A model generated the notes under the pieces. It did no database searches and was not told the DNA's origin. It saw nothing but the letters and a program-made list of their open reading frames with translations. The translations under genes and the position numbers were made by a program. From Candidatus Methylomirabilota bacterium (GTDB lineage: Bacteria; Methylomirabilota; Methylomirabilia; Rokubacteriales; CSP1-6): 64,000 bases of DNA. This document shows positions 1 through 64,000 of this stretch, one piece after another. The stretch covers positions 1,318 to 65,317 of the forward strand of contig DASRHC010000004.1 of NCBI GenBank assembly GCA_035650715.1, written 5' to 3'. How positions within the stretch are numbered: position 1 is the stretch's first letter; each line of letters starts with the position of its first letter.

Positions 1-1
1 C

Positions 2-1972
2 TCGGCGAGCGACGCCTCGGGCACGCTGCGCCAGCAGCAGCGGGTGGTGTTCTACGACCGGGCGCCCCCCGCGGTGGCGTCGGCCCCGGCGGCCGCCCCC
101 GCCTCCCCGACGCGGCCACCGGCGCCGCCCGCGGCGACCCCGCCGCCGCCAACCCCACCCGCAGTGACCGCCCCGCCCTCGCCCAGCACGCCCGCGCCGC
201 CGACGGCGCCGTCCAGCGCCACGCCGAGCGCGCCCCCCGGCCCGGCGCCCGCCCCTGCCGCGCCGGCGAAACCCCCGGCGGTGACGGCGCCACCCGCGCC
301 CGCTCCGCCGGCGGTGGCGAGCGCCCCGGCCTCCGCCCCCAGCGCGGGCGCCACGCCGCCGGCCCCCGCGCCGCCGGCACCACCGACGAGCTCCCCGGCC
401 CTCGCCTCCCCGGGCCCGGCCCCGGCCACATCGCCGGTGGCCCCGCCCAGGCCCTCGACCACGCCGCCGGTGGCGACCACGCCGCCGCCAGCCGCCGCTC
501 CACCCGTCGTGGCCGCGATCCCACCGAGCACGACGCCGCGGCCGCCCGGCTTCCAGATCACCATCTCGACGCCCACCAACCAGGCGCGGGTCGACCAGGA
601 GACGGTGACGTTCGCGGGAGTGGTGAGCGGCGGCAGCGGCATCCGGCAGGTCCTGATCAGCGCGAACGGGGTCGAGCTCTGGCGGCAGGAGAACCGCGCC
701 CAGCCGCCCGCGATGGCGCTCAATCTTCCGGTGAAGCTGGTCGAAGGCCAGAACACCCTGGTGGTCACCGCGGCGGAGGCCGACGGGACCATGCACCAGG
801 AGATGCGGACGGTCTTCCTGGAGAAGCCGGTGCCGCTCGCGGTGGACGTGCGCTATCCCGAAGACCGCTCGCGCGTGACCGACGACGCCAGCGTGGTCGC
901 CGCGGTGGCGCGCTCCAGCAAGGGCATCAGCCGGGTCACGGTGGCGCTCAACGGCTCCGAGGTGCACCGGCAGGACGAGCGGAGCCCGCAGAAGTCCATC
1001 GCGGTCAGCGCGCCGCTCACCCTCCGGGACGGCCCGAACGCGATCGTCGTCACCGCGGTCGAGCCCGACGGCACCGCCCGCCAGGAGATCCGCACCGTCA
1101 TCCTCGAGCGGCCGAAGCCGTCGGCGCCCGTCGCGGCCCCCCCGCCCGCGACCCCGCCCCCGCCGCCCTCGACCCAGTGGGCGGTGATCATCGGCGTGGG
1201 CGGCTACGAGTCCACCGCGGTGCCGAAGCTGCGCTACCCGGTGGCCGACGCGGACGCGGTCTACAACACGCTGATCACCGCGGGCGGGTTCAAGAAGGAG
1301 AACATCCTGCTGCTCACCGACAAGACCGAGCGCAAGCCCACGCTGCGCAACATCAAGTGGGCGCTCGGCACGTTCCTGGCGCGCTCCGCGCACAAGGACG
1401 ACCTGGTGGTGATCTACTTCGCGGGCCACGGCGCGTCCGAGATCGACCAGCGCGGGATCGAGCGGGACGGCCTCTCCAAGTACCTGGTCCCCATCGACGC
1501 GGACCCCGACGATCTCTACTCCACCGCGCTGCCGATGGATGAGATGCAGAACGTGCTGGCCCGCATCGAGGCCGAGCGCGTCACGGTGTTCCTCGACGCC
1601 TGCTACAGCGGGGCGGCGGGCGGACGCACCTTCGCCTCGACAAAGACCCGCACCGTGAACGTCGACGACATCTTCCTGGAGCGGCTCACGCGCTCCAAGG
1701 GTCGGGCGATCGTGACCGCCTCGCGGCCCTCCGAGCTCTCGGTGGAGCTGCCCGAGCTGGGCCACGGGCTCTTCACCTACTACCTGGTGCGCGGGCTGCA
1801 GGGCTACGCCGACCTCAACCGCGACGGCATCGTCTCGCTACAGGAGCTCTACGAGTACCTCACGCAGGAGGTCAGCCGGAAGTCGCGCGCGGTGGGCGGC
1901 AACCAGCACCCGATGCTGAAGGGCGAGCTCGAGGGCGCCCTGCCGCTCACCAAGGCGACCAGGCGGAACTAG
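2..1972 (+). CDS. Caspase-family (peptidase C14) protein, 5' end cut by the window edge; P/A-rich low-complexity region, repeated ~95-aa modules, C-terminal caspase domain
   Basis: ORF 44..1972 remains open back to nt 2. His/Cys dyad contexts 'VVIYFAGHG' and 'VFLDACYSG'. Module ends 'DGTMHQEMRTVFLEKP' and 'DGTARQEIRTVILERP', plus an upstream remnant 'SGTLRQQQRVVFYDR'. Confidence 0.85.
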   Translation, partial: SASDASGTLRQQQRVVFYDRAPPAVASAPAAAPASPTRPPAPPAATPPPPTPPAVTAPPSPSTPAPPTAPSSATPSAPPGPAPAPAAPAKPPAVTAPPAPAPPAVASAPASAPSAGATPPAPAPPAPPTSSPALASPGPAPATSPVAPPRPSTTPPVATTPPPAAAPPVVAAIPPSTTPRPPGFQITISTPTNQARVDQETVTFAGVVSGGSGIRQVLISANGVELWRQENRAQPPAMALNLPVKLVEGQNTLVVTAAEADGTMHQEMRTVFLEKPVPLAVDVRYPEDRSRVTDDASVVAAVARSSKGISRVTVALNGSEVHRQDERSPQKSIAVSAPLTLRDGPNAIVVTAVEPDGTARQEIRTVILERPKPSAPVAAPPPATPPPPPSTQWAVIIGVGGYESTAVPKLRYPVADADAVYNTLITAGGFKKENILLLTDKTERKPTLRNIKWALGTFLARSAHKDDLVVIYFAGHGASEIDQRGIERDGLSKYLVPIDADPDDLYSTALPMDEMQNVLARIEAERVTVFLDACYSGAAGGRTFASTKTRTVNVDDIFLERLTRSKGRAIVTASRPSELSVELPELGHGLFTYYLVRGLQGYADLNRDGIVSLQELYEYLTQEVSRKSRAVGGNQHPMLKGELEGALPLTKATRRN

Positions 1973-1974
1973 CG

Positions 1975-3564
1975 GTGCGTCGTCTCCCGGGATCACGCGT
2001 CCTCGGGACGCTTGCCCTGCTGCTCTCGGCCACCGCGGCCCTCGCGCAGCCCGCCGGCGACGGCCAGGGCTGGGAGGCCCCCATGTCGGCCGGCGACCGC
2101 GCCTACCAGCAGGGCCGCTACGCCGAGGCGGAGCGGCAGCTGACCACCGCGCTCGAGCGCGCGGAGCGGAGCCGCGGGCCGCAGGACCCGCGGGTGGCCC
2201 TGAGCCTCGGGCTCCTCGCCGGCACCTACCAGGCCGCGGGCCAGTACGCGCGGGCCGAGCCCCTGCTGGGCCGCGCCCTCGGCATCGCGGAGGGCGCGCT
2301 CGGACCTGATCACCCCGAGGTGGCCGCGACCCTCACCGCGCTTGGCTCTCTCCACACCGCGCAGGGGCGCTACGCGCAGGCGGAGCCGTTGCTCCGCCGC
2401 GCCCTCGCGATCGACCAGAGGGTGCTCGGCCCGGAGCATCCCGAGGTGGCCCAGACGCTGCAGGCCCTGGCGGTGCTCGAGGGCCGGCAGGGCCGCTACG
2501 CGGACGCGGAGATGCGCGCGCGCCGGGCGCTCGCCATCCGCGAGAAGACGTTCGGGCCGCAGCATCCCGACGTGGCCACGAGCCTCGCCGACCTCGCCGA
2601 GATCTACCTGCCCGAGGGCCGGTACGTGGAGGCCGAGCAGCTCGCCCAGCGCGCCCTCGCGATCCGCGAGGGCCGGCTGGGCGCGGAGCATCCGGCGGTG
2701 ATCGGTCCGCTGGTGACCCTGGCGTCGCTGCAGACCGAGCAGGGCCACTGGACGCGCGCGGAGCCGCTGGCCCGGCGCGCGCTGGCGGTGGCCGAGAAGG
2801 CGCTCGGGCCCGAGCATCCGGACGCGGCCACCGCGCTCGGGCCGCTCGTGGCGCTGGCCCGGGAGCGCGGCCGCTACGGCGAGGCGGAGACGCTCGCACG
2901 CCGCGCGCTCGCCATCCGGGAGAAGGCGCTCGGCCGCGAGCATCCCGACGTGGCGATGGTGGTCGCCGACCGGGCGGAGCTGGCGGTGCGGCGGGGGCAG
3001 GCCGCGCAGGCCGAGCCGCTCGCCCGGCGCGCGCTCGCCATCCAGGAGAAGGCGCTCGGGCCCGAGCATCCCGACCTCGGGCAGAGCCTGCGCGCCCTCG
3101 CCGGCGCCCAGGCGCGGGAGAGCCGCTACGCCGAGGCCGAGCCGCTGCTGCGCCGCGCGCTCGCCATCGACGAGAAGCGGCTCGGCCCCGAGTCACCCCG
3201 GGTGGGGCTCGACCTCGTCCAGCTCGGTGCGCTCGAGCGACGGCAGGGCCGGTTCGCGGAGGCGGAGCCAGTGGTCAAGCGCGCGCAGGCCATCGCGGAG
3301 AAGCGCTTCGGGCCGGAGCACCCGCAGGTGGCGGCCGCCATCGTGGAGCTGGCCTCGCTCTACCGCGATCAGAGCCGCTTCGCCCAGGCGGAGCCGCTCT
3401 ACCAGTGGGCGCTCGCCCTGCAGCGCAAGTCGCTCGGGCCCGATCATCCGGACGTGGCCGATTCGCTCCAGGAGTACGCGGCCCTGCTGAAGCAGACGAA
3501 CCGCGAGTCGGAGGCGGGCCCGCTCGAGACCGAGGCCCGCGCCATCCGGGCCCGGACCCCCTAG
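1975..3564 (+). CDS. Secreted tetratricopeptide-repeat protein (about 11 TPR_12 / kinesin-light-chain-type repeats)
   Basis: GTG start 3 nt after the caspase stop. Signal-peptide-like 'LGTLALLLSATAALAQP'. The ~42-aa unit 'AEPLxRRALAIxEKxLGPEHPDVA' is iterated. Confidence 0.85.
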   Translation: MRRLPGSRVLGTLALLLSATAALAQPAGDGQGWEAPMSAGDRAYQQGRYAEAERQLTTALERAERSRGPQDPRVALSLGLLAGTYQAAGQYARAEPLLGRALGIAEGALGPDHPEVAATLTALGSLHTAQGRYAQAEPLLRRALAIDQRVLGPEHPEVAQTLQALAVLEGRQGRYADAEMRARRALAIREKTFGPQHPDVATSLADLAEIYLPEGRYVEAEQLAQRALAIREGRLGAEHPAVIGPLVTLASLQTEQGHWTRAEPLARRALAVAEKALGPEHPDAATALGPLVALARERGRYGEAETLARRALAIREKALGREHPDVAMVVADRAELAVRRGQAAQAEPLARRALAIQEKALGPEHPDLGQSLRALAGAQARESRYAEAEPLLRRALAIDEKRLGPESPRVGLDLVQLGALERRQGRFAEAEPVVKRAQAIAEKRFGPEHPQVAAAIVELASLYRDQSRFAQAEPLYQWALALQRKSLGPDHPDVADSLQEYAALLKQTNRESEAGPLETEARAIRARTP

Positions 3565-4904
3565 CGGAGCCGGGCCGCCGCGCCCTCGGCCAGCTCCCGC
3601 GCCCGCGCGTAGGCCGCCTTCGCGGACGCGTCCCACTCGGTTTCGAGGCGCGACTTCACGTCGGGCTGGCTGCGGAACGCGGCGTTGACCTCGCGGTCCG
3701 AGGCCCGCGCGGCGTCGATGGGCACCGCGCTGGCCAGACGCCGCGCCTCCGCCACCGCGGCGGCGGGCCCGTCCACCGGACGGCCGGCGCGCCGCGCGTC
3801 GGCCAGCCGCGCCTCGGCCGCGTAGATCGCGGCCCACGCGGCCTTCAGCTCGGCGTGGCGGAACGTGATCGTGTGATCGAAGAGGGAGTTGACCACGTTG
3901 CGCCGGGACGACGAGAGCTTGTCGTCGAAGTCCACGCCGCCGAGCTTCATCGCGAACGGGTTCGGATAGCCGCGGGGCGCGCGCGCGTAGAGCGCGGGCA
4001 CCACCGGCAGCCGGCCGATCTCGGGCGCGAAGAGCGTCTGCTGCCCCTCGTCGCTCAGCAGGTACTCGACGAACGCGCGGGCGTTGGCGGGATTGGGCCC
4101 GTTCTTCACCACCGCGACCGAGGCCGGCACCACCGAGGTGCGCGAGGGATACGCGAAGTCGACCGGCTGGCCGGACGCGATCGCGGAGAGGCCGAAGAAG
4201 TCGATCACCACCCCGACGCCGTACTGGCCGGACACCACCCCGTCCGGCACCCCGAAGCTGCGCTCGGTGATCGCGCCCATGTTGCCGCCCGACTGCAGCA
4301 GCAGCGCCCACCCCTTCTCCCAGCCGTGGGCCTGCAGGATCACCTCCACCGTGAGATGCGTGGTTCCACTCCGTGAGGGCGCCGAGATCACGAGGTGGCC
4401 GAAGTAGCGCGGGTCGGCGAGGTCCGTCCACTCGCGCGGCGCGGGGAGCTTGTGCAGCGCGAGGTAGCGCGTGTTCCACATGAGCCCGTAGCCCGACACC
4501 GCGAAGCCCCAGTAGGTGCCGTCGGGATCGTGCAACGGGAACGAGCCGATGCGGGCCGGCATGCGCGCGAGCGTCTCGCGGGGCAGCGTGAGCCGTTCGA
4601 GCAGGCCGTCGGCCTTGAGGGTCTGGAACGCGTCCACCGCCGAGACCCAGAACACGTCCACCTCCGGGCGGCCCCGCGTCTCGCGCAGGTAGGTGACGCC
4701 CTGGTTGGTCTGCTGCTGCTTCACCACGACCTTCACGCCGGGTGTCCGCTGCTCGAACGCCCGCTTGTAGGTCTCGAAGAGTTCCTTGGGGAACGAGGTG
4801 AGCACCACCACCTCGCCGGTGGCGAGACGGGTGGCGGCCGGCGGGGCGGCGGCCGGCGGGGCGAGGGCGACCAGCGCGAGGGCGACGAGGAGCGGTCGGA
4901 TCAT
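3561..4904 (-). CDS. Periplasmic solute-binding protein (PBP2, Fe3+/PgtC-like family) with a C-terminal helical extension
   Basis: Internal ATG at 4904 gives 'MIRPLLVALALVALAPPAAA' (signal peptide) and forms an ATGA overlap with the upstream gene's stop. Body resembles ABC extracellular solute-binding proteins ('VISAPSRSGTTHLTVEVILQ'). Confidence 0.7.
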   Translation of the reverse strand: MIRPLLVALALVALAPPAAAPPAATRLATGEVVVLTSFPKELFETYKRAFEQRTPGVKVVVKQQQTNQGVTYLRETRGRPEVDVFWVSAVDAFQTLKADGLLERLTLPRETLARMPARIGSFPLHDPDGTYWGFAVSGYGLMWNTRYLALHKLPAPREWTDLADPRYFGHLVISAPSRSGTTHLTVEVILQAHGWEKGWALLLQSGGNMGAITERSFGVPDGVVSGQYGVGVVIDFFGLSAIASGQPVDFAYPSRTSVVPASVAVVKNGPNPANARAFVEYLLSDEGQQTLFAPEIGRLPVVPALYARAPRGYPNPFAMKLGGVDFDDKLSSSRRNVVNSLFDHTITFRHAELKAAWAAIYAAEARLADARRAGRPVDGPAAAVAEARRLASAVPIDAARASDREVNAAFRSQPDVKSRLETEWDASAKAAYARARELAEGAAARLR

Positions 4905-6085
4905 GCGGGGCCTCCGGGGGCGCGGAGCGTGAACACGGTCATGTCGTCCTGGATGCGGGAGCCGCCGCGACGGAGCACGTCCTCGCACAGGGCACGGGCC
5001 AGGGCCGGCGGCGGCTGCGCGCGCTGCGCGGCGAGCAGCGGCAGGAGCGCGGCGACCCCGGGACGACGGCCGTCCTGCTCCTGGGCCTCCAGGATGCCGT
5101 CGGTCAGGAGCACCAGCGCGTCACCCGCGTCGAGGCGGAGCGAGGTCTGGTCGAACCGCGCGTCCTCGAACATCCCGAGCGGCGGCCCCGCCGACTCGCC
5201 GAGCGCGGCCACGCGGGCCCCGCCCGCCGCGGGCACCAGCACCGGGTCGGGATGGCCCGCGCCCGAGATGGACACGCGGCCCACCTCGGCCGGGTCCGGC
5301 ACCGCCAGGATCAGGGTGACGAACATGGAGGGCGGCATGTCGCGGCAGAGCGAGCGGTTGAGCCGGGCCAGCACCGCGCCCGGCGCGTCGAGGTCGCGCG
5401 CGATCTCCCGCAGGAGCGTGCGGGTCATCACCATCAGCAGCGCGGCCGGGATGCCCTTGCCGGAGACGTCTCCCACCGCGACGCCGACGCGATCGCCCAT
5501 CGGCACCAGGTCGAAGAAATCGCCGCCCACCACGGTGGAGGAGCGCAGCATCGCCCCCGCCTCCAGCCCGGCCACCGTCGGGGGCACCGGGGGCAGCAGG
5601 CGCTCCTGGATGTCGCGGGCCGCCTCCAGGTCGCGGCCGAGCTGGGCCATGCGCTCGGCGGTGAACCAGTCGCCCAGCACGCTCAGCAGCGGGCTCACCG
5701 CGCGAGCGTGGGCCCAGCGCTTGAGGAGGGCGGCCACCCGCGCCAGCACCTCCGCGGGCTCGAACGGCTTGCCCACGTAATCGTCGGCGCCCCGCTCGAA
5801 GCCGCGCATCTTGTCGGCGAGGGCGGAGCGCGCGGTCAGCATGATGACCGGGACCTGCGCGGTGGGCGCGTGCTGGCGGATGCGCTTCAGGGTCTCGAGC
5901 CCGTCCGCGCGCGGCATCATGACGTCGAGCAGGATCAGGTCGGGGGCCTGGCGCTGGACGGCCTCGATCGCCTCCAGCCCGTCGCCCGCGCTCGCCACCT
6001 CGTAGCCGGCCCGGCGCAGGGTGACCACCAGGATCGTGCGGATGTCCTCCTCGTCGTCGACGACCAGGATGCGCGCCCCGCTCAC
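4901..6085 (-). CDS. Response regulator receiver fused to a PP2C/SpoIIE-type serine phosphatase (RsbU-like)
   Basis: REC motifs 'ILVVDDEEDIR', 'LLDVMMPRADG', 'YVGKPF'. PP2C motifs 'GGDFFD', 'VAVGDVSGKG', 'LVLLTDGI'. GTG at 6085 forms a GTGA overlap with the kinase stop. Confidence 0.85.
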   Translation of the reverse strand: MSGARILVVDDEEDIRTILVVTLRRAGYEVASAGDGLEAIEAVQRQAPDLILLDVMMPRADGLETLKRIRQHAPTAQVPVIMLTARSALADKMRGFERGADDYVGKPFEPAEVLARVAALLKRWAHARAVSPLLSVLGDWFTAERMAQLGRDLEAARDIQERLLPPVPPTVAGLEAGAMLRSSTVVGGDFFDLVPMGDRVGVAVGDVSGKGIPAALLMVMTRTLLREIARDLDAPGAVLARLNRSLCRDMPPSMFVTLILAVPDPAEVGRVSISGAGHPDPVLVPAAGGARVAALGESAGPPLGMFEDARFDQTSLRLDAGDALVLLTDGILEAQEQDGRRPGVAALLPLLAAQRAQPPPALARALCEDVLRRGGSRIQDDMTVFTLRAPGGPA

Positions 6086-9000
6086 GCCCGGCTCCCGCTC
6101 GTCGGCCGCAGACGCGCCCGGACGGCGCCCAGCAGGTCCGCGGAGCTGAACGGCTTGGTGAGGCACACGGTGGCCCCGAGGGCGCGCGGGTCGCCCGGCT
6201 CCACCTCGATCGCGCTCAGGATCACCACCGGCGTCTCGCGCGTCTCCGGCTGCTCCCGCAGCAGGCGGATCGCCTCGAAGCCGTCGAGGTCGGGCAGCAT
6301 CAGGTCCATCGTGATCGCGTCGGGGCGCTGCTGACGGGCCAGCTCCACGCCCTCGAGCACGCGGCCCGCCTCGATCACCCGGAAGCCGGACATCTGGAGC
6401 ACGTCCCGCATCAGCGCGCGCACGTCCGGCTCGTCGTCGACCACCAGCACCAGCGGCGCCTGCGCGTCGCCCTCGGCCGGCGCCCCGGCCCCGGCCGCGT
6501 CGGCCGGCACCCCGGGCAGCGGCAGGCGCACCGTGAAGGTGGCGCCCGCGCCGAGCGCGCTCTCCACCCCGATGCGGCCGCCGTGCTCCTCCACGATCCC
6601 CCGGCAGATGGCGAGCCCGAGGCCGGTCCCGCCCACCGTCCGCACGTTGCTGCCGTCGAGCTGCTGGAACTTCTGGAAGAGGCGGCCCACGTCCTCCGGG
6701 GCGATGCCGCGGCCGTGATCGCGCACCCAGATGGCCAGCTCGGGGCCCTCGCGCCGGGCGCCCACCGTGACGCGCTCTCCCTCCGGCGAGAACTTGATCG
6801 CGTTCGAGAGCAGGTTGGTCACCACCTGGACCATGCGGTCGAAGTCGACCTGGACCGACGGCAGGTCGGGCTCGATCTCCGCCTCGATGGTGATCCGCCG
6901 CGACTCCGCGAAGCCCCGGATCCCGTCCACCGCCAGCTCCACGAAGTCGAGCGGCCGGTGCGCGGCCAGGTCGAGGTGGATCTGCCCCGCCTCCATCTTG
7001 GAGATGTCGAGGATGTTGTTGATGAGCCGGATGAGGCGGTCGGTGTTCTTGAGCGAGATGTCGACGAGGTGCCGCTGGGTGTCGTCGAGCACCAGCTGCC
7101 CGTCGGAGAGCAGGAGATGGAGCGATCCCTTGATCGACGCGAGCGGCGTACGCAGCTCGTGCGAGACGGTGGAGACGAACTCGGTCTTCATCCGATCGAT
7201 CTCCCGCTCGCGTGTGACGTCGCGGAGGGTGACCGTGACCCCCACCACCGCGCCCAGGAGGTCACGCGTGGGGGTGACCGTCCAGCGCAGGGTCCGGCGC
7301 TCCGAGCCGATCAGCTCGAGGTCGCCGTCGGCGGCCTCGCCCGGGCGCTCGAGCGCGGCGGTCAGGGCCGGCCCGTCCGCGGCGGTCCAGTCCACCGTGC
7401 GCGCCACCGCCTCCACGAGGTGCGCGAAGGGCCGGCCGACCATCGCGCGGGGCGCGACGCCGAGCAGCTCGCCGCCCCGCTCGTTGAGGGCCACCACCCC
7501 GCGCTCCAGGTCCAGCACCAGGAAGCCGTCCGACGTCGAGGCGAACACCTGCTCGAGCTGGGTCTTCTGGTTCTCCGCGTTCTCGAACAGGGTCGCGTTG
7601 TCGAGCGCCATCGCGAGCTGGTCCGCGTAGGCCGCGAGCAGCCGCGTCTCGGCCTCCGCGAGTGCGCGCGGCCCCGCGAAGAGCAGGAGCAGGCCGCCCA
7701 GCACCCGGCTGCGGCCCCGCACCGGGAAGCCGGCCAGCGCGGTGCCCGCCTCGAGCAACCCGGGCCCGAGCAGGTCCGGCCGGGCCGCCGCGTCCGGGAT
7801 GAGGAGCGGGGCCTCGCGCCGGCGAAGCGGCTCGGCGAGGGCGCGGACGGTGCGGTCCGGCCAGTCGCCCCAGGCGATCGCCTCGCCGCTGCCCGCGCCC
7901 GGCTCCTCGAACAGCACGATGCCGACCCGGCGCGCCCCGAAGGTCTGCCCGAGCGTGCCCGCCGCCTCGGGCAGCAGGCGATTGACGTCCAGCGTGCGGT
8001 GCAGCGTGCGGGCCGCCGCGTTGAGCAGCGCCGCCCCCGCGAGGTTCTGCTGGGTGACCGTGTACAGCCGCGCGTTCTCGATGGCCACCGCGGCCTGGGC
8101 GGCCAGGGCCGAGAGCAGGTTCACCTCGCGCTCGGTGAACACGTGCGGCTCGAAGTAGGAGCCGCCCAGCACCCCGAACACCTCGTCGCGCACCACGATC
8201 GGCACCGCCAGGTAGGCGCGGGGCGCGCCCGCCCCGCTCATGGCGGTCGCGTTCTCGGTCCCGTAGGCCACGGTCGGGTCCGCGAGCCGGTCGCTGGTCC
8301 AGGCGGGCCGGCGCTCCGCGTAGGCCCGCCCGGCGATCCCCTCCCCGGCCCGGATCAGGCGCGGGCGCGCGAAGCGCTCGGAGTGGTTGCGCCCGCGCAC
8401 GAACACGAGGCCGCCGCGCGTCGCGTCCCAGCGATAGACGCCCGCCGCCGCGCAGCCGAGCGCGGCGATGACCCCGTCGGAGACCAGGTCGAGCACCGCG
8501 TCCAGCTCGAGCGTGGACGAGAGCTTCCGGGTCACCTCGAGCAGGAGCGTGGCGTCGCGCTCCCGCTGTCGCGTCTCCTGGTAGAGGCGCGCGTTGTTCA
8601 CCGAGGTGGCGAGCTGCTGGCAGAAGAGCTCGAGGTGCGCCACCCCGCGCCGGGTGATGGGCCGGCGGCTCGGCTTGTTGTCCACGGCGACCAGGCCGAT
8701 CGGACGTCCCTGCACGAGCAGCGGCACCACCGCGAAGCGCCGGCTGCGCAGCACCGGATGCCGGCGCCACCGCGCGGACAGCCGCAACACGCCGGCCAGC
8801 TGCTCGTCGTCGGCCACCATCAGGGTGGTGCCCGAATCCCACACGCTCCGGAAGGCGCCGGCCTCGTCCAGCGGCACCACCGCGGGCACGCCCGGATCGC
8901 CGTCGCGGCCCGCCACCAGGCGGAGCGCGGCGCCGCCGTCCTCCGCGAGCCACACGCTGAGCCGGTCGAAGGAGAGCGCCCGGCCCGCCCCCTCCGCGAA

Positions 9001-10185
9001 GATCTCCACCCGCTTCCGGAGGTCCATCGAGCGGTCCATGGCCTGAGTGAGGGCGTAGAGATCCTCGGTGAGCCGCCGACGATCCTGGATGTCCTGGAAG
9101 AGGCGCGCCTTGGCGATCGCGGACGCGGACTGCGCGACGAAGACGTCGAGCGTCTCCTGGTCGTCGGGGCCGAAGCGGAACGGCTCGCGGCCCGCCATCA
9201 CCAGGACGCCCAGCAGCATGTCCTGGAAGACGATGGGCATGCCGAGCAGGCTACGGAAGCCGTGGGCGCTCCACCACTCGCGGTTGGTCACGCGCGGGTC
9301 GACCGCGACGTCGTCCACCGCGAGGATGCGCCGCTCGGTGGCGACCCAGCCCACGTCGCCGTCCCCGAGCTCGAAGGAGCGGCACGGGAAATCGGGGACG
9401 CCGGTGGGGCCCGCGAACGCGCGCGCCTCGACGCGCTTCAGCGCCGCGTCCACCACCCAGACCGACACGACCGGCACCCGCATCAGCTCCGCCGCGGCCG
9501 CCGCGATGCCGGCCAGCACCTCGTCGGGCTCCAGCGAGGACGAGATCAGCTGGTTGAGGCGCGCCAGCGTGCGCAGACGGTCCGCGCGGCCGTTCAGGGC
9601 CTCGTGCAGCCGCGCGTTGCGGAGCAGCACGCCGGCCTGCTCGCCGATGGCCCGCAGCGGGGCCACCTCCGCCTCGGTGAAGCGGCGCCCGGTGCGCCAC
9701 CACACGAGGTAGAACAGGCCGGCCACCTGCCCGTCGAGCACCAGCGGGACGATCAGGCCCGACCGGTGCGGGACGCGGCGGAACGCTTCGGCGGCGAAGC
9801 GCGGATCCGACGGCACGTCGTCGCTCCAGACGACGTGGCCGCTGCCCAGCAGCGTGTCGAGCTGCCGCTGGTCGGAGGCGGTGAGCCGCGCCCCGCCCGC
9901 CGAGGGCGGCGGGTCCTTCGGCACGTGGTAGCCGGCCACCGGGGCGAGCTCCGCGTCGGCGGACCGGCGGACGTACGCGGCCACCGTCTCCGCGCCGGTC
10001 ACGCGGGCGAGCTCGCGGCAGATGAGGCGCAGCGCCTCGACGAGATCGGTGGTGCCGCTGGCGATGCGCGCGACCGAGAGAAGCGCCGCGGTCTCGCGGA
10101 GCCGCGACTCGAGCGCCCGGTCGCCCGCCGGCTCGAACCCCGCGCCCTCGTCCGGGCGGGCACCGCCGGCCGTCTGGCTCGTCAT
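6082..10185 (-). CDS. Soluble hybrid sensor histidine kinase: about 5 GAF domains, PAS, HisKA, HATPase_c, C-terminal REC
   Basis: H-box 'SHELRTPL', G-box 'GGTGLGLAICRGIVEEHGG', REC 'LVLVVDDEPDVR...DLMLPDLDG'. No hydrophobic transmembrane segment seen in 1367 aa. Confidence 0.9.
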   Translation of the reverse strand: MTSQTAGGARPDEGAGFEPAGDRALESRLRETAALLSVARIASGTTDLVEALRLICRELARVTGAETVAAYVRRSADAELAPVAGYHVPKDPPPSAGGARLTASDQRQLDTLLGSGHVVWSDDVPSDPRFAAEAFRRVPHRSGLIVPLVLDGQVAGLFYLVWWRTGRRFTEAEVAPLRAIGEQAGVLLRNARLHEALNGRADRLRTLARLNQLISSSLEPDEVLAGIAAAAAELMRVPVVSVWVVDAALKRVEARAFAGPTGVPDFPCRSFELGDGDVGWVATERRILAVDDVAVDPRVTNREWWSAHGFRSLLGMPIVFQDMLLGVLVMAGREPFRFGPDDQETLDVFVAQSASAIAKARLFQDIQDRRRLTEDLYALTQAMDRSMDLRKRVEIFAEGAGRALSFDRLSVWLAEDGGAALRLVAGRDGDPGVPAVVPLDEAGAFRSVWDSGTTLMVADDEQLAGVLRLSARWRRHPVLRSRRFAVVPLLVQGRPIGLVAVDNKPSRRPITRRGVAHLELFCQQLATSVNNARLYQETRQRERDATLLLEVTRKLSSTLELDAVLDLVSDGVIAALGCAAAGVYRWDATRGGLVFVRGRNHSERFARPRLIRAGEGIAGRAYAERRPAWTSDRLADPTVAYGTENATAMSGAGAPRAYLAVPIVVRDEVFGVLGGSYFEPHVFTEREVNLLSALAAQAAVAIENARLYTVTQQNLAGAALLNAAARTLHRTLDVNRLLPEAAGTLGQTFGARRVGIVLFEEPGAGSGEAIAWGDWPDRTVRALAEPLRRREAPLLIPDAAARPDLLGPGLLEAGTALAGFPVRGRSRVLGGLLLLFAGPRALAEAETRLLAAYADQLAMALDNATLFENAENQKTQLEQVFASTSDGFLVLDLERGVVALNERGGELLGVAPRAMVGRPFAHLVEAVARTVDWTAADGPALTAALERPGEAADGDLELIGSERRTLRWTVTPTRDLLGAVVGVTVTLRDVTREREIDRMKTEFVSTVSHELRTPLASIKGSLHLLLSDGQLVLDDTQRHLVDISLKNTDRLIRLINNILDISKMEAGQIHLDLAAHRPLDFVELAVDGIRGFAESRRITIEAEIEPDLPSVQVDFDRMVQVVTNLLSNAIKFSPEGERVTVGARREGPELAIWVRDHGRGIAPEDVGRLFQKFQQLDGSNVRTVGGTGLGLAICRGIVEEHGGRIGVESALGAGATFTVRLPLPGVPADAAGAGAPAEGDAQAPLVLVVDDEPDVRALMRDVLQMSGFRVIEAGRVLEGVELARQQRPDAITMDLMLPDLDGFEAIRLLREQPETRETPVVILSAIEVEPGDPRALGATVCLTKPFSSADLLGAVRARLRPTSGSRA

Positions 10186-10225
10186 GGGGGCGAGTCCAGT
10201 ATATGCCGGGGCCCGCGAAACTCGG

Positions 10226-11056
10226 TCAACGCGGGGAGCCGGGCTTGAGCCCCGTCGCCCCGTAGTAGTTGAAGGTGAACACGAAGTGGCCGGCCGCGTC
10301 GGCGCGCTCGATGGCGGCCAGCCACCGCGCGGCGCGGCCGGCCCCGACGAGGCCGAACCGCTGGGCGAGCAGGGCCCGGCGCTTCAGGAGGCCGTGGGTG
10401 AAGTCGTCGAGGCGGCGCGTCTGGTAGACGTCGGCCAGGAGCCGCACCCGCTCGAGCCCCAGCGCCACCAGCCGCCGGACGAGGGTGCGCCCCGAGTAGG
10501 GCTCGGGATACAGCCGGGCGGTCACCCCGTCCAGGATGAGCCGGGTGAGCGCGCGGTCCGGATGGTCGAGCACCTGGGTCCCGAAGTCCTGATCCTGCAG
10601 TCCCACCACGCCGCCCGGCCGCGTGACCCGCACCAGCTCGCGCAGCATCGCCTGCGGCCGCGCCACGTGGAGCAGCACCGTGACCGCCAGCGCGCAGTCG
10701 AAGCGACCGGGGCGGAACGGCAGCGCCGCCGCGTCCGCCAGGCGGAAGTCCACGCGCCTCGCCAGCCCGGCCTCGCGCGCGGCCCGCCGCGCCGCCGCCG
10801 TCAGCACCCGGCTCTTGTCCACGCCGGTCACGTGGCCGCGCGGGCCTACCAGTGCCGCCAGGTCCCGCGCCACGACCCCGCTGCCCGATCCCACCTCCAG
10901 CACCCGCCAGCCGGGCTCGATGCGGCAGAAGCGCAGGAAGCGCCGGCGCACGCGGACCTGCGTGGGCGTGCGCCCGCGCGACTCCATCATCCGTGCGAAC
11001 CCGCCGGGATCCGGCTGGCGGTCGACCGCGCGCCACGGGTCGGGATGCACGGCCAT
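10226..11056 (-). CDS. Class I SAM-dependent methyltransferase
   Basis: Motif I 'VLEVGSGSGVVARDLA'. Size 276 aa. Confidence 0.8.
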   Translation of the reverse strand: MAVHPDPWRAVDRQPDPGGFARMMESRGRTPTQVRVRRRFLRFCRIEPGWRVLEVGSGSGVVARDLAALVGPRGHVTGVDKSRVLTAAARRAAREAGLARRVDFRLADAAALPFRPGRFDCALAVTVLLHVARPQAMLRELVRVTRPGGVVGLQDQDFGTQVLDHPDRALTRLILDGVTARLYPEPYSGRTLVRRLVALGLERVRLLADVYQTRRLDDFTHGLLKRRALLAQRFGLVGAGRAARWLAAIERADAAGHFVFTFNYYGATGLKPGSPR

Positions 11057-11060
11057 GGCG

Positions 11061-11906
11061 CTAGGCGAAGTGACGGGGGAACAGCTCGGCGAGCAGGCGA
11101 AGCAGCCCCCCGTCGGCCGCGGCCGGCGCCACCCGATCGGCGGCGCGGCGCACCGCGTCCGGCGCGTGCGGCATCGCCACGCCCAGCCCGGCCACGCGGA
11201 GCATCTCGAGGTCGTTCTCCTGGTCTCCCACCGCGACCACCCGCGCCAGCGGCACCCCCACGTGCTCGGCCAGGCGCGCGAGCGCCGCGCCCTTGGAGGC
11301 GGCCACCGGGATGATCTCGAGGTAGTCGCGGCGGGTGCGCACCAGGCGGCCGTGCTCGGCCACGATCGGGGTCAGCTCCTCGCGCACGATGTCGAGATCG
11401 CGCGGGTGGCCGATCAGGAGACTCTTGATGAAGGAGCCCAGCCCGAGGAACTCGGTCACGTCCGGGATCACGTCGACGGTGAGGCCCTCCTCCTCGCAGT
11501 ACCGCCGCACCGCGGGCGTGCGTTCCACGCAGTACAGCCGGTCGTCGCGGTAGTAGATCGGATGCACCGGCGCCTGCGCCACCACCGGCCACGCGCGGCC
11601 CAGGACCCCGCGCGGCAGCGTCAGCGAGATCAGGTCCGGGCCGCCGTCGCCGCCGCGCACCACCGCCCCGTTGTAGTAGATCACCGGCGCGGTGATGCCG
11701 AGCTGGTCGCGGTACGGGTCGGCCGCCGCGGGCATGCGCCCGGTGGCGAGCGAGATGGGGAGGCCGCGCGCGGCGGCCCGCTGGAAGGCCTCGACCAGCG
11801 CGGGAGCGAGCCCCGTCTTCTCGTCCAGGAGCGTGCCGTCCAGATCGGAGACCAGCAAGTCGTACCCGCCCGGCGTCGCGCCGTCGCGCCCGCCGCCGCC
11901 GCTCAC
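11061..11906 (-). CDS. HAD-superfamily hydrolase, Cof-type
   Basis: 'LLVSDLDGTLLDE' (DxDGT motif) and 'VVAVGDQENDLEML'. GTG at 11906 makes a GTGA overlap with the upstream stop. Confidence 0.8.
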   Translation of the reverse strand: MSGGGGRDGATPGGYDLLVSDLDGTLLDEKTGLAPALVEAFQRAAARGLPISLATGRMPAAADPYRDQLGITAPVIYYNGAVVRGGDGGPDLISLTLPRGVLGRAWPVVAQAPVHPIYYRDDRLYCVERTPAVRRYCEEEGLTVDVIPDVTEFLGLGSFIKSLLIGHPRDLDIVREELTPIVAEHGRLVRTRRDYLEIIPVAASKGAALARLAEHVGVPLARVVAVGDQENDLEMLRVAGLGVAMPHAPDAVRRAADRVAPAAADGGLLRLLAELFPRHFA

Positions 11907-12151
11907 GCCCGGTGCTCGCCTCGATGGAAGCGCGCGGCGCACTCCCGCCCGCAGAAGTAGACGGGGGCGCCGGCCACCTCCTCGCGCACCGCGCGCGACA
12001 TCAGCACGTAGGTCTGGCAGACCGGGTCCTTCACGAGCTCGTCGTGACGGGGCGGGCCCGACGGCGACGGGCGCCCGCGGAACGCCGCGGGCAGGCGCAT
12101 GAGCACCATCAGGAGCAGAAGCAGGCAGGCGAGGATCAGCAGCGCGCGCAT
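11903..12151 (-). CDS. Membrane-anchored TRASH/YHS-type metal-binding mini-protein
   Basis: N-terminal transmembrane segment 'ALLILACLLLLLMVLM', then 'DPVCQ-x21-CGREC' (C-x21-C-x3-C TRASH spacing). Confidence 0.6.
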   Translation of the reverse strand: MRALLILACLLLLLMVLMRLPAAFRGRPSPSGPPRHDELVKDPVCQTYVLMSRAVREEVAGAPVYFCGRECAARFHRGEHRA

Positions 12152-12158
12152 GGCGCGG

Positions 12159-12395
12159 TCAGCGAGGATCGGGGCGGATCGAGAGCGATCGCAGGAAATC
12201 CCGATCCTGCTCGGTCAGGTCGAACCCGTCGGCGGCCTCGCGGTTGCGGCCGCCCGAGAAGAAGATGCCGGTCTCGGCACCGCGACGCAGGATCTCCTGC
12301 ACCGCCTCGCGCGAGGCCTCGGTGGCCTTCATGGAGAGCTCGATCGCCTTCAGCAGCTTGTCCATCAGGCGATCCGCGGGACGCTCTTGCGCCAT
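12159..12395 (-). CDS. Hypothetical 78-aa protein
   Basis: ATG ORF heading the minus-strand gene string. No family recognised. An extended -10-like 'TGCTATCGT' ends 7 nt before the ATG. Confidence 0.45.
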   Translation of the reverse strand: MAQERPADRLMDKLLKAIELSMKATEASREAVQEILRRGAETGIFFSGGRNREAADGFDLTEQDRDFLRSLSIRPDPR

Positions 12396-12433
12396 GGCGG
12401 TTACGATAGCACACTACCCTGGCGAGTCCGCCC

Positions 12434-12994
12434 GTGCCCCCCGAGAACCCCCACGACCGTGCGTGGCGTTTCCTGCGCAGCGCCGAGCGCCTCCGCCTCG
12501 GCAAGCTGACGCTGCGCGAGGACGTCTGGCGTCTGCCCACCGGCGTCGAGAAGACGTACCCGATCCTCCACGTCGGGCTCACGGTGGGCGTGGTGCCGTT
12601 CGTGGACGCCGAGCACGTGCTGCTGGTGCGTCAGTTCCGGCACCTGGCGCGCGCCGAGTCGTGGGAATTGCCGGGCGGCGGCGGCCGCCCCGGGGAGACC
12701 CCGGAGGCGGCGGCCCGGCGCGAGCTGCGGGAGGAAGGCGGCTACCGCGCCGGGCGCCTCACGTTCCTCACCCGCTTCCTGCCCTCGGCGGCCTACCTGG
12801 ACGAGGACGCGCACTGCTTCATCGGCGAGGACCTGGTCGCGGACCCCCTCGCCTCCGACGACGACGAGTTCTTCGAGCGGCGCGTGGTCCCCTTCCGCGA
12901 GGCGCTCACCATGGCTCTCGACGACCGCATCACCGAGTCGGTGTCGAAGCTCGCGCTCCTCGCCGCCGCCTTCCGCCTGAACGTCCGCCCCTGA
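12434..12994 (+). CDS. NUDIX hydrolase (ADP-ribose pyrophosphatase-like)
   Basis: Nudix box 'GGGGRPGETPEAAARRELREEGG'. Confidence 0.85.
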   Translation: MPPENPHDRAWRFLRSAERLRLGKLTLREDVWRLPTGVEKTYPILHVGLTVGVVPFVDAEHVLLVRQFRHLARAESWELPGGGGRPGETPEAAARRELREEGGYRAGRLTFLTRFLPSAAYLDEDAHCFIGEDLVADPLASDDDEFFERRVVPFREALTMALDDRITESVSKLALLAAAFRLNVRP

Positions 12995-13066
12995 ACCGCG
13001 CCCGGCAGGCGGTCCGAGCGTGCGGCCGAGGGCGTCAACGAAGCAGATGGGCCCTTCCCGGGCCGC

Positions 13067-13807
13067 CTAGTAGGTGGCGCGGCCTCCGGAGAGGTCGTAC
13101 ACCGCGCCCGTGCTGAAGGTGCACTCCTCCGACGCGAGCCAGGACACCAGCGCGGCGACCTCCTCCGGGGTCCCCACGCGGCCCATCGGGATCTTGGAGA
13201 TCAGGAGCTCCACCGTGCTGGTCTCCATCTGCTTGAGCAGCTCGGTGCCGATGACGGCGGGAGCCACCGCGTTGACCAGGATGCCGCGCGTGGCCACTTC
13301 CTTGGCGAGCGCCTTGGTGAGCCCGATGACCCCCGCCTTCGCGGCCGAGTAGGGCACGAGCGTGGGGTTGCCCTCCTTGCCGGCGATCGAGGCGATGTTC
13401 ACGATGCGCCCGCCGCCCTGCCGCAGCATCACCTTCACCGCGGCCCGGCAGCACAGGAACACGCTGGTGAGATCGACGTCGATCACCCGCCGCCAGTCCT
13501 CGTCGGTCAGCTCCCAGATCGGGAACGACCGGCCGGTGATCCCCGCGTTGTTCACGGCGACGTCGAGCCGGCTCCACTCGCGCTCGATGCGAGCGACCGC
13601 GGCGTCCACGTCGGCGGGGCGGGTCACGTCGGCCACGAGCGCGAGCGCATCCACGCCGAGCCCGGCGGCCGCCGCCTCCACCGCGGCGCGGTCCTGGTCG
13701 AGCAGCGCCACGCGCAGGCCGTCGGCGGCCAGGCGGGTCGCGATGGCGAGCCCGATGCCCCGGGCGGCCCCGGTCACGAGCGCGGTCTTCCCGGTCGAGG
13801 CGGCCAC
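13067..13807 (-). CDS. Short-chain dehydrogenase/reductase (FabG-like)
   Basis: 'ALVTGAARGIG', 'NNAG', 'YSAAK'. GTG at 13807 lies just after the cupin stop. The remainder of ORF 13067..14725 overlaps other genes out of frame. Confidence 0.85.
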   Translation of the reverse strand: MAASTGKTALVTGAARGIGLAIATRLAADGLRVALLDQDRAAVEAAAAGLGVDALALVADVTRPADVDAAVARIEREWSRLDVAVNNAGITGRSFPIWELTDEDWRRVIDVDLTSVFLCCRAAVKVMLRQGGGRIVNIASIAGKEGNPTLVPYSAAKAGVIGLTKALAKEVATRGILVNAVAPAVIGTELLKQMETSTVELLISKIPMGRVGTPEEVAALVSWLASEECTFSTGAVYDLSGGRATY

Positions 13808-13809
13808 GG

Positions 13810-14154
13810 CTAGTACGCCGGCGGCGCGTACACCGACAGGAAGAACAGCGGGCTCCGGCCGGGGTTGCGCACGTGGTGGAGCGTGCCGGCCGGGATCATC
13901 ACGCACGAGCCCGGGCCGACCTCGTGCTCGGTGCCGTCGATGGTGAGCACGCCGCGCCCCTCGATCACGTAGACCACCTGGTCGCCCGGATGGGTCTCCG
14001 CGGGTCCGCCGTCCTTGCCCGGATCCACGGTCATGACCGCGGTCTGGCTGCGGTCGGTCTCCTGCAGCACCTCGAAGAATCGCCCCTTGCGGGGCAGCAC
14101 GTCGATCACCGGCTGCGTCATCGGCTCCTCCTTCTGAGCGTGCCCGGTCGGCAT
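13810..14154 (-). CDS. Cupin-domain protein
   Basis: 114 aa with 'HPGDQVVYVIEGRG...GTLHHVRN' cupin motifs. Confidence 0.75.
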   Translation of the reverse strand: MPTGHAQKEEPMTQPVIDVLPRKGRFFEVLQETDRSQTAVMTVDPGKDGGPAETHPGDQVVYVIEGRGVLTIDGTEHEVGPGSCVMIPAGTLHHVRNPGRSPLFFLSVYAPPAY

Positions 14155-15891
14155 CTACCGGGCCGTCGTCTCGGTCGCCGCGTCCCGGGGGTCCCGCCAG
14201 GCCTGCGTGCGCCGCTCCACCCCGCGCATGAGCGCCCAGTAGCCCACGCGCACCGCGAGGCCGATGGCCACGATGCAGACCGACATCGCGGCCGCCTGCG
14301 CGGTGTCGCCCGCGTCGTCCATGAGCAGCACCGCGACCGCGGCCAGCTCGGTGCCCGGCGCCACCAGGAACACCACCGCCGAGAGCGTGACCATCGCGTT
14401 GAGGAAGAAGTACATGCTGATGGCCACGATGGACGGGAGCGCCATCGGCACCGTCACCCGCCAGAACGTCCGGTAGAAGGGTACTCCCAGCGAGGCGGAG
14501 ACGTTCTCGAACTCCGCGTCCATCTGGCGCAGCGCGGTGGTCGCGGTGAGGAAGCCCACCGTGAAGTAGTGGATCACGTTGGAGATCACGAGGATCGCGA
14601 GCGTGCCGTAGAGCACGTTGAGCGCGCTGCCCGCCGCGTTGAACGTGAAGATGTAGGCCAGACCCAGCACCATGCCCGGGATCGAGACCGGCAGCACGGC
14701 CAGCAGGTAGAGCGGCCCGCTCCACGCGGTGCGGAACTTCTCCACCACGTAGGCGCCCACGAAGGCGAGCCCCGTCCCCAGCGCCGCGGTGAGCGCGGCC
14801 ACGTACACGCTGTTCAGGAGCGGCGCGTAGCCGCCCACCGTGTCGAACCGGTAGTGGCGCAGCGTGAAGGTGAAGTTGTACGGCCAGCGCAGGACCAGCG
14901 AGTACACGACGATGGCCAGGTACATGCCCGCGATGGCGCCACCCACCAGGGCGCAGTAGGCGAAGGCGCCCCAGTCGGCGGCGGGGCGGCGCTCGGGCGC
15001 GAGCGGCCGGGAAGCGGCGGTGACCAGCGCATAGCGCCGGCGCTGCACCACCCGGTCCACCAGGAAGGCCAGCACCGCCGGGATCAGCAGCACGACCGAC
15101 ACCGTGGCCCCCATGGTGAAGTTCTGCTGACCCGAGACCTGGTTGTAGATCTCGGTGGCCATCACCGAGAACTTGCCCCCGATGGCCTTGGGGGCGCCGA
15201 AGTCGGTGAGGACGAGCGTGAACACCACGAAGCAGGCGCTCACCAGCCCGAACTTCGCCCCCGGCAGGGTCACCGTGAGGAAGGTGCGCAGCGGGCCCGC
15301 GCCGAGCGTCCGCGCCGCGTCGTAGAGGCGGGCGTCGGTCGCCGAGAGCGCGGCCACCAGGATGAGCAGCGCGTGAGGGAAGCAGTAGAAGACCTCGGCC
15401 ATCACGATGCCCTTGGCCCCGTAGATGCCGATGTTCCAGCCGGTGGCCCGGGTCACGATGCCGTTGTTGCCGAAGACGTAGATGAACGCCAGCGCCTGCA
15501 CCAGCGACGGAGCGAACAGCGGCAGCATCGCCACCGGCCGGAAGACGGCGCGCCCGGGCATGCGGGTGCGGGTGAGCCCGTAGGCGTACGCGAAGGCCAG
15601 CGTCACCGTGATCGCCATGGACACGATGGAGACGAACAGGCTGTTCGAGATGGATTGCGCGATGGCGGGCGTGCCGAAGTAGCGGCGGTAGTTCGCGGCG
15701 CCCACGAAGGCGCCGTCGTTGGCGAGCAGGCTGCGCCAGATCACCTGCAGGAGCGGGTAGAGCACGAAGAGGTACAGGATCGCCGCGAATCCCGCCACGA
15801 GCGCCCAGCGCACGAAATCCTCAACGCCGAGCCGGCGGCGCACGGCGCGGTCGGGCAGTGCGGCGGGCCGGTCCGGGAGCGCGGCGGCCAC
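14155..15891 (-). CDS. ABC importer permease, fused two-domain type (Fe3+/2-aminoethylphosphonate-type, about 12 TM)
   Basis: 578 aa, very hydrophobic, with two internally repeated permease halves. Confidence 0.85.
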   Translation of the reverse strand: MAAALPDRPAALPDRAVRRRLGVEDFVRWALVAGFAAILYLFVLYPLLQVIWRSLLANDGAFVGAANYRRYFGTPAIAQSISNSLFVSIVSMAITVTLAFAYAYGLTRTRMPGRAVFRPVAMLPLFAPSLVQALAFIYVFGNNGIVTRATGWNIGIYGAKGIVMAEVFYCFPHALLILVAALSATDARLYDAARTLGAGPLRTFLTVTLPGAKFGLVSACFVVFTLVLTDFGAPKAIGGKFSVMATEIYNQVSGQQNFTMGATVSVVLLIPAVLAFLVDRVVQRRRYALVTAASRPLAPERRPAADWGAFAYCALVGGAIAGMYLAIVVYSLVLRWPYNFTFTLRHYRFDTVGGYAPLLNSVYVAALTAALGTGLAFVGAYVVEKFRTAWSGPLYLLAVLPVSIPGMVLGLAYIFTFNAAGSALNVLYGTLAILVISNVIHYFTVGFLTATTALRQMDAEFENVSASLGVPFYRTFWRVTVPMALPSIVAISMYFFLNAMVTLSAVVFLVAPGTELAAVAVLLMDDAGDTAQAAAMSVCIVAIGLAVRVGYWALMRGVERRTQAWRDPRDAATETTAR

Positions 15892-15895
15892 GCGC

Positions 15896-16993
15896 CTAGC
15901 CCGCGACCGGGAAGACGCGCAGGGCCTCGGGCCGGAGCGCGAGCGCCAGCTCCGAGCCCTCGGCCGCGCCCAGCGCCGCGAAGGCGGTGGCGGCCACGTC
16001 GCACTCGAGCGCGGGCGCGCCCTCCGAGAGGGTCAGGCTCAATCGGGTGAAGGGGCCGAGGAACTGCACCGCGCGGATCCGGGTGACGAGCCGGTTCTCG
16101 TGCCCTTCCGCGGCCGGGCCCACCACGATCTCCTCGGGTCGGATGGCGAGGGTCAGCCGGGTGCCGGCGGCCAGCGGCTCGGTCGCCCCGTGCCGCATCT
16201 CCACCGTCCCGAGCCGCGCCCAGCCCGGGCGCTCGCACGCGGTGGCCTCGAGGAAGTTCATCTGCCCCACGAAGCGCGCCACGAACGGCGAGCGCGGCCG
16301 CGTGTACACCTCCATCGGGGTGCCCACCTGCTCCACCACCCCGTGGTTCATCACCACGATGCGGTCGGCCATCGCGAGGGCCTCCTCCTGGTCGTGGGTC
16401 ACCATGATCGTGGTGATGCCGAGCCGGCGCTGGAGCGCCCGGATCTCATGGCGCAGGCTCTGCCGCACCCGCGCGTCCAGCGCGGAGAGGGGCTCGTCCA
16501 GCAGGAGCAGCTCGGGCGACGGGGCCAGGGCGCGCGCCAGCGCGATGCGCTGCTGCTCGCCGCCCGAGAGCTGGGCCGGGTACTTCGCCTTGTGGGCCGT
16601 GAGCCCCACCAGGGCCAGCAGCTCGTCGACCCTGCGCTCGATCTCGGCGCGAGGAGTCCGGCGCGTCTCGAGCCCGTAGGCGACGTTGCGCGCCACCGTG
16701 AGGTTCGGGAACAGCGCGTAGGACTGGAACACGATGCCGTAGTTACGCTGGCTCGGCGGCAGGCCGGAGACGTCGCGCCCGGCCATCATCACCTGCCCCG
16801 CGTTCTGCCGCTCGAGCCCCGCGATGATCCGCAGCAGGGTGGTCTTGCCACAGCCGCTCGGGCCCAGGAAGCACACGAACTCGCCCGCCGGTACCGTGAG
16901 GTCGATGTCGCGCAGGGCCACGAACTGCCCGAACTTCTTCCCGATGCCGAGCAGGGTGACCGCCGCCGGCCGGGACGGCGCCGCCGGGCTCAC
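15896..16993 (-). CDS. ABC importer ATP-binding protein
   Basis: Walker A 'GPSGCGKTT', signature 'LSGGEQQR', Walker B 'LLLLDEPLS'. GTG at 16993 forms a GTGA overlap with the recQ stop. Confidence 0.9.
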
Positions 16994-18909
16994 CGCGAGC
17001 CGGCCCCTTCCGCCTCCTCCGCGATCACCCGGAGGAAGCCCGGTCCGTAGCGCTCCGCCTTGTGGCGTCCCACGCCGTGGGCCTGCTCGAGCTCGGCCAG
17101 GGTGCGCGGGCGGAGCAGGGCGATGTCGCGCAGCGTCCGATCGCTGGCCACGATGAACGGGGCCATGCCCTCCGCCCGGGCCACCGCGAGCCGGTGCCTG
17201 CGCAGGGCCTCGAAGAGCGCCTGGGCGGCCGCGTCGAGCTCGCCCGCCTCCCGCGCAGGTCGGCGCCGCTCGGACCCGCGCCCGGCCGCGGCGGGCGCGG
17301 CGCGATGGGTTGGCGGCAGCAGCAGCCGGGCCGGCCGCTCGCCCTTCATGACGGCGCGGCCCTCGTCGGTCAGCACCGCCACCGGGCGCTCCCGCCCGCT
17401 GAAGCTCACCCACCCGGCCGCGACGCAGCGCCGGAGCAGGGCGAGGAGCCACGGCTGCGGGTGCTCCTTCAGGTTGCCGAAGGTGGGGACGCGGGTCAGG
17501 CCGGCGCGCTCGAGCCGCTCGTCGGGCTCGCCGTGAATCAGCTTGACCGCGGTCTGCAGCCCGAAGCGGTTGTGGACCCGGGCCACCCCGGACAGCGCCT
17601 TGCGGACGATCAGCGTCACGCGCTCGGTGTCGCCCGACTCGCCCTCGGCATCGAGGCCGCGGCAGACATCGCAGCGCCCGCAGCCGTGCAGCGTCTCCGC
17701 CTCGTCACCGAAGTAGCGAAGAATCGCGTCGTGACGGCAGCTTCCGCCCTCGACCCAGCGAATCAGCTCGAGGAACATTCCCCACTTGTGCTCGACCACC
17801 GCCGGGTCCGGGACGGCGCCCTCGGAGCCACGCTCCAGGAGGGCCCGGCGCAGGGCCAGGTCGCCCGCCGCCACCAGCAGCAGGCCGAGCGCGGGCGCGC
17901 CGTCGCGTCCGGCGCGCCCCACCTCCTGGTAGTAGGCCTCGATGGAACCCGGCGGCGCCAGGTGGATCACCGCCCGGACGTCGGGCCGATCGATGCCCAT
18001 GCCGAAGGCGTTGGTGGCCACCACGATCTCCACCCGGCCCTCGGCGAAGGCGCGCTGCGCGGCCTCCCGCGTCCGGCCGTCCAGACCGGCGTGATAGGCG
18101 ACGGCCTGCCAGCCCCGGGAGGCCAGCCGCTCGGTCTCCTCCTCCGCGCGCTTGCGGGTGGAGGCGTAGACGATCGCGGTGCCCCCCTGCTTGCCCGGGC
18201 CGCCCAGCGCCTCGCCGAGCGCGGCGTCCACCAGGCTCTCGCGCTCCCGCCGGCCCTCCACCTCCACCGCGCGCAGCGACAGGTTCGGCCGCGCGAAGCC
18301 CCGCACCATCTGCGGCGTGTCGGGCGGCAGGCCCAGCCGGGACAGGATCTCGTCCCGGACGATCGGCGTCGCGGTCGCGGTGCACGCCAGCACCCGCGCC
18401 CCCGGCAGGTCGGCGATCACGCCGCCGATCTCGAGGTACTCGGGGCGGAAGTCGTGGCCCCACTCGCTGATGCAGTGGGCCTCGTCGATCGCGACCAGCG
18501 GCACGTCCAGGTCGCGCAGCATGGCGCGAAAGCCCGGGAAGGCCAGGCGCTCGGGGGCCACGTAGACGAGCCGGAACGCGCGGGCGGCGAGGCGGCCCAT
18601 GCGCCGCCGCATCTCGGCGGCGTCGAGAGTGGCGGCCAGATAGGTCGCGGCCACCCCGCGCGCCTCGAGCGCCTGGACCTGGTCGGCCATCAGGGCCACC
18701 AGCGGCGAGATCACCAGCGTGGTGCCGGGCAGCAGCGTGGCGGGCAGCTGGTAGCTCAGGCTCTTGCCGCCGCCGGTCGGCGCGACCAGCAGCAGGCGCC
18801 CCTGAGCCAGCAGGGTCTCCACCGCCTCGCGCTGGCCCGGCCGGAAGGCCGCGTAGCCGAGCCGCGCGAGGGCGGCCTCGAGGTCTACTTCGCGTACCGC
18901 TTCTGCCAC
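16990..18909 (-). CDS. recQ: ATP-dependent DNA helicase RecQ (helicase, RQC and HRDC domains)
   Basis: 'FRPGQREAV', 'APTGGGKSL', '[18 protein letters not shown]', Zn cluster '[12 protein letters not shown]...CGRCDVC', HRDC '[13 protein letters not shown]'. The only start that keeps motif 0 is GTG 18909; this start is uncertain. Confidence 0.9.
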
Positions 18910-19894
18910 TCGGCCAGGATGCGGTCGCGGTTCTTCGCGGACCAGTCGAAATCGTTCGGGAAGACCACCTTGGTCACGTCTTTGGGCAGACCCTCGGGGA
19001 CCGGGAATCCGGGCACGCTCACCGCCGCGAAGAACTGCGCGGCGATCTTGAGCGACTGGTCGCTGATCGCCCAGTCGAGGAACTGCTTCGCGGCCGCATT
19101 GTTCGCCCCCTTCTTGGTCAGGCCGTTGGCCTCGATCTCGTAGCCCGCGCCCTCCTTCGGCAGCACCATCTGCACCGGCGAGCCCTTCTTGATCATCTCG
19201 TGGGCCACGTACTCGAAGGACACGCCGATCGCGCGCTCGCCCGCGGCGGCGTCCTTGCAGGGCTTGGAGCCGGACTTCGTGTACTCCGCGATGTTCTTGT
19301 CGAGGGCGTCGAGGTACTTCCAGCCCTCGGCCTCGCCCATCCGCTGCAGCACCGAGACCACCGACAGGTAGCCGGTCCCGGAAGAGGCGGGATTGGGCAT
19401 CACCACGTGTCCCTTGTAGACCGGCTTGGTGAGGTCGGCCCACGACTCCGGCCTGGGCAAGTTTTTCGCCTTGCCGACCTCGGTGTTGAAGCAGAACGCG
19501 GACGCGTAGATGTCGATGCCCACCCACGAGGGCGGATTGGCCTTGTCCCGGAACAGGGGCTGCACGCGCTCGAGCCCCTTGGGGGCGTAGGGGACGAGCA
19601 AACCCGCCTGCTTGAACTGGAGCATGTTGGTGGCGCCCACGCCCCAGATCAGGTCCGCCTGCATGTTGTCCTTCTCGGCCATGAAGCGGGCCGCGATGTC
19701 GCCGGTGGACAGGCGGAGCATCTTCACGTCCAGGTTGGGCAGGGCCTTCTCGTACGCCTTCTTGTACTCCGCGATCTGCTCGTTCTCGATCGCGGTGTAG
19801 ATCACCACCGACTGCTTCTGGGCCGCGGCGGGAGCGACCGCGAGCAGCGCGGCCAGCGAGCCGGCCAGGGCGAGGACGAGGGCGAGACGCGCGC
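18885..19894 (-). CDS. ABC importer periplasmic substrate-binding protein (Fe3+/2-AEP/polyamine-like fold)
   Basis: ATG at 19894 preceded by 'AAGGAGG'. Signal peptide 'LALVLALAGSLAALLAVAPAAA'. Confidence 0.85.
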
Positions 19895-19954
19895 GCTTCA
19901 ACATGGACGCCTCCTTGGGCGAGGGGGGAGATGGAGCCGTGGGGAGCAAGCGGG

Positions 19955-20719
19955 TCACTGGGCCATGAAGCCGCCGTCGATGATCATCTCGGCCCCGGTC
20001 ATGAACGACGACTCGTCGGAGGCCAGGAAGAGGGCGGCGTTGGCGATGTCCCGCGGCTGACCGATGCGCCCGAGCGGGATCCCGCTCTTGAACTCGGCCC
20101 GCAGCGCGTCGGTCAGGTACGGAGCCTGGAGCGGGGTCTCGATGATCCCGGGATGGATCACGTTCGAGCGGATGTTGTCCCTGGCGAACTGGATGGCGAG
20201 CGACTTGTTCAGCGAGATCAGCGCGCCCTTGGCCGCGGTGTAGGCGTCCTGGGCGCGGGTGAAGCCGGCGAGGGCGGACACCGAGCCCACCAGGATGATG
20301 GAGCCGCCGCCCGCGGCCCGCAGGTGCGGGATGCCGTGCTTGGTGACCCAGAACACGCTCTTGAGGTTGATGGCCATCACGCGGTCCCACTGCTCGCCGT
20401 CGGTCTCCAGCACCGAGCGGTCGCGGTCCTTCCACAGCACGCCCGCGTTGTTGTAGAGCACGTGGAGCGCCCCGAAGCGACGCACCCCGTCCTCCACCAT
20501 GCGCTTCACCTCCGCCTCCACCGCCACGTCGCCCACGGTGGCGAGCGCCTCGCCCCCGGCGCGCTTGATCTCCTCCACCGTCTGGGCGGCGGCCTGGCCG
20601 TTGAGGTCGGCCACCACCACCCGCGCCCCTTCCCGGGCGAACAGCAGCGCGGCCTCCCGCCCCATGCCCATGCCGGCGCCGGTGATCAGGGCGACCTTGC
20701 TCTCGAGTCTTCCGGGCAT
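19955..20719 (-). CDS. Short-chain dehydrogenase/reductase
   Basis: 'ALITGAGMGMG', 'NNAG', 'YTAAK'. ATG at 20719. Confidence 0.85.
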   Translation of the reverse strand: MPGRLESKVALITGAGMGMGREAALLFAREGARVVVADLNGQAAAQTVEEIKRAGGEALATVGDVAVEAEVKRMVEDGVRRFGALHVLYNNAGVLWKDRDRSVLETDGEQWDRVMAINLKSVFWVTKHGIPHLRAAGGGSIILVGSVSALAGFTRAQDAYTAAKGALISLNKSLAIQFARDNIRSNVIHPGIIETPLQAPYLTDALRAEFKSGIPLGRIGQPRDIANAALFLASDESSFMTGAEMIIDGGFMAQ

Positions 20720-20733
20720 TCGGTGGCTCTCCG

Positions 20734-22107
20734 TCAGATCTGCTCGAAGTGGCGCATCAGCTCCCAGTCGGTCACCGACTGGTCGTAGGCCTGCTGCTCG
20801 AGGCGCCCGTGCTGGAGATAGTGCTCCACCACCCGCGGACCGAGCGCGGACCGCGCGACGTCGGAGGCCTCGAGCGCGGCCAGCGCGTCCCGCAGGGTCT
20901 TCGGCACCTGCGGCAGGCGCGCGTCCTCGTAGGCGTTGCCCTCGTACATGGGCGGAGGCTCGAGCCCCTTGTCGATGCCGTAGAGCCCCGCCGCGATGGT
21001 GGCCGCGAAGGCCAGATACGGGTTGGCGTCCGCGCCGGGAATGCGGTTCTCCACCCGGAAGCCGCCGCCCTCCCCGCAGACGCGGAAGCCGCAGGTCCGG
21101 TTGTCCCAGCCCCACGCGATGCGGGTCGGCGCGAAGGAGCCGGCCTGGTAGCGCTTGTAGGCGTTCACGGTCGGCGCGTAGAAGTAGGCGAAGTCGCGCG
21201 CCATCGCGAGCTGGCCGGCCAGCCACTGCTGGAAGAGCGGCGTGCCGGCGCGCCCGCCGTCCCGGGCCGCGAAGAGATTGCGGCGGCCCGCCTTGTCCCA
21301 GAGCGAGGAGTGCAGGTGGAACGACGAGCCCGCCGCGCCCATGTCGTACTTCGCCATGAACGTCACCGAGCAGCCCTGCTGCCAGGCGATCTCCTTCACC
21401 CCGTGCTTGTAGAGCACGTGGCGGTCGGCCATCTCGAGGGCGTCCGCGTAGCGGAGGTTGATCTCCTCCTGCCCCCGCCCCCACTCGCCCTTGGAGAACT
21501 CCACGGGCACCCGGGCCGCCTCCATGCCGTTGCGGATGGCGCGCACCAGGGGCTCCTCCCGCGAGGTCTGGAGGATGTGGTAGTCCTCCAGGTAGTTCGA
21601 GACGGGGGTGAGACCGTGGTAGCGCTTGGCCCGGGCCTCGTCGAAGGACTCCCGGAAGAGATAGAGCTCGAGCTCCGAGGCCGTCTTCACCCGGTAGCCG
21701 GCGCCCGCCGCGCGCTCGAGCTGCCGCCGCAGCACCCAGCGCGGCGCCTCCTCGATCGGCTCCCCCTCCTCGGTGTAGACGTCGCAGAACACCAGCGCGG
21801 TCTTGGGCAGCCAGGGCAGCACGCGCCACGTGGAGAGATCGGGGACCATCTTCATGTCCCCATAGCCGCGCTCCCACGACGTGAGCTGGAAGCCGGGCAG
21901 CGGCTCCATCTCGGTGTCCACCGTGAAGAGGTAGATGCAGGCGTGCACGCCCTCGTGCAGGACGTGATCGAGGAAGTAGCGGCCGACCACCCGCTTGCCC
22001 ATCAGCCGGCCGAGCCCGTCGGCGAACACCGTGAGCACGGTGTCGACGTCGCCCTTCCGGATCAGCGCCTCGAGCCCCCTGGCGTCGACTGCCCGCTCTT
22101 CAGGCAC
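20734..22107 (-). CDS. Glutamine synthetase-family ligase (gamma-glutamyl-amine synthetase-like, PuuA/GlnA3 type)
   Basis: GS catalytic-domain similarity throughout. GTG 22107 is preceded by GGGAGG at 7 nt. An alternative GTG at 22131 cannot be excluded. Confidence 0.85.
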   Translation of the reverse strand: MPEERAVDARGLEALIRKGDVDTVLTVFADGLGRLMGKRVVGRYFLDHVLHEGVHACIYLFTVDTEMEPLPGFQLTSWERGYGDMKMVPDLSTWRVLPWLPKTALVFCDVYTEEGEPIEEAPRWVLRRQLERAAGAGYRVKTASELELYLFRESFDEARAKRYHGLTPVSNYLEDYHILQTSREEPLVRAIRNGMEAARVPVEFSKGEWGRGQEEINLRYADALEMADRHVLYKHGVKEIAWQQGCSVTFMAKYDMGAAGSSFHLHSSLWDKAGRRNLFAARDGGRAGTPLFQQWLAGQLAMARDFAYFYAPTVNAYKRYQAGSFAPTRIAWGWDNRTCGFRVCGEGGGFRVENRIPGADANPYLAFAATIAAGLYGIDKGLEPPPMYEGNAYEDARLPQVPKTLRDALAALEASDVARSALGPRVVEHYLQHGRLEQQAYDQSVTDWELMRHFEQI

Positions 22108-22168
22108 GCGGACGCCTCCCGAGATCGACACGCGGCGGAACGCGGAGAAGGCGGCGCAAAGCGGCGCA

Positions 22169-22197
22169 ATCTTACCCCAACGGCCTCAACTCGTGAA
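22169..22197 (-). promoter_or_regulatory. Candidate sigma70-type promoter for the GS-like operon (TTCACG-17-TAAGAT)
   Basis: Hexamers read on the minus strand between the hairpin element and the GS-like start. Confidence 0.3.
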
Positions 22198-22206
22198 GCC
22201 GAGTTT

Positions 22207-22296
22207 GGGGTCAGGTCTTACATTCCGACATTTTCGCGGCACGGAGGACAGCCCTTCGGCGGACAAATGTCGGAATGTAAGACCTGACCCCGTCAG
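22207..22296. repeat. Perfect palindromic element: 27-bp arms (22207-22233 / 22265-22291), 31-nt loop; miniature form of the repeat family also found at 52514 and 54784
   Basis: GGGGTCAGGTCTTACATTCCGACATTT and its exact reverse complement. About 48% GC against a background above 70%. The 5 nt GTCAG beyond the right arm are shared with the copy at 54811-54815. Confidence 0.9.
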
Positions 22297-23447
22297 CGGA
22301 TCGGGACGGGGGGGATGAGGAGGACGAGGAGGATCAGGCAGAACACGCCCAGGGCGTAGCGCCGGGGCGAGAGCGGGGTGAGGTCGTCGAGCGGCGGCGG
22401 ATGGTGGAAGCCCATCAGCACCAGCACCAGGCCCGCGAAGACGATCCAGTTCGCGGAGCGGAACACCGCGCCGAGCAGCATCAGCCCCACGAAGGTGGCG
22501 ATCGAGACCTGCCGGTGCCACGGACCCACGAGGGCATAGGCGATGCGCCCGCCGTCGAGCTGGCCCACCGGGAACAGGTTCAGCGCGGTCACGAAGAGAC
22601 CGACCCAGCCCGCGAGGGCCACCGGGTGCACGAACACGTCCATGCCGGGGGGGATCGACCCGAACACGACCCAGGTGAGCGCGCGCATCAGCAGCGAGTC
22701 GCCGAACGTGAGCCCCGCGTGCTCGGGCAGCACCATCCCGACCCGCGACCACGAGAGCCCGAGCAGCAGCGCGGGCACCGCCACCACCAGGCCGGCCAGC
22801 GGCCCCGCCACCGCGATGTCGAACAGCGAGTTGCGGTCGCGCGCGGGCGACCGCATGCGGATCACCGCGCCCAGGGTCCCGAACAGGAAGATCGGCGGCG
22901 GCGCCGGGATGAAGAACGGCAAACTCACCGAGGCCCCGTAGTACCGCGCGGTGAAGTAGTGGCCGAACTCGTGGGTGCCGAGGATCGCGAGCAGCGTCGC
23001 CGAGAAGGGCACCCCGGCGAGCAGGCGCGCGGGCTCGGTGAACGGGTTGAAGGTCACGAACGGGAACGAGCCGGTGACCAGGCAGCCCGCGGCCAGCGTC
23101 GAGAGCACGGTGAGCGCGAAGAGCACCAGGTTGACGCCGGACCGGCCGCGCTCCTCGACCTGCGCGAGGGGCACCGCCCGGATCCACGTGAGGTCGCCCT
23201 GCCGGCCGAGGAACGGGGTGAAGCCGAAGGGCCGGAAGCGCGCCTCGATCAGGGCGAGGGCGCGCGCCGGCTCCACCAGCAGCGTGCCGCCCCATGCGTA
23301 CGTCGCCCCGCGGACCTCCTGCCGCTCGACGCGGAAGATGTCCTCCACGTTGCGGCGCAGCAGGTCCTCGACCACGCTGAGCCGATCGAGCATGTCGCCG
23401 TCGGCGTACGCGACCTCTCGCTCGGTGTGGAAGGGCCAGAGACGCAT
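22293..23447 (-). CDS. Peptidase M50 (site-2 protease family) integral membrane metalloprotease
   Basis: 'HEFGHYFTARYYG' HExxH in a transmembrane context, with multiple TM segments. Confidence 0.85.
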   Translation of the reverse strand: MRLWPFHTEREVAYADGDMLDRLSVVEDLLRRNVEDIFRVERQEVRGATYAWGGTLLVEPARALALIEARFRPFGFTPFLGRQGDLTWIRAVPLAQVEERGRSGVNLVLFALTVLSTLAAGCLVTGSFPFVTFNPFTEPARLLAGVPFSATLLAILGTHEFGHYFTARYYGASVSLPFFIPAPPPIFLFGTLGAVIRMRSPARDRNSLFDIAVAGPLAGLVVAVPALLLGLSWSRVGMVLPEHAGLTFGDSLLMRALTWVVFGSIPPGMDVFVHPVALAGWVGLFVTALNLFPVGQLDGGRIAYALVGPWHRQVSIATFVGLMLLGAVFRSANWIVFAGLVLVLMGFHHPPPLDDLTPLSPRRYALGVFCLILLVLLIPPVPIR

Positions 23448-23457
23448 GGAGTGCAGG

Positions 23458-23907
23458 TTACCACACGGCCAGGAGCGCCACCGCGCGCCGGCACGCCTCG
23501 AGACCGCCCTCGCGGAAGATCACCCCCAGCACCGCCTCCAGCGCGGTGGCCAGCACCGAGTCCTTGTCGCTCCCGCCCATCTGCTCCTCCCCCCGCCCGA
23601 GGCGGAGGTGCGCGCCGAGGCCGATCCGGCGGGCCCAGCGCGCGAGGTTCTCGCCCGAGACCAGCGCGGCCCGCCGCGGCGTCAGCACGCCGACCGGCTC
23701 GTCCGGCGCGATCGCGAGGAGCCGCTCGGCCACCACCAGCGACAGCGCGGCGTCGCCCAGCAGGGCGAGCCGCTCGTTGTCGGGATGCCCGGGGTTCTCG
23801 TGGGCGAACGAGCGGTGGGTGAGCGCCTCGCGGAGCAGCCGCGGGTCCTGGAAGCGGTGACCGAGCGCGGCGCCCAGCGCCTCCCGCGGATCGACCGCGG
23901 GCGTCAA
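23458..23907 (-). CDS. RNase III catalytic-domain-only protein (no dsRBD), acidic site partly degenerate
   Basis: 'LLREALTHRSF', 'NERLALLGDAAL', 'SVLATALEAVLG'. TTG start abuts the fabF stop. 149 aa. Confidence 0.7.
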   Translation of the reverse strand: MTPAVDPREALGAALGHRFQDPRLLREALTHRSFAHENPGHPDNERLALLGDAALSLVVAERLLAIAPDEPVGVLTPRRAALVSGENLARWARRIGLGAHLRLGRGEEQMGGSDKDSVLATALEAVLGVIFREGGLEACRRAVALLAVW

Positions 23908-25155
23908 CTAGGGGCGATACTTCCGGAGGACGAGGGTGGCGTTGGTGCCGCCGAAGCCGAAGGCGTTGCTGAGGGCGACCTCGACGTCCTGCTTGCGCGC
24001 CTGGTTCGGCACGTAGTCCAGGTCGCAGTCGGGGTCCGGCGTCTCGTAGTTGATCGTCGGCGGCAGGATCCCGTGGTGGATCGCGAACGCGGTGGCGATG
24101 GCCTCGATGCCGCCGGCCGCCCCCAGCAGGTGCCCGGTCATCGACTTGGTCGACGAGATCGCGAGCCGGCGGGCGTGGTCGCCGAAGACCCGCTTGATGG
24201 CCATGGTCTCCGACTTGTCGTTGTAGGGCGTCGAGGTCCCGTGGGCGTTGATGTACCCCACCGCGGACGGCTCCACGCGCGCGTCGCGCAGGGCCAGGGT
24301 CATCGCGCGCGCCGCCCCGTCCGCCTCCGGATCCGGCGCGGTCATGTGGTGGGCGTCGCCGGTCATGCCGTAGCCCACCACCTCCGCGTAGATGCGCGCG
24401 TCGCGCCGGAGGGCGTGGTCGAGCGACTCCAGCACCAGGAGCCCCCCGCCCTCGCCGCACACGAAGCCGTCGCGATTGGCGTCGAAGGGCCGGCTGGCCC
24501 GGGCCGGCTCGTCGTTCCGGGTGGACATCGCCTTCATCTGGCAGAAGCCGGCGAAGGTGAGCGGGAGGATGATCGCCTCCGCCCCGCCCGCGATCATCAG
24601 GTCGGCGTCGTCGCGCTGGATGATCTTCATCGCGTCGCCGATGGCGTGGTTGCCGGTCGCGCACGCGGTGACCACCGACGAGTTCGGCCCCTTGGCTCCG
24701 AAGCGCATCGAGATGAGCCCCGAGGCCATGTTGATGATGAGCATCGGGATGAAGAAGGGCGAGACCCGGTCCGGGCCCTTGTCCAGCAGGGTCTTGTGCG
24801 TCTCGAGCAGGGTGGTGATGCCGCCGATGCCCGAGCCCACCAGGACCCCGAAGCGGGTGCGGTCCACCCGCTCCACGTTCAGCCCCGCGTCCTCCACCGC
24901 CATCGCCGCGCAGGCGATCGCGTACTTGAGGAACGGATCGAACTTGCGGTCGTCCTTCTTGTCCACGTAGCGGAGCGAGTCGAAGCCCTTCACCTCGCCC
25001 GCGATCCGGGTCGGCAGGGGCGAGGCGTCGAAGCGCGTGACCGGACCGATGCCCGACTTGCCCTGGATCAGCGCGGCCCAGAACTCCTCGGCCGTGTTGC
25101 CCACGGGGGTGACGGCCCCGACCCCGGTGATGACGACGCGTCGCATCTCCGCCAT
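23908..25155 (-). CDS. fabF: 3-oxoacyl-ACP synthase II
   Basis: 415 aa with active-site context '[13 protein letters not shown]', 'HGTSTPYND' and '[12 protein letters not shown]'. Confidence 0.92.
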
Positions 25156-25172
25156 GCTCGCCCGCTCGACCC

Positions 25173-25409
25173 TCAGGAGTTCTCTTTGATGTAGCTGATG
25201 GCGTCCCCGACGGTGGCGATCTTCTCGGCGTCCTCGTCGGGAATCTCCAGGTCGAACTCCTCCTCGAACGCCATCACCAGCTCGACGGTGTCGAGGGAGT
25301 CCGCCCCCAGATCCTCGATGAACTTCGCGGTGGGCAGCACCTCGTCCTCCTCCACCCCGAGCTGCTCCACGATGATCTCCTTCACGCGCTCCTCAACCGG
25401 CTTGGCCAT
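25173..25409 (-). CDS. acpP: Acyl carrier protein
   Basis: '[19 protein letters not shown]' phosphopantetheine site. 78 aa. Confidence 0.92.
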
Positions 25410-25443
25410 GCCCTCCCTCCTGACTGCGGTGATTCTGGATTCG

Positions 25444-26208
25444 TCAGACGTACAGTCCGCCGTTGACGTGGATCGTCTGGCCCGTGATGTAGCTGGCCCC
25501 GTCGCCGGCCAGGAACCGCACCACCTCCGCCACCTCGCGTGCCTGCCCGATGCGCTTGAGGGGAACCTGCTGGAGCAGCGCCTCCCGCGCCTCGGCCGGA
25601 ATCGCGGCCGCCATGTCGGTCTCCACGAGCCCGGGCGCCACCGCGTTCACCAGGATGTTCCAGTGCGCCAGCTCGCGGGCCGCCGCCTTCGTGAGCCCGA
25701 TCACCCCGGCCTTGGCCGCCGAGTAGTTCGCCTGCCCCGGATTGCCCATCGCGCCCGCGGTCGACGCGATGTTGATGATGCGCCCGCTCTTCTGCCTCAT
25801 CATGACCTTGCCGACCGCCCGGGTCATCAGGAACACCCCGCGCAGGTTCGTGTCCAGCACCTGGTCCCAGTCGTCATCCTTCATCCGGATCAGGAGCTGG
25901 TCCCGCGTGATGCCCGCATTGCTCACCAGCACGTCGATCCGCCCGAAGCGCTCCCGGGTCGCCTCGACCAGCCGGTCCGCGTCCTCGCGCTTCGCCGCGT
26001 CCGCGATCAGCCCGAGCACGGGGCCGGGCACCGGCGTGCCCAGCGATTCCAGCTCTTTGACCGCCGCGTCCAGACGCGCTGCGTCGCGGCCAGAGACTAC
26101 CACGGAGGCGCCGTCCTCTGCCAGCGAGCGGGCGATCGCGAGGCCGATCCCGCGGGTGCCGCCGGTGACGATGGCCACCTTGCCGGCGAGGGACTTGGAG
26201 CCGGTCAC
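25444..26208 (-). CDS. fabG: 3-oxoacyl-ACP reductase
   Basis: '[11 protein letters not shown]', 'NAG', '[10 protein letters not shown]'. GTGA overlap with the fabD stop. Confidence 0.9.
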
Positions 26209-27158
26209 GCGGCGCCGCCTCCCGCGAGCGCGGCCACCGCCCGGTCCAGCGACGCGGGGTCCTCCACCGAGTGGCCGCGCACGCCGTCGAGGGTCCGCTT
26301 CAGCAGGCCCGCCAGCACCCGGCCCGGCCCCACCTCCAGGAACGCGGTCGCGCCCTCGCGCTGCAGCCGCTCCATGCAGTCGGTCCACCGCACCGGGCTC
26401 GCCACCTGCTGGACGAGGAACGGCTTCACCTCGTCGGCGGAGGTGGTCACGCCCGCGTCCACGTTGCGCACGATGCGGATGCGGGGCGTCGCCACCGGCA
26501 CCGTCTCGAGCGCGGCGGCCAGACGGTCCGCCGCCGGCTTCATCAGCGCGCAGTGGAAGGGCGCGCTCACCGGCAGGAGCACGCTCTTGCGCCCGCCGCG
26601 CGCGGCCGCGGCGGCCACCGCCCGCTCCACCGCGGCGCGGTGCCCCGCGATCACGATCTGCCCCGGGGAGTTGATGTTGGCCACCCCGACCACCTCGCCC
26701 TGCGCGGCCTCCACGCACACCTGCTCGGCCACCGCGAGATCGACGCCCAGGAGGGCGGCCATCGCGCCGGTGCCCACCGGCACCGCCTCCTGCATGAACT
26801 CGCCGCGCCGCCGCACGAGGCGCACCGCGTCCGCGAAGGCCAGCGCGCCCGCCACCACGAGGGCGGAGTACTCGCCGAGGCTGTGGCCGGCCGCGAGGTC
26901 CGGTGTCACCCCCCGCTCGGCGAGGGCGGCGGCCGCGGCCACGCTGGCGGTGAGCACCGCGGGCTGGGTGTTCGCGGTGAGCGCCAGCTCCTCCGCGGGG
27001 CCCTCGAAGCAGAGGCGCGAGAGCGGGAAGCCGAGCGCGGCGTCGGCCTCGGCCCAGACCGCGGCCGCGGCCGGGACGGCCTCCGCGAGCGCGCGCCCCA
27101 TGCCGACCTCCTGCGAGCCCTGCCCCGGGAAGAGGAACGCGACCGCCCCGGCTACCAT
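26205..27158 (-). CDS. fabD: Malonyl-CoA-ACP transacylase
   Basis: 'FLFPGQGSQEVGMG', 'GHSLGEYSAL'. ATG at 27158. Confidence 0.9.
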   Translation of the reverse strand: MVAGAVAFLFPGQGSQEVGMGRALAEAVPAAAAVWAEADAALGFPLSRLCFEGPAEELALTANTQPAVLTASVAAAAALAERGVTPDLAAGHSLGEYSALVVAGALAFADAVRLVRRRGEFMQEAVPVGTGAMAALLGVDLAVAEQVCVEAAQGEVVGVANINSPGQIVIAGHRAAVERAVAAAAARGGRKSVLLPVSAPFHCALMKPAADRLAAALETVPVATPRIRIVRNVDAGVTTSADEVKPFLVQQVASPVRWTDCMERLQREGATAFLEVGPGRVLAGLLKRTLDGVRGHSVEDPASLDRAVAALAGGGAA

Positions 27159-28132
27159 CGCAGCAGCGCCGCCCCCCACGTGAAGCCGCCTCCGAAGGCG
27201 GCGAGCAGCACGAGGTCGTTCGGCTTGATGCGGCCGGACGACCACGCCTCCTCCAGCGCCACGTAGACCGAGGCGGCCCCGGTGTTGCCGTAGCGCTCCA
27301 CGTTGATCATCACCTTCTCCATCGGGACCTGCAGCCGCTTCACCGCGGCCTCGATGATGCGCAGGTTCGCCTGGTGGGGCACGAAGAGGTCCAGGTCGGC
27401 GGCGGTGAAGCCGTTGTTCTTCAGGATCCGCTCCGCGCACTCGCCGAACATGCGCACCGCCACCTTGAAGACCTCGTTGCCCTTCATCTTCGCGTAGTGC
27501 AAACGCTGATCGACCGTCTCGTGGGTGGCCGGGCGGAGCGCGCCGCCCGCCGGCATGATCAGCAGCTCGCCGTAGCGGCCGTCCGAGTAGAGATCGGTGT
27601 CGATGATCCCGGAGTCGTCCGCGGCCGGCCGGAGCACCGCCGCCCCCGCCGCGTCCGCGAGCAGGATGCAGGTGCCGCGGTCGGTGAAGTCGGTGATGCG
27701 CGAGAGGCACTCCGAGCCGATGCAGAGCACGGTGCGGTACTTGCCGGTCTGGATGTACTGGGCCCCGATCGACAGGCTGTACACCGAGCCCGAGCAGGCC
27801 GCGTAGATGTCGACCGAGCCCGCATTGCGGCAGCCCAGGCGATGCTGCACCAGGTTCGCGGTGGTGGGGAAGTGCATGTCCCCCGCGGTGGTCCCGACCA
27901 CGATGAAGTCGATCTCCTCGGGCGCCACCTGCGCCCGCTCCATCGCCTGCTGGGCGGCCCGGATCGCCAGGTCCGAGGGCCCCTCCCCGTCCTCCACGAG
28001 GTGCCGCTGGCGGATGCCGGTGCGCTGGACGATCCACTCGTCGGAGGTGTCGACCATCTTCTCGAGGTCCTGGTTCGTGAGGATGCGCTTGGGCGCGTAG
28101 GCCCCGATGCCGACGATGCGGGCGCGACTCAT
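27152..28132 (-). CDS. fabH: 3-oxoacyl-ACP synthase III
   Basis: 'TSDEWIVQRTGIRQRH', 'AACSGSVYSL', 'HQANLRI'. ATGA overlap with the plsX stop. Confidence 0.9.
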   Translation of the reverse strand: MSRARIVGIGAYAPKRILTNQDLEKMVDTSDEWIVQRTGIRQRHLVEDGEGPSDLAIRAAQQAMERAQVAPEEIDFIVVGTTAGDMHFPTTANLVQHRLGCRNAGSVDIYAACSGSVYSLSIGAQYIQTGKYRTVLCIGSECLSRITDFTDRGTCILLADAAGAAVLRPAADDSGIIDTDLYSDGRYGELLIMPAGGALRPATHETVDQRLHYAKMKGNEVFKVAVRMFGECAERILKNNGFTAADLDLFVPHQANLRIIEAAVKRLQVPMEKVMINVERYGNTGAASVYVALEEAWSSGRIKPNDLVLLAAFGGGFTWGAALLRW

Positions 28133-29154
28133 TCCCGGCCTCCCTCCCGACCCTCGGCGAGAACGGCCTCCGCCTCGAGCGCGGTCTTGATGTGCTGGTT
28201 CACGTCGTTGCGAACCCATTCGGCGGCCACCCGCACCGCGTTCTTGATCGCCTTCACCGGCGAGGCGCCGTGACAGATGATGGCGGCCCCGTTCATCCCC
28301 AGAAGGGGGGCGCCCCCCATCTCGGTATAGTCGACCCGGCGCTTGAGGCGCGCAAAGGCGCGCTTGGAGAGCGCCGCGCCCGCCACCGAGAGGAGGTCGC
28401 GCGAGAGCTCCTCCCGGATCATCGCGGTGAGCATCTCGGCCAGGCTCTCCGAGACCTTCAGGCACACGTTGCCGGTGAACCCGTCGGTCACCACCACGTC
28501 GCAGCGGCCGTTGTAGATGTCGCGCCCCTCGATGTTCCCGATGAAGTTGAGCGAGGAGCCCCGCAGATCCTCGAAGGCGTCCTTGGTGAGGTCGGTGCCC
28601 TTGCCCTCCTCCTCGCCCACCGAGAGGAGCCCCACCCGCGGGTTGTCCTTGCCCACGATGTGGCGGGAGTACACGTGGCCCATGACCGCGAACTGGAAGA
28701 GCTGGCGCGGCTTGGGGTCGACGTTGGCCCCCGCGTCGATCAGCACGGTGTAGCCGGACAGGCTCGGCAGCGGCGCCGCGATCGCGGGCCGGTCGACGCC
28801 GGGGAGCACGCCCAGCACGAACATGCTGATGGCCATCGCGGCGCCGGTGTTGCCCGCGGAGACGAGCGCGCCGCACTCCCCGTCCTTCACGAGCTCGGCG
28901 GCCACCCGCAGGGACGAGTCGCGCTTGCGGCGCAGCGCCTGCGAGGGAGCCTCCGCCATGCCGACCACCTGGGAGGCGTGGCGCACCGTGACCGGGAGGT
29001 CCTGCGCCCGGAGCCGCGCGATCTCGCGCTCGATGGCGGCCCGGTCGCCCACCAGGACCGTCGGCAGCCCGAACTCCCGGCACGCGGCCACCGCGCCCTC
29101 GACCACGACCGCGGGGCCGAAGTCGCCTCCCATGGCGTCCACCGCGATCTTCAT
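28129..29154 (-). CDS. plsX: Phosphate acyltransferase PlsX
   Basis: 'MKIAVDAMGGDFGP' N-terminus. 341 aa. Confidence 0.9.
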   Translation of the reverse strand: MKIAVDAMGGDFGPAVVVEGAVAACREFGLPTVLVGDRAAIEREIARLRAQDLPVTVRHASQVVGMAEAPSQALRRKRDSSLRVAAELVKDGECGALVSAGNTGAAMAISMFVLGVLPGVDRPAIAAPLPSLSGYTVLIDAGANVDPKPRQLFQFAVMGHVYSRHIVGKDNPRVGLLSVGEEEGKGTDLTKDAFEDLRGSSLNFIGNIEGRDIYNGRCDVVVTDGFTGNVCLKVSESLAEMLTAMIREELSRDLLSVAGAALSKRAFARLKRRVDYTEMGGAPLLGMNGAAIICHGASPVKAIKNAVRVAAEWVRNDVNQHIKTALEAEAVLAEGREGGRE

Positions 29155-29195
29155 GGCGCCGATCTTATGGCACGGATCGGTCTAGCCGGAAAGAA

Positions 29196-29378
29196 CTATT
29201 CCCCTTCCACCGAGATGACTTCGCGGCCCTTGTAGAAGCCGCAATGCGGGCAGATGTGGTGGGGCGGCTTCACCTCGCGGCACTGCGGGCAGAGCGACCG
29301 GGTCGGGGCGACCATCTTGTAGTGCGTGCGGCGCTTGCGGCCCCGTGTCTTGGAATGGCGTCGCTTGGGAAGGGGCAT
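29196..29378 (-). CDS. rpmF: 50S ribosomal protein L32
   Basis: 'MPLPKRRHSKTRGRKRRTHYK...CPQC...CPHCG'. 60 aa from the internal ATG. Confidence 0.9.
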   Translation of the reverse strand: MPLPKRRHSKTRGRKRRTHYKMVAPTRSLCPQCREVKPPHHICPHCGFYKGREVISVEGE

Positions 29379-29386
29379 CGGGTCTC

Positions 29387-29896
29387 CTATCGCGCCCGCT
29401 CGGCCCAGGCCTTGAGGGCCGCCCAGCGCGGGTCGGGCACGTGCGTCTCGCACGCGCACGGGGTCACGTTGCGGTTGCCGCCGCACACCGGGCAGAGGCC
29501 CCGGCAGTCCTCCCGGCAGAGAGGCTTCATGGGCAGCGCCAGGGTCGTCTCGGTCTCGAGCAGCGTGGTGAGGTCGAGCTGGCCGTTCTGGTAGACGTCG
29601 GTCTCGAGGTCATCGGCTCCGAGCTCCCGCTCCTCTCCCCGGGTGGCCGGGCTGGGAACGAAGCGGGCATCGACGCTCGGGTGCACGGTCACCGTGTAGG
29701 GCTCGAGGCACCGGCCGCAGATGAGCGGCACGTGGGCCTCGACGTCCCCCCGCACGAAGACGACGTCCCCGTCCTTCTCCACGACGAGCGACAGCCCGTC
29801 GAGGGTCCAGGTGCTGTCCTCGAAGGGGTGCGGGAAGTCCGCGACCCCGTCGATGCGCAGACCCTCGTCGGGGATCTCGGCAATCTGGATGAGCAC
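29387..29896 (-). CDS. yceD: YceD/DUF177 family protein (large-subunit rRNA accumulation protein)
   Basis: Conserved position upstream of rpmF-plsX. C-terminal '[13 protein letters not shown]' motif. Confidence 0.8.
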
Positions 29897-29949
29897 AGTC
29901 GTGGACTCCTAACGTTGTGTCAACTAAGGCGTTTTCTCGAAACCGCGTC

Positions 29950-29978
29950 AGTATAAGCGCGGGGGTACCCCTTGTCAA
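29950..29978 (-). promoter_or_regulatory. Near-consensus sigma70 promoter for the yceD-rpmF-plsX-fab operon (TTGACA-17-TATACT)
   Basis: Read on the minus strand. About 47 nt of 5'UTR with AGGAG before the GTG at 29896. Confidence 0.5.
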
Positions 29979-30006
29979 CCTAATTGCCCGTCAATACGGG
30001 CGTTGC

Positions 30007-30035
30007 TTGACGGTCCGGGGGTCGACTGCTACGCT
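30007..30035 (+). promoter_or_regulatory. Candidate promoter for htpX (TTGACG-17-TACGCT)
   Basis: Hexamers in the divergent intergenic region. GGGAGG Shine-Dalgarno follows before the ATG at 30058. Confidence 0.3.
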
Positions 30036-30057
30036 TCGACCGGGAGGCGGCGAATCC

Positions 30058-30921
30058 ATGGGCAACCTCGTGAAAACCGGTGTCTTGCTGGCGGCGCTGA
30101 CGATGCTGCTCGTGCTCATCGGCGGGGCGCTCGGTGGGCAGCACGGCATGCTCCTGGCCTTCGTCATGGCCATGGTCATGAACCTGGGCAGCTACTGGTT
30201 CTCCGACAAGATCGTGCTGGCCATGTACGGGGCCCGGCCGGTCGACGAGGCCCAGGCGCCCGGCCTCTACCGCATCGTCCGCACCCTGGCCACCCGGGCG
30301 GGCATCCCGATGCCCAGGATCTACATCCTCCCGCAGGAGACGCCCAACGCCTTCGCCACCGGCCGGAACCCGCAGCACGCCGCGGTCGCGGTGACCGAGG
30401 GCATCCTCCGGGTGATGAGCGAGGACGAGCTCGAGGGGGTCCTGGCCCACGAGCTCTCCCACGTGCAGAACCGCGACACCCTGATCATGGCCATCGCGGC
30501 CACCCTGGCCGGCGCCATCACCTACATCGCGCACATGGCGCAGTGGGCGATGATCTTCGGCGGCGGCCGCCGCGACAGCGACGAGGAGGGCGCGGGCGGG
30601 GTTCTGGGCGGCCTCCTCATGATCGTGCTGGCGCCCCTGGCCGCGACGCTCATCCAGCTCGCGGTCTCGCGCTCCCGCGAGTTCCAGGCCGACGCCAGCG
30701 GGGCCAGGATGGCCGGGCAGCCGTGGGGCCTGGCCAAGGCGCTCGAGAAGCTCGAGATGGCCTCGAAGATGGCACCCATGGCCGCGACCCCGGCGACCGC
30801 GCACCTGTTCATCGTCAACCCGCTGAGCGGCAGCGGGTTCGCGACCCTGTTCTCCACGCATCCGCCCATCGCGGAGCGGGTGGCGCGCCTGCGCGCCATG
30901 GCCTCGTCCCGGGCCAGGTAG
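30058..30921 (+). CDS. htpX: Zinc metalloprotease HtpX (peptidase M48)
   Basis: '[10 protein letters not shown]' HExxH and TM-rich N-terminus. ATG preceded by GGGAGG. Confidence 0.9.
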
Positions 30922-30963
30922 CCCGATCGTCGAGCCGCTCGACCGCAGCACGGGCAGAGCCCC

Positions 30964-30993
30964 GGGGAGACGGGCGACCGTCTCCCCCTTTTC
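30964..30993 (+). terminator. Intrinsic terminator after htpX
   Basis: Stem GGGGAGACGG / CCGTCTCCCC, loop GCGA, then CTTTTC. Confidence 0.6.
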
Positions 30994-30999
30994 ACGACG

Positions 31000-31713
31000 A
31001 TGATCGCGGCGCAGGACCTGCGCAAGGCGTTCGGCCCCACCCTCGTGCTCGACGGCGTGTCGCTCGCGCTCCCGCGGGGCCGGTGCCTGGCCGTGCTGGG
31101 CCCCAACGGAGCGGGCAAGACGACCCTGCTCCGCCTGCTCGCCACCCTGCAGCGCCCGACCTCCGGCACCGTCACCATCGACGGCGTCGACGCGGTCCGG
31201 GAGCCGGATCGCGTGCGCCCACTCCTGGGCGTGGTGGCCCACGGCTCCTATGTCTACGAGGACCTGACCGCGCGGGAGAACCTGCGCTTCTGGGAGACCC
31301 TCCGCGGCGGCGATCCGTCCGCCGCGCGGGTGGCCGCCGCGCTCGCCCAGGTCGAGCTGGACGCCGTCGCCGACGAGCGCGTGCGCACGTTCTCGGCCGG
31401 CATGAAGCGCCGCCTCGGGCTGGCCCGCGTGCTCCTGGCCGAGGCGCGCCTGCTGCTGCTCGACGAGCCGTTCACCGGCCTGGACCGGCGCGGCCAGAAG
31501 TGGGTGAACGAGTTCCTGCTCGCGTTCAAGGCGGGCGGCGGCACCGCGGTGGTCGCCACGCACAGCCTGGGCGGAAGCCTCGCGGTGGCGGACCGGATCG
31601 CGATTCTCGCCCAGGGACGCCTCGTGCTGGACCGGCCGGCGACCGACCTCTCGCCGGAGGCGCTCCACCGGCTCTACGAGAGCCTCACCGAGGGAGCGGA
31701 GGCCGCGCCGTGA
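31000..31713 (+). CDS. ccmA: Heme exporter ATP-binding protein CcmA
   Basis: Walker A 'GPNGAGKTT', signature 'FSAGMKRRL', Walker B 'LLLLDEP'. First gene of the ccm string. Confidence 0.85.
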   Translation: MIAAQDLRKAFGPTLVLDGVSLALPRGRCLAVLGPNGAGKTTLLRLLATLQRPTSGTVTIDGVDAVREPDRVRPLLGVVAHGSYVYEDLTARENLRFWETLRGGDPSAARVAAALAQVELDAVADERVRTFSAGMKRRLGLARVLLAEARLLLLDEPFTGLDRRGQKWVNEFLLAFKAGGGTAVVATHSLGGSLAVADRIAILAQGRLVLDRPATDLSPEALHRLYESLTEGAEAAP

Positions 31714-32387
31714 CCTACGCCCGGCGCGCCTGGATCGTGCTGCAGAAGGACCTCCTCATCGAGCGGCGCTCCAAGGAGCAGACGAACGCTCTGCTCTTCT
31801 TCTGCCTGCTGCTCCTGTTCCTCTTCCAGTTCGCCCTCGGTCCCGATCGCGAGCGCTTGACCGCCGCGCTCCCGGGCTTGCTCTGGCTCGGCTTCATCCT
31901 GGCCGGTCTGCTCGGGCTCGGCCGCAGCTTCCTCGCCGAGCGCGAGAACGACTGCTGGGAGGGCCTGCGGCTCACCCCGGGCGACAAGTCCGCCATCTAC
32001 CTCGGCAAGCTCGCGGGCAACTGCGTGCTGATGGCCGCGGTGGAGGTGGTGCTGGTGGTACTCTTCGGGGTGTTCTACGACGTGGATCTCTGGACGCCCG
32101 CGGCTCCGCTGGCCCTCGTGCTGGCGCTCGGCACCCTCGGACTCGCCTCGGTCGGCACGCTCTTCGCGGCCATGACCTCGCAGGCGCGCGCCCGGGAGCT
32201 CCTGTTCCCGGTCCTGCTCCTGCCGGTGCAGGTCCCGGTGCTGCTGGCCACCGTGAGCGCGACGCAGGCGTTGCTGCTGGGCCAGCCGCTGGCCGACGTT
32301 GCCCACTGGCTCAAGCTGCTCGCGGGGGCGGACTGCGTGTACGTGACGATCGGGGTCCTGACGTTCGAGTTCGTGCTGGAAGGCTGA
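31710..32387 (+). CDS. ccmB: Heme exporter membrane protein CcmB
   Basis: GTGA overlap with ccmA. 225-aa polytopic protein in the ccm context. Confidence 0.85.
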   Translation: MTYARRAWIVLQKDLLIERRSKEQTNALLFFCLLLLFLFQFALGPDRERLTAALPGLLWLGFILAGLLGLGRSFLAERENDCWEGLRLTPGDKSAIYLGKLAGNCVLMAAVEVVLVVLFGVFYDVDLWTPAAPLALVLALGTLGLASVGTLFAAMTSQARARELLFPVLLLPVQVPVLLATVSATQALLLGQPLADVAHWLKLLAGADCVYVTIGVLTFEFVLEG

Positions 32388-32400
32388 GGCAGAGAGAGAC

Positions 32401-33042
32401 GTGATCACGCGGGTGCTCGGCTGGCTGGCCGCGCTGGGGCTGCTGGCCGGACTGGCGGCGGGCTTCGGCTACGCGCCGCCGGAAGCGGTGCAGGGTAACG
32501 TGCAGCGCATCATGTACCTGCACGTGCCCTCGATCCTCACCGCCTACCTCGCCTTCGGCCTGGTGCTGATCGGCAGCATCGCCTACCTCGCCACCCGCCG
32601 CCCCCGCTGGGACCGGCTCGCGAGCGCGTCGGCGGAGCTCGGGGTGCTGTTCACCGCGGTCACGATCGTGTCGGGCTCGATCTGGGGCAAGCCCACCTGG
32701 GGCACCTGGTGGACGTGGGACGCCCGCCTCACCTCCACCGCCATCCTGCTGCTGGTCTACGTCGGGTACCTGATGCTGCGCGGCCTCGTCGACGACCGGG
32801 AGGCGCGCGGACGCTACGCGGCGGTGGTCGGGATCCTGGCCACGGTCAACATCCCGATCGTGCACTTCTCGGTGAAGTGGTGGCGGGCCCTGCACCAGCC
32901 CTCCACGATCCTGGGGCCCGAGCCCTCGCCGATCGATCCGGCCATCGGGCTCGCCCTGTTCGTCAACTGGCTCGCCTTCACCCTGCTGTTCGCCTACTTC
33001 CTGTCGCGGCGGATCGAGATCGCCCGGCTCGAGGAGTCCTGA
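32401..33042 (+). CDS. ccmC: Heme exporter protein CcmC
   Basis: Trp-rich motif 'WGKPTWGTWWTWDARL'. Confidence 0.9.
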   Translation: MITRVLGWLAALGLLAGLAAGFGYAPPEAVQGNVQRIMYLHVPSILTAYLAFGLVLIGSIAYLATRRPRWDRLASASAELGVLFTAVTIVSGSIWGKPTWGTWWTWDARLTSTAILLLVYVGYLMLRGLVDDREARGRYAAVVGILATVNIPIVHFSVKWWRALHQPSTILGPEPSPIDPAIGLALFVNWLAFTLLFAYFLSRRIEIARLEES

Positions 33043-33197
33043 TGCCGGCCAACTGGGGCTACGTGATCGCCGCCTACGGCATCGCCGCGGTGGCGCTGTT
33101 CGGCTACTGGCGCCACCTCGCGCGGCGGGCCCGCGCCCTCACCGCGCGGCCGCGCGCGGCGGTACCGCAGCGGACGACACCAAGGACGACGTCGTGA
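33042..33197 (+). CDS. ccmD: Heme exporter protein CcmD (small single-TM)
   Basis: 51 aa 'NWGYVIAAYGIAAVALFGYW'. 1-nt overlap with ccmC and GTGA overlap with ccmE. Confidence 0.6.
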   Translation: MPANWGYVIAAYGIAAVALFGYWRHLARRARALTARPRAAVPQRTTPRTTS

Positions 33198-33637
33198 CCC
33201 GCAAGCGCCGGTTCCTCATCGGCGGCCTCGTGATCGTCGCCGCGCTCGCGTACCTCATCTACGCCGGGGTGAGCCAGTCGGTGGTCTACTTCGTCACCCC
33301 GTCCGAGCTGGGGGCCGCGCCGGTCGCGGGCAAGTCGTACCGGCTGGGCGGCATGGTCGTGCCCGGGACGCTCCGGTGGGACGCGAAGAGCCTCGACCTG
33401 CGCTTCACCCTCTCGGACGGCCAGGCCTCGGTGCCGGTGCGACACCGGGGCACGCCGCCCGACCTCTTCGCGGAGAACCGCGGCGCGGTGGTCGAGGGCA
33501 CGTGGAGCCGCGACGGCTACTTCCAGGCCAGCACGATCCTCGCGAAGCACTCCGAGGAGTACAAGGCCCCGCACGACGGCAGCCAGGCCGGCTACAGGGA
33601 GCTGCTCAAGACGCTCCGGGGCGAGGGCAAGCCGTGA
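33194..33637 (+). CDS. ccmE: Cytochrome c-type biogenesis heme chaperone CcmE
   Basis: N-terminal anchor plus 'LAKHSEEY' (heme-binding His context). Confidence 0.85.
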   Translation: MTRKRRFLIGGLVIVAALAYLIYAGVSQSVVYFVTPSELGAAPVAGKSYRLGGMVVPGTLRWDAKSLDLRFTLSDGQASVPVRHRGTPPDLFAENRGAVVEGTWSRDGYFQASTILAKHSEEYKAPHDGSQAGYRELLKTLRGEGKP

Positions 33638-35613
33638 CCCCCGAGCTGGGCTTCGCGGCCACCGTCGCGGCTCTGGTGCTCGCGGTGTACGGCTCGGGCG
33701 CGGCCGCGCTGAGCGGGATGCGCCGGCGCGATGACCTGCGCCGCTCCGCGGAGCGCGCCGCGGTCGGCGTCTTCCTCCTGGTGACCGGCTGCATGCTGCT
33801 GCTGGTGTGGGCCTTCCTCACCTTCGACTTCTCGGTGCGGTACGTCGCGTTCAACACGAGCCTCGGCACGCCCTTCTACTACCGCATCACCGCGCTGTGG
33901 GGCGCGCTCGAGGGCTCGATCATCCTGTGGACGTTCATGCTGTCCGTCTACACCCTGATCGTGATCGCCCGCTACCGGCGCACCCAGCCGCAGCTCTATC
34001 CCTGGGTGCTCGCGGTGATGCTGGGCCTCTCCGCCTTCTTCCTGCTCGTGATGACGGTGCCCGCCCCGCCCTTCCAGCGGCTCTCCCCCGTCCCCGCCGA
34101 CGGCCGCGGCCTCAATCCGCTGCTCGAGGACTCGGGGATGATCACGCATCCGGTGGCGCTCTACCTGGGCTTCACCGGCTTCACGGTGCCGTTCGCGTTC
34201 GCGATGGCCGCGCTCATCGTCGGGCGCACCGGCGAGGAGTGGATCACGATCACCCGGCGCTGGACCATCGTGGCCTGGTACTTCCTCTCCCTCGGCCTCC
34301 TGATCGGCGGCTGGTGGAGCTACCACGTGCTGGGCTGGGGCGGCTACTGGGCGTGGGACCCGGTGGAGAACGCGGCCTTCATGCCGTGGCTCACCGGCAC
34401 CGCGTTCCTGCACTCGGTGATGATCCAGGAGCGGCGGCGGATGCTGAAGCTCTGGAACCTCACCCTGATCATCCTGACCTTCAGCCTCACCCTCTTCGGC
34501 ACCTTCCTCACCCGCTCCGGCATCATCGGCTCGGTGCACGCGTTCAGCCAGGGCTCGGTGGGCCAGTTCTTCCTCGCCTTCCTGGCCCTGGTGGTGCTGG
34601 GTGCCTTCTCGCTCCTGGCCTGGCGGCTCGATCGCCTGAAAGGCCAGGGGGAGCTCGATTCGATCCTCTCGCGCGAGTCCGCCTTCCTCCTGAACAACCT
34701 GTTCCTGGTGGCGGCCGCGTTCACCGTCTTCTTCGGCACCGTGTTTCCCCTGCTCTCGGAGGCGGTGAAGGGCACGAAGGTCAGCGTGGGCGCGCCGTTC
34801 TTCAACCTGGTGAACATCCCCATCTTCCTGACCCTGATCTTCCTCATGGGCGTGGGCCCGCTGATCGCCTGGCGCCGCGCCTCCGCAGAGAACCTGCGGC
34901 GCAACTTCCTGAAGCCGGTGGTGATCGGGGTCGCGGCCGCCGCCGTCTGCCGGCTGCTGGGCGTGGGCAACGCGCTGGTGCTGCTCTGCCTGGGCCTGGT
35001 CGCGTTCGTGGCCGCCACCATCGTGATGGACTTCGCCCGCGCGGTGCGGGCCCGCCGCCGCACCGGCGACGGCTGGCTCGACGCCACCTGGGGTCTGGCC
35101 CTCCGCCAGAACCGTCGCTACGGCGGCTTCGTGGTGCATCTCGGCATCCTGGTCCTGGCCGTGGGGGTGGCGGGCTCCCAGGCCTGGTCCACCCAGACCG
35201 AGGTCACGCTCGCTCGCGGCGAGTCGGCGCAGATCGCGGGCTACACCCTCCGCTTCGACGGCCTCCACGGCGAGGAGGAGTCCAACCACGCCAAGGTGGT
35301 GGGCACCTTCGCGGTCTCGGACGCGCGCGGGCCCTACACCGTGCTGACGCCCGCCAAGAAGTTCTATCCGCAGGAGCAGACGCCGATCGCGGCGGTGGAC
35401 TACCGGCTCGGCTTCCTGGAGGACCTCTACCTGGTGCTGGGCGAGTTCGCCCGCGACGGCTCGCACGCCACCATCAAGGTGCAGGTGAACCGGATGGTGT
35501 CCTGGCTCTGGATGGGCGGGCTCGTGCTGACGCTGGGGGCGGCGCTGGCGATCCTGCCCGAGCCGCGCCGGAAGCCGGCGCCGGCGCGCGCCGGGCAGCC
35601 CGCCACCGCCTGA
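33634..35613 (+). CDS. ccmF: Cytochrome c heme lyase subunit CcmF
   Basis: 659 aa polytopic protein with WWD motif 'GWGGYWAWDPVEN'. GTGA overlap with ccmE. Confidence 0.9.
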   Translation: MTPELGFAATVAALVLAVYGSGAAALSGMRRRDDLRRSAERAAVGVFLLVTGCMLLLVWAFLTFDFSVRYVAFNTSLGTPFYYRITALWGALEGSIILWTFMLSVYTLIVIARYRRTQPQLYPWVLAVMLGLSAFFLLVMTVPAPPFQRLSPVPADGRGLNPLLEDSGMITHPVALYLGFTGFTVPFAFAMAALIVGRTGEEWITITRRWTIVAWYFLSLGLLIGGWWSYHVLGWGGYWAWDPVENAAFMPWLTGTAFLHSVMIQERRRMLKLWNLTLIILTFSLTLFGTFLTRSGIIGSVHAFSQGSVGQFFLAFLALVVLGAFSLLAWRLDRLKGQGELDSILSRESAFLLNNLFLVAAAFTVFFGTVFPLLSEAVKGTKVSVGAPFFNLVNIPIFLTLIFLMGVGPLIAWRRASAENLRRNFLKPVVIGVAAAAVCRLLGVGNALVLLCLGLVAFVAATIVMDFARAVRARRRTGDGWLDATWGLALRQNRRYGGFVVHLGILVLAVGVAGSQAWSTQTEVTLARGESAQIAGYTLRFDGLHGEEESNHAKVVGTFAVSDARGPYTVLTPAKKFYPQEQTPIAAVDYRLGFLEDLYLVLGEFARDGSHATIKVQVNRMVSWLWMGGLVLTLGAALAILPEPRRKPAPARAGQPATA

Positions 35614-35641
35614 TATACGCATGACCGATATACGCATGACC
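35612..35641 (+). repeat. Perfect 15-bp x2 tandem duplication (GATATACGCATGACC) spanning the ccmG start
   Basis: 35612-35626 equals 35627-35641. It creates two in-frame ATGs (35621, 35636). Confidence 0.9.
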
Positions 35642-36175
35642 GGCCCGTCTCGCCTCCTGCGCTGGCTGATCCCGCTGACCGTGGTGCCGGTGCTGGCGCT
35701 GCTCGCCTACGGCTTCCGCACCGACCCGCGGGAGATCCCCTCGCCGCTGGTGGGCAAGCCGGCCTCGCCGTTCACGCTGACCGCGTTCGACGGCACGAGC
35801 CTGTCGCTCGAGGCGCTGCGGGGCCGGGTGGTGGTGCTGAACTTCTGGGCCTCCTGGTGCTATCCCGCCTGCTACGAGGAGGCGCCCAGTCTCGAGCGCG
35901 CCTGGAAGGCCTACAAGGACCGCGGGGTCATGATGGTGGGCGTGAACTACCAGGACAAGGAGGAGCCGGCGCGGCGCTTCCTCTCCCAGTTCGGGCACTC
36001 GTTCCCGAACGCGCCCGACCAGGGCAGCCGCGTCTCGGTGGACTACGGCGTGTACGGCGTGCCCGAGACGTACTTCATCGACCGGAAGGGGCGCGTGCGC
36101 TTCAAGCAGGTGGGTCCGGTCAGCGACGAGCTGCTGAGGGAGCAGATCGAGCGACTGCTCGCGGAGGCCGCGTGA
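35621..36175 (+). CDS. ccmG: Thiol:disulfide oxidoreductase CcmG/DsbE (TlpA-like thioredoxin fold)
   Basis: Membrane anchor plus 'VVLNFWASWCYPAC'. Alternative start at 35636. Confidence 0.8.
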   Translation: MTDIRMTGPSRLLRWLIPLTVVPVLALLAYGFRTDPREIPSPLVGKPASPFTLTAFDGTSLSLEALRGRVVVLNFWASWCYPACYEEAPSLERAWKAYKDRGVMMVGVNYQDKEEPARRFLSQFGHSFPNAPDQGSRVSVDYGVYGVPETYFIDRKGRVRFKQVGPVSDELLREQIERLLAEAA

Positions 36176-36714
36176 GGCCCGCCGGGCTGCTCCTGGCGGT
36201 CGCGCTCGCGCTGGGCCTGCTGGCCCCGCCGCCCGCGGGCGCGCAGCCCGCGGCGCCGGCCTCCCCGGCACCGGGGGTCGCCCCGACGACCGCGCCGGGC
36301 GCGCCCCCGGCGGGCGCGAAGGTCCCGGTCAGCGAGGAGACGGTGCACGAGGTGGCCGCGCAGCTTCGCTGCGTGGTCTGCCAGAGCCTCTCGGTCGCCG
36401 ACTCGCCGTCGGAGATCGCGCACCAGATGAAGGACATCATCCGCGAGCGCCTCGCCGCCGGCGAGAGCCCCGAGCAGGTGCGCGCCTACTTCGTGGAGAA
36501 GTACGGCACCTGGATCCTGCTGGCCCCGCCGCGCGAGGGCTTCAACCTTCTGGTGTGGGTGGTGCCCTTCGTGGGTCTGGGGCTGGGCCTCGTGCTGATC
36601 TTCGTGGTGCTCCGCCGCTGGAGCCGGCGTCCGACCGCGCCCCCGGGGGTGGACCGGATCGATCCGGCGATGCGCGCCCGGATCCGCCGCGAGATGGCGG
36701 AGGACGAGGGATGA
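36172..36714 (+). CDS. ccmH: Cytochrome c-type biogenesis protein CcmH
   Basis: 'LRCVVCQSLSVADS' (LRCxxCQ motif). GTGA overlap with ccmG. Confidence 0.85.
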   Translation: MRPAGLLLAVALALGLLAPPPAGAQPAAPASPAPGVAPTTAPGAPPAGAKVPVSEETVHEVAAQLRCVVCQSLSVADSPSEIAHQMKDIIRERLAAGESPEQVRAYFVEKYGTWILLAPPREGFNLLVWVVPFVGLGLGLVLIFVVLRRWSRRPTAPPGVDRIDPAMRARIRREMAEDEG

Positions 36715-37652
36715 GCGGGCTGCAGGTCACGCTGATCGTCGCGCTCGTGCTGCCCGCACTGGCCATCGTGGTGTGGCCGATGGTGCGCGGCGCGCGGGCT
36801 GAGACCCCGGCGGCGCCCGGGCGCCCGCGCGACGGCCGCCGGGTCGAGCTGGAGGAGGAGAAGACCGCCCTCTATCGCGCCCTGCGCGAGCTCGAGTTCG
36901 ACCACGACGCGGGCCACCTCTCCGACGGCGACTACGAGGGCCTGCGCGCGCGCTACGAGACCCGCGCCGCCACGCTGCTCACCGAGCTGGACCGACTCGG
37001 GCCCGCCCCCGCTCCTGGTCCGGCGGCCGCCGCACCCGAGGCCGCCGCGCCGGCCGCGCTGCCGTGGACGCGGCGGCCGGCGGCGATGGCGGCGGGCGCG
37101 GTGGTGCTGGTGGCGTTCGGCATGATCATCGGCATCAACGCGAGCCGCTTCACCGAGACGGACCAGGCCATGACCCCGCCCGGCGCGCGCCTGTCCGTGC
37201 CGGGCGCCGGTGCCGGTGCCTCTCCCGTCGGTCCGCCGAACGTCCGGCTCGAGCCGGGCAAGCCCATCCCGCCCGAGATGCTGGCCGGCATGCTCCAGGC
37301 GGCCCGCCAGAGCCTGTTCGACGGCAACTACTCGCAGGCGGTCGCGGCCTACCAGGCGGTGCTCAAGCGCGATGCCCGCAACGTGGACGCGCTGACCCAC
37401 ATGGGCCTGATCGTGGCCATCGGCGGCCACGCCGACGTGGCGCTCGAGACCCTCGACAAGGCGCTCGCGATCGATCCCAAGTACCCGCCCGCCTACCTCT
37501 ACCGCGGCCAGGTGCTCTACGAGCAGAAGCAGGACTACGCGGGCGCGGTGAAGTCCTGGCAGCAGTTCCTCGCCCTGGTGCCCAAGGGCGAGGACCACGA
37601 CCGCGTCGCCCGGCTGGTGGAGACCGCGAAGAGCAGGCAGCAGGGCCGCTAG
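36711..37652 (+). CDS. ccmI: CcmI/CycH-like TPR membrane protein
   Basis: Two TM segments then C-terminal TPRs ('YSQAVAAYQAVLKRDARNVDAL'). ATGA overlap with ccmH. Confidence 0.6.
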   Translation: MSGLQVTLIVALVLPALAIVVWPMVRGARAETPAAPGRPRDGRRVELEEEKTALYRALRELEFDHDAGHLSDGDYEGLRARYETRAATLLTELDRLGPAPAPGPAAAAPEAAAPAALPWTRRPAAMAAGAVVLVAFGMIIGINASRFTETDQAMTPPGARLSVPGAGAGASPVGPPNVRLEPGKPIPPEMLAGMLQAARQSLFDGNYSQAVAAYQAVLKRDARNVDALTHMGLIVAIGGHADVALETLDKALAIDPKYPPAYLYRGQVLYEQKQDYAGAVKSWQQFLALVPKGEDHDRVARLVETAKSRQQGR

Positions 37653-37727
37653 GGTCGGGCCGCGCCGGGGCTGTATGCGCGTGGTCGCTGCCACCGCATC
37701 GCCACACTGTCGACATTTCGTGCCAAA

Positions 37728-37756
37728 TTGAACGCGCGCGGGGCGCCGACCATAAT
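37728..37756 (+). promoter_or_regulatory. Candidate promoter TTGAAC-17-CATAAT ending 8 nt before the gspE ATG (leaderless-type)
   Basis: Hexamers and spacing read directly. No Shine-Dalgarno in the 8 nt CCGCCGCC. Confidence 0.45.
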
Positions 37757-37764
37757 CCGCCGCC

Positions 37765-39459
37765 ATGGTCACCGCCTCCGCCGCGCCGCCTCGCCTGGGC
37801 ACGCTGCTCGTCCAGGCGGGCGTGGTGGCCGAGGACGCCGTCGCGGAGGCGCGCGGGCGGGCCGCGCGCGAGGGCCTGCGGCTCGGTGAGGCGCTGGTGG
37901 CGATGGGCGCGGCCTCCGCCGACGAGGTGCTGCGGGCGCTGGCGCTCCAGCAGGACCTGCCCTACCTCGAGCCCGACGCGTTGCCCTCCACCCCGCCGGT
38001 GCTCGAGGCGCTGCCGGCGCGCTACCTGCGTCACGCGATCGCCTGCCCCATCGCGGTGGACGACGCCGCGGTCACCATCGCGATCGCCGACCCGACCGAT
38101 CCCCGGCTGCCGGACGAGCTCCGGCAGACCGTGCCGCTCGCGGTGCGTCTCTGCGTGGCGCCCGCCCCCGCGATCCTGGCGGCGCTCGAGCGCGCCCACG
38201 GGGCGGGCACCGCGCTGCAGAAGATCGTCGATGGCATGGGCGAGGACGGCGGCGGCGCCGACGAGGACGTCGAGCACCTGCGCGACCTGGCCTTCGAGGC
38301 CCCGGTGGTGCGGCTCGTCACCCTGCTGATCGACGGCGCGGTGGCCGCCGATGCCTCCGACATCCACATCGAGCCCTTCGAGGACACCCTGCGGGTGCGG
38401 TACCGCATCGACGGCCTGCTCTACGATCAGGAAGCGCCGCCGCGGCGCCTGCAGGCCGCGCTCACCTCGCGGATCAAGCTCATGGCGGAGATGAACATCG
38501 CCGAGCGTCGCCTGCCCCAGGACGGGCGCATCCGGGTGGCCGCGCACGGCCGGCGGCTCGACATCCGCGTCTCCACGGTGCCCACCATCCACGGCGAGTC
38601 GATCGTCATGCGGCTGCTCGACCGCTCGTCGGTCTTCCTGCCGTTCGATCGGCTGGGCTTCACTTCCGCGGCGGCCCAGGCGTTCGAGGCGCTGATCCGC
38701 CGGCCGCACGGCATCGTGCTGGTGACCGGGCCGACCGGCAGCGGCAAGACGACCACCCTCTACGCCGCGCTCGACAAGATCAACCGACCCGACCTGAAGA
38801 TCATCACGGTGGAAGACCCGGTCGAGTACCTGCTCCCGGGCGTGAACCAGATCCCGGTGCGCCCCCGCATCGGGCTCTCCTTCGCGGCGGGGCTGCGCCA
38901 CATCGTCCGGCAGGACCCGGACGTCATCATGGTCGGGGAGATCCGCGACCTCGAGACCGCCGAGATCGCCATCCAGGCCGCGCTCACCGGGCACCTGGTC
39001 CTCTCCACGCTCCACACCAGCGACGCGCCGGGCGCGGTCGCGCGGCTCCAGGATATGGGCTGCGAGCCCTACCTGGTCGCCTCGGTCCTGAGCGGCGTCC
39101 TCGCCCAGCGCCTGGTCCGGCGGGTCTGCGGGGCGTGCCGCGCGCCCGATCGTCCCGACCCGGCGCGGCTGCTGGCTCTGGGCGTGACCGACGCGGCCGG
39201 CGTGGATCTGTTCCACGGCACGGGCTGCGGCGAGTGCCGGGGCACCGGTTACCGCGGCCGGATCGGCATCTACGAGCTGTTCCGCGTGACCGAGGCGGCG
39301 CGCCGCCTGATCGCCCGAAAGGCGCCCGCCGACGCTCTCCGGCGCCACGCGGTGGCCCGGGGCATGACCTCGCTGCGGGAGGACGCCTGGGCCAGGGCGA
39401 GGGCCGGTCTCACCACGGTGGAGGAGATCCTCCGCGTCACGCAGGAGGCGGGAGCATGA
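37765..39459 (+). CDS. gspE: Type II secretion ATPase GspE (T2SSE_N domain plus hexameric ATPase)
   Basis: Walker A 'GPTGSGKTTT', Asp/His boxes, tetracysteine 'CGAC...CGEC'. Confidence 0.9.
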   Translation: MVTASAAPPRLGTLLVQAGVVAEDAVAEARGRAAREGLRLGEALVAMGAASADEVLRALALQQDLPYLEPDALPSTPPVLEALPARYLRHAIACPIAVDDAAVTIAIADPTDPRLPDELRQTVPLAVRLCVAPAPAILAALERAHGAGTALQKIVDGMGEDGGGADEDVEHLRDLAFEAPVVRLVTLLIDGAVAADASDIHIEPFEDTLRVRYRIDGLLYDQEAPPRRLQAALTSRIKLMAEMNIAERRLPQDGRIRVAAHGRRLDIRVSTVPTIHGESIVMRLLDRSSVFLPFDRLGFTSAAAQAFEALIRRPHGIVLVTGPTGSGKTTTLYAALDKINRPDLKIITVEDPVEYLLPGVNQIPVRPRIGLSFAAGLRHIVRQDPDVIMVGEIRDLETAEIAIQAALTGHLVLSTLHTSDAPGAVARLQDMGCEPYLVASVLSGVLAQRLVRRVCGACRAPDRPDPARLLALGVTDAAGVDLFHGTGCGECRGTGYRGRIGIYELFRVTEAARRLIARKAPADALRRHAVARGMTSLREDAWARARAGLTTVEEILRVTQEAGA

Positions 39460-39484
39460 GCGGCAGCGCGCAGCGGGACGCTCG

Positions 39485-40708
39485 ATGAGCGTCTTCGCGT
39501 ACCGCGCGGCGGATCGGCGCGGGCACACGGTCGACGGCGTCATGGAGGCGCCCGACGCGCGGGCGGTGGTGGAGCGCCTGCAGCGTGACGCGTACTTTCC
39601 CATCCGGGTCGGTCCGCCGGCCGGCCCTGTGACCTGGTCCGGCCGGCGCCGGCCCGCGGGCGGCCGCGGGCGGATCTCGAACCGCGACGTGGCCACGCTG
39701 ACCCGGCAGCTCGCGACGCTGGTCGAGGCGGGCGTGCCCCTCGACCGCGCCCTCGCCATCCAGGCGCGGCTGGTGCCCACGGCGCGGCTGCGCGGCATCG
39801 TGGCCGACGTGCTCGAGCGCGTGCAGGGCGGCGCGCCCCTGGCCGACGCCGTCGCCGCCCATCACCCGCGGCCCTTCTCGCGCCTCTACGTCAGCATGGT
39901 GCGGGCCGGCGAGACGGGAGGCGTGCTGGACGCCACGCTGCGCCGGCTCGCCGCGCTCCTCGAGGAGACGCAGGAGATCCGCGGCGCGCTCGTCTCGGCC
40001 CTGATCTATCCGCTCCTGCTGGCCGCCGTCGGCGCGGCCGCGGTGGTGTTCCTGATGGGCTTCGTGATCCCGCGCTTCGCGGTGATCCTGGACGACCTCG
40101 GCGCGACGCTCCCGCTGCCCACCCTGCTGCTCCTGGAGGCGGCCGGTCTCATCCAGCGGGCCGGGTGGCCGCTCGCGCTGCTGACGGCCGGCCTCGCGCT
40201 GGGCTCCCGCATGATCGTCGCCACACCGCGCGGCCGGCTGACCGCCGATCGGCTCCTGCTCCGGCTGCCCCTGATCGGACCGGTGATCGTCCAGTCCGAG
40301 ACCGCGCGCCTGGCCCGCATCCTCGGCACGCTGCTGCAGAGCGGCGTGGCCGTGCTCCCGGCCCTCATCGCGGTGAGGGACATGCTCGGCAACCGGGTCC
40401 TCGTGCGGGCGGTGGAGGCGCTCGTGGACGGCGTCCGTCGCGGCGCGGGCCTGGCGCAACCCATCGCGCGGAGCGGCGCGTTCCCGCCCCTGGTCGCGCA
40501 CCTGGTCCGGGTCGGCGAGGAGACGGGCCGGCTCGAGGAGACGCTGCTGCGGGCGGCGGCCTCGCTCGAAGCCGACACCCGCACGCGGCTCCAGCGCCTG
40601 GTCGCCCTCGCCGAGCCCTGCATCATCCTGGTGATGGGCCTGGCGGTGGGCTTCATCGTGGTCGCCATCCTGATGGCGATCCTCACCATCACCGATCTCC
40701 CGCTGTGA
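39485..40708 (+). CDS. gspF: Type II secretion inner-membrane platform protein GspF
   Basis: 407 aa with two repeated GspF/PilC domains. Confidence 0.9.
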   Translation: MSVFAYRAADRRGHTVDGVMEAPDARAVVERLQRDAYFPIRVGPPAGPVTWSGRRRPAGGRGRISNRDVATLTRQLATLVEAGVPLDRALAIQARLVPTARLRGIVADVLERVQGGAPLADAVAAHHPRPFSRLYVSMVRAGETGGVLDATLRRLAALLEETQEIRGALVSALIYPLLLAAVGAAAVVFLMGFVIPRFAVILDDLGATLPLPTLLLLEAAGLIQRAGWPLALLTAGLALGSRMIVATPRGRLTADRLLLRLPLIGPVIVQSETARLARILGTLLQSGVAVLPALIAVRDMLGNRVLVRAVEALVDGVRRGAGLAQPIARSGAFPPLVAHLVRVGEETGRLEETLLRAAASLEADTRTRLQRLVALAEPCIILVMGLAVGFIVVAILMAILTITDLPL

Positions 40709-40710
40709 GC

Positions 40711-41154
40711 GTGGCCCGGTCGCCGCATCGGAGGCTCCGCGACCAGCGCGGCTTCTCACTCATCGAGCTGCTGGTGGTGATCATCATCCTCGGCCTGATC
40801 GCGGGCCTCGTCGGGCCCCGGCTCTTCGGCCGCGTGGGCCAGGGCAAGCAGGCCGCGGCGCGGGCGCAGATCGAGCTGCTGGGCGCGGCGCTCGATCAGT
40901 ACCGCCTCGACGTCGGCGCCTACCCGCCGAACGCAGTCGGCCTGCAGGCCCTGGTGCAGAACCCGAACGTCGCGGCCTGGAGCGGCCCGTATCTCCGGAA
41001 GCCGGCCGTGCCGGCCGATCCGTGGGGGCGCCCCTACCAGTACAAGTGCTGCCCGGGCGATCACGGCGACTACGACCTCTGGACCTTCGGGGCCGACGGC
41101 GCGCCGGGCGGCGACGGCGAGAACGCGGACGCCGCGTCCTGGGACGTGAAGTGA
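40711..41154 (+). CDS. gspG: Major pseudopilin GspG
   Basis: Prepilin site 'RG/FSLIELLVV'. 'DPWGRPYQYK...YDLWTFGADGAPGGDGENAD' typical of GspG. Confidence 0.9.
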   Translation: MARSPHRRLRDQRGFSLIELLVVIIILGLIAGLVGPRLFGRVGQGKQAAARAQIELLGAALDQYRLDVGAYPPNAVGLQALVQNPNVAAWSGPYLRKPAVPADPWGRPYQYKCCPGDHGDYDLWTFGADGAPGGDGENADAASWDVK

Positions 41155-41588
41155 CGACGCGCCCGGACGGCTTCTCGCTGATGGAGCTGGCGCTCGTGCT
41201 CGCGATCCTGGCCGCCGCGGCCGCGGTGGCGGCCCCCGGGATCGCCCGCACCGCGGACGGCATCCGTGCGCGGACCGAGCGCGGGGCGGTGGCCGGTGTC
41301 CTGCGCGCGGCCCGCGCGCTGGCGGTGAGCCGCCAGGAGCCGGTCGACGTGCGGCTCGACGGCGACGGCTCCGCGCTGATCGTCTCCGTCGCGGGCGGCG
41401 ATCCCGCGCTGCTCGCCACGCGCGCGTTGACCCGGATCTCCGTATCGGGCACGCCGCGCGTGACGTTCTACCCGCACGGCACCTCCAGCGGCGCCCGATG
41501 GGCGGTCGCGGCACCCGGCGCCGGCGGCTCCCTGATCGTGGTCGACGCGCTGACCGGCCGCGTGGCCGTGTCGAGATCCGGCCCGTGA
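41151..41588 (+). CDS. gspH: Minor pseudopilin, GspH-like
   Basis: 'DG/FSLMELALVLAIL' prepilin N-terminus. GTGA overlap. Assignment is by position. Confidence 0.65.
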   Translation: MTTRPDGFSLMELALVLAILAAAAAVAAPGIARTADGIRARTERGAVAGVLRAARALAVSRQEPVDVRLDGDGSALIVSVAGGDPALLATRALTRISVSGTPRVTFYPHGTSSGARWAVAAPGAGGSLIVVDALTGRVAVSRSGP

Positions 41589-41956
41589 CCCGCGCCTTCA
41601 CCCTGCTGGAGGTCCTGGTCGCGATGACGATCCTGGCCCTCGCCGTCGTGGCCCTGATGCAGGCCGCCTCGCAGGCGATGCGACTGCTCCAGCAGGCCGA
41701 CGACTACCAGCAGGCAACGATGCTGGCCGATCGCGTCGCCCGGGACGGCGCCCTCGGCGCGGAGAACACGCAGACCAAACAGGAGGGCCGCTTCCGCTGG
41801 GAGCGACGCGTCCGGCCGGTGCCCCTGCCCGAGGCTCTGGCCCCGAGCACCCTGCCCGCGCCACGTCTCCACGCCGTGTCGGTAGCGGTGCGCTGGGGGC
41901 GTGATCGCGCGGTCGAGATCGCGAGCCTGCACATGCTGGGAGAGCCCGCCGAATGA
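41585..41956 (+). CDS. gspI: Minor pseudopilin, GspI-like
   Basis: 'RA/FTLLEVLVAMTIL'. GTGA overlap. 123 aa. Confidence 0.65.
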   Translation: MTRAFTLLEVLVAMTILALAVVALMQAASQAMRLLQQADDYQQATMLADRVARDGALGAENTQTKQEGRFRWERRVRPVPLPEALAPSTLPAPRLHAVSVAVRWGRDRAVEIASLHMLGEPAE

Positions 41957-42543
41957 GGCTCCGCGGCTTCACGCTGGTCGAGATCGTCGTGGCGCTCGCC
42001 ATCGGCGCCGCGGGCCTCGTGGTCACGTTCGGCGCCGTGCGCCTCGGCCTGACCGCCTGGGGGCGGACCGAGGCGCGCGCCGCCGCGATGGACCACGCGC
42101 GCGGGATCCGCCTCGTGATCGAGCGCGCGCTCGACGGGACCTTCCCCTACCGCCACGTCCCGCCCGAGCGCGGCGCGGCCCGTGTGCTGTTCGAGGGCCG
42201 GCCGGACCGCGTCACGTTCGCCACCGTCACCCCACCCTTCCCCGACGCGGCGCCGGTGGCCTTCACCGCGGTCATGGTGTCGAGCGAGCCGGCGGGTCTG
42301 GCCCTGCGCCAGCACGCGCTGCCCAGCGCGCTCGCCCTCGATCGCGTCCCGCCCGCGCTCGTGGACGCGGACATCGTCGGGGCGCGGTTTCGATACCGGG
42401 ACCAGCAGGGCGCCTGGCAGGACGAATGGGACATGACGCGCGAGGACACCCTGCCCCGCGCGGTCGAGGCGACGCTCCTGGGCCGCGGCGGCGGGCCCGC
42501 GGAGCCCATCCTGACCGTCGACCTCCGCGCGGGCCGGCCATGA
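41953..42543 (+). CDS. gspJ: Minor pseudopilin, GspJ-like
   Basis: 'RG/FTLVEIVVALAI'. ATGA overlaps on both sides. Confidence 0.6.
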   Translation: MRLRGFTLVEIVVALAIGAAGLVVTFGAVRLGLTAWGRTEARAAAMDHARGIRLVIERALDGTFPYRHVPPERGAARVLFEGRPDRVTFATVTPPFPDAAPVAFTAVMVSSEPAGLALRQHALPSALALDRVPPALVDADIVGARFRYRDQQGAWQDEWDMTREDTLPRAVEATLLGRGGGPAEPILTVDLRAGRP

Positions 42544-43556
42544 CGGAAGCACGGCTCCGCTCCGGCCCCGCCATGACGGGAGCACACCTTCGTTCCCCTG
42601 CCACGAGGACCGGCGCCCGCGGGTTCGTGCTGCTCGCCGTGCTGCTCGCCGTGCTGCTCGCGCTGACCCTGCTCGCGGTCGTGGTGTCCGAGATGGCCCG
42701 GTCCGCGCGGCTGGCCGCCTCCATGGCGCGAACCTACCGCGACGGGGTGCTGGCGCGACATCTGGCGGAGGCGGCGGTCCAGCAGGCCCTGCGCGAGATC
42801 GCGACTCCGGCGCAGATCACGGCGCTGGACGAGAGCGGCCAGGTGGCCTTTCATCGTCTGCTGCCCGGTCAGACCCTCCCGACGCCGGTGCCGATGCTTC
42901 CCCGCACTCGTGTCCCGCTGGGCTCGGGCCACTTCTCCTATCGTCTCGACGACGAGAGCGCCCGGCTGGGCCTCAACACGGTGAATGCCCGGCGTCTGGC
43001 CCGGCTGCTCGAGGGCCTCGGGGTCGAGCCGGGCGAGCGGGACGTCATCGTCGACTCGGTGCAGGACTGGCGTGACGCCGACGAGCTGCACCGGCTGCAC
43101 GGCGCGGAGAGCGACTTCTACCTGGCCCGGCCGGTGGCGCACCGGTCGCGCAACGCGCCCTTCCAGGACCCGGCCGAGCTGCTCCAGGTGCGCGGGGTGA
43201 CGCCCGGCCTCTATCGCGCCACCGCCGAGCGACCCGGGCTCGGCGATCTGGTCACCGCGGCGCCCGTGAGCGCGACCAACCTCAACACCGCGCCGCGGCT
43301 CGTGCTCCACGCGCTCGGGCTGTCGGACGCCGAGATCGCGGACGTGGTGCAGACCCGCGTGCGCGCGCCCTATGGTCACGTGCCGGGCCGCTTCGCGGGC
43401 CGCGGCCTCGCGGTGGGCAGCGCGGTCTTCCGCGTGGAGGCCGAGGGGCGCGCCGCGGGCGTGCGGAGCCGCGTGGTGGCGGTGGTCCGGCGCGGCCGCC
43501 CCGGCGCCCCGCTCGAGCCCACCATCGTGGCCTGGCATCCGGAGCCCGCGCCGTGA
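42540..43556 (+). CDS. gspK: GspK-like minor pseudopilin
   Basis: TM 'FVLLAVLLAVLLALTLL' and HhH-like 'FQDPAELLQVRGVTPGLY'. Alternative ATG at 42573. Confidence 0.7.
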   Translation: MTEARLRSGPAMTGAHLRSPATRTGARGFVLLAVLLAVLLALTLLAVVVSEMARSARLAASMARTYRDGVLARHLAEAAVQQALREIATPAQITALDESGQVAFHRLLPGQTLPTPVPMLPRTRVPLGSGHFSYRLDDESARLGLNTVNARRLARLLEGLGVEPGERDVIVDSVQDWRDADELHRLHGAESDFYLARPVAHRSRNAPFQDPAELLQVRGVTPGLYRATAERPGLGDLVTAAPVSATNLNTAPRLVLHALGLSDAEIADVVQTRVRAPYGHVPGRFAGRGLAVGSAVFRVEAEGRAAGVRSRVVAVVRRGRPGAPLEPTIVAWHPEPAP

Positions 43557-44878
43557 GACCCCGGATCGCGGCCTATCTGGAAGGGAGCCGCATCACCGCG
43601 GTGGCGGTCACCGCCCGCGGGCCCGCGAGCCGGGTGACCATCGAGGCGGCTCCGGATCCCGCCGCCGCGCTCGCCGCGGCATTCTCGTCCCGTGGGCTCT
43701 CCGGCGTTCGGCTGCGCCTCGGGCTGGATCGCCGCCTCGCGATCGTGAAGCCGCTCGAGCTGCCCCGCGCCGAGCGCGGCGACCTGGCGCGCATGATCGC
43801 GTTCGACCTCGGGCGGCACGTTCCATTCCCGCCCGAGGCGACTCGCTTCGCGTGGGCCGCGCTGCCCGGCGCGCCCGGCGGCTCGCGCCGCGTCCTGATC
43901 GTCGCGACCGAGGCGGAAACGGTGGAGCGGGCGCTCGGCCTGGCCCGCGCGGCCGGGCGGCGGCCCGCCGCGCTCACCGTCGCGTGTCACGCGCTGCCCG
44001 CGCTGCTGCCGCGCCGCATGCCCCGCCGCCGCACGGTCTGGGCCCACCGGCACGGCGGCGTCGTGGACCTGCTGTGCCTCGAGGGCCGCGCCGTGCTCAC
44101 GAGCCGCCAGATGCCGGCGGCAGGCCCCGAGGACCTGGCCCGAGAGATCCGGCGCACGCTGACCGTCGTGCGGTGGAGCGCGCCCGACGCGGTGTGGCTC
44201 TCGGACGGCGCGAGTCCGGAGTCGGCCGAATGGCGCGAGCGCCTGACCACCGCGCTCGGCGTCTCCACCGTCACCCCGCCGCTCCGCGAGTGCGTGGCGC
44301 GGCGGGCCGCGGCGCGGCCGGAGGAGGACGGGACAGGCCTCCTCGCTCTGGCCCTCGTCGCGGAGCGGCGTCGCCCGCCGCTCGACCTGCTGCCGCCCAC
44401 GGCGCGGCCGTGGGAGCCCTCGCGCGAGCAGATGGTGACGGCGGCGTTGCTGGCGCTCGTGGGAGCGGCCGGGATCGGCTGGGGCCTCGGGCGCACGGTA
44501 GCCATCGAGCGCTATCTCGCGCGCGTGAACGCGGAGGTCCGCCGCCTCGAGCCCGCCGCGAGGGAAAGCGCCGCGCTCGCCTCGCTTCTGGCCGACCGGC
44601 GGCGCCTGGCGGACGCCCTGGCCTCGATCGAGCGGACGCGGGTTCCGGTGCTGCCGGTTTTGCGCGAGCTGACCGAGACGCTCCCCGCGGACGCGTGGCT
44701 GCAGTCGCTCTCCATGGACCGCCACGGCGTGGAGCTGGCCGGCCAGGCCGCTGCCGCTGCCGGGCTGGTGCCGCTGCTCGAGGCCTCGCGCCGGCTCGAA
44801 GGCGCCGAGCTGACGTCGCCGGTCACGAAGTCCCTCGGCAAGGAGCATTTCCGTATCCGCGCCGGCTGGGAGCGGTAG
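43553..44878 (+). CDS. gspL: GspL-like assembly protein (PilM-like cytoplasmic domain fused to a PilN-like TM/periplasmic domain)
   Basis: Position and architecture. Central TM 'VTAALLALVGAAGIGWGL'. Confidence 0.6.
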   Translation: MRPRIAAYLEGSRITAVAVTARGPASRVTIEAAPDPAAALAAAFSSRGLSGVRLRLGLDRRLAIVKPLELPRAERGDLARMIAFDLGRHVPFPPEATRFAWAALPGAPGGSRRVLIVATEAETVERALGLARAAGRRPAALTVACHALPALLPRRMPRRRTVWAHRHGGVVDLLCLEGRAVLTSRQMPAAGPEDLAREIRRTLTVVRWSAPDAVWLSDGASPESAEWRERLTTALGVSTVTPPLRECVARRAAARPEEDGTGLLALALVAERRRPPLDLLPPTARPWEPSREQMVTAALLALVGAAGIGWGLGRTVAIERYLARVNAEVRRLEPAARESAALASLLADRRRLADALASIERTRVPVLPVLRELTETLPADAWLQSLSMDRHGVELAGQAAAAAGLVPLLEASRRLEGAELTSPVTKSLGKEHFRIRAGWER

Positions 44879-44879
44879 C

Positions 44880-45443
44880 GTGCCCGCGCTGTCGCCGCGC
44901 GAGCGGACGATCGTGGGGGCGGGCGCGCTGCTCGCCTGCGCGATCGGCGGCCACGTCCTGGTCGCCGAGCCCCTCCTGGCGCGCGCGCGCAACGCCGACG
45001 CGCTGGTGCCCGCGCGCGAGGCGGTGCTCGAGCGTCATCGGCTCCTGGTCGCGGAGCGGCCGCGCCTCGCCGCGGAGGCGGCCGCGCTGGGCGCACGGCT
45101 CGAGGCCGGGTCCGCCCGCCTGCTCCGGGGGCCCACGGCGCCGCTGGCCGCGGCCGAGCTGCAGAGGCTCGTCAAGGAGCGGCTGCCCGCGGGTCGCGTC
45201 GAGGTCCGGAGCGAGCGGGTGCTGCCGGCCCGGGCGCAGCACGGCCTGCAGGAGATCGGCCTCGAGCTCACGCTGGCGGGCACGCTCCGCGACACCGTGA
45301 CGGGGCTGGCCGGGCTCGAGCAGCACGACCGCCTGCTGGTCCTGCAGGCGGTGCGGATCCAGACCATCGCGGCCACGCAGCCGCGCGAGGTCTCGACCAC
45401 GGTGACGGTCGCCGGCTACCTGCTCTCCGCGACGGGTGGATAG
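44880..45443 (+). CDS. gspM: GspM/PilO-like assembly protein
   Basis: N-terminal TM, coiled region, and position after gspL. Confidence 0.55.
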   Translation: MPALSPRERTIVGAGALLACAIGGHVLVAEPLLARARNADALVPAREAVLERHRLLVAERPRLAAEAAALGARLEAGSARLLRGPTAPLAAAELQRLVKERLPAGRVEVRSERVLPARAQHGLQEIGLELTLAGTLRDTVTGLAGLEQHDRLLVLQAVRIQTIAATQPREVSTTVTVAGYLLSATGG

Positions 45444-46058
45444 ATGGCGTCACGGATCGGAGTCCTCCAGCTCCTGCTGGGCGTGGTCGGCGGCGTGCTC
45501 GCGATCGGCGCCGGCCGGGAGCTGACGGCGACGCGCCCGCTTCCGCCGCCTGCGCCGCGCTCCGCCCGGCCTCCGGCCGCCGTCGCACCGCCGGCGGAGC
45601 CGCGCGACGCCGGCGGCCACGACCTGATCGCGGAAAAGAATCTCTTCAGCCCCCATCGGACGGAGGCGCCGGCGGCGCCCGCGGTCGCCTCGGGGCCGAA
45701 GCCCACGCTCCACGGCGTGGTGATAGACGGGGCGACGCGCCGCGCATACCTCGAGGATCCGATCCAGAAGCGGGCCTTCGCCTACGCGATCGGCGATCCG
45801 GTCGGGGACGGCCGTGTGCAGTCCATCACCGACGACCGTGTGCTGATCGGCCGGGCCGGCGGGACCGTCGAGGTGTTGCTGCGCGATCCCGCGAAGCCGC
45901 GGCCACCGGCGCCGCCGGCGCCCGGGAGCGCGACCGCCCGGCCGGCGGCAGGATCCGCGGCCAGCGCTCCCGCCCAAACCGCGCCGCCGACGGCGGGAGC
46001 GCTCGCGCCAGACGCGCAGGCCGCGGCGGGAGCCGCGACCGCGCGAGCCGATCGCTGA
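45444..46058 (+). CDS. GspC/PilP-like secretin-interacting protein (HR-type beta domain, no PDZ)
   Basis: TM anchor, 'NLFSPHR', 'LHGVVIDGATRRAYLED...YAIGDPVGDGRVQSITDDRVLI'. 1-nt overlap with gspD. Confidence 0.45.
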   Translation: MASRIGVLQLLLGVVGGVLAIGAGRELTATRPLPPPAPRSARPPAAVAPPAEPRDAGGHDLIAEKNLFSPHRTEAPAAPAVASGPKPTLHGVVIDGATRRAYLEDPIQKRAFAYAIGDPVGDGRVQSITDDRVLIGRAGGTVEVLLRDPAKPRPPAPPAPGSATARPAAGSAASAPAQTAPPTAGALAPDAQAAAGAATARADR

Positions 46059-48529
46059 TGCGGGCGGGGCGCTGGCTGCTGGCCGCGGTCTGCCTCTCCG
46101 GCTGCGCGACCGCCGGGCCGGCGGCCACGCCACCCATGACGGCCGAGTCCGGCACGGTCACCCCCGCCACGCCGGAGGGCGGCCCGGCAGACGCGGGCGC
46201 GCCACGCACCGAGATCACCGCCCGGCCCACGCCAGAGGCGCCGCCGGCACCACCGCCGGCGGCGTCCGTTGTGCCACCCGGGCCGGTGGGGGACTCTCCG
46301 GGAGCCGGCTCCGCGGCGACGCGGTCGCGTGCTTCGATCGGAGCCCCGCTGCCACCGCCCGCCTCCGAGGCACGGGTTCGGCCGGCGCCCCCAGAGGCAT
46401 CCGCGACGCCGGCGCGGCCGACGTCTCCGGCCACGGCCGCGCGGCCCGCCTCGCCCGCGCGGCCGGTCGTGCTCAACTTCGACAACGCCGACGTCGAGCT
46501 GGTGGTCCAGGCCGCCGCCGAGATCGTGGGCTTCAACTACGTGCTGGCTCCCGGCGTGCGCGGGCGGAAGGTCACGGTCCAGACCGTGGGTCGGATCGCG
46601 AGCGACGACGTGCTGGCGGTGCTGCTCACGATCCTCGAGGTCAACGGGCTGGCCGCGGTGCGCTCCGGGGACCTCTACCGGATCATCCCGCGCGAGCAGG
46701 CGTCGCAGGCACCCGTGAGGACCGTGGTCGGGCGCGCGGTGAACCCGGAGCTGCCCGCCGACGAGGTGATCACGCAGATCGTGGCGCTGCGCGTCCTGGG
46801 CGCCCCCGACGCGGTCGGCCTGCTGCGGCCGTTCGTCTCGAGCGCGGGCGCCCTCGCCGCGCATCGCGAGAGCAACCGGCTCCTGGTCACCGACACCGCG
46901 GCCAACGTGCGCCGTCTCCTCGAGGTGCTGGACCTGGTGGACGTCGAGGTCCCGCTCAGCGAGCTGCAGATCTTCACGCTGAAGCACGCCGACGCCCAGG
47001 AGCTGGCGTCGCTCCTGGGCCAGATCTTCGCGAGCGGCCCTTCGGGCGCCGGTCCGGCCATCCCCGGCACCGCCGGTGTCGCGTCGCCGCCGGGACCGCC
47101 GGCCCCACCACCGGGCGCCGCCCCGCCCGCCGCGGGGGCCGGATCGGAGCGTCCGCTCATCGTGCCGGAGCGCCGCTCCAACTCGCTGGTGGTCCGCGCG
47201 CGCACGCACGAGGTGGAGACCATCCGGCGGCTGATCGAGACGCTCGACGTCGATCTCTACAGCGGCCGGCGCGTCTTCATGTACTTCGCGGAGAACACCA
47301 GGGCCCGCGACCTCGTGACCACGCTGGACGCCATCTACGGGCGCGGCGACCGCGGGCCCGCCATCACCGGCACCCAGCACGTCGCACCTGGCGCCACCGG
47401 CCTCGTCGGCCCTGGCGGCGCCCTTCCGGCGCGGCAGCCGCCGTCGCTGCCCTCGCCGCCGGGCGTGGCGCCCTCCGCGGTGGCGCGGCCGGCGGGCGGG
47501 CCGGCCGCGTTTCCGGGCCTCGCCGGAGACGGGGCGCGGGCGGGCGCGGACATCCGGTTCGTGGCCGACGAGGTCACCAACGCGATCGTCGTGACCACCC
47601 ATCCCCGGCTCTGGAAGGAGATCCAGGAGACGGCGCGCCGACTCGACAAGATGCCGCGGCAGGTGCTGATCGAGGTGCTGGCCGCGGAGGTGACCCTGAG
47701 CGACGACACCCGGCTCGGGCTGGAGTGGGCCATCCGGTCGGGACGATTCGACGCGAGCGCCTCGCCCTCCGGCGCCCTGCCCGGCCGCCCGCCCCGGTCG
47801 CTGATCCCGCGGGGCGGCACGGTACCGCTCGGCTTCAACGTGTTCACGTTCGCGGCCGACCGGCTCCTCGCGGCGCTCAACGCCCTCGCGAGCGACAACC
47901 GCGTGAACGTCCTGTCGAATCCCTCGATCATGACCGCGGAGAACCGCAAGGCGGTCATCAACGTGTCCACCTCGGTGCCGATCGTCACGTCGCAGCAGGT
48001 GCCGGTGGCGACCGGCGGCATCACCGGCAACGCCATCACCCAGACGGTGGAGTACCGGGACGCGGGCATCATCCTGACCGTGACCCCGCGCATCGGGGAG
48101 CAGGGCACGGTGGCGCTCGACGTCAGGCAGGAGGTCAACGAGGTGGGCGAGAACGAGCCGCCGCCGATCAACTCGCCGCGCTTCACCAAGCGCGAGGCGG
48201 AGACCTCGGTGGTGTTGCTGGACAACCAGACGCTGGTGCTCGGCGGTCTCATCCAGAGCAAGCGCACGGAGATCCGCACCGGCATCCCCCTGCTGAGCCG
48301 CATCCCGATCCTCGGCTACCTGTTCGGCTCGGTCGAGCACCGCGTGGAGAAGACCGAGCTGCTGCTGCTGATCACCCCGCGCACGGTGGGCACCGCGGTG
48401 GACGCCGCCCGGGTCACCGAGCGGATGCGCGGCCTCACCCGGGGGCTCGAGCCGTCGATCCGGCAGGGGCCGCCCCCGGTCGCCCCCTCGCCGACGGTGC
48501 CGGCGCCGCCGGCACCGGGTTCCCCCTGA
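46058..48529 (+). CDS. gspD: Secretin GspD with lipoprotein signal and about 110-aa P/A-rich linker
   Basis: Lipobox 'AAVCLSGC', N0 'VVLNFDNADVELVVQAAAEIVGFNYV', secretin domain 'NVLSNPSIMTAENRKAVINV'. Confidence 0.9.
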   Translation: MRAGRWLLAAVCLSGCATAGPAATPPMTAESGTVTPATPEGGPADAGAPRTEITARPTPEAPPAPPPAASVVPPGPVGDSPGAGSAATRSRASIGAPLPPPASEARVRPAPPEASATPARPTSPATAARPASPARPVVLNFDNADVELVVQAAAEIVGFNYVLAPGVRGRKVTVQTVGRIASDDVLAVLLTILEVNGLAAVRSGDLYRIIPREQASQAPVRTVVGRAVNPELPADEVITQIVALRVLGAPDAVGLLRPFVSSAGALAAHRESNRLLVTDTAANVRRLLEVLDLVDVEVPLSELQIFTLKHADAQELASLLGQIFASGPSGAGPAIPGTAGVASPPGPPAPPPGAAPPAAGAGSERPLIVPERRSNSLVVRARTHEVETIRRLIETLDVDLYSGRRVFMYFAENTRARDLVTTLDAIYGRGDRGPAITGTQHVAPGATGLVGPGGALPARQPPSLPSPPGVAPSAVARPAGGPAAFPGLAGDGARAGADIRFVADEVTNAIVVTTHPRLWKEIQETARRLDKMPRQVLIEVLAAEVTLSDDTRLGLEWAIRSGRFDASASPSGALPGRPPRSLIPRGGTVPLGFNVFTFAADRLLAALNALASDNRVNVLSNPSIMTAENRKAVINVSTSVPIVTSQQVPVATGGITGNAITQTVEYRDAGIILTVTPRIGEQGTVALDVRQEVNEVGENEPPPINSPRFTKREAETSVVLLDNQTLVLGGLIQSKRTEIRTGIPLLSRIPILGYLFGSVEHRVEKTELLLLITPRTVGTAVDAARVTERMRGLTRGLEPSIRQGPPPVAPSPTVPAPPAPGSP

Positions 48530-48607
48530 CCCGCCGGACGGGTTCCTCCGCCACTGCATCGCGAGGGCGGCCGATGGCGTCGGTTGCGGGCGGTTGTTAT
48601 CCTGTGA

Positions 48608-51276
<2,669 letters not shown>

Positions 51277-51311
51277 CCCGGTCCAGCCGCCAACTCCACA
51301 GGGAGGACACC

Positions 51312-52007
51312 GTGCCGCTCACCACGCAAGAGATCGAAGCGCTCAAGAAGATCACCAGTCCCAGCGTCGCCAACGCCATCGAGACCTTCAAGGTGCGGCC
51401 CCGCGAGCAGGGCAACGTCTCCTCGGCCATCCGCGCCCTCTTCCCCGAGATGGGCCCCATGGTCGGCTACGCGGTCCCCTGCCTGATCCGGGCCGAGGCG
51501 GGTCCCATCGAGGGCCACCGCGCGAGCACCTACGGCTGGTGGGACTACGTGCTGTCGATTCCGGCCCCGCGGGTGATCGTGGTGCACGACCTCGACGATC
51601 CGCGCGGCCAGGGGGCCCAGTGGGGCGAGGTGCAGGCGAACATCCACCGGGCCCTCGGGTGCGTGGGCGTGGTCACCGACGGCTCGGTGCGCGACCTCGA
51701 CGAGGTGCGCGCGCTCGGCTTCCAGTTCTGCGCCGCTCACGTGTCCGTCTCGCACGCCAACGTCCACATGGTGGACTTCGGCATCCCGGTGAAGGTGGGC
51801 GGGGTCTGGATCAAGCCCGGCGACCTGATCCACGGGGACCAGCACGGGGTGTGCACCATCCCGCACGAGATCGCGGCCCGGATCCCGGAGGCCATCGCGA
51901 AGGTGGAGGCCGACGAGCGGGAGATCATCAAGGTCTGCCAGAGCCCGGGCTTCACCGTCGACAAGCTGAAGGAGCTGTACAGGCGCATCCGGCCCGGGAC
52001 CTACTGA
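51312..52007 (+). CDS. RraA-family protein (RraA / 4-hydroxy-4-methyl-2-oxoglutarate aldolase fold)
   Basis: GTG after GGGAGGA. 'GVVTDGSVRDLDEV' core motif. Confidence 0.8.
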   Translation: MPLTTQEIEALKKITSPSVANAIETFKVRPREQGNVSSAIRALFPEMGPMVGYAVPCLIRAEAGPIEGHRASTYGWWDYVLSIPAPRVIVVHDLDDPRGQGAQWGEVQANIHRALGCVGVVTDGSVRDLDEVRALGFQFCAAHVSVSHANVHMVDFGIPVKVGGVWIKPGDLIHGDQHGVCTIPHEIAARIPEAIAKVEADEREIIKVCQSPGFTVDKLKELYRRIRPGTY

Positions 52008-52075
52008 GCCCCGGCCGCGGGCGGAGCGGTTGAGCGGGGCGTCCCCGCGTGCGTACAATGCGCCGGGACGCCCCC

Positions 52076-52510
52076 ATGATCGAGATCCGACTGCCCCGGG
52101 TGGCCGACTCCGTCGGCTGCACCACCCTCGCCGCCACCGTCATCGGAGAGGAGCGCGCCCCCGCGTTCATCCGGTCGCACATGGAGCGGCACCATCTGAT
52201 CGTGGCCGAATCCGCGGGCGAGGTGGTGGGGTTCGTGGCCTACCGCCTCGACTGGTTCCAGTGCACGTTCGTCAGCCTGGTGGTGGTGCGCGAGGACTTC
52301 CGCCGCAAGGGCATCGCGCGGGAGTTCTTCAGGTCGGTGGAAGCGGTCTCGCCCACTCCCCGTCTCTTCTCCTCCACCGAGGAGACGAACGTGCCGTCGA
52401 TCCGCATGCACACCGCGCTCGGCTTCGCCCCGAGCGGGCACATCGACAACCTGCCCCAGGGCGTGCGCGAGCTCCTCTTCTACAAGCGCATCCCACCCCG
52501 CGGCGTCTAG
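52076..52510 (+). CDS. GNAT-family N-acetyltransferase
   Basis: 'VVVREDFRRKGIAREF' acetyl-CoA motif. Start chosen downstream of a TTGAGC-18-TACAAT promoter-like pair (52030-52059). GTG 52049 is also possible. Confidence 0.75.
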   Translation: MIEIRLPRVADSVGCTTLAATVIGEERAPAFIRSHMERHHLIVAESAGEVVGFVAYRLDWFQCTFVSLVVVREDFRRKGIAREFFRSVEAVSPTPRLFSSTEETNVPSIRMHTALGFAPSGHIDNLPQGVRELLFYKRIPPRGV

Positions 52511-52513
52511 CCC

Positions 52514-52542
52514 GGGGTCAGGTCTTACATTCCGACATTTTC
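52514..52542 (+). repeat. Left-type copy of the repeat family (29 nt identical to 22207-22235)
   Basis: GGGGTCAGGTCTTACATTCCGACATTTTC, starting 3 nt after the GNAT stop and ending 15 nt before the next ATG. Confidence 0.9.
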
Positions 52543-52557
52543 TCGAGGGAGGCGGTC

Positions 52558-53019
52558 ATGTCCGAGAAGACGACGCTCTTGAGCGAGGCCGAAACCGAGC
52601 TGCAGACGTTCAAGCGATCCTTCGCGGGCCTCGACGAGGCGCGCATGCGCGAGGTGTGGCTCGGCACGTGGAGCGTACGCGACATCGTCGCGCACATCTC
52701 GGGCTGGCATCGCGAGATGATCCCGGCGCTCGAGCGCCTGGCCCGGGGGGAGCGGCCGATCCCGGCGGGCGTGTCCTACGACGACGTCGACGCGTGGAAC
52801 GCGAAGTTCGCGGCGGCCAGGAAGGGCGCGGCCACCGCGGACATCCTGAAGGAGCTCGACGCCTCCCACGCCGCCTTCATGCAGGCCGCGGCCGGGGTGC
52901 CGGAGGACCGCTACGTGCCGGGCAAGACCGCGCACAAGATCGTCGATCTCAACAGCCGGCACCATTATCACGAGCACCGGGAGCAGATCGAGGCGTGGCG
53001 CAAGCGCGCCGGCGTCTAG
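52558..53019 (+). CDS. DinB-superfamily four-helix-bundle protein (DinB/ClbS-like)
   Basis: ATG after GGGAGG. 'WSVRDIVAHISGWH' and C-terminal 'HYHEHREQI' His-rich motifs. Confidence 0.7.
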   Translation: MSEKTTLLSEAETELQTFKRSFAGLDEARMREVWLGTWSVRDIVAHISGWHREMIPALERLARGERPIPAGVSYDDVDAWNAKFAAARKGAATADILKELDASHAAFMQAAAGVPEDRYVPGKTAHKIVDLNSRHHYHEHREQIEAWRKRAGV

Positions 53020-53052
53020 ATCCGTAGGGCGACCGGCGGCGCGGGGCGCGGC

Positions 53053-54333
53053 ATGGGGCGCATCCGAGAGCTGGCCGAGCAGTCCTGGGCGGGCCTGATC
53101 GAGCCGTACGCGCTGTGGACGCCGACCGGCGCCATCGAGGAGATCGCCGACGGCGTCTTCTTCCTGCATGCCTTCGCCAACGTGACGGTGGTGCGGACGG
53201 GCGACGGCCTGCTCCTGATCGACAGCGCGAGCGAGGTCGCCCGCGACAGGACCTTCGCGGCGGTGCGCGCGGTGGACCCCGCCCCGGTGCGGGACGCGAT
53301 CTACACGCACGGCCACGTCGATCACGCCTTCGGCCTGCCTCCGTTCCGGGCGGAGGCGCACGAGAAGGGATGGCCCCCGCCCCGGGTGGTGGCGCACGCC
53401 AACGTCGTTCCGCGCTTCGACCGCTATCGCGCCACCGCCGGATACAACCGGCTCGCCAACGCGCGCCAGTTCTCCCGGCCGCCTGCGTGGCCCGGCGAGT
53501 ACGTCTACCCGGACACCACCTACGAGCGGCGGCTCCGGGTCGAGGCGGGCGGCTGCGCGCTCGAGCTCGAGCACGCCCGCGGGGAGACCGACGACCACAC
53601 CTGGATCTGGTGGCCGGAGGGCCGCGTGCTCTGGACCGGCGACCTCTTCCTGTGGGTGGCCCCCAACGCGGGCAATCCCCAGAAGGCGCAGCGCTACGCG
53701 GCCGAATGGGCGGTGGCGCTCCGGGCCATGGCCGCGCGCGACGCCGCCCTGCTGATCCCCGGGCACGGGATGCCGATCCTCGGCGCCGACCGGGTGCGGC
53801 AGGCCCTGACCGAGACCGCGGAGTGGCTGGAGGCCCTCGTCGAGCAGACGCTCGCGCTGATGAACGCGGGCGCCCCGCTCGAGCGGATCCTGCGCGAGGT
53901 GCATCCGCCGGCCCGCCTGGCCGACCGCCCCTATCTCCAGCCGGCATACGACGAGCCGCAGTACGTGGTGCGCAACCTGTGGCGGCTGTACGGCGGCTGG
54001 TACGACGGCGCGCCCGCGCACCTGCAGCCGGCGCCCGCCGCGGAGCTGGGCGCGGAGGTGGCGACGCTCGCGGGCGGCGTGGCGATGCTCGTGGCCCGGG
54101 CGCGGCGTCTGGCCGATGAAGGCCGCCTCGCGCTCGCGAGCCATCTGATCGACTGGGCGGTGGCGACGGCGCCGGACGACCGCGCCGCCCACGCCGCCCG
54201 AGCCGAGATCTACGGGCGCCGGGCCGCGCGGGCACGCGCCCTCATGACCCGCGGCATCTTCACCGCCGCCGCGCGCGAGTCGGCGGAGCGGGCCGGCCCC
54301 GGGGCCGCGTCGGGCGCCGGCGGCGCGGGCTGA
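53053..54333 (+). CDS. MBL-fold metallo-hydrolase with alkyl-sulfatase-type dimerisation domain
   Basis: 'YTHGHVDHAFG' (HxHxDH). The helical C-terminal half resembles the alkyl sulfatase dimerisation domain. No SCP2 tail. Confidence 0.8.
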   Translation: MGRIRELAEQSWAGLIEPYALWTPTGAIEEIADGVFFLHAFANVTVVRTGDGLLLIDSASEVARDRTFAAVRAVDPAPVRDAIYTHGHVDHAFGLPPFRAEAHEKGWPPPRVVAHANVVPRFDRYRATAGYNRLANARQFSRPPAWPGEYVYPDTTYERRLRVEAGGCALELEHARGETDDHTWIWWPEGRVLWTGDLFLWVAPNAGNPQKAQRYAAEWAVALRAMAARDAALLIPGHGMPILGADRVRQALTETAEWLEALVEQTLALMNAGAPLERILREVHPPARLADRPYLQPAYDEPQYVVRNLWRLYGGWYDGAPAHLQPAPAAELGAEVATLAGGVAMLVARARRLADEGRLALASHLIDWAVATAPDDRAAHAARAEIYGRRAARARALMTRGIFTAAARESAERAGPGAASGAGGAG

Positions 54334-54337
54334 GACC

Positions 54338-54799
54338 GTGGCGGCCACCTATCGTCTGTCCCCGAGCCGGCGTGCGGTCAACCGGCTGGTGCGCCTCCTG
54401 CTGCGCCTGGGTCTCATGCCCGAGCCGACCTACCTGCTCACCGTGCGCGGCCGCCGCACCGGCCGGGTGCTGTCCACGCCGGTGACGCTGGTCGAGGAGA
54501 GCGGGGAGCGCTGGCTGGTGGCGCCCTACGGCGAGGTGGCGTGGGTGCGGAGCGCGCGAGCGGCGGGCCAGGTCATGCTGAGCCGCGGCGGGAAGGAAGA
54601 GCGCGTGGCGATCCGGGAGCTGGCGCCGGCCGCCGCCGCGCCCGTGCTCCGGCTCTACCTCGCGCGCGTGCCCATCACCCGCCCGTACTTCGATGTCGCG
54701 CCGGGCTCGCCGCTGGCCGCCTTCGAGGCGGAGGCGCTGCGCCATCCCGTCTTCCGGCTCGAACGCGCGGCCGGCGGCACTCGAAATGTCGGAATGTAA
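54338..54799 (+). CDS. Nitroreductase/deazaflavin-dependent oxidoreductase-family (DDN/DUF385-like) protein
   Basis: 'LLTVRGRRTGRVLSTPVTLVEESGERWLVAPYGEVAWVRSARAAG'. The last 4 codons and the stop lie inside the repeat. Confidence 0.7.
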   Translation: MAATYRLSPSRRAVNRLVRLLLRLGLMPEPTYLLTVRGRRTGRVLSTPVTLVEESGERWLVAPYGEVAWVRSARAAGQVMLSRGGKEERVAIRELAPAAAAPVLRLYLARVPITRPYFDVAPGSPLAAFEAEALRHPVFRLERAAGGTRNVGM

Positions 54800-54815
54800 G
54801 ACCTGACCCCGTCAG
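54784..54815 (-). repeat. Right-type copy of the repeat family (32 nt identical to 22265-22296)
   Basis: AAATGTCGGAATGTAAGACCTGACCCCGTCAG. Contains the stop codons of genes on both strands. Confidence 0.9.
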
Positions 54816-55507
54816 ACGACCTCGTCGGTGCGGGAGAGGACCTCGCCGAAACGGGAGAGGACCGGCGGCGGCAGCGTCTTGTAGACCTCGGCGATGCGCA
54901 GGTTGATCTCGCGGTTCGCCAGGGCGAAGAGGCTCCGGCCGGCGGCGTCGCCCTCCACCAGGAACGGGCCCAGGCGGTCCACCTCCAGCACCCAGAGCGC
55001 CTGCGCGATGCCGAGCTCGCGCAGCCAGTGGACCTCGCGCACGCGCCGGATGCCGCGCCCGTAGGCCGCGCCCATGCCGTAGCCCACCGTGGTCAGGTAG
55101 ACCGCGCCGTGGGGCACGAACCACTCGCGGTAGGCCAGCTCGGTGAGCCCGGCCTTGCCCACGATCACACGCGCGCCGGAGCGCTCGAACCACGGCCCCA
55201 TGGACTTGCCGAAGCGGAAGCTGGCGGTGGCGGTCACCGCCTCCACCACGTGGGTGCCGTCGGGCCGGGTGGCCGCCGCGGGCGAGCAGTGGAAGTTGAC
55301 GTTGGTCAGCGCGCGCACCGAGGGCGGGAACGGCAGCGCCTTGTCCACCACCTGGCGGTAGACGCCCTCGCGCGCGGTATAGAGCGCGCCGCTCAGATAC
55401 ACCACGTCGCCCAGCTTGAGCGAGCGGATCGCCTCGTCCGACACCGGCGTGGTGAGGTGCACCTCGTCCATCGCCACGTCGTCGAGGCGCTCGATCGCCG
55501 CGCCCAT
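54812..55507 (-). CDS. Fe-S hydro-lyase beta subunit (class I fumarate hydratase / tartrate dehydratase C-terminal-type)
   Basis: 'GDVVYLSGALYTAREG', 'GKAGL', 'AVYLTTVGY'. 1-nt overlap with the alpha subunit gene. Confidence 0.8.
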   Translation of the reverse strand: MGAAIERLDDVAMDEVHLTTPVSDEAIRSLKLGDVVYLSGALYTAREGVYRQVVDKALPFPPSVRALTNVNFHCSPAAATRPDGTHVVEAVTATASFRFGKSMGPWFERSGARVIVGKAGLTELAYREWFVPHGAVYLTTVGYGMGAAYGRGIRRVREVHWLRELGIAQALWVLEVDRLGPFLVEGDAAGRSLFALANREINLRIAEVYKTLPPPVLSRFGEVLSRTDEVV

Positions 55508-56442
55508 CACTCGATGCCCTCGCGCCGGTAGTAGTCGGTGAACCAGGCCGGATCGCTCCGGAACTCCACGCGCCCGTCGGGATGGATGCGCGCGGTGGCC
55601 CGGCGCGACGACAGGCAGAACTGGTGGATGCCCACCGGCATGCCGCCGGTGTGGGTGTAGGCCAGCTCCACGTGGGTGGCGACGACCATCGAGGTGCCCG
55701 CGAAGCCCATGGCCCCGATGCCGATGTAATTGCCGAGCGCGGTCAGCTCGGCCTCGAGCGCGGCCGCGGCCGGGTCGGGGTTGCGACTGCCGACGGTGCG
55801 CAGGCACGCGGCTTCCTTGCCGAGCCGCACGCAGGTGTCCTTGGCCCCGCCGATCCCGACGCCCACGATGGCGGGCTGGCAGGCCAGCCCGCGCTTGCCC
55901 GACTCGATCAGGGTATCGACGAAGAAGCGCTTGATGCCGGCCACGCCGTCGCCGGGGAACAGCATGCGGAAGTCGCTGCCGAAGAGGCCGCCCTTGTGGA
56001 CGGTGGTGACGTCGATCCAGCCCGCACCCGGCTCCACCGAGTAGGTCACCTCGGGGGCGTGGATGCCCACGTTGTCGTTGCGGTCGGCGCGGGTCAGCGG
56101 GTGCACCCGGTTGGGCCGCAGCGGGATCGCCTGGGTGGCGTCCGCGGTCGCCCGGCGCAGCGCGCGCTCCAGCGCGACCAGCCCGCCCTCGACCACCGCC
56201 TCGTTGCCGAGCTTCACGTAGTAGCGCGGCAGCCCGGTGTCCGCGCACATCGGCCGCCGGTCCGCGGAGGCGATGTCCCAGTTCTCCAGCATCTGCTCCA
56301 GCACGAACCGCGCGAGCCGGTTGCCCTCGCGCTCCTTCGCCAGCCGCACGCCCTCCCGGTAGTCCGCCGGGATGTCGATGGCGGCCCGCGCCATCAGCTC
56401 GCGCGCCGTATCCTCGACCAGCTTCGCCGGAATCGCCCCCAC
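55507..56442 (-). CDS. Fe-S hydro-lyase alpha subunit (class I fumarate hydratase / tartrate dehydratase N-terminal-type)
   Basis: 'PMCADTGLPRYYVK', 'VGVGIGG'. 311 aa. Confidence 0.85.
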   Translation of the reverse strand: MGAIPAKLVEDTARELMARAAIDIPADYREGVRLAKEREGNRLARFVLEQMLENWDIASADRRPMCADTGLPRYYVKLGNEAVVEGGLVALERALRRATADATQAIPLRPNRVHPLTRADRNDNVGIHAPEVTYSVEPGAGWIDVTTVHKGGLFGSDFRMLFPGDGVAGIKRFFVDTLIESGKRGLACQPAIVGVGIGGAKDTCVRLGKEAACLRTVGSRNPDPAAAALEAELTALGNYIGIGAMGFAGTSMVVATHVELAYTHTGGMPVGIHQFCLSSRRATARIHPDGRVEFRSDPAWFTDYYRREGIE

Positions 56443-56627
56443 CTACCCCTCCCCCACCTCGACGACGAACGGGGGGCCCGACGCCGGTCGCCTCGCAGGC
56501 CTCCGCCCGATCAGCACGCCCGGCCCCGCGCCCCGCCCCTCACGCCCACGCCTGCACTCTACGCCCGAGCATCGGTGGAAGCTGCCGACACGGCAGGAGC
56601 ACAGCAGCCGCATCCCTCGAGGCAGTC

Positions 56628-56715
56628 GGAGGCGGGGAGGGCGGGGGCGGCGGGCCCGGTGAGTGGGGTACCGAACAAGGGCGCGCCACCCGCCGCCCCC
56701 GCCCTCCCCGCCTCC
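56628..56715. repeat. Perfect 27-bp-arm G/C palindrome (arms 56628-56654 / 56689-56715, 34-nt loop) just 3' of cimA
   Basis: GGAGGCGGGGAGGGCGGGGGCGGCGGG and its exact reverse complement. 25 of 27 pairs are G:C. No U-tract follows. Confidence 0.9.
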
Positions 56716-56722
56716 TATCGCT

Positions 56723-58318
<1,596 letters not shown>

Positions 58319-58350
58319 GGAGGGTCAATCATCCCGCCCCGTCCCGGCGG

Positions 58351-59103
58351 GTGTCAAGATATGCTCGGCGGGTGATCCCGGCCCTGATGGCGGCGGTGGT
58401 GCTCGTGGCAGGCCTCGTGAAGGGCGCCATCGGGTTCGGCTTCCCGTCCCTGGCCACCCCGCTCCTGAGCCTGGCGGTGAGCGTGAAGATCGCGGTGGTG
58501 GTGCTGATCCTGCCCAACATCGTGATGGACGGCATCCAGTTCGCGCGCCGCGGCACGCCGCTCGCCACCGTGCGCCGCTTCTGGCCCCTGCTCGTGTCCG
58601 GCGGGGTGGGCATGGTGGTCGGGACCCGCGTGCTGACCCTGCTCTCCCCCGCCGCGGCGGGCCTCGTCCTGGGCGTGTTCGTCCTGCTCTTCGTGGGGCT
58701 GAACGTGGCCGGCCTCGCCCCCGAGATCCCGGTCGCCTGGGAGCCGTGGCTGTCACCCACCGCCGGCTTCGTGGCCGGCGTGATCGGCGGGGTGACCAAC
58801 TCCCCCGGCACCGCGCTCGTGCTCTACTTCCACGGCATCGGCCTCGCCAAGCACGAGTTCATCGGATCGGTGGCCTTCACGTTCTTCTTCTACAAGCTGG
58901 TCCAGCTGGGCGCGGTGGCGTGGTACGGGCTCCTGCCCTGGCCGTTGCTGGCGCTCTCGGTGGGGCTCACCGCGGTGGCGCTGGGCGGGTTCGCGGTCGG
59001 CCTGCGCGTGCAGGACCGGCTGGATCAGCGGGCCTTCAACCGCGCGGTGCTCGTCTTCCTGGCCGCCCTCGGGGCGTGGCTCTTGATCCGCAACGTCGGC
59101 TGA
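58351..59103 (+). CDS. TauE/SafE-family anion exporter membrane protein
   Basis: About 8 TM with 'VKGAIGFGFP' and 'VIGGVTNSPGT' repeats. Alternative GTG at 58372. Confidence 0.75.
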   Translation: MSRYARRVIPALMAAVVLVAGLVKGAIGFGFPSLATPLLSLAVSVKIAVVVLILPNIVMDGIQFARRGTPLATVRRFWPLLVSGGVGMVVGTRVLTLLSPAAAGLVLGVFVLLFVGLNVAGLAPEIPVAWEPWLSPTAGFVAGVIGGVTNSPGTALVLYFHGIGLAKHEFIGSVAFTFFFYKLVQLGAVAWYGLLPWPLLALSVGLTAVALGGFAVGLRVQDRLDQRAFNRAVLVFLAALGAWLLIRNVG

Positions 59104-59161
59104 TCCCGGAGCCGGTCAGGCCGGCCACCCTCGGCTGATCCGGGAGTCGGTCAGGCCGGCC
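59097..59161. repeat. 30-nt direct repeat, two copies with 35-nt period (2 mismatches), at the convergent tauE/maoC junction
   Basis: CGGCTGATCCCGGAGCCGGTCAGGCCGGCC versus CGGCTGATCCGGGAGTCGGTCAGGCCGGCC. Copy 1 holds the tauE stop and copy 2 holds the MaoC stop. Confidence 0.85.
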
Positions 59162-59564
59162 GCATCGTGTAGGTCCAGCACTCCCCCTCGAGCAGGGTCA
59201 CGCCGTCCTGGTTGGTGATGGTGGCGCGCAGCTGGCACACCGGCTTGTCGGGCTTGAGCGAGAGCACCTCGACCTCCGCGGTGAGCGTGTCGCCCAGGTA
59301 CGTCGGCGCGAGGTACTTGAGCGACTGGCTCATGAACACCGTCCCCGCCCCGGGCAGGTCCATCGCGACCAGCGCGTTCAGCATGCCGGCCGCGATGCCG
59401 CCCTGGGCCACCAGGCGGCCGAAGCGGGTGCGGGCCGCGAAGTCGGCGTCGAAGTGCAGCGGGTTGCGATCCCCCGTGATCTGCGCGTAGAGCTCGACCT
59501 CGCGCGCGGTGACGGTCTGGGTGCGGCGCGCCTTCTGGCCGACCTCGAGCCCGAGCGGCCCCAT
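59151..59564 (-). CDS. MaoC-like (R)-specific enoyl-CoA hydratase, single hot-dog
   Basis: 'YAQITGDRNPLHFD' hydratase motif. 137 aa. Confidence 0.8.
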   Translation of the reverse strand: MGPLGLEVGQKARRTQTVTAREVELYAQITGDRNPLHFDADFAARTRFGRLVAQGGIAAGMLNALVAMDLPGAGTVFMSQSLKYLAPTYLGDTLTAEVEVLSLKPDKPVCQLRATITNQDGVTLLEGECWTYTMRPA

Positions 59565-59579
59565 GGATTCCGCCGGGGC

Positions 59580-60839
59580 TCAGACCACGCCGGCGGCGCG
59601 CAGCTTCTCCACGCGCGCGCGCGGCATGCGCAGGATCCTGGTGAGCACCTCGTCGGTGTGCTGGCCCAGGAGCGGGGGCGCCGCCTGCGCCGCACCGGGC
59701 GTGTCGTGCAGCCGCACCGGCACGCCCATCACGGTGATCGAGCCCGCCTTGGGATGCGGCAGCGACACCAGCATCCCGCGGGCCCGGAGGTGCGCGCTCT
59801 CGCACACCTCGGCCACGCTCTTGATGCGCCCCGCGGGCACGCCCGCCTTGTCGAGGCGGGCGAGCCACTCGTCGGCGGGGCGGGCGCCCAGGATCTCGTT
59901 GAGGAGCGGCACCAGCACCTTGCGATTCGCCACCCGGTTGGCCTCGGTGTCGAAGCGCGGGTCCTTGATGAGGTCCGGCCGGTCGAGCGCCTTGCAGGTA
60001 CGCTCCCAGAGCGAGTTGTTGGCCACGCCGAGCGTGATGTAGACGTCCTGCGCCTTGAACACCTCGTAGGGGACGATCGAGGGATGCTCGTTGCCCCGCC
60101 GCGTGGGCCGGCCGCCCGCGTTCCAGTAGAGGCCCGCCTGGTAGGTGAGCAGCGAGGCCATCACGTCGAGCATGCCGATCTCGACCTTCTGCCCGCGTCC
60201 GGTCTGGGTCCGGCTCAGCAGCGCCAGCGTGATGCCCTGCACCGCGGCCATCCCGGCCACCAGGTCGCCGATCGAGTTGCCCACCTTCACCGGCGGCCCG
60301 TCCGGGAAGCCGGTGATGTCCATCACGCCGGACTCGCCCTGCACGATCAGATCGTAGCCCGGCCGGTGCGCCTCGGGCCCGCTCTCCCCGAAGCCCGAAA
60401 TGGAGCAGTAGATGAGGCGCGGATTGGTCTTGCGTAGCGCCTCGTAGCCGAAGCCGAGCCGCTCCATGGTGCCGGGCCGGAAGTTCTCCACCACCACGTC
60501 GGCGGAGGCGAGCAGGCGGCGCAGGATGTCCTGCCCCTCCGGGGTCTTGAGATCCAGCGCGAGGCTCTTCTTGTTGCGGTTGACCGACAGGAAGTACGTG
60601 GCCTCGCCGTTGACGAACGGCGGCCAGCCGCGGGTGTCGTCGCCCTTGCCGGGCTCCTCGACCTTGATCACCTCCGCCCCCATGTCGCCGAGCGACATCG
60701 TGCAGAAGGGCCCGGCCAGCACGCGCGTCATGTCGATCACGCGGACGCCGGAGAGCGGCGGCCGGGCGCGGCGGGCCGCGGCGGAGCGCGAGGCCCGGCG
60801 CGGAGCGGTCTTTGGGGAGCTAGCCTTGGTCTTGGCCAC
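59580..60839 (-). CDS. Family III CoA-transferase (CaiB/BaiF/Frc type)
   Basis: 'VRVIDMTRVLAGPFCTMSLGDMGAEVIKVE'. GTG 60839 is preceded by AGGAGG. The longer ORF start at 60872 overlaps more of the upstream gene. Confidence 0.85.
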   Translation of the reverse strand: MAKTKASSPKTAPRRASRSAAARRARPPLSGVRVIDMTRVLAGPFCTMSLGDMGAEVIKVEEPGKGDDTRGWPPFVNGEATYFLSVNRNKKSLALDLKTPEGQDILRRLLASADVVVENFRPGTMERLGFGYEALRKTNPRLIYCSISGFGESGPEAHRPGYDLIVQGESGVMDITGFPDGPPVKVGNSIGDLVAGMAAVQGITLALLSRTQTGRGQKVEIGMLDVMASLLTYQAGLYWNAGGRPTRRGNEHPSIVPYEVFKAQDVYITLGVANNSLWERTCKALDRPDLIKDPRFDTEANRVANRKVLVPLLNEILGARPADEWLARLDKAGVPAGRIKSVAEVCESAHLRARGMLVSLPHPKAGSITVMGVPVRLHDTPGAAQAAPPLLGQHTDEVLTRILRMPRARVEKLRAAGVV

Positions 60840-61254
60840 GGGGCCTCCTGTTCCAGACGCCTTTGACGACACTCTTGCCGATGGCGGCGATGCGCTCGCC
60901 GCGCGCCCCGGCGCGCCGCCAGAAGAGGCGCGCCCGGTCCGTGAACCCCATGTTCGAGAAGTAGTACACCGCGTCGACCGCCTCCACCGAGACCCGGGAG
61001 CCGATCTTGACCCCCTCGGTGGCGGTGCCGTGGCAGAAGAGCCGCGCGCCGCCCTCCAGCTCCACCAGGGCCAGGTGCAGCGGGGCCCGGAAGCCTTCGG
61101 GCGGCGAGTGCAGCGTGGTGAACGACACCACCTCGCCCAGCGGGGGGAGCGCCGCGGCCTCCATCTTCACCGGGTGATCCGGGCAGAGGCTCGCCGGCGG
61201 CACCACCATGCGACGGCAGCGCGGGCAGCGGGAGGCCGGCAGCTCCTGGGCCAT
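60820..61254 (-). CDS. DUF35 Zn-ribbon/OB-fold protein (thiolase partner)
   Basis: 'CPRCRR...CPDH' rubredoxin-like knuckle plus OB fold. 1-nt overlap with the thiolase stop. Confidence 0.8.
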   Translation of the reverse strand: MAQELPASRCPRCRRMVVPPASLCPDHPVKMEAAALPPLGEVVSFTTLHSPPEGFRAPLHLALVELEGGARLFCHGTATEGVKIGSRVSVEAVDAVYYFSNMGFTDRARLFWRRAGARGERIAAIGKSVVKGVWNRRPRGQDQG

Positions 61255-62393
61255 CAGCGGCGCACCTCCACCAGCGTCACCCAGTTGTTGGTGGCGAGCC
61301 CACCGATGGACTGAGCGAGCCCCACGCGCGCGGGGACCTGCCGGCCCTCCGCGGTGCCGCGGAGCTGCCAGGTGAGCTCCACGAGCTGCGAGATGCCGGT
61401 GGCCGCCAGCGGATGGCCGCGGGCCTTGAGGCCGCCGGACGGGTTCACCGGCAGCCGCCCACCCAGCGCGGTCTCGCCGTCGAGCGTGGCGCGCCCGGCC
61501 TTGCCGGGCGGCACCAGACCGGTGTCCTCCAGCGAGATCAGCTCGAACGGGGTGAAGGCGTCGTGGATCTCGGCCACCTCCACCCGCTCGGCGCCGAAGC
61601 CGGCCATGCGGTAGGCGGCCTGGGCCGCGGCCTGGGTGGCCGCGAACGTGGTGAGGTCGCTCCGGTAGCGCACCGCGATCGTGTCGGCCCCCTGCCCGAT
61701 GCCCGCGATCCGCACCCGGCGGGGCCAGCCCGCCGCGTCCGAGGTCAGCAGCAGCGCGGCGGCGCCGTCGGAGATCGGGCAGCAGTGAAAGAGCCGCAGC
61801 GGGTCGGCCACCAGCCGGCTCTCCATCACCGCCTCCAGCTTCACCGGCTCCTGGAAGTGGGCGAAGGGGTTGAGGGCGCCGTGGGCGTGGTTCTTGACCG
61901 CGACCTGCGAGATCTCGCGCAGGGTGACGCCGCGCCGGTGCATCAGCGCGCGCGTGATGAGCCCGGCCAGCGCCGGCATCGTCGTGCCGTAGCTCCGCTC
62001 GTGGGCGTCGATGGAGCGGCCGATGATCTCGGAGGCCCGCGGCGTCGCCATGTGGGTCATCTTCTCGCCGCCCACCACCAGGACCGACCGGTGCAGCCCC
62101 GACGCGATGGCCGCGAAGGCCGCGTACACCGCGGCGACCCCCGAGGAGGTGGCGGTCTCGACCCGGATCGCGGGCACGCGGGAGAGGCCGAGGCGGGTGC
62201 CCAGCAGCGAGCCGTAGTTGCCTTCCCCGGTGAACTCCTCCGGGTTCATCGCGGCCACCACCAGCGCGTCCGGCTGCTCCACGCCGGCGTCCCTCATGGC
62301 GATCAGCGCCGCCTCGGCCATGAGGTCGGGGAGGTTCTCGTCGCGCCGTCCGAAGCGGGTCATGCCCGCTCCGGCGATCCACACGTCGGTCAC
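61254..62393 (-). CDS. Thiolase-superfamily protein (SCP-x / lipid-transfer type)
   Basis: 'VWIAGAGMTRFG', 'TATSSG', 'CCPISDGAAALLL', 'NPSGGL'. Confidence 0.85.
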   Translation of the reverse strand: MTDVWIAGAGMTRFGRRDENLPDLMAEAALIAMRDAGVEQPDALVVAAMNPEEFTGEGNYGSLLGTRLGLSRVPAIRVETATSSGVAAVYAAFAAIASGLHRSVLVVGGEKMTHMATPRASEIIGRSIDAHERSYGTTMPALAGLITRALMHRRGVTLREISQVAVKNHAHGALNPFAHFQEPVKLEAVMESRLVADPLRLFHCCPISDGAAALLLTSDAAGWPRRVRIAGIGQGADTIAVRYRSDLTTFAATQAAAQAAYRMAGFGAERVEVAEIHDAFTPFELISLEDTGLVPPGKAGRATLDGETALGGRLPVNPSGGLKARGHPLAATGISQLVELTWQLRGTAEGRQVPARVGLAQSIGGLATNNWVTLVEVRR

Positions 62394-62424
62394 GGGCCCA
62401 TTTCAACCGGCCCGTGCGCGGGTG

Positions 62425-62745
62425 TCAAGGCAGCGCGGCGGGCGCCTCTCCGCGGCGCGGCGGCGTCGCGGGCGGCGGCACGCGGATCTCGAACTCGCGG
62501 ATGAGGCGCAGGAGATACGTGCGCTGCAGTCCCAGGGCGCGGGCCGCGCGCGTGCGGTTGCCGCCGGCCTGGGTGAGCGTGGCCTCGAGCAGGCGCCGCT
62601 TGAAGTCGGAGACCGCGCCGTGGAAGCCGGGCAGCGGGCGCGCGGGCGCCTCGGGCGCCGACCCGGCGCTCGAGAGGCCCTTGGGCAGGCGCGGCAGCGA
62701 GGGACGGGGAGCGGGCTCGGGAGCGGGCAGCAGGATGGTCGTCAT
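62425..62745 (-). CDS. Small Fis-type helix-turn-helix DNA-binding protein with Pro-rich N-terminus
   Basis: 'AGGNRTRAARALGLQRTYLLRLIREF' (HTH_8 pattern). Confidence 0.6.
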   Translation of the reverse strand: MTTILLPAPEPAPRPSLPRLPKGLSSAGSAPEAPARPLPGFHGAVSDFKRRLLEATLTQAGGNRTRAARALGLQRTYLLRLIREFEIRVPPPATPPRRGEAPAALP

Positions 62746-62891
62746 GCCGGCGTCTCATCGCAAGCGATGTGCCACGCGCCCTCCGCGCCGCGCGCGCGAA
62801 ACGCGCGCGACATTCGCGCGCCGTCGGACCGGCCGTGCACCGGTGCGTGTGCAGGGCTCGGCGGGCGCTGCCGCCGGCCGTGGGCACGCAC

Positions 62892-62925
62892 AAAAAAATC
62901 GGGAACCCGCCGCGCGCGGGTTCCC
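62892..62925 (-). terminator. Intrinsic terminator after the ferredoxin gene
   Basis: On the minus strand: GGGAACCCGC-GCGCG-GCGGGTTCCC followed by GATTTTTTTG. Confidence 0.75.
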
Positions 62926-62952
62926 GGTGACTGACGATCGGTCGCGAGTGGG

Positions 62953-63219
62953 CTAGGACTTGGTGGCCGGCTTGACGCCCGGGTTGTCCTTGAAGAACTG
63001 CTTGTTCAGCTCGATGAAGTGCTTCCAGTTGGCCGGCGTCTCGTCCTCCGCGAAGATGGCCTTGACCGGGCAGACCGGCTCGCACGCGCCGCAGTCGATG
63101 CACTCATCCGGGTGGATGTAGAGCATCGTGTCGCCCTCGTAGATGCAATCCACGGGGCAGACTTCGACGCAGGCCTTGTCCTTCACGTTGATGCAGGGTT
63201 CAGCGATGATATACGCCAT
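62953..63219 (-). CDS. fdxA: Ferredoxin, 7Fe/2x[Fe-S] FdxA-like
   Basis: 'CVEVCPVDCI' and 'CIDCGACEPVCP' cluster motifs. 88 aa. Confidence 0.9.
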   Translation of the reverse strand: MAYIIAEPCINVKDKACVEVCPVDCIYEGDTMLYIHPDECIDCGACEPVCPVKAIFAEDETPANWKHFIELNKQFFKDNPGVKPATKS

Positions 63220-63270
63220 TCCGGCCTCCTGTTAACTGCAACCCGGGGGAAACGGTCCGAAACCCAAGTA

Positions 63271-63299
63271 CTTCTACCAACTTGCACAACAGGTGTCAA
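63271..63299 (-). promoter_or_regulatory. Promoter for the ferredoxin gene (TTGACA-17-TAGAAG)
   Basis: Read on the minus strand in an AT-richer intergenic region. AGGAGG Shine-Dalgarno lies before the ATG. Confidence 0.55.
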
Positions 63300-63315
63300 G
63301 AATGTTCCGCCCGTC

Positions 63316-64000
63316 CTAGAGCGTGCGGAGCTTGGGGTCGAGGGCGTCCCGCAGGGAGTCGCCGAAGAGGTTGAACGCGAACACCGCGAGGCTGATCGCG
63401 AGGCCCGGGAAGAGCGCCATCCAGGGCGCGGCCTCCGCGAAATCCACCGCCGCGCCGCGGAGCATGAGCCCCCAGGCGGGCGTGGGCTCCTGCACCCCGA
63501 GCCCCAGGAACGACAGCGACGACTCGAGCAGGATGGCCTGGCTGAGGAACGCGGTGAGCATGATCAGATACGGGGCGACCACGTTCGGCAGCATGTGCCG
63601 GAGGATGATGCGCAGGTGGCCGAAGCCCGCCGCCCTCGCGGCATCGACGTACGGCATCTCCCGGATCGTCAGCGCCGAGGAGCGGATGACCAGCGCGGCG
63701 CGGGGGATCATGGGGATCGTGATGGCCATGATCACGTTCGGGATGGTGTTGCCCAGGATCGCCACCAGCGCGAGCGCGAGGATGATCAGCGGGAACGACA
63801 GGAAGACATCCATCAGCCGCTGCAGGTAGAGGTCCACGCGCCCGCCGAAGTACGCGCTGCCCACCCCGAGCACCGCACCCACGGTGGCCCCGATCATCGC
63901 GGCCCCGAAGCCCACCAGCAGCGCGGTGCGCGAGCCGAAGATGAGCCGCGAGAGCACGTCGCGCCCGAAGGCGTCGGTGCCGAGCCAGTGGGCCGCGCTC
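63316..64000 (-). CDS. Peptide/nickel ABC transporter permease (DppC/OppC-like), 5' end beyond the window
   Basis: Frame stays open to nt 64000 ('HWLGTDAFGRDVLSRLIFG'). EAA-type loop 'SALTIREMPYVDAARAAG'. Confidence 0.85.
   Translation of the reverse strand, partial: SAAHWLGTDAFGRDVLSRLIFGSRTALLVGFGAAMIGATVGAVLGVGSAYFGGRVDLYLQRLMDVFLSFPLIILALALVAILGNTIPNVIMAITIPMIPRAALVIRSSALTIREMPYVDAARAAGFGHLRIILRHMLPNVVAPYLIMLTAFLSQAILLESSLSFLGLGVQEPTPAWGLMLRGAAVDFAEAAPWMALFPGLAISLAVFAFNLFGDSLRDALDPKLRTL

Follow-up and report, generated by a model that had tools for sequence, protein, structure and literature searches.

Inverted repeats of the transposon type can bound either short non-coding elements or gene-carrying units, as they do in Tn3-derived miniature elements (TIMEs) and in mobile insertion cassettes (MICs). 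The repeats considered here have their closest described counterparts in two other systems. In REPINs the spacer is the less conserved part and a singlet counts as a defunct remnant (PMC3116915); the RAYT transposases associated with REPINs, those of groups 2 and 3, have been described from Gammaproteobacteria, enterobacteria and pseudomonads among them (PMC5581495; bioRxiv 10.1101/2021.07.10.451892). TIRYT genes are flanked by terminal inverted repeats (TIRs) that start with GGGGWSAS, and the TIR repeats occur singly or as dimers (PMC3733652, PMC6006769). The TIR-associated tyrosine transposases (TIRYTs) correspond to HUH-superfamily subclass 2.1, which has a helix-turn-helix (HTH) at the C-terminus (Quentin et al. 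2018, PMC6006769). Literature searches for a published REP or RAYT in Rokubacteria or Methylomirabilota found nothing relevant.

The window analysed here, a stretch of 64 kb of Rokubacteria DNA, contains three genes enclosed by perfect inverted repeats, a segment that the first-pass annotation read as a candidate passenger-carrying mobile cassette. Comparison with related genomes makes it highly probable that each repeat is instead an independent solo arm from a REPIN/TIRtron-like family, and that the genes between them are residents and form no mobile cassette.

Inverted arms in the 64-kb window

The 27-nt core GGGGTCAGGTCTTACATTCCGACATTT has four exact copies in the window (22207+, 22265-, 52514+ and 54784-) and no further copies at up to 3 mismatches, and the number expected by chance is 0 (100 shuffles). 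The features that matter for the argument are the following.

22207-22291, no strand assigned: complete 85-bp doublet (REPIN-like hairpin), from exact core matches and the single-stranded DNA (ssDNA) fold; arms 22207-22233 and 22265-22291, spacer 22234-22264
52076-52510, plus strand: GNAT acetyltransferase gene, conserved left neighbour (gene call; Pfam PF00583)
52514-52540, plus strand: solo "left" arm (REP/TIR singlet), exact 27-mer
52558-53019, plus strand: DinB-superfamily/DUF1706-like gene (Pfam PF08020, 7.6e-15)
53053-54333, plus strand: gene for an MBL-fold hydrolase with an alkyl-sulfatase dimerisation domain (Pfam PF00753, PF14863)
54338-54799, plus strand: F420H2-dependent quinone reductase/DDN-like gene (Pfam PF04075; its match to TIGR00026 falls under that model's cutoff)
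54784-54810, minus strand: solo "right" arm (REP/TIR singlet), exact 27-mer, at the junction of the DDN-like and fumarase beta genes
54812-55507 and 55507-56442, minus strand: class I fumarate hydratase beta and alpha genes, conserved right neighbours (Pfam Fumerase_C and Fumerase)

Much of the original description of the segment stands. Its two ends are exact reverse complements (27/27) and span 2297 bp from end to end, the three genes between them are co-directional by gene calls and Pfam, the same ends make up the 85-bp hairpin, and the arms have a GC content of 48% (13/27) against a background of about 72%. Two minus-strand genes flank the hairpin, an M50 peptidase gene with its 3' end and a glutamine synthetase gene with its start; the predicted ssDNA fold of the hairpin has an energy of -39.1 kcal/mol (z = -9.8). 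The polarity that had been read from the four copies holds literally within the window, where both left copies continue inward with TC and both right copies outward with GTCAG, five nucleotides that at each right copy include the TGA stop of the downstream minus-strand gene. It is not a property of the family, however, in which TC follows inward after 32 of 150 arms and GTCAG outward after 5 of 150.

Each solo arm sits close against a gene. The left one occupies part of the 47-nt intergenic region between GNAT and DinB, 3 nt past the GNAT stop codon (TAG), with the DinB ATG 17 nt beyond it. The right one, when translated, supplies the DDN-like gene with its five C-terminal codons (RNVGM) and with its TAA stop (54797-54799). 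Orthologues of this gene are syntenic in relatives, one of which (L103) retains a repeat-free native gene end; the C-terminus in the window has been remodelled by the repeat.

A family of hairpin repeats and its transposase

A scan with one genome per species matched the 24-nt core in at least 94 stretches, almost all of them from Rokubacteria/Methylomirabilota metagenome-assembled genomes (MAGs). The fetched loci hold 186 arms in 742 kb, which resolve into 83 inward-facing pairs and 20 unpaired arms. The pairs are mostly miniature hairpins (76 of the 83 are 58-115 bp long, with a mode of 84-86 bp, so that the 85-bp doublet of the window is of typical size), which bears out the idea that the arms belong to a mobile-element family with this as its commonest form. 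Positions 1-25 of the arm are at least 96% conserved and its edges are sharp, a conservation that is partly inflated because an exact 24-mer was used to fetch the loci, a selection to which the other arm of a pair was not subject. The spacers, about 31 nt long, are close to random: their pairwise identity is 0.615 as against 0.574 for shuffled sequence and their fold z is -0.46, a weak signal of both structure and similarity. A stop codon lies within 8 nt in 84 of 150 arm flanks.

The single arm carries no GTAG or CGTC tag, and its best internal pairing, judged by inspection, is a 5-bp stem with a bulge in which the TTGAATTAC variant disrupts one pair. Lacking both a convincing palindrome and such a tag, it is not a classical REP. 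Some loci depart from the simple doublet: three (L062, L063 and L099) have a second palindromic element nested inside the spacer, and another (L096) has a GDPD gene with a left arm on one side and what may be the remnant of a right arm on the other.

The transposase associated with the arms is not of the kind first suggested. The outer GGGG had been noted as reminiscent of Tn3-family ends, though too short to count as evidence, and GGGG(TC) is all that the arm is known to share with the Tn3 inverted repeat. Among 75 elements inspected for target-site duplications there were none of 2-4 bp, one of 5 bp and none of 6-8 bp. In the absence of duplications of 2-8 bp, an origin from Tn3 or another DDE element is rejected, and no DDE parent with matching ends was found, as a Tn3-family TIME or DDE-type MITE would have. 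The search for a transposase with matching ends did succeed in related genomes, where the only gene found with such ends encodes a Y1/HUH enzyme of the RAYT/TIRYT type. In two loci (L065 and L071) the open reading frames between arms 988-990 bp apart match the NCBIfam model for REP-associated tyrosine transposases (NF047646) with 91.3 and 95.8 bits, above the cutoff of 80. The protein of about 288 residues (L071, 1525-2391) has a Y1_Tnp domain (PF01797, 2.7e-12), and its alignment to the TnpA-REP structure (PDB 4er8) places both the HUH motif (H60-Y61-H62) and the catalytic tyrosine of RYIVLNP in register. Beyond this domain a probable C-terminal HTH is matched at residues 244-284 by HTH_23 (E = 2.3e-5), at 24.5 bits just below the 24.6-bit cutoff. 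The relation to E. coli TnpA-REP is distant (E = 7e-4).

Among the best 80 scan matches, all 7 genomes of the clade have one copy of the transposase, adjoining a VOC-family gene, and in 4 of the 7 typA lies on its other side. In all seven the gene is flanked by arms, 68-71 nt upstream and 5-62 nt downstream. The arms are 27-nt perfect inverted repeats that start GGGGTCAG, and together with the gene they form an arm-transposase-arm unit of about 0.99 kb between the VOC-family gene and typA. Which arm variant is present, TTACATTCCGAC or TTGAATTACGAC, depends on the lineage of the transposase, and distant homologues in many phyla have arms that share GGGGTCAGGTCTTG. The window itself holds neither a transposase gene (by tblastn) nor arms of the variant subfamily.

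Orthologous loci and the probable origin of the solo arms

The two junctions of the segment were followed through 15 more loci, which come from the genomes of about 14 related Rokubacteria, 16 loci with the window included. The order GNAT, DinB, MBL, DDN, fumarase is kept in all 15, whatever the state of the arms, and the segment is therefore not present or absent as a unit as the cassette reading had predicted. DinB orthologues adjoin GNAT in 14 related loci (79-85% identity), MBL orthologues are syntenic at 70-81%, GNAT orthologues are 84-94% identical and FumA orthologues 90-94% within the clade. Codon usage and GC3 of the enclosed genes show no anomaly beside those of their neighbours: their GC3 is 0.91-0.955 (DinB 0.955, MBL 0.951), as against 0.945-0.978 in the neighbours. 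DinB, MBL and the DDN-like gene are ordinary resident chromosomal genes, not passengers.

The arms come and go around them. The GNAT|DinB junction is empty in 9 relatives and holds a full doublet in 4; a solo arm is found there only in the window. At the fumarase junction, counted over the 16 loci, there is a full doublet in 6 (L087, L095, L099, L100, L102 and L123), the right arm only in 4, the left arm only in 3 and no arm in 3. Three relatives (L097, L101 and L118) have the right arm alone at the fumarase junction, as the window does, with an empty GNAT|DinB junction; one MAG (L141 and L087) has full doublets at both junctions, and at another locus (L185) the left junction carries a full doublet and the right one nothing. 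The insertion points at GNAT|DinB differ among the window, L141 and L185, which makes at least three of them. Arm occupancy varies independently at the two junctions. What these filled and empty sites show is an insertion polymorphism between species. In more distant Rokubacteria, whose FumA is 85-88% identical, the interval between GNAT and fumarase carries aat and not the three genes, so that the three-gene block must have been gained or exchanged at some earlier stage; with aat in place, this interval was rejected as a clean empty site. Both borders of the variable interval are hot spots for the repeat.

The 27-nt sequence is the arm of lineage-specific, non-autonomous hairpin repeats in one Rokubacteria clade. 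Their doublets are REPIN-like ("TIR dimers" in TIRtron terms), and we propose the single-copy Y1/HUH transposase as their mobilising enzyme. By analogy with the TnpA of IS200/IS605 and with E. coli TnpA-REP, this enzyme would act on ssDNA, in which a doublet is predicted to fold into a hairpin with a 27-bp stem. The insertions lie in intergenic DNA, have no target duplication and mostly follow a stop codon by 1-4 nt. The two arms that enclose the three genes are singlets, each at an insertion hot spot of its own: that at DDN|fumarase is probably what is left of an old doublet, still complete in six relatives, after loss of the inner arm, and that at GNAT|DinB stems from a separate, later event. 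REPIN singlets are expected to drift, yet both solo arms are identical to the family consensus at 27 of 27 positions, so that either the presumed deletions are recent or the solo arms are still constrained.

Another reading is that the host keeps both arms for the operon. They might pair at long range in RNA, as a 27-bp duplex that closes the DinB-MBL-DDN transcript and serves as an RNase III site or as a stabiliser, or they might be a pair of protein-binding sites or terminators. The perfect conservation of the arms, their placement (one directly 5' of the ribosome-binding site of DinB, the other where the last gene has its 3' end) and a layout that is identical in every assembly of the strain spanning the sites are in keeping with such a role, and effects of REPs and MITEs on the stability of mRNA are known (PMC3733652). 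We nevertheless regard it as unlikely, since nine related operons have no arm upstream of DinB and three have none downstream, and the arms are part of a genome-wide family tied to a transposase. Nor do the arms resemble terminators: they have no terminator-like T-run, a promoter and terminator scan of 52000-55200 placed no terminator-like site at either of them. The single promoter-like match of that scan, at 52030, is unrelated to the arms. No Rfam family reaches its gathering threshold anywhere in the window.

A second alternative grants that the 2.3-kb unit has not moved and supposes that doublets or pairs of solo arms may serve as sites of gene capture or gene turnover, which would leave the unit potentially mobilisable. 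The spacer of a hairpin would receive foreign DNA, and the TIRYT could then treat an inward-facing pair of arms like its own 0.99-kb unit. The idea draws on the GDPD gene of L096, on the nested palindromes and on the hot spots at both borders of the GNAT-fumarase interval, and we think it very doubtful.

The original proposal, a non-autonomous cassette of the MIC or MITE-pair type that carries passengers and whose left and right ends let it be mobilised in trans, we consider most improbable. It could point to the inward-facing arms, arranged as in the doublet and the arm-transposase-arm unit, to the lack of the three genes between GNAT and fumarase in more distant Rokubacteria, to the GDPD locus, and to two Logan contigs of 2298 nt that run exactly from arm to arm. 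An inward-facing arrangement is one of four equally likely orientation combinations for two solo arms, however, and is thus unsurprising by chance; the distant interval is occupied by aat; and the contigs are what a de Bruijn assembler produces where a repeat bounds a unique segment, so that we prefer breaks in the assembly graph to excision products. Against a cassette stand the relatives, which have the same genes at the same locus, mostly with no arm at GNAT|DinB, and at the other junction a self-contained doublet or either solo arm, an outcome that the first-pass annotation had itself named as one that would refute it; the right-arm-only state of the window recurs in three genomes that have no left arm, the GC3 is native, and no second copy of the unit was found elsewhere. 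Finally, a mis-join of the contig at the repeated arms is hardly credible, for although repeats break assemblies (Logan contigs end at the arms, and in L181, where a contig ends, DinB is duplicated in inverted orientation on the two sides of a doublet), an identical layout across both arms is seen in five longer, independent assemblies, another three extend as far as the left arm before breaking off, and the gene order is conserved in related species.

Likeness to known systems

With the arms read as independent solo arms, there is no new kind of mobile cassette at 52514-54815, and an annotation of the three detoxification-type genes as mobile, or as recent acquisitions, is to be avoided. What the locus leads to is a well-populated REPIN/TIRtron-type family with a single-copy tyrosine transposase in Rokubacteria, an uncultured soil phylum for which we found no published description of one, and it extends the known range of vertically inherited partnerships between repeats and transposases. 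The orthologous filled, half-filled and empty sites provide material for studying how doublets decay to solo arms. The arms also have practical consequences, in that short-read assemblies break at them and in that they remodel gene 3' ends, as they did for the DDN-like gene.

Of the elements bounded by inverted repeats, the TIMEs and MICs are alike in these bounds and in ends that start with GGGG. They differ in that no target duplication, of 5 bp or any other length, is seen here, in that the ends match a Y1/HUH gene and not a DDE transposase, and in that the bracketed genes are syntenic residents.

The likeness to the REPIN-RAYT system (Bertels & Rainey 2011, PMC3116915; Bertels et al. 2017, PMC5581495) is much broader. 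Here too the doublets are inverted and fold into hairpins, conservation is far stronger in the arms than in the spacer, and singlets are a minority; the elements are over-represented, intergenic and near the 3' ends of genes, and the transposase is single-copy, flanked by repeats and in a conserved extragenic position. The Rokubacteria arm, by contrast, is not a clear palindrome and has no GTAG tag, and the transposase is distant from E. coli TnpA-REP and has a probable extra HTH domain.

The other close counterpart is the TIRtron/TIRYT system (Di Nocera et al. 2013, PMC3733652). It shares with the family described here a Y1/HUH transposase related to TnpA-REP, a gene bracketed at short fixed distances by long terminal inverted repeats (starting GGGGWSAS there and GGGGTCAG here), and the dispersal of the same TIR through the genome as singles and dimers. 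Its C-terminal HTH (Bac_DnaA_C, HTH_23 or HTH_28) has a borderline counterpart in the HTH_23 match of the Rokubacteria enzyme. The host is different, Rokubacteria/Methylomirabilota not being among the published examples that we found, and whereas TIR families have been described as only moderately abundant, the present one seems to be abundant, with regular 85-bp doublets as its dominant form. With features of both, the repeat system of Rokubacteria is another case of the known REPIN/TIRtron-type kind.

Arms and genes at the window locus

The window contains exactly four copies of the 27-nt arm core GGGGTCAGGTCTTACATTCCGACATTT, all of them perfect, and a search of the window at up to three mismatches found no further copy (shuffles expect 0). 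The first two arms form an 85-bp hairpin (ssDNA fold -39.1 kcal/mol, z = -9.8). The other two span 2297 bp and enclose three co-directional genes, just as the first-pass annotation described. The DDN-like gene takes its last five codons and its TAA stop from the right arm.

Features of the window
22207, plus: arm, left half of the hairpin
22265, minus: arm, right half of the hairpin
52076-52510: GNAT gene, upstream of the three-gene set
52514, plus: left arm
52558-53019: DinB/DUF1706-like gene, between the distant arms
53053-54333: gene for MBL fold plus alkyl-sulfatase dimerisation domain, between the distant arms
54338-54799: F420H2-quinone-reductase/DDN-like gene, between the distant arms
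54784, minus: right arm
54812-56442: class I fumarase genes, convergent, downstream of the three-gene set

The DinB start in orthologues (ATGTCGGAGAAGAC) has eight consecutive bases (ATGTCGGA) plus AAGAC in common with the inner arm (ATGTCGGAATGTAAGAC). This match, seen on aligning window 52558-52575 with the orthologues, is present at empty sites too, and may be coincidental or tied to the GNAT-DinB junction being an insertion hot spot. Elsewhere in the window, a 126-nt unit is repeated in tandem at least 10 times (2109-3457); the copies are 60-73% identical and probably encode TPR-like repeats of 42 residues.

Occupancy of the two junctions in related genomes

Comparison loci from other genomes (L-numbers) were anchored on the MBL protein and FumA and mapped by tblastn and arm searches, giving 15 further loci from about 14 clade genomes with FumA at least 90% identical. 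All keep the order ligA, RraA-like, GNAT, DinB, an optional MFS transporter, MBL, DDN (missing from some), FumB, FumA, and arm occupancy at the two junctions varies independently.

Arm occupancy by junction
GNAT-DinB, empty: 9 (L095, L096, L097, L098, L100, L101, L102, L118, L123)
GNAT-DinB, full doublet (two inverted arms plus spacer): 4 (L141, L185, L181, and L099 with a variant arm)
GNAT-DinB, left arm only: 1 (window)
GNAT-DinB, right arm only: 0
DDN (or MBL)-fumarase, empty: 3 (L098, L103, L185)
DDN (or MBL)-fumarase, full doublet: 6 (L087, L095, L099, L100, L102, L123)
DDN (or MBL)-fumarase, left arm only: 3 (L096, L178, L181)
DDN (or MBL)-fumarase, right arm only: 4 (window, L097, L101, L118)

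At orthologous sites, some genomes carry a doublet and others a solo arm, which can be the left or the right one. The window's right-junction state recurs in L097, L101 and L118, all without any left arm; one MAG (L141 and L087) has a complete doublet at each junction, and L185 combines a left-hand doublet with an empty right junction. Junction alignments show that the insertion points at GNAT-DinB differ: the element follows CTAGCCC in the window and CTAGC in L141, and in L185 it lies about 10 nt upstream, with GNAT running into the doublet. This implies at least three independent events. Full doublets at the fumarase junction have their left arm fused to the 3' end of DDN (CTGGGGTCAGG); this arm has been lost in the window, L097 and L118.

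Independently of the repeats, the interval between GNAT and fumarase is a zone of gene turnover. An MFS transporter lies between DinB and MBL in L095 (4760-5989) and at the same position in L097, L099, L100, L102, L118, L141, L181 and L185, and is absent from the window, L096, L098, L101 and L123; DDN is absent from L098, L100 and L102, and DinB from L178. More distant Rokubacteria (FumA 85-88% identical) have no arms there, and an aat-like gene (leucyl/phenylalanyl-tRNA-protein transferase, from reading the translation only) replaces DinB-MBL-DDN in L188 (3119-3736), L190 (5120-5740) and L191 (2563-3180). The interval is evolutionarily variable, and the gene block predates the arms. The first-pass annotation proposed looking for GNAT-fumarase junctions that lack the segment: some relatives keep the genes without arms, and no clean empty site was found among the more distant Rokubacteria. 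L190 also carries, at about 4995-5125 between fumarase and aat, two copies of another palindromic repeat (CCCTCTCCCC...GGGGAGAGGG) unrelated to the arm family.

The repeat family and its transposase

When one genome per species was scanned for exact matches to a 24-nt core, at least 94 stretches were hit, almost all of them in Rokubacteria/Methylomirabilota MAGs. The listed loci and the window together hold 186 arms, of which 83 inward-facing pairs were formed and 20 arms remained unpaired; 76 of the 83 pairs measure 58-115 bp, with a mode of 84-86 bp. Conservation across arm positions 1-25 is 96% or higher, a figure that partly reflects ascertainment because the exact query picked one arm per locus (partner arms were not so picked), and both the outer (GGGG) and inner edges are sharp. 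Spacers, about 31 nt long, are nearly random in sequence (pairwise identity 0.615 versus 0.574 shuffled; fold z = -0.46). Inward TC (32 of 150 arms) and outward GTCAG (5 of 150), previously taken as marks of left/right polarity, are not family traits. Several SMAG bins with the repeat and syntenic loci (among L001-L094) are titled Nitrosotalea, Limnocylindria, Deferrimicrobiaceae, Verrucomicrobiia, Acidoferrum or Dormiibacterota, probably through mis-binning or mislabelling.

Insertion is polymorphic and occurs without target duplication (0 of 75 for 2-4 bp, 1 of 75 for 5 bp). The flanks have a weak consensus, CTAGGYY/GGGG, and in 84 of 150 (75 doublets, L001-L094 and the window) a stop codon lies no more than 8 nt from the element: TAG 51, TGA 25, TAA 8. 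In high-GC genomes the most frequent stop is usually TGA, and the unusual frequency of TAG hints at a preference for CTAG-containing targets or at stops created upon insertion.

The doublet family is tied to a single-copy Y1/HUH transposase. Each of two long arm pairs (988 and 990 bp; L065, L071) contains one ORF matching NCBIfam NF047646 (REP-associated tyrosine transposase; 91.3 and 95.8 bits, cutoff 80) and Pfam Y1_Tnp. In an alignment of the 288-aa L071 protein with E. coli TnpA-REP (PDB 4er8), the HUH motif and catalytic tyrosine are in register; the C-terminus of the L071 protein gives a borderline HTH_23 match. The matching-end enzyme suggested by the first-pass annotation, there of Tn3-family or other DDE type, exists in related genomes, its type being Y1/HUH; the 64-kb window encodes no transposase of the RAYT/TIRYT kind. 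Scanning with the L071 protein turned up a single copy in each of seven clade genomes, adjoining a VOC-family gene, with typA on the opposite side where visible. The flanking arms are 68-71 nt away on the upstream side and 5-62 nt away on the downstream side. RAYT lineages bear TTACATTCCGAC or TTGAATTACGAC arms, the same as the doublet variants of those genomes. At least 575 homologues (42-52% identity) occur in many phyla, with several copies in some distant genomes (JAJZPZ01, JAHFER01). Outer GGGGTCAGGTCTTG is common to the arms flanking the transposase in 25 of 73 distant loci (L270-L343), where the proteins are just 42-52% identical; different phyla have kept the arm end motif, which agrees with the consensus GGGGWSAS in the literature.

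Interpretation and relation to known systems

If it works like IS200/IS605 TnpA and E. coli TnpA-REP, the enzyme would act on single-stranded DNA in which the doublet forms a hairpin, this doublet would be the mobile unit, and solo arms would be immobile products of deletion of half an unstable palindrome. Taking the occupancy and transposase data together with this proposed mechanism, the window arms at 52514 and 54784 are best read as two unrelated solo arms facing each other by chance; two arms can be oriented in four equally probable ways, of which this is one.

A host function for the arms, such as a long-range RNA duplex, is unlikely and in any case compatible with this explanation. That doublet spacers or arm pairs serve as gene-capture sites is very improbable; the idea arises from a gene between arms in L096 and from a second palindromic element in spacers. 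In L096 (DATGBR010000146.1, 7718-9195, DDN-fumarase), a 419-aa glycerophosphodiester phosphodiesterase gene (7770-9029, minus strand) is bounded on one side by a left arm at 7718-7744 and on the other by what may be a 5-6-nt remnant of the right arm (GAAAT/CAGACGAC). Close relatives have a plain doublet at this position, and the gene appears to have landed in a doublet spacer. The second element, a self-complementary family of about 160-190 nt (core ...GGCGGGTGGCACCGGGGTGGCCC...GCCGCTCGAAGAGCGGCGAGTCCGGCGAG...), sits within 238-279-bp arm pairs in L062 (1349-1559), L063 (6247-6430) and L099 (7700-7924), and is free-standing in L086 (5740-5903), L106 (7290-7440) and L027.

We give very little credence to the mobile three-gene cassette proposed by the first-pass annotation, given the conserved gene order and independently varying arms; an MBL-anchored search found no second copy of the 2.3-kb unit, and the codon usage and GC3 comparison revealed no anomaly (0.91-0.955 for the three genes, equal to their neighbours). 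An assembly artefact is highly improbable, since five other same-strain assemblies spanning both sites have the same layout and three more extend as far as the left arm.

Two Logan contigs of exactly 2298 nt (L263, SRR24677611; L264, SRR24677612) run from the first left-arm base to one base past the right arm. We considered them as evidence of excision and rejected them, because a de Bruijn assembler is expected to behave so at a repeat; the arms are assembly break points in both. Likewise, the DinB gene found twice, inverted, around a doublet at the very end of contig DATHSW010000080.1 (L181, 13652-14668) is probably an assembly fold-back at the hairpin.

The kind of system to which the arms belong is already known, and our literature search found no paper on such a system in Rokubacteria/Methylomirabilota. 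The arm family and its transposase match the description of REPIN-RAYT systems, with inverted doublets, less conserved spacers, singlets seen as remnants and a single-copy transposase with the repeat on its flanks (PMC3116915, PMC5581495). A more precise match is provided by TIRtrons/TIRYTs, RAYT-like genes with a C-terminal HTH whose flanking TIRs start GGGGWSAS and are dispersed as singles and dimers (PMC3733652, PMC6006769).
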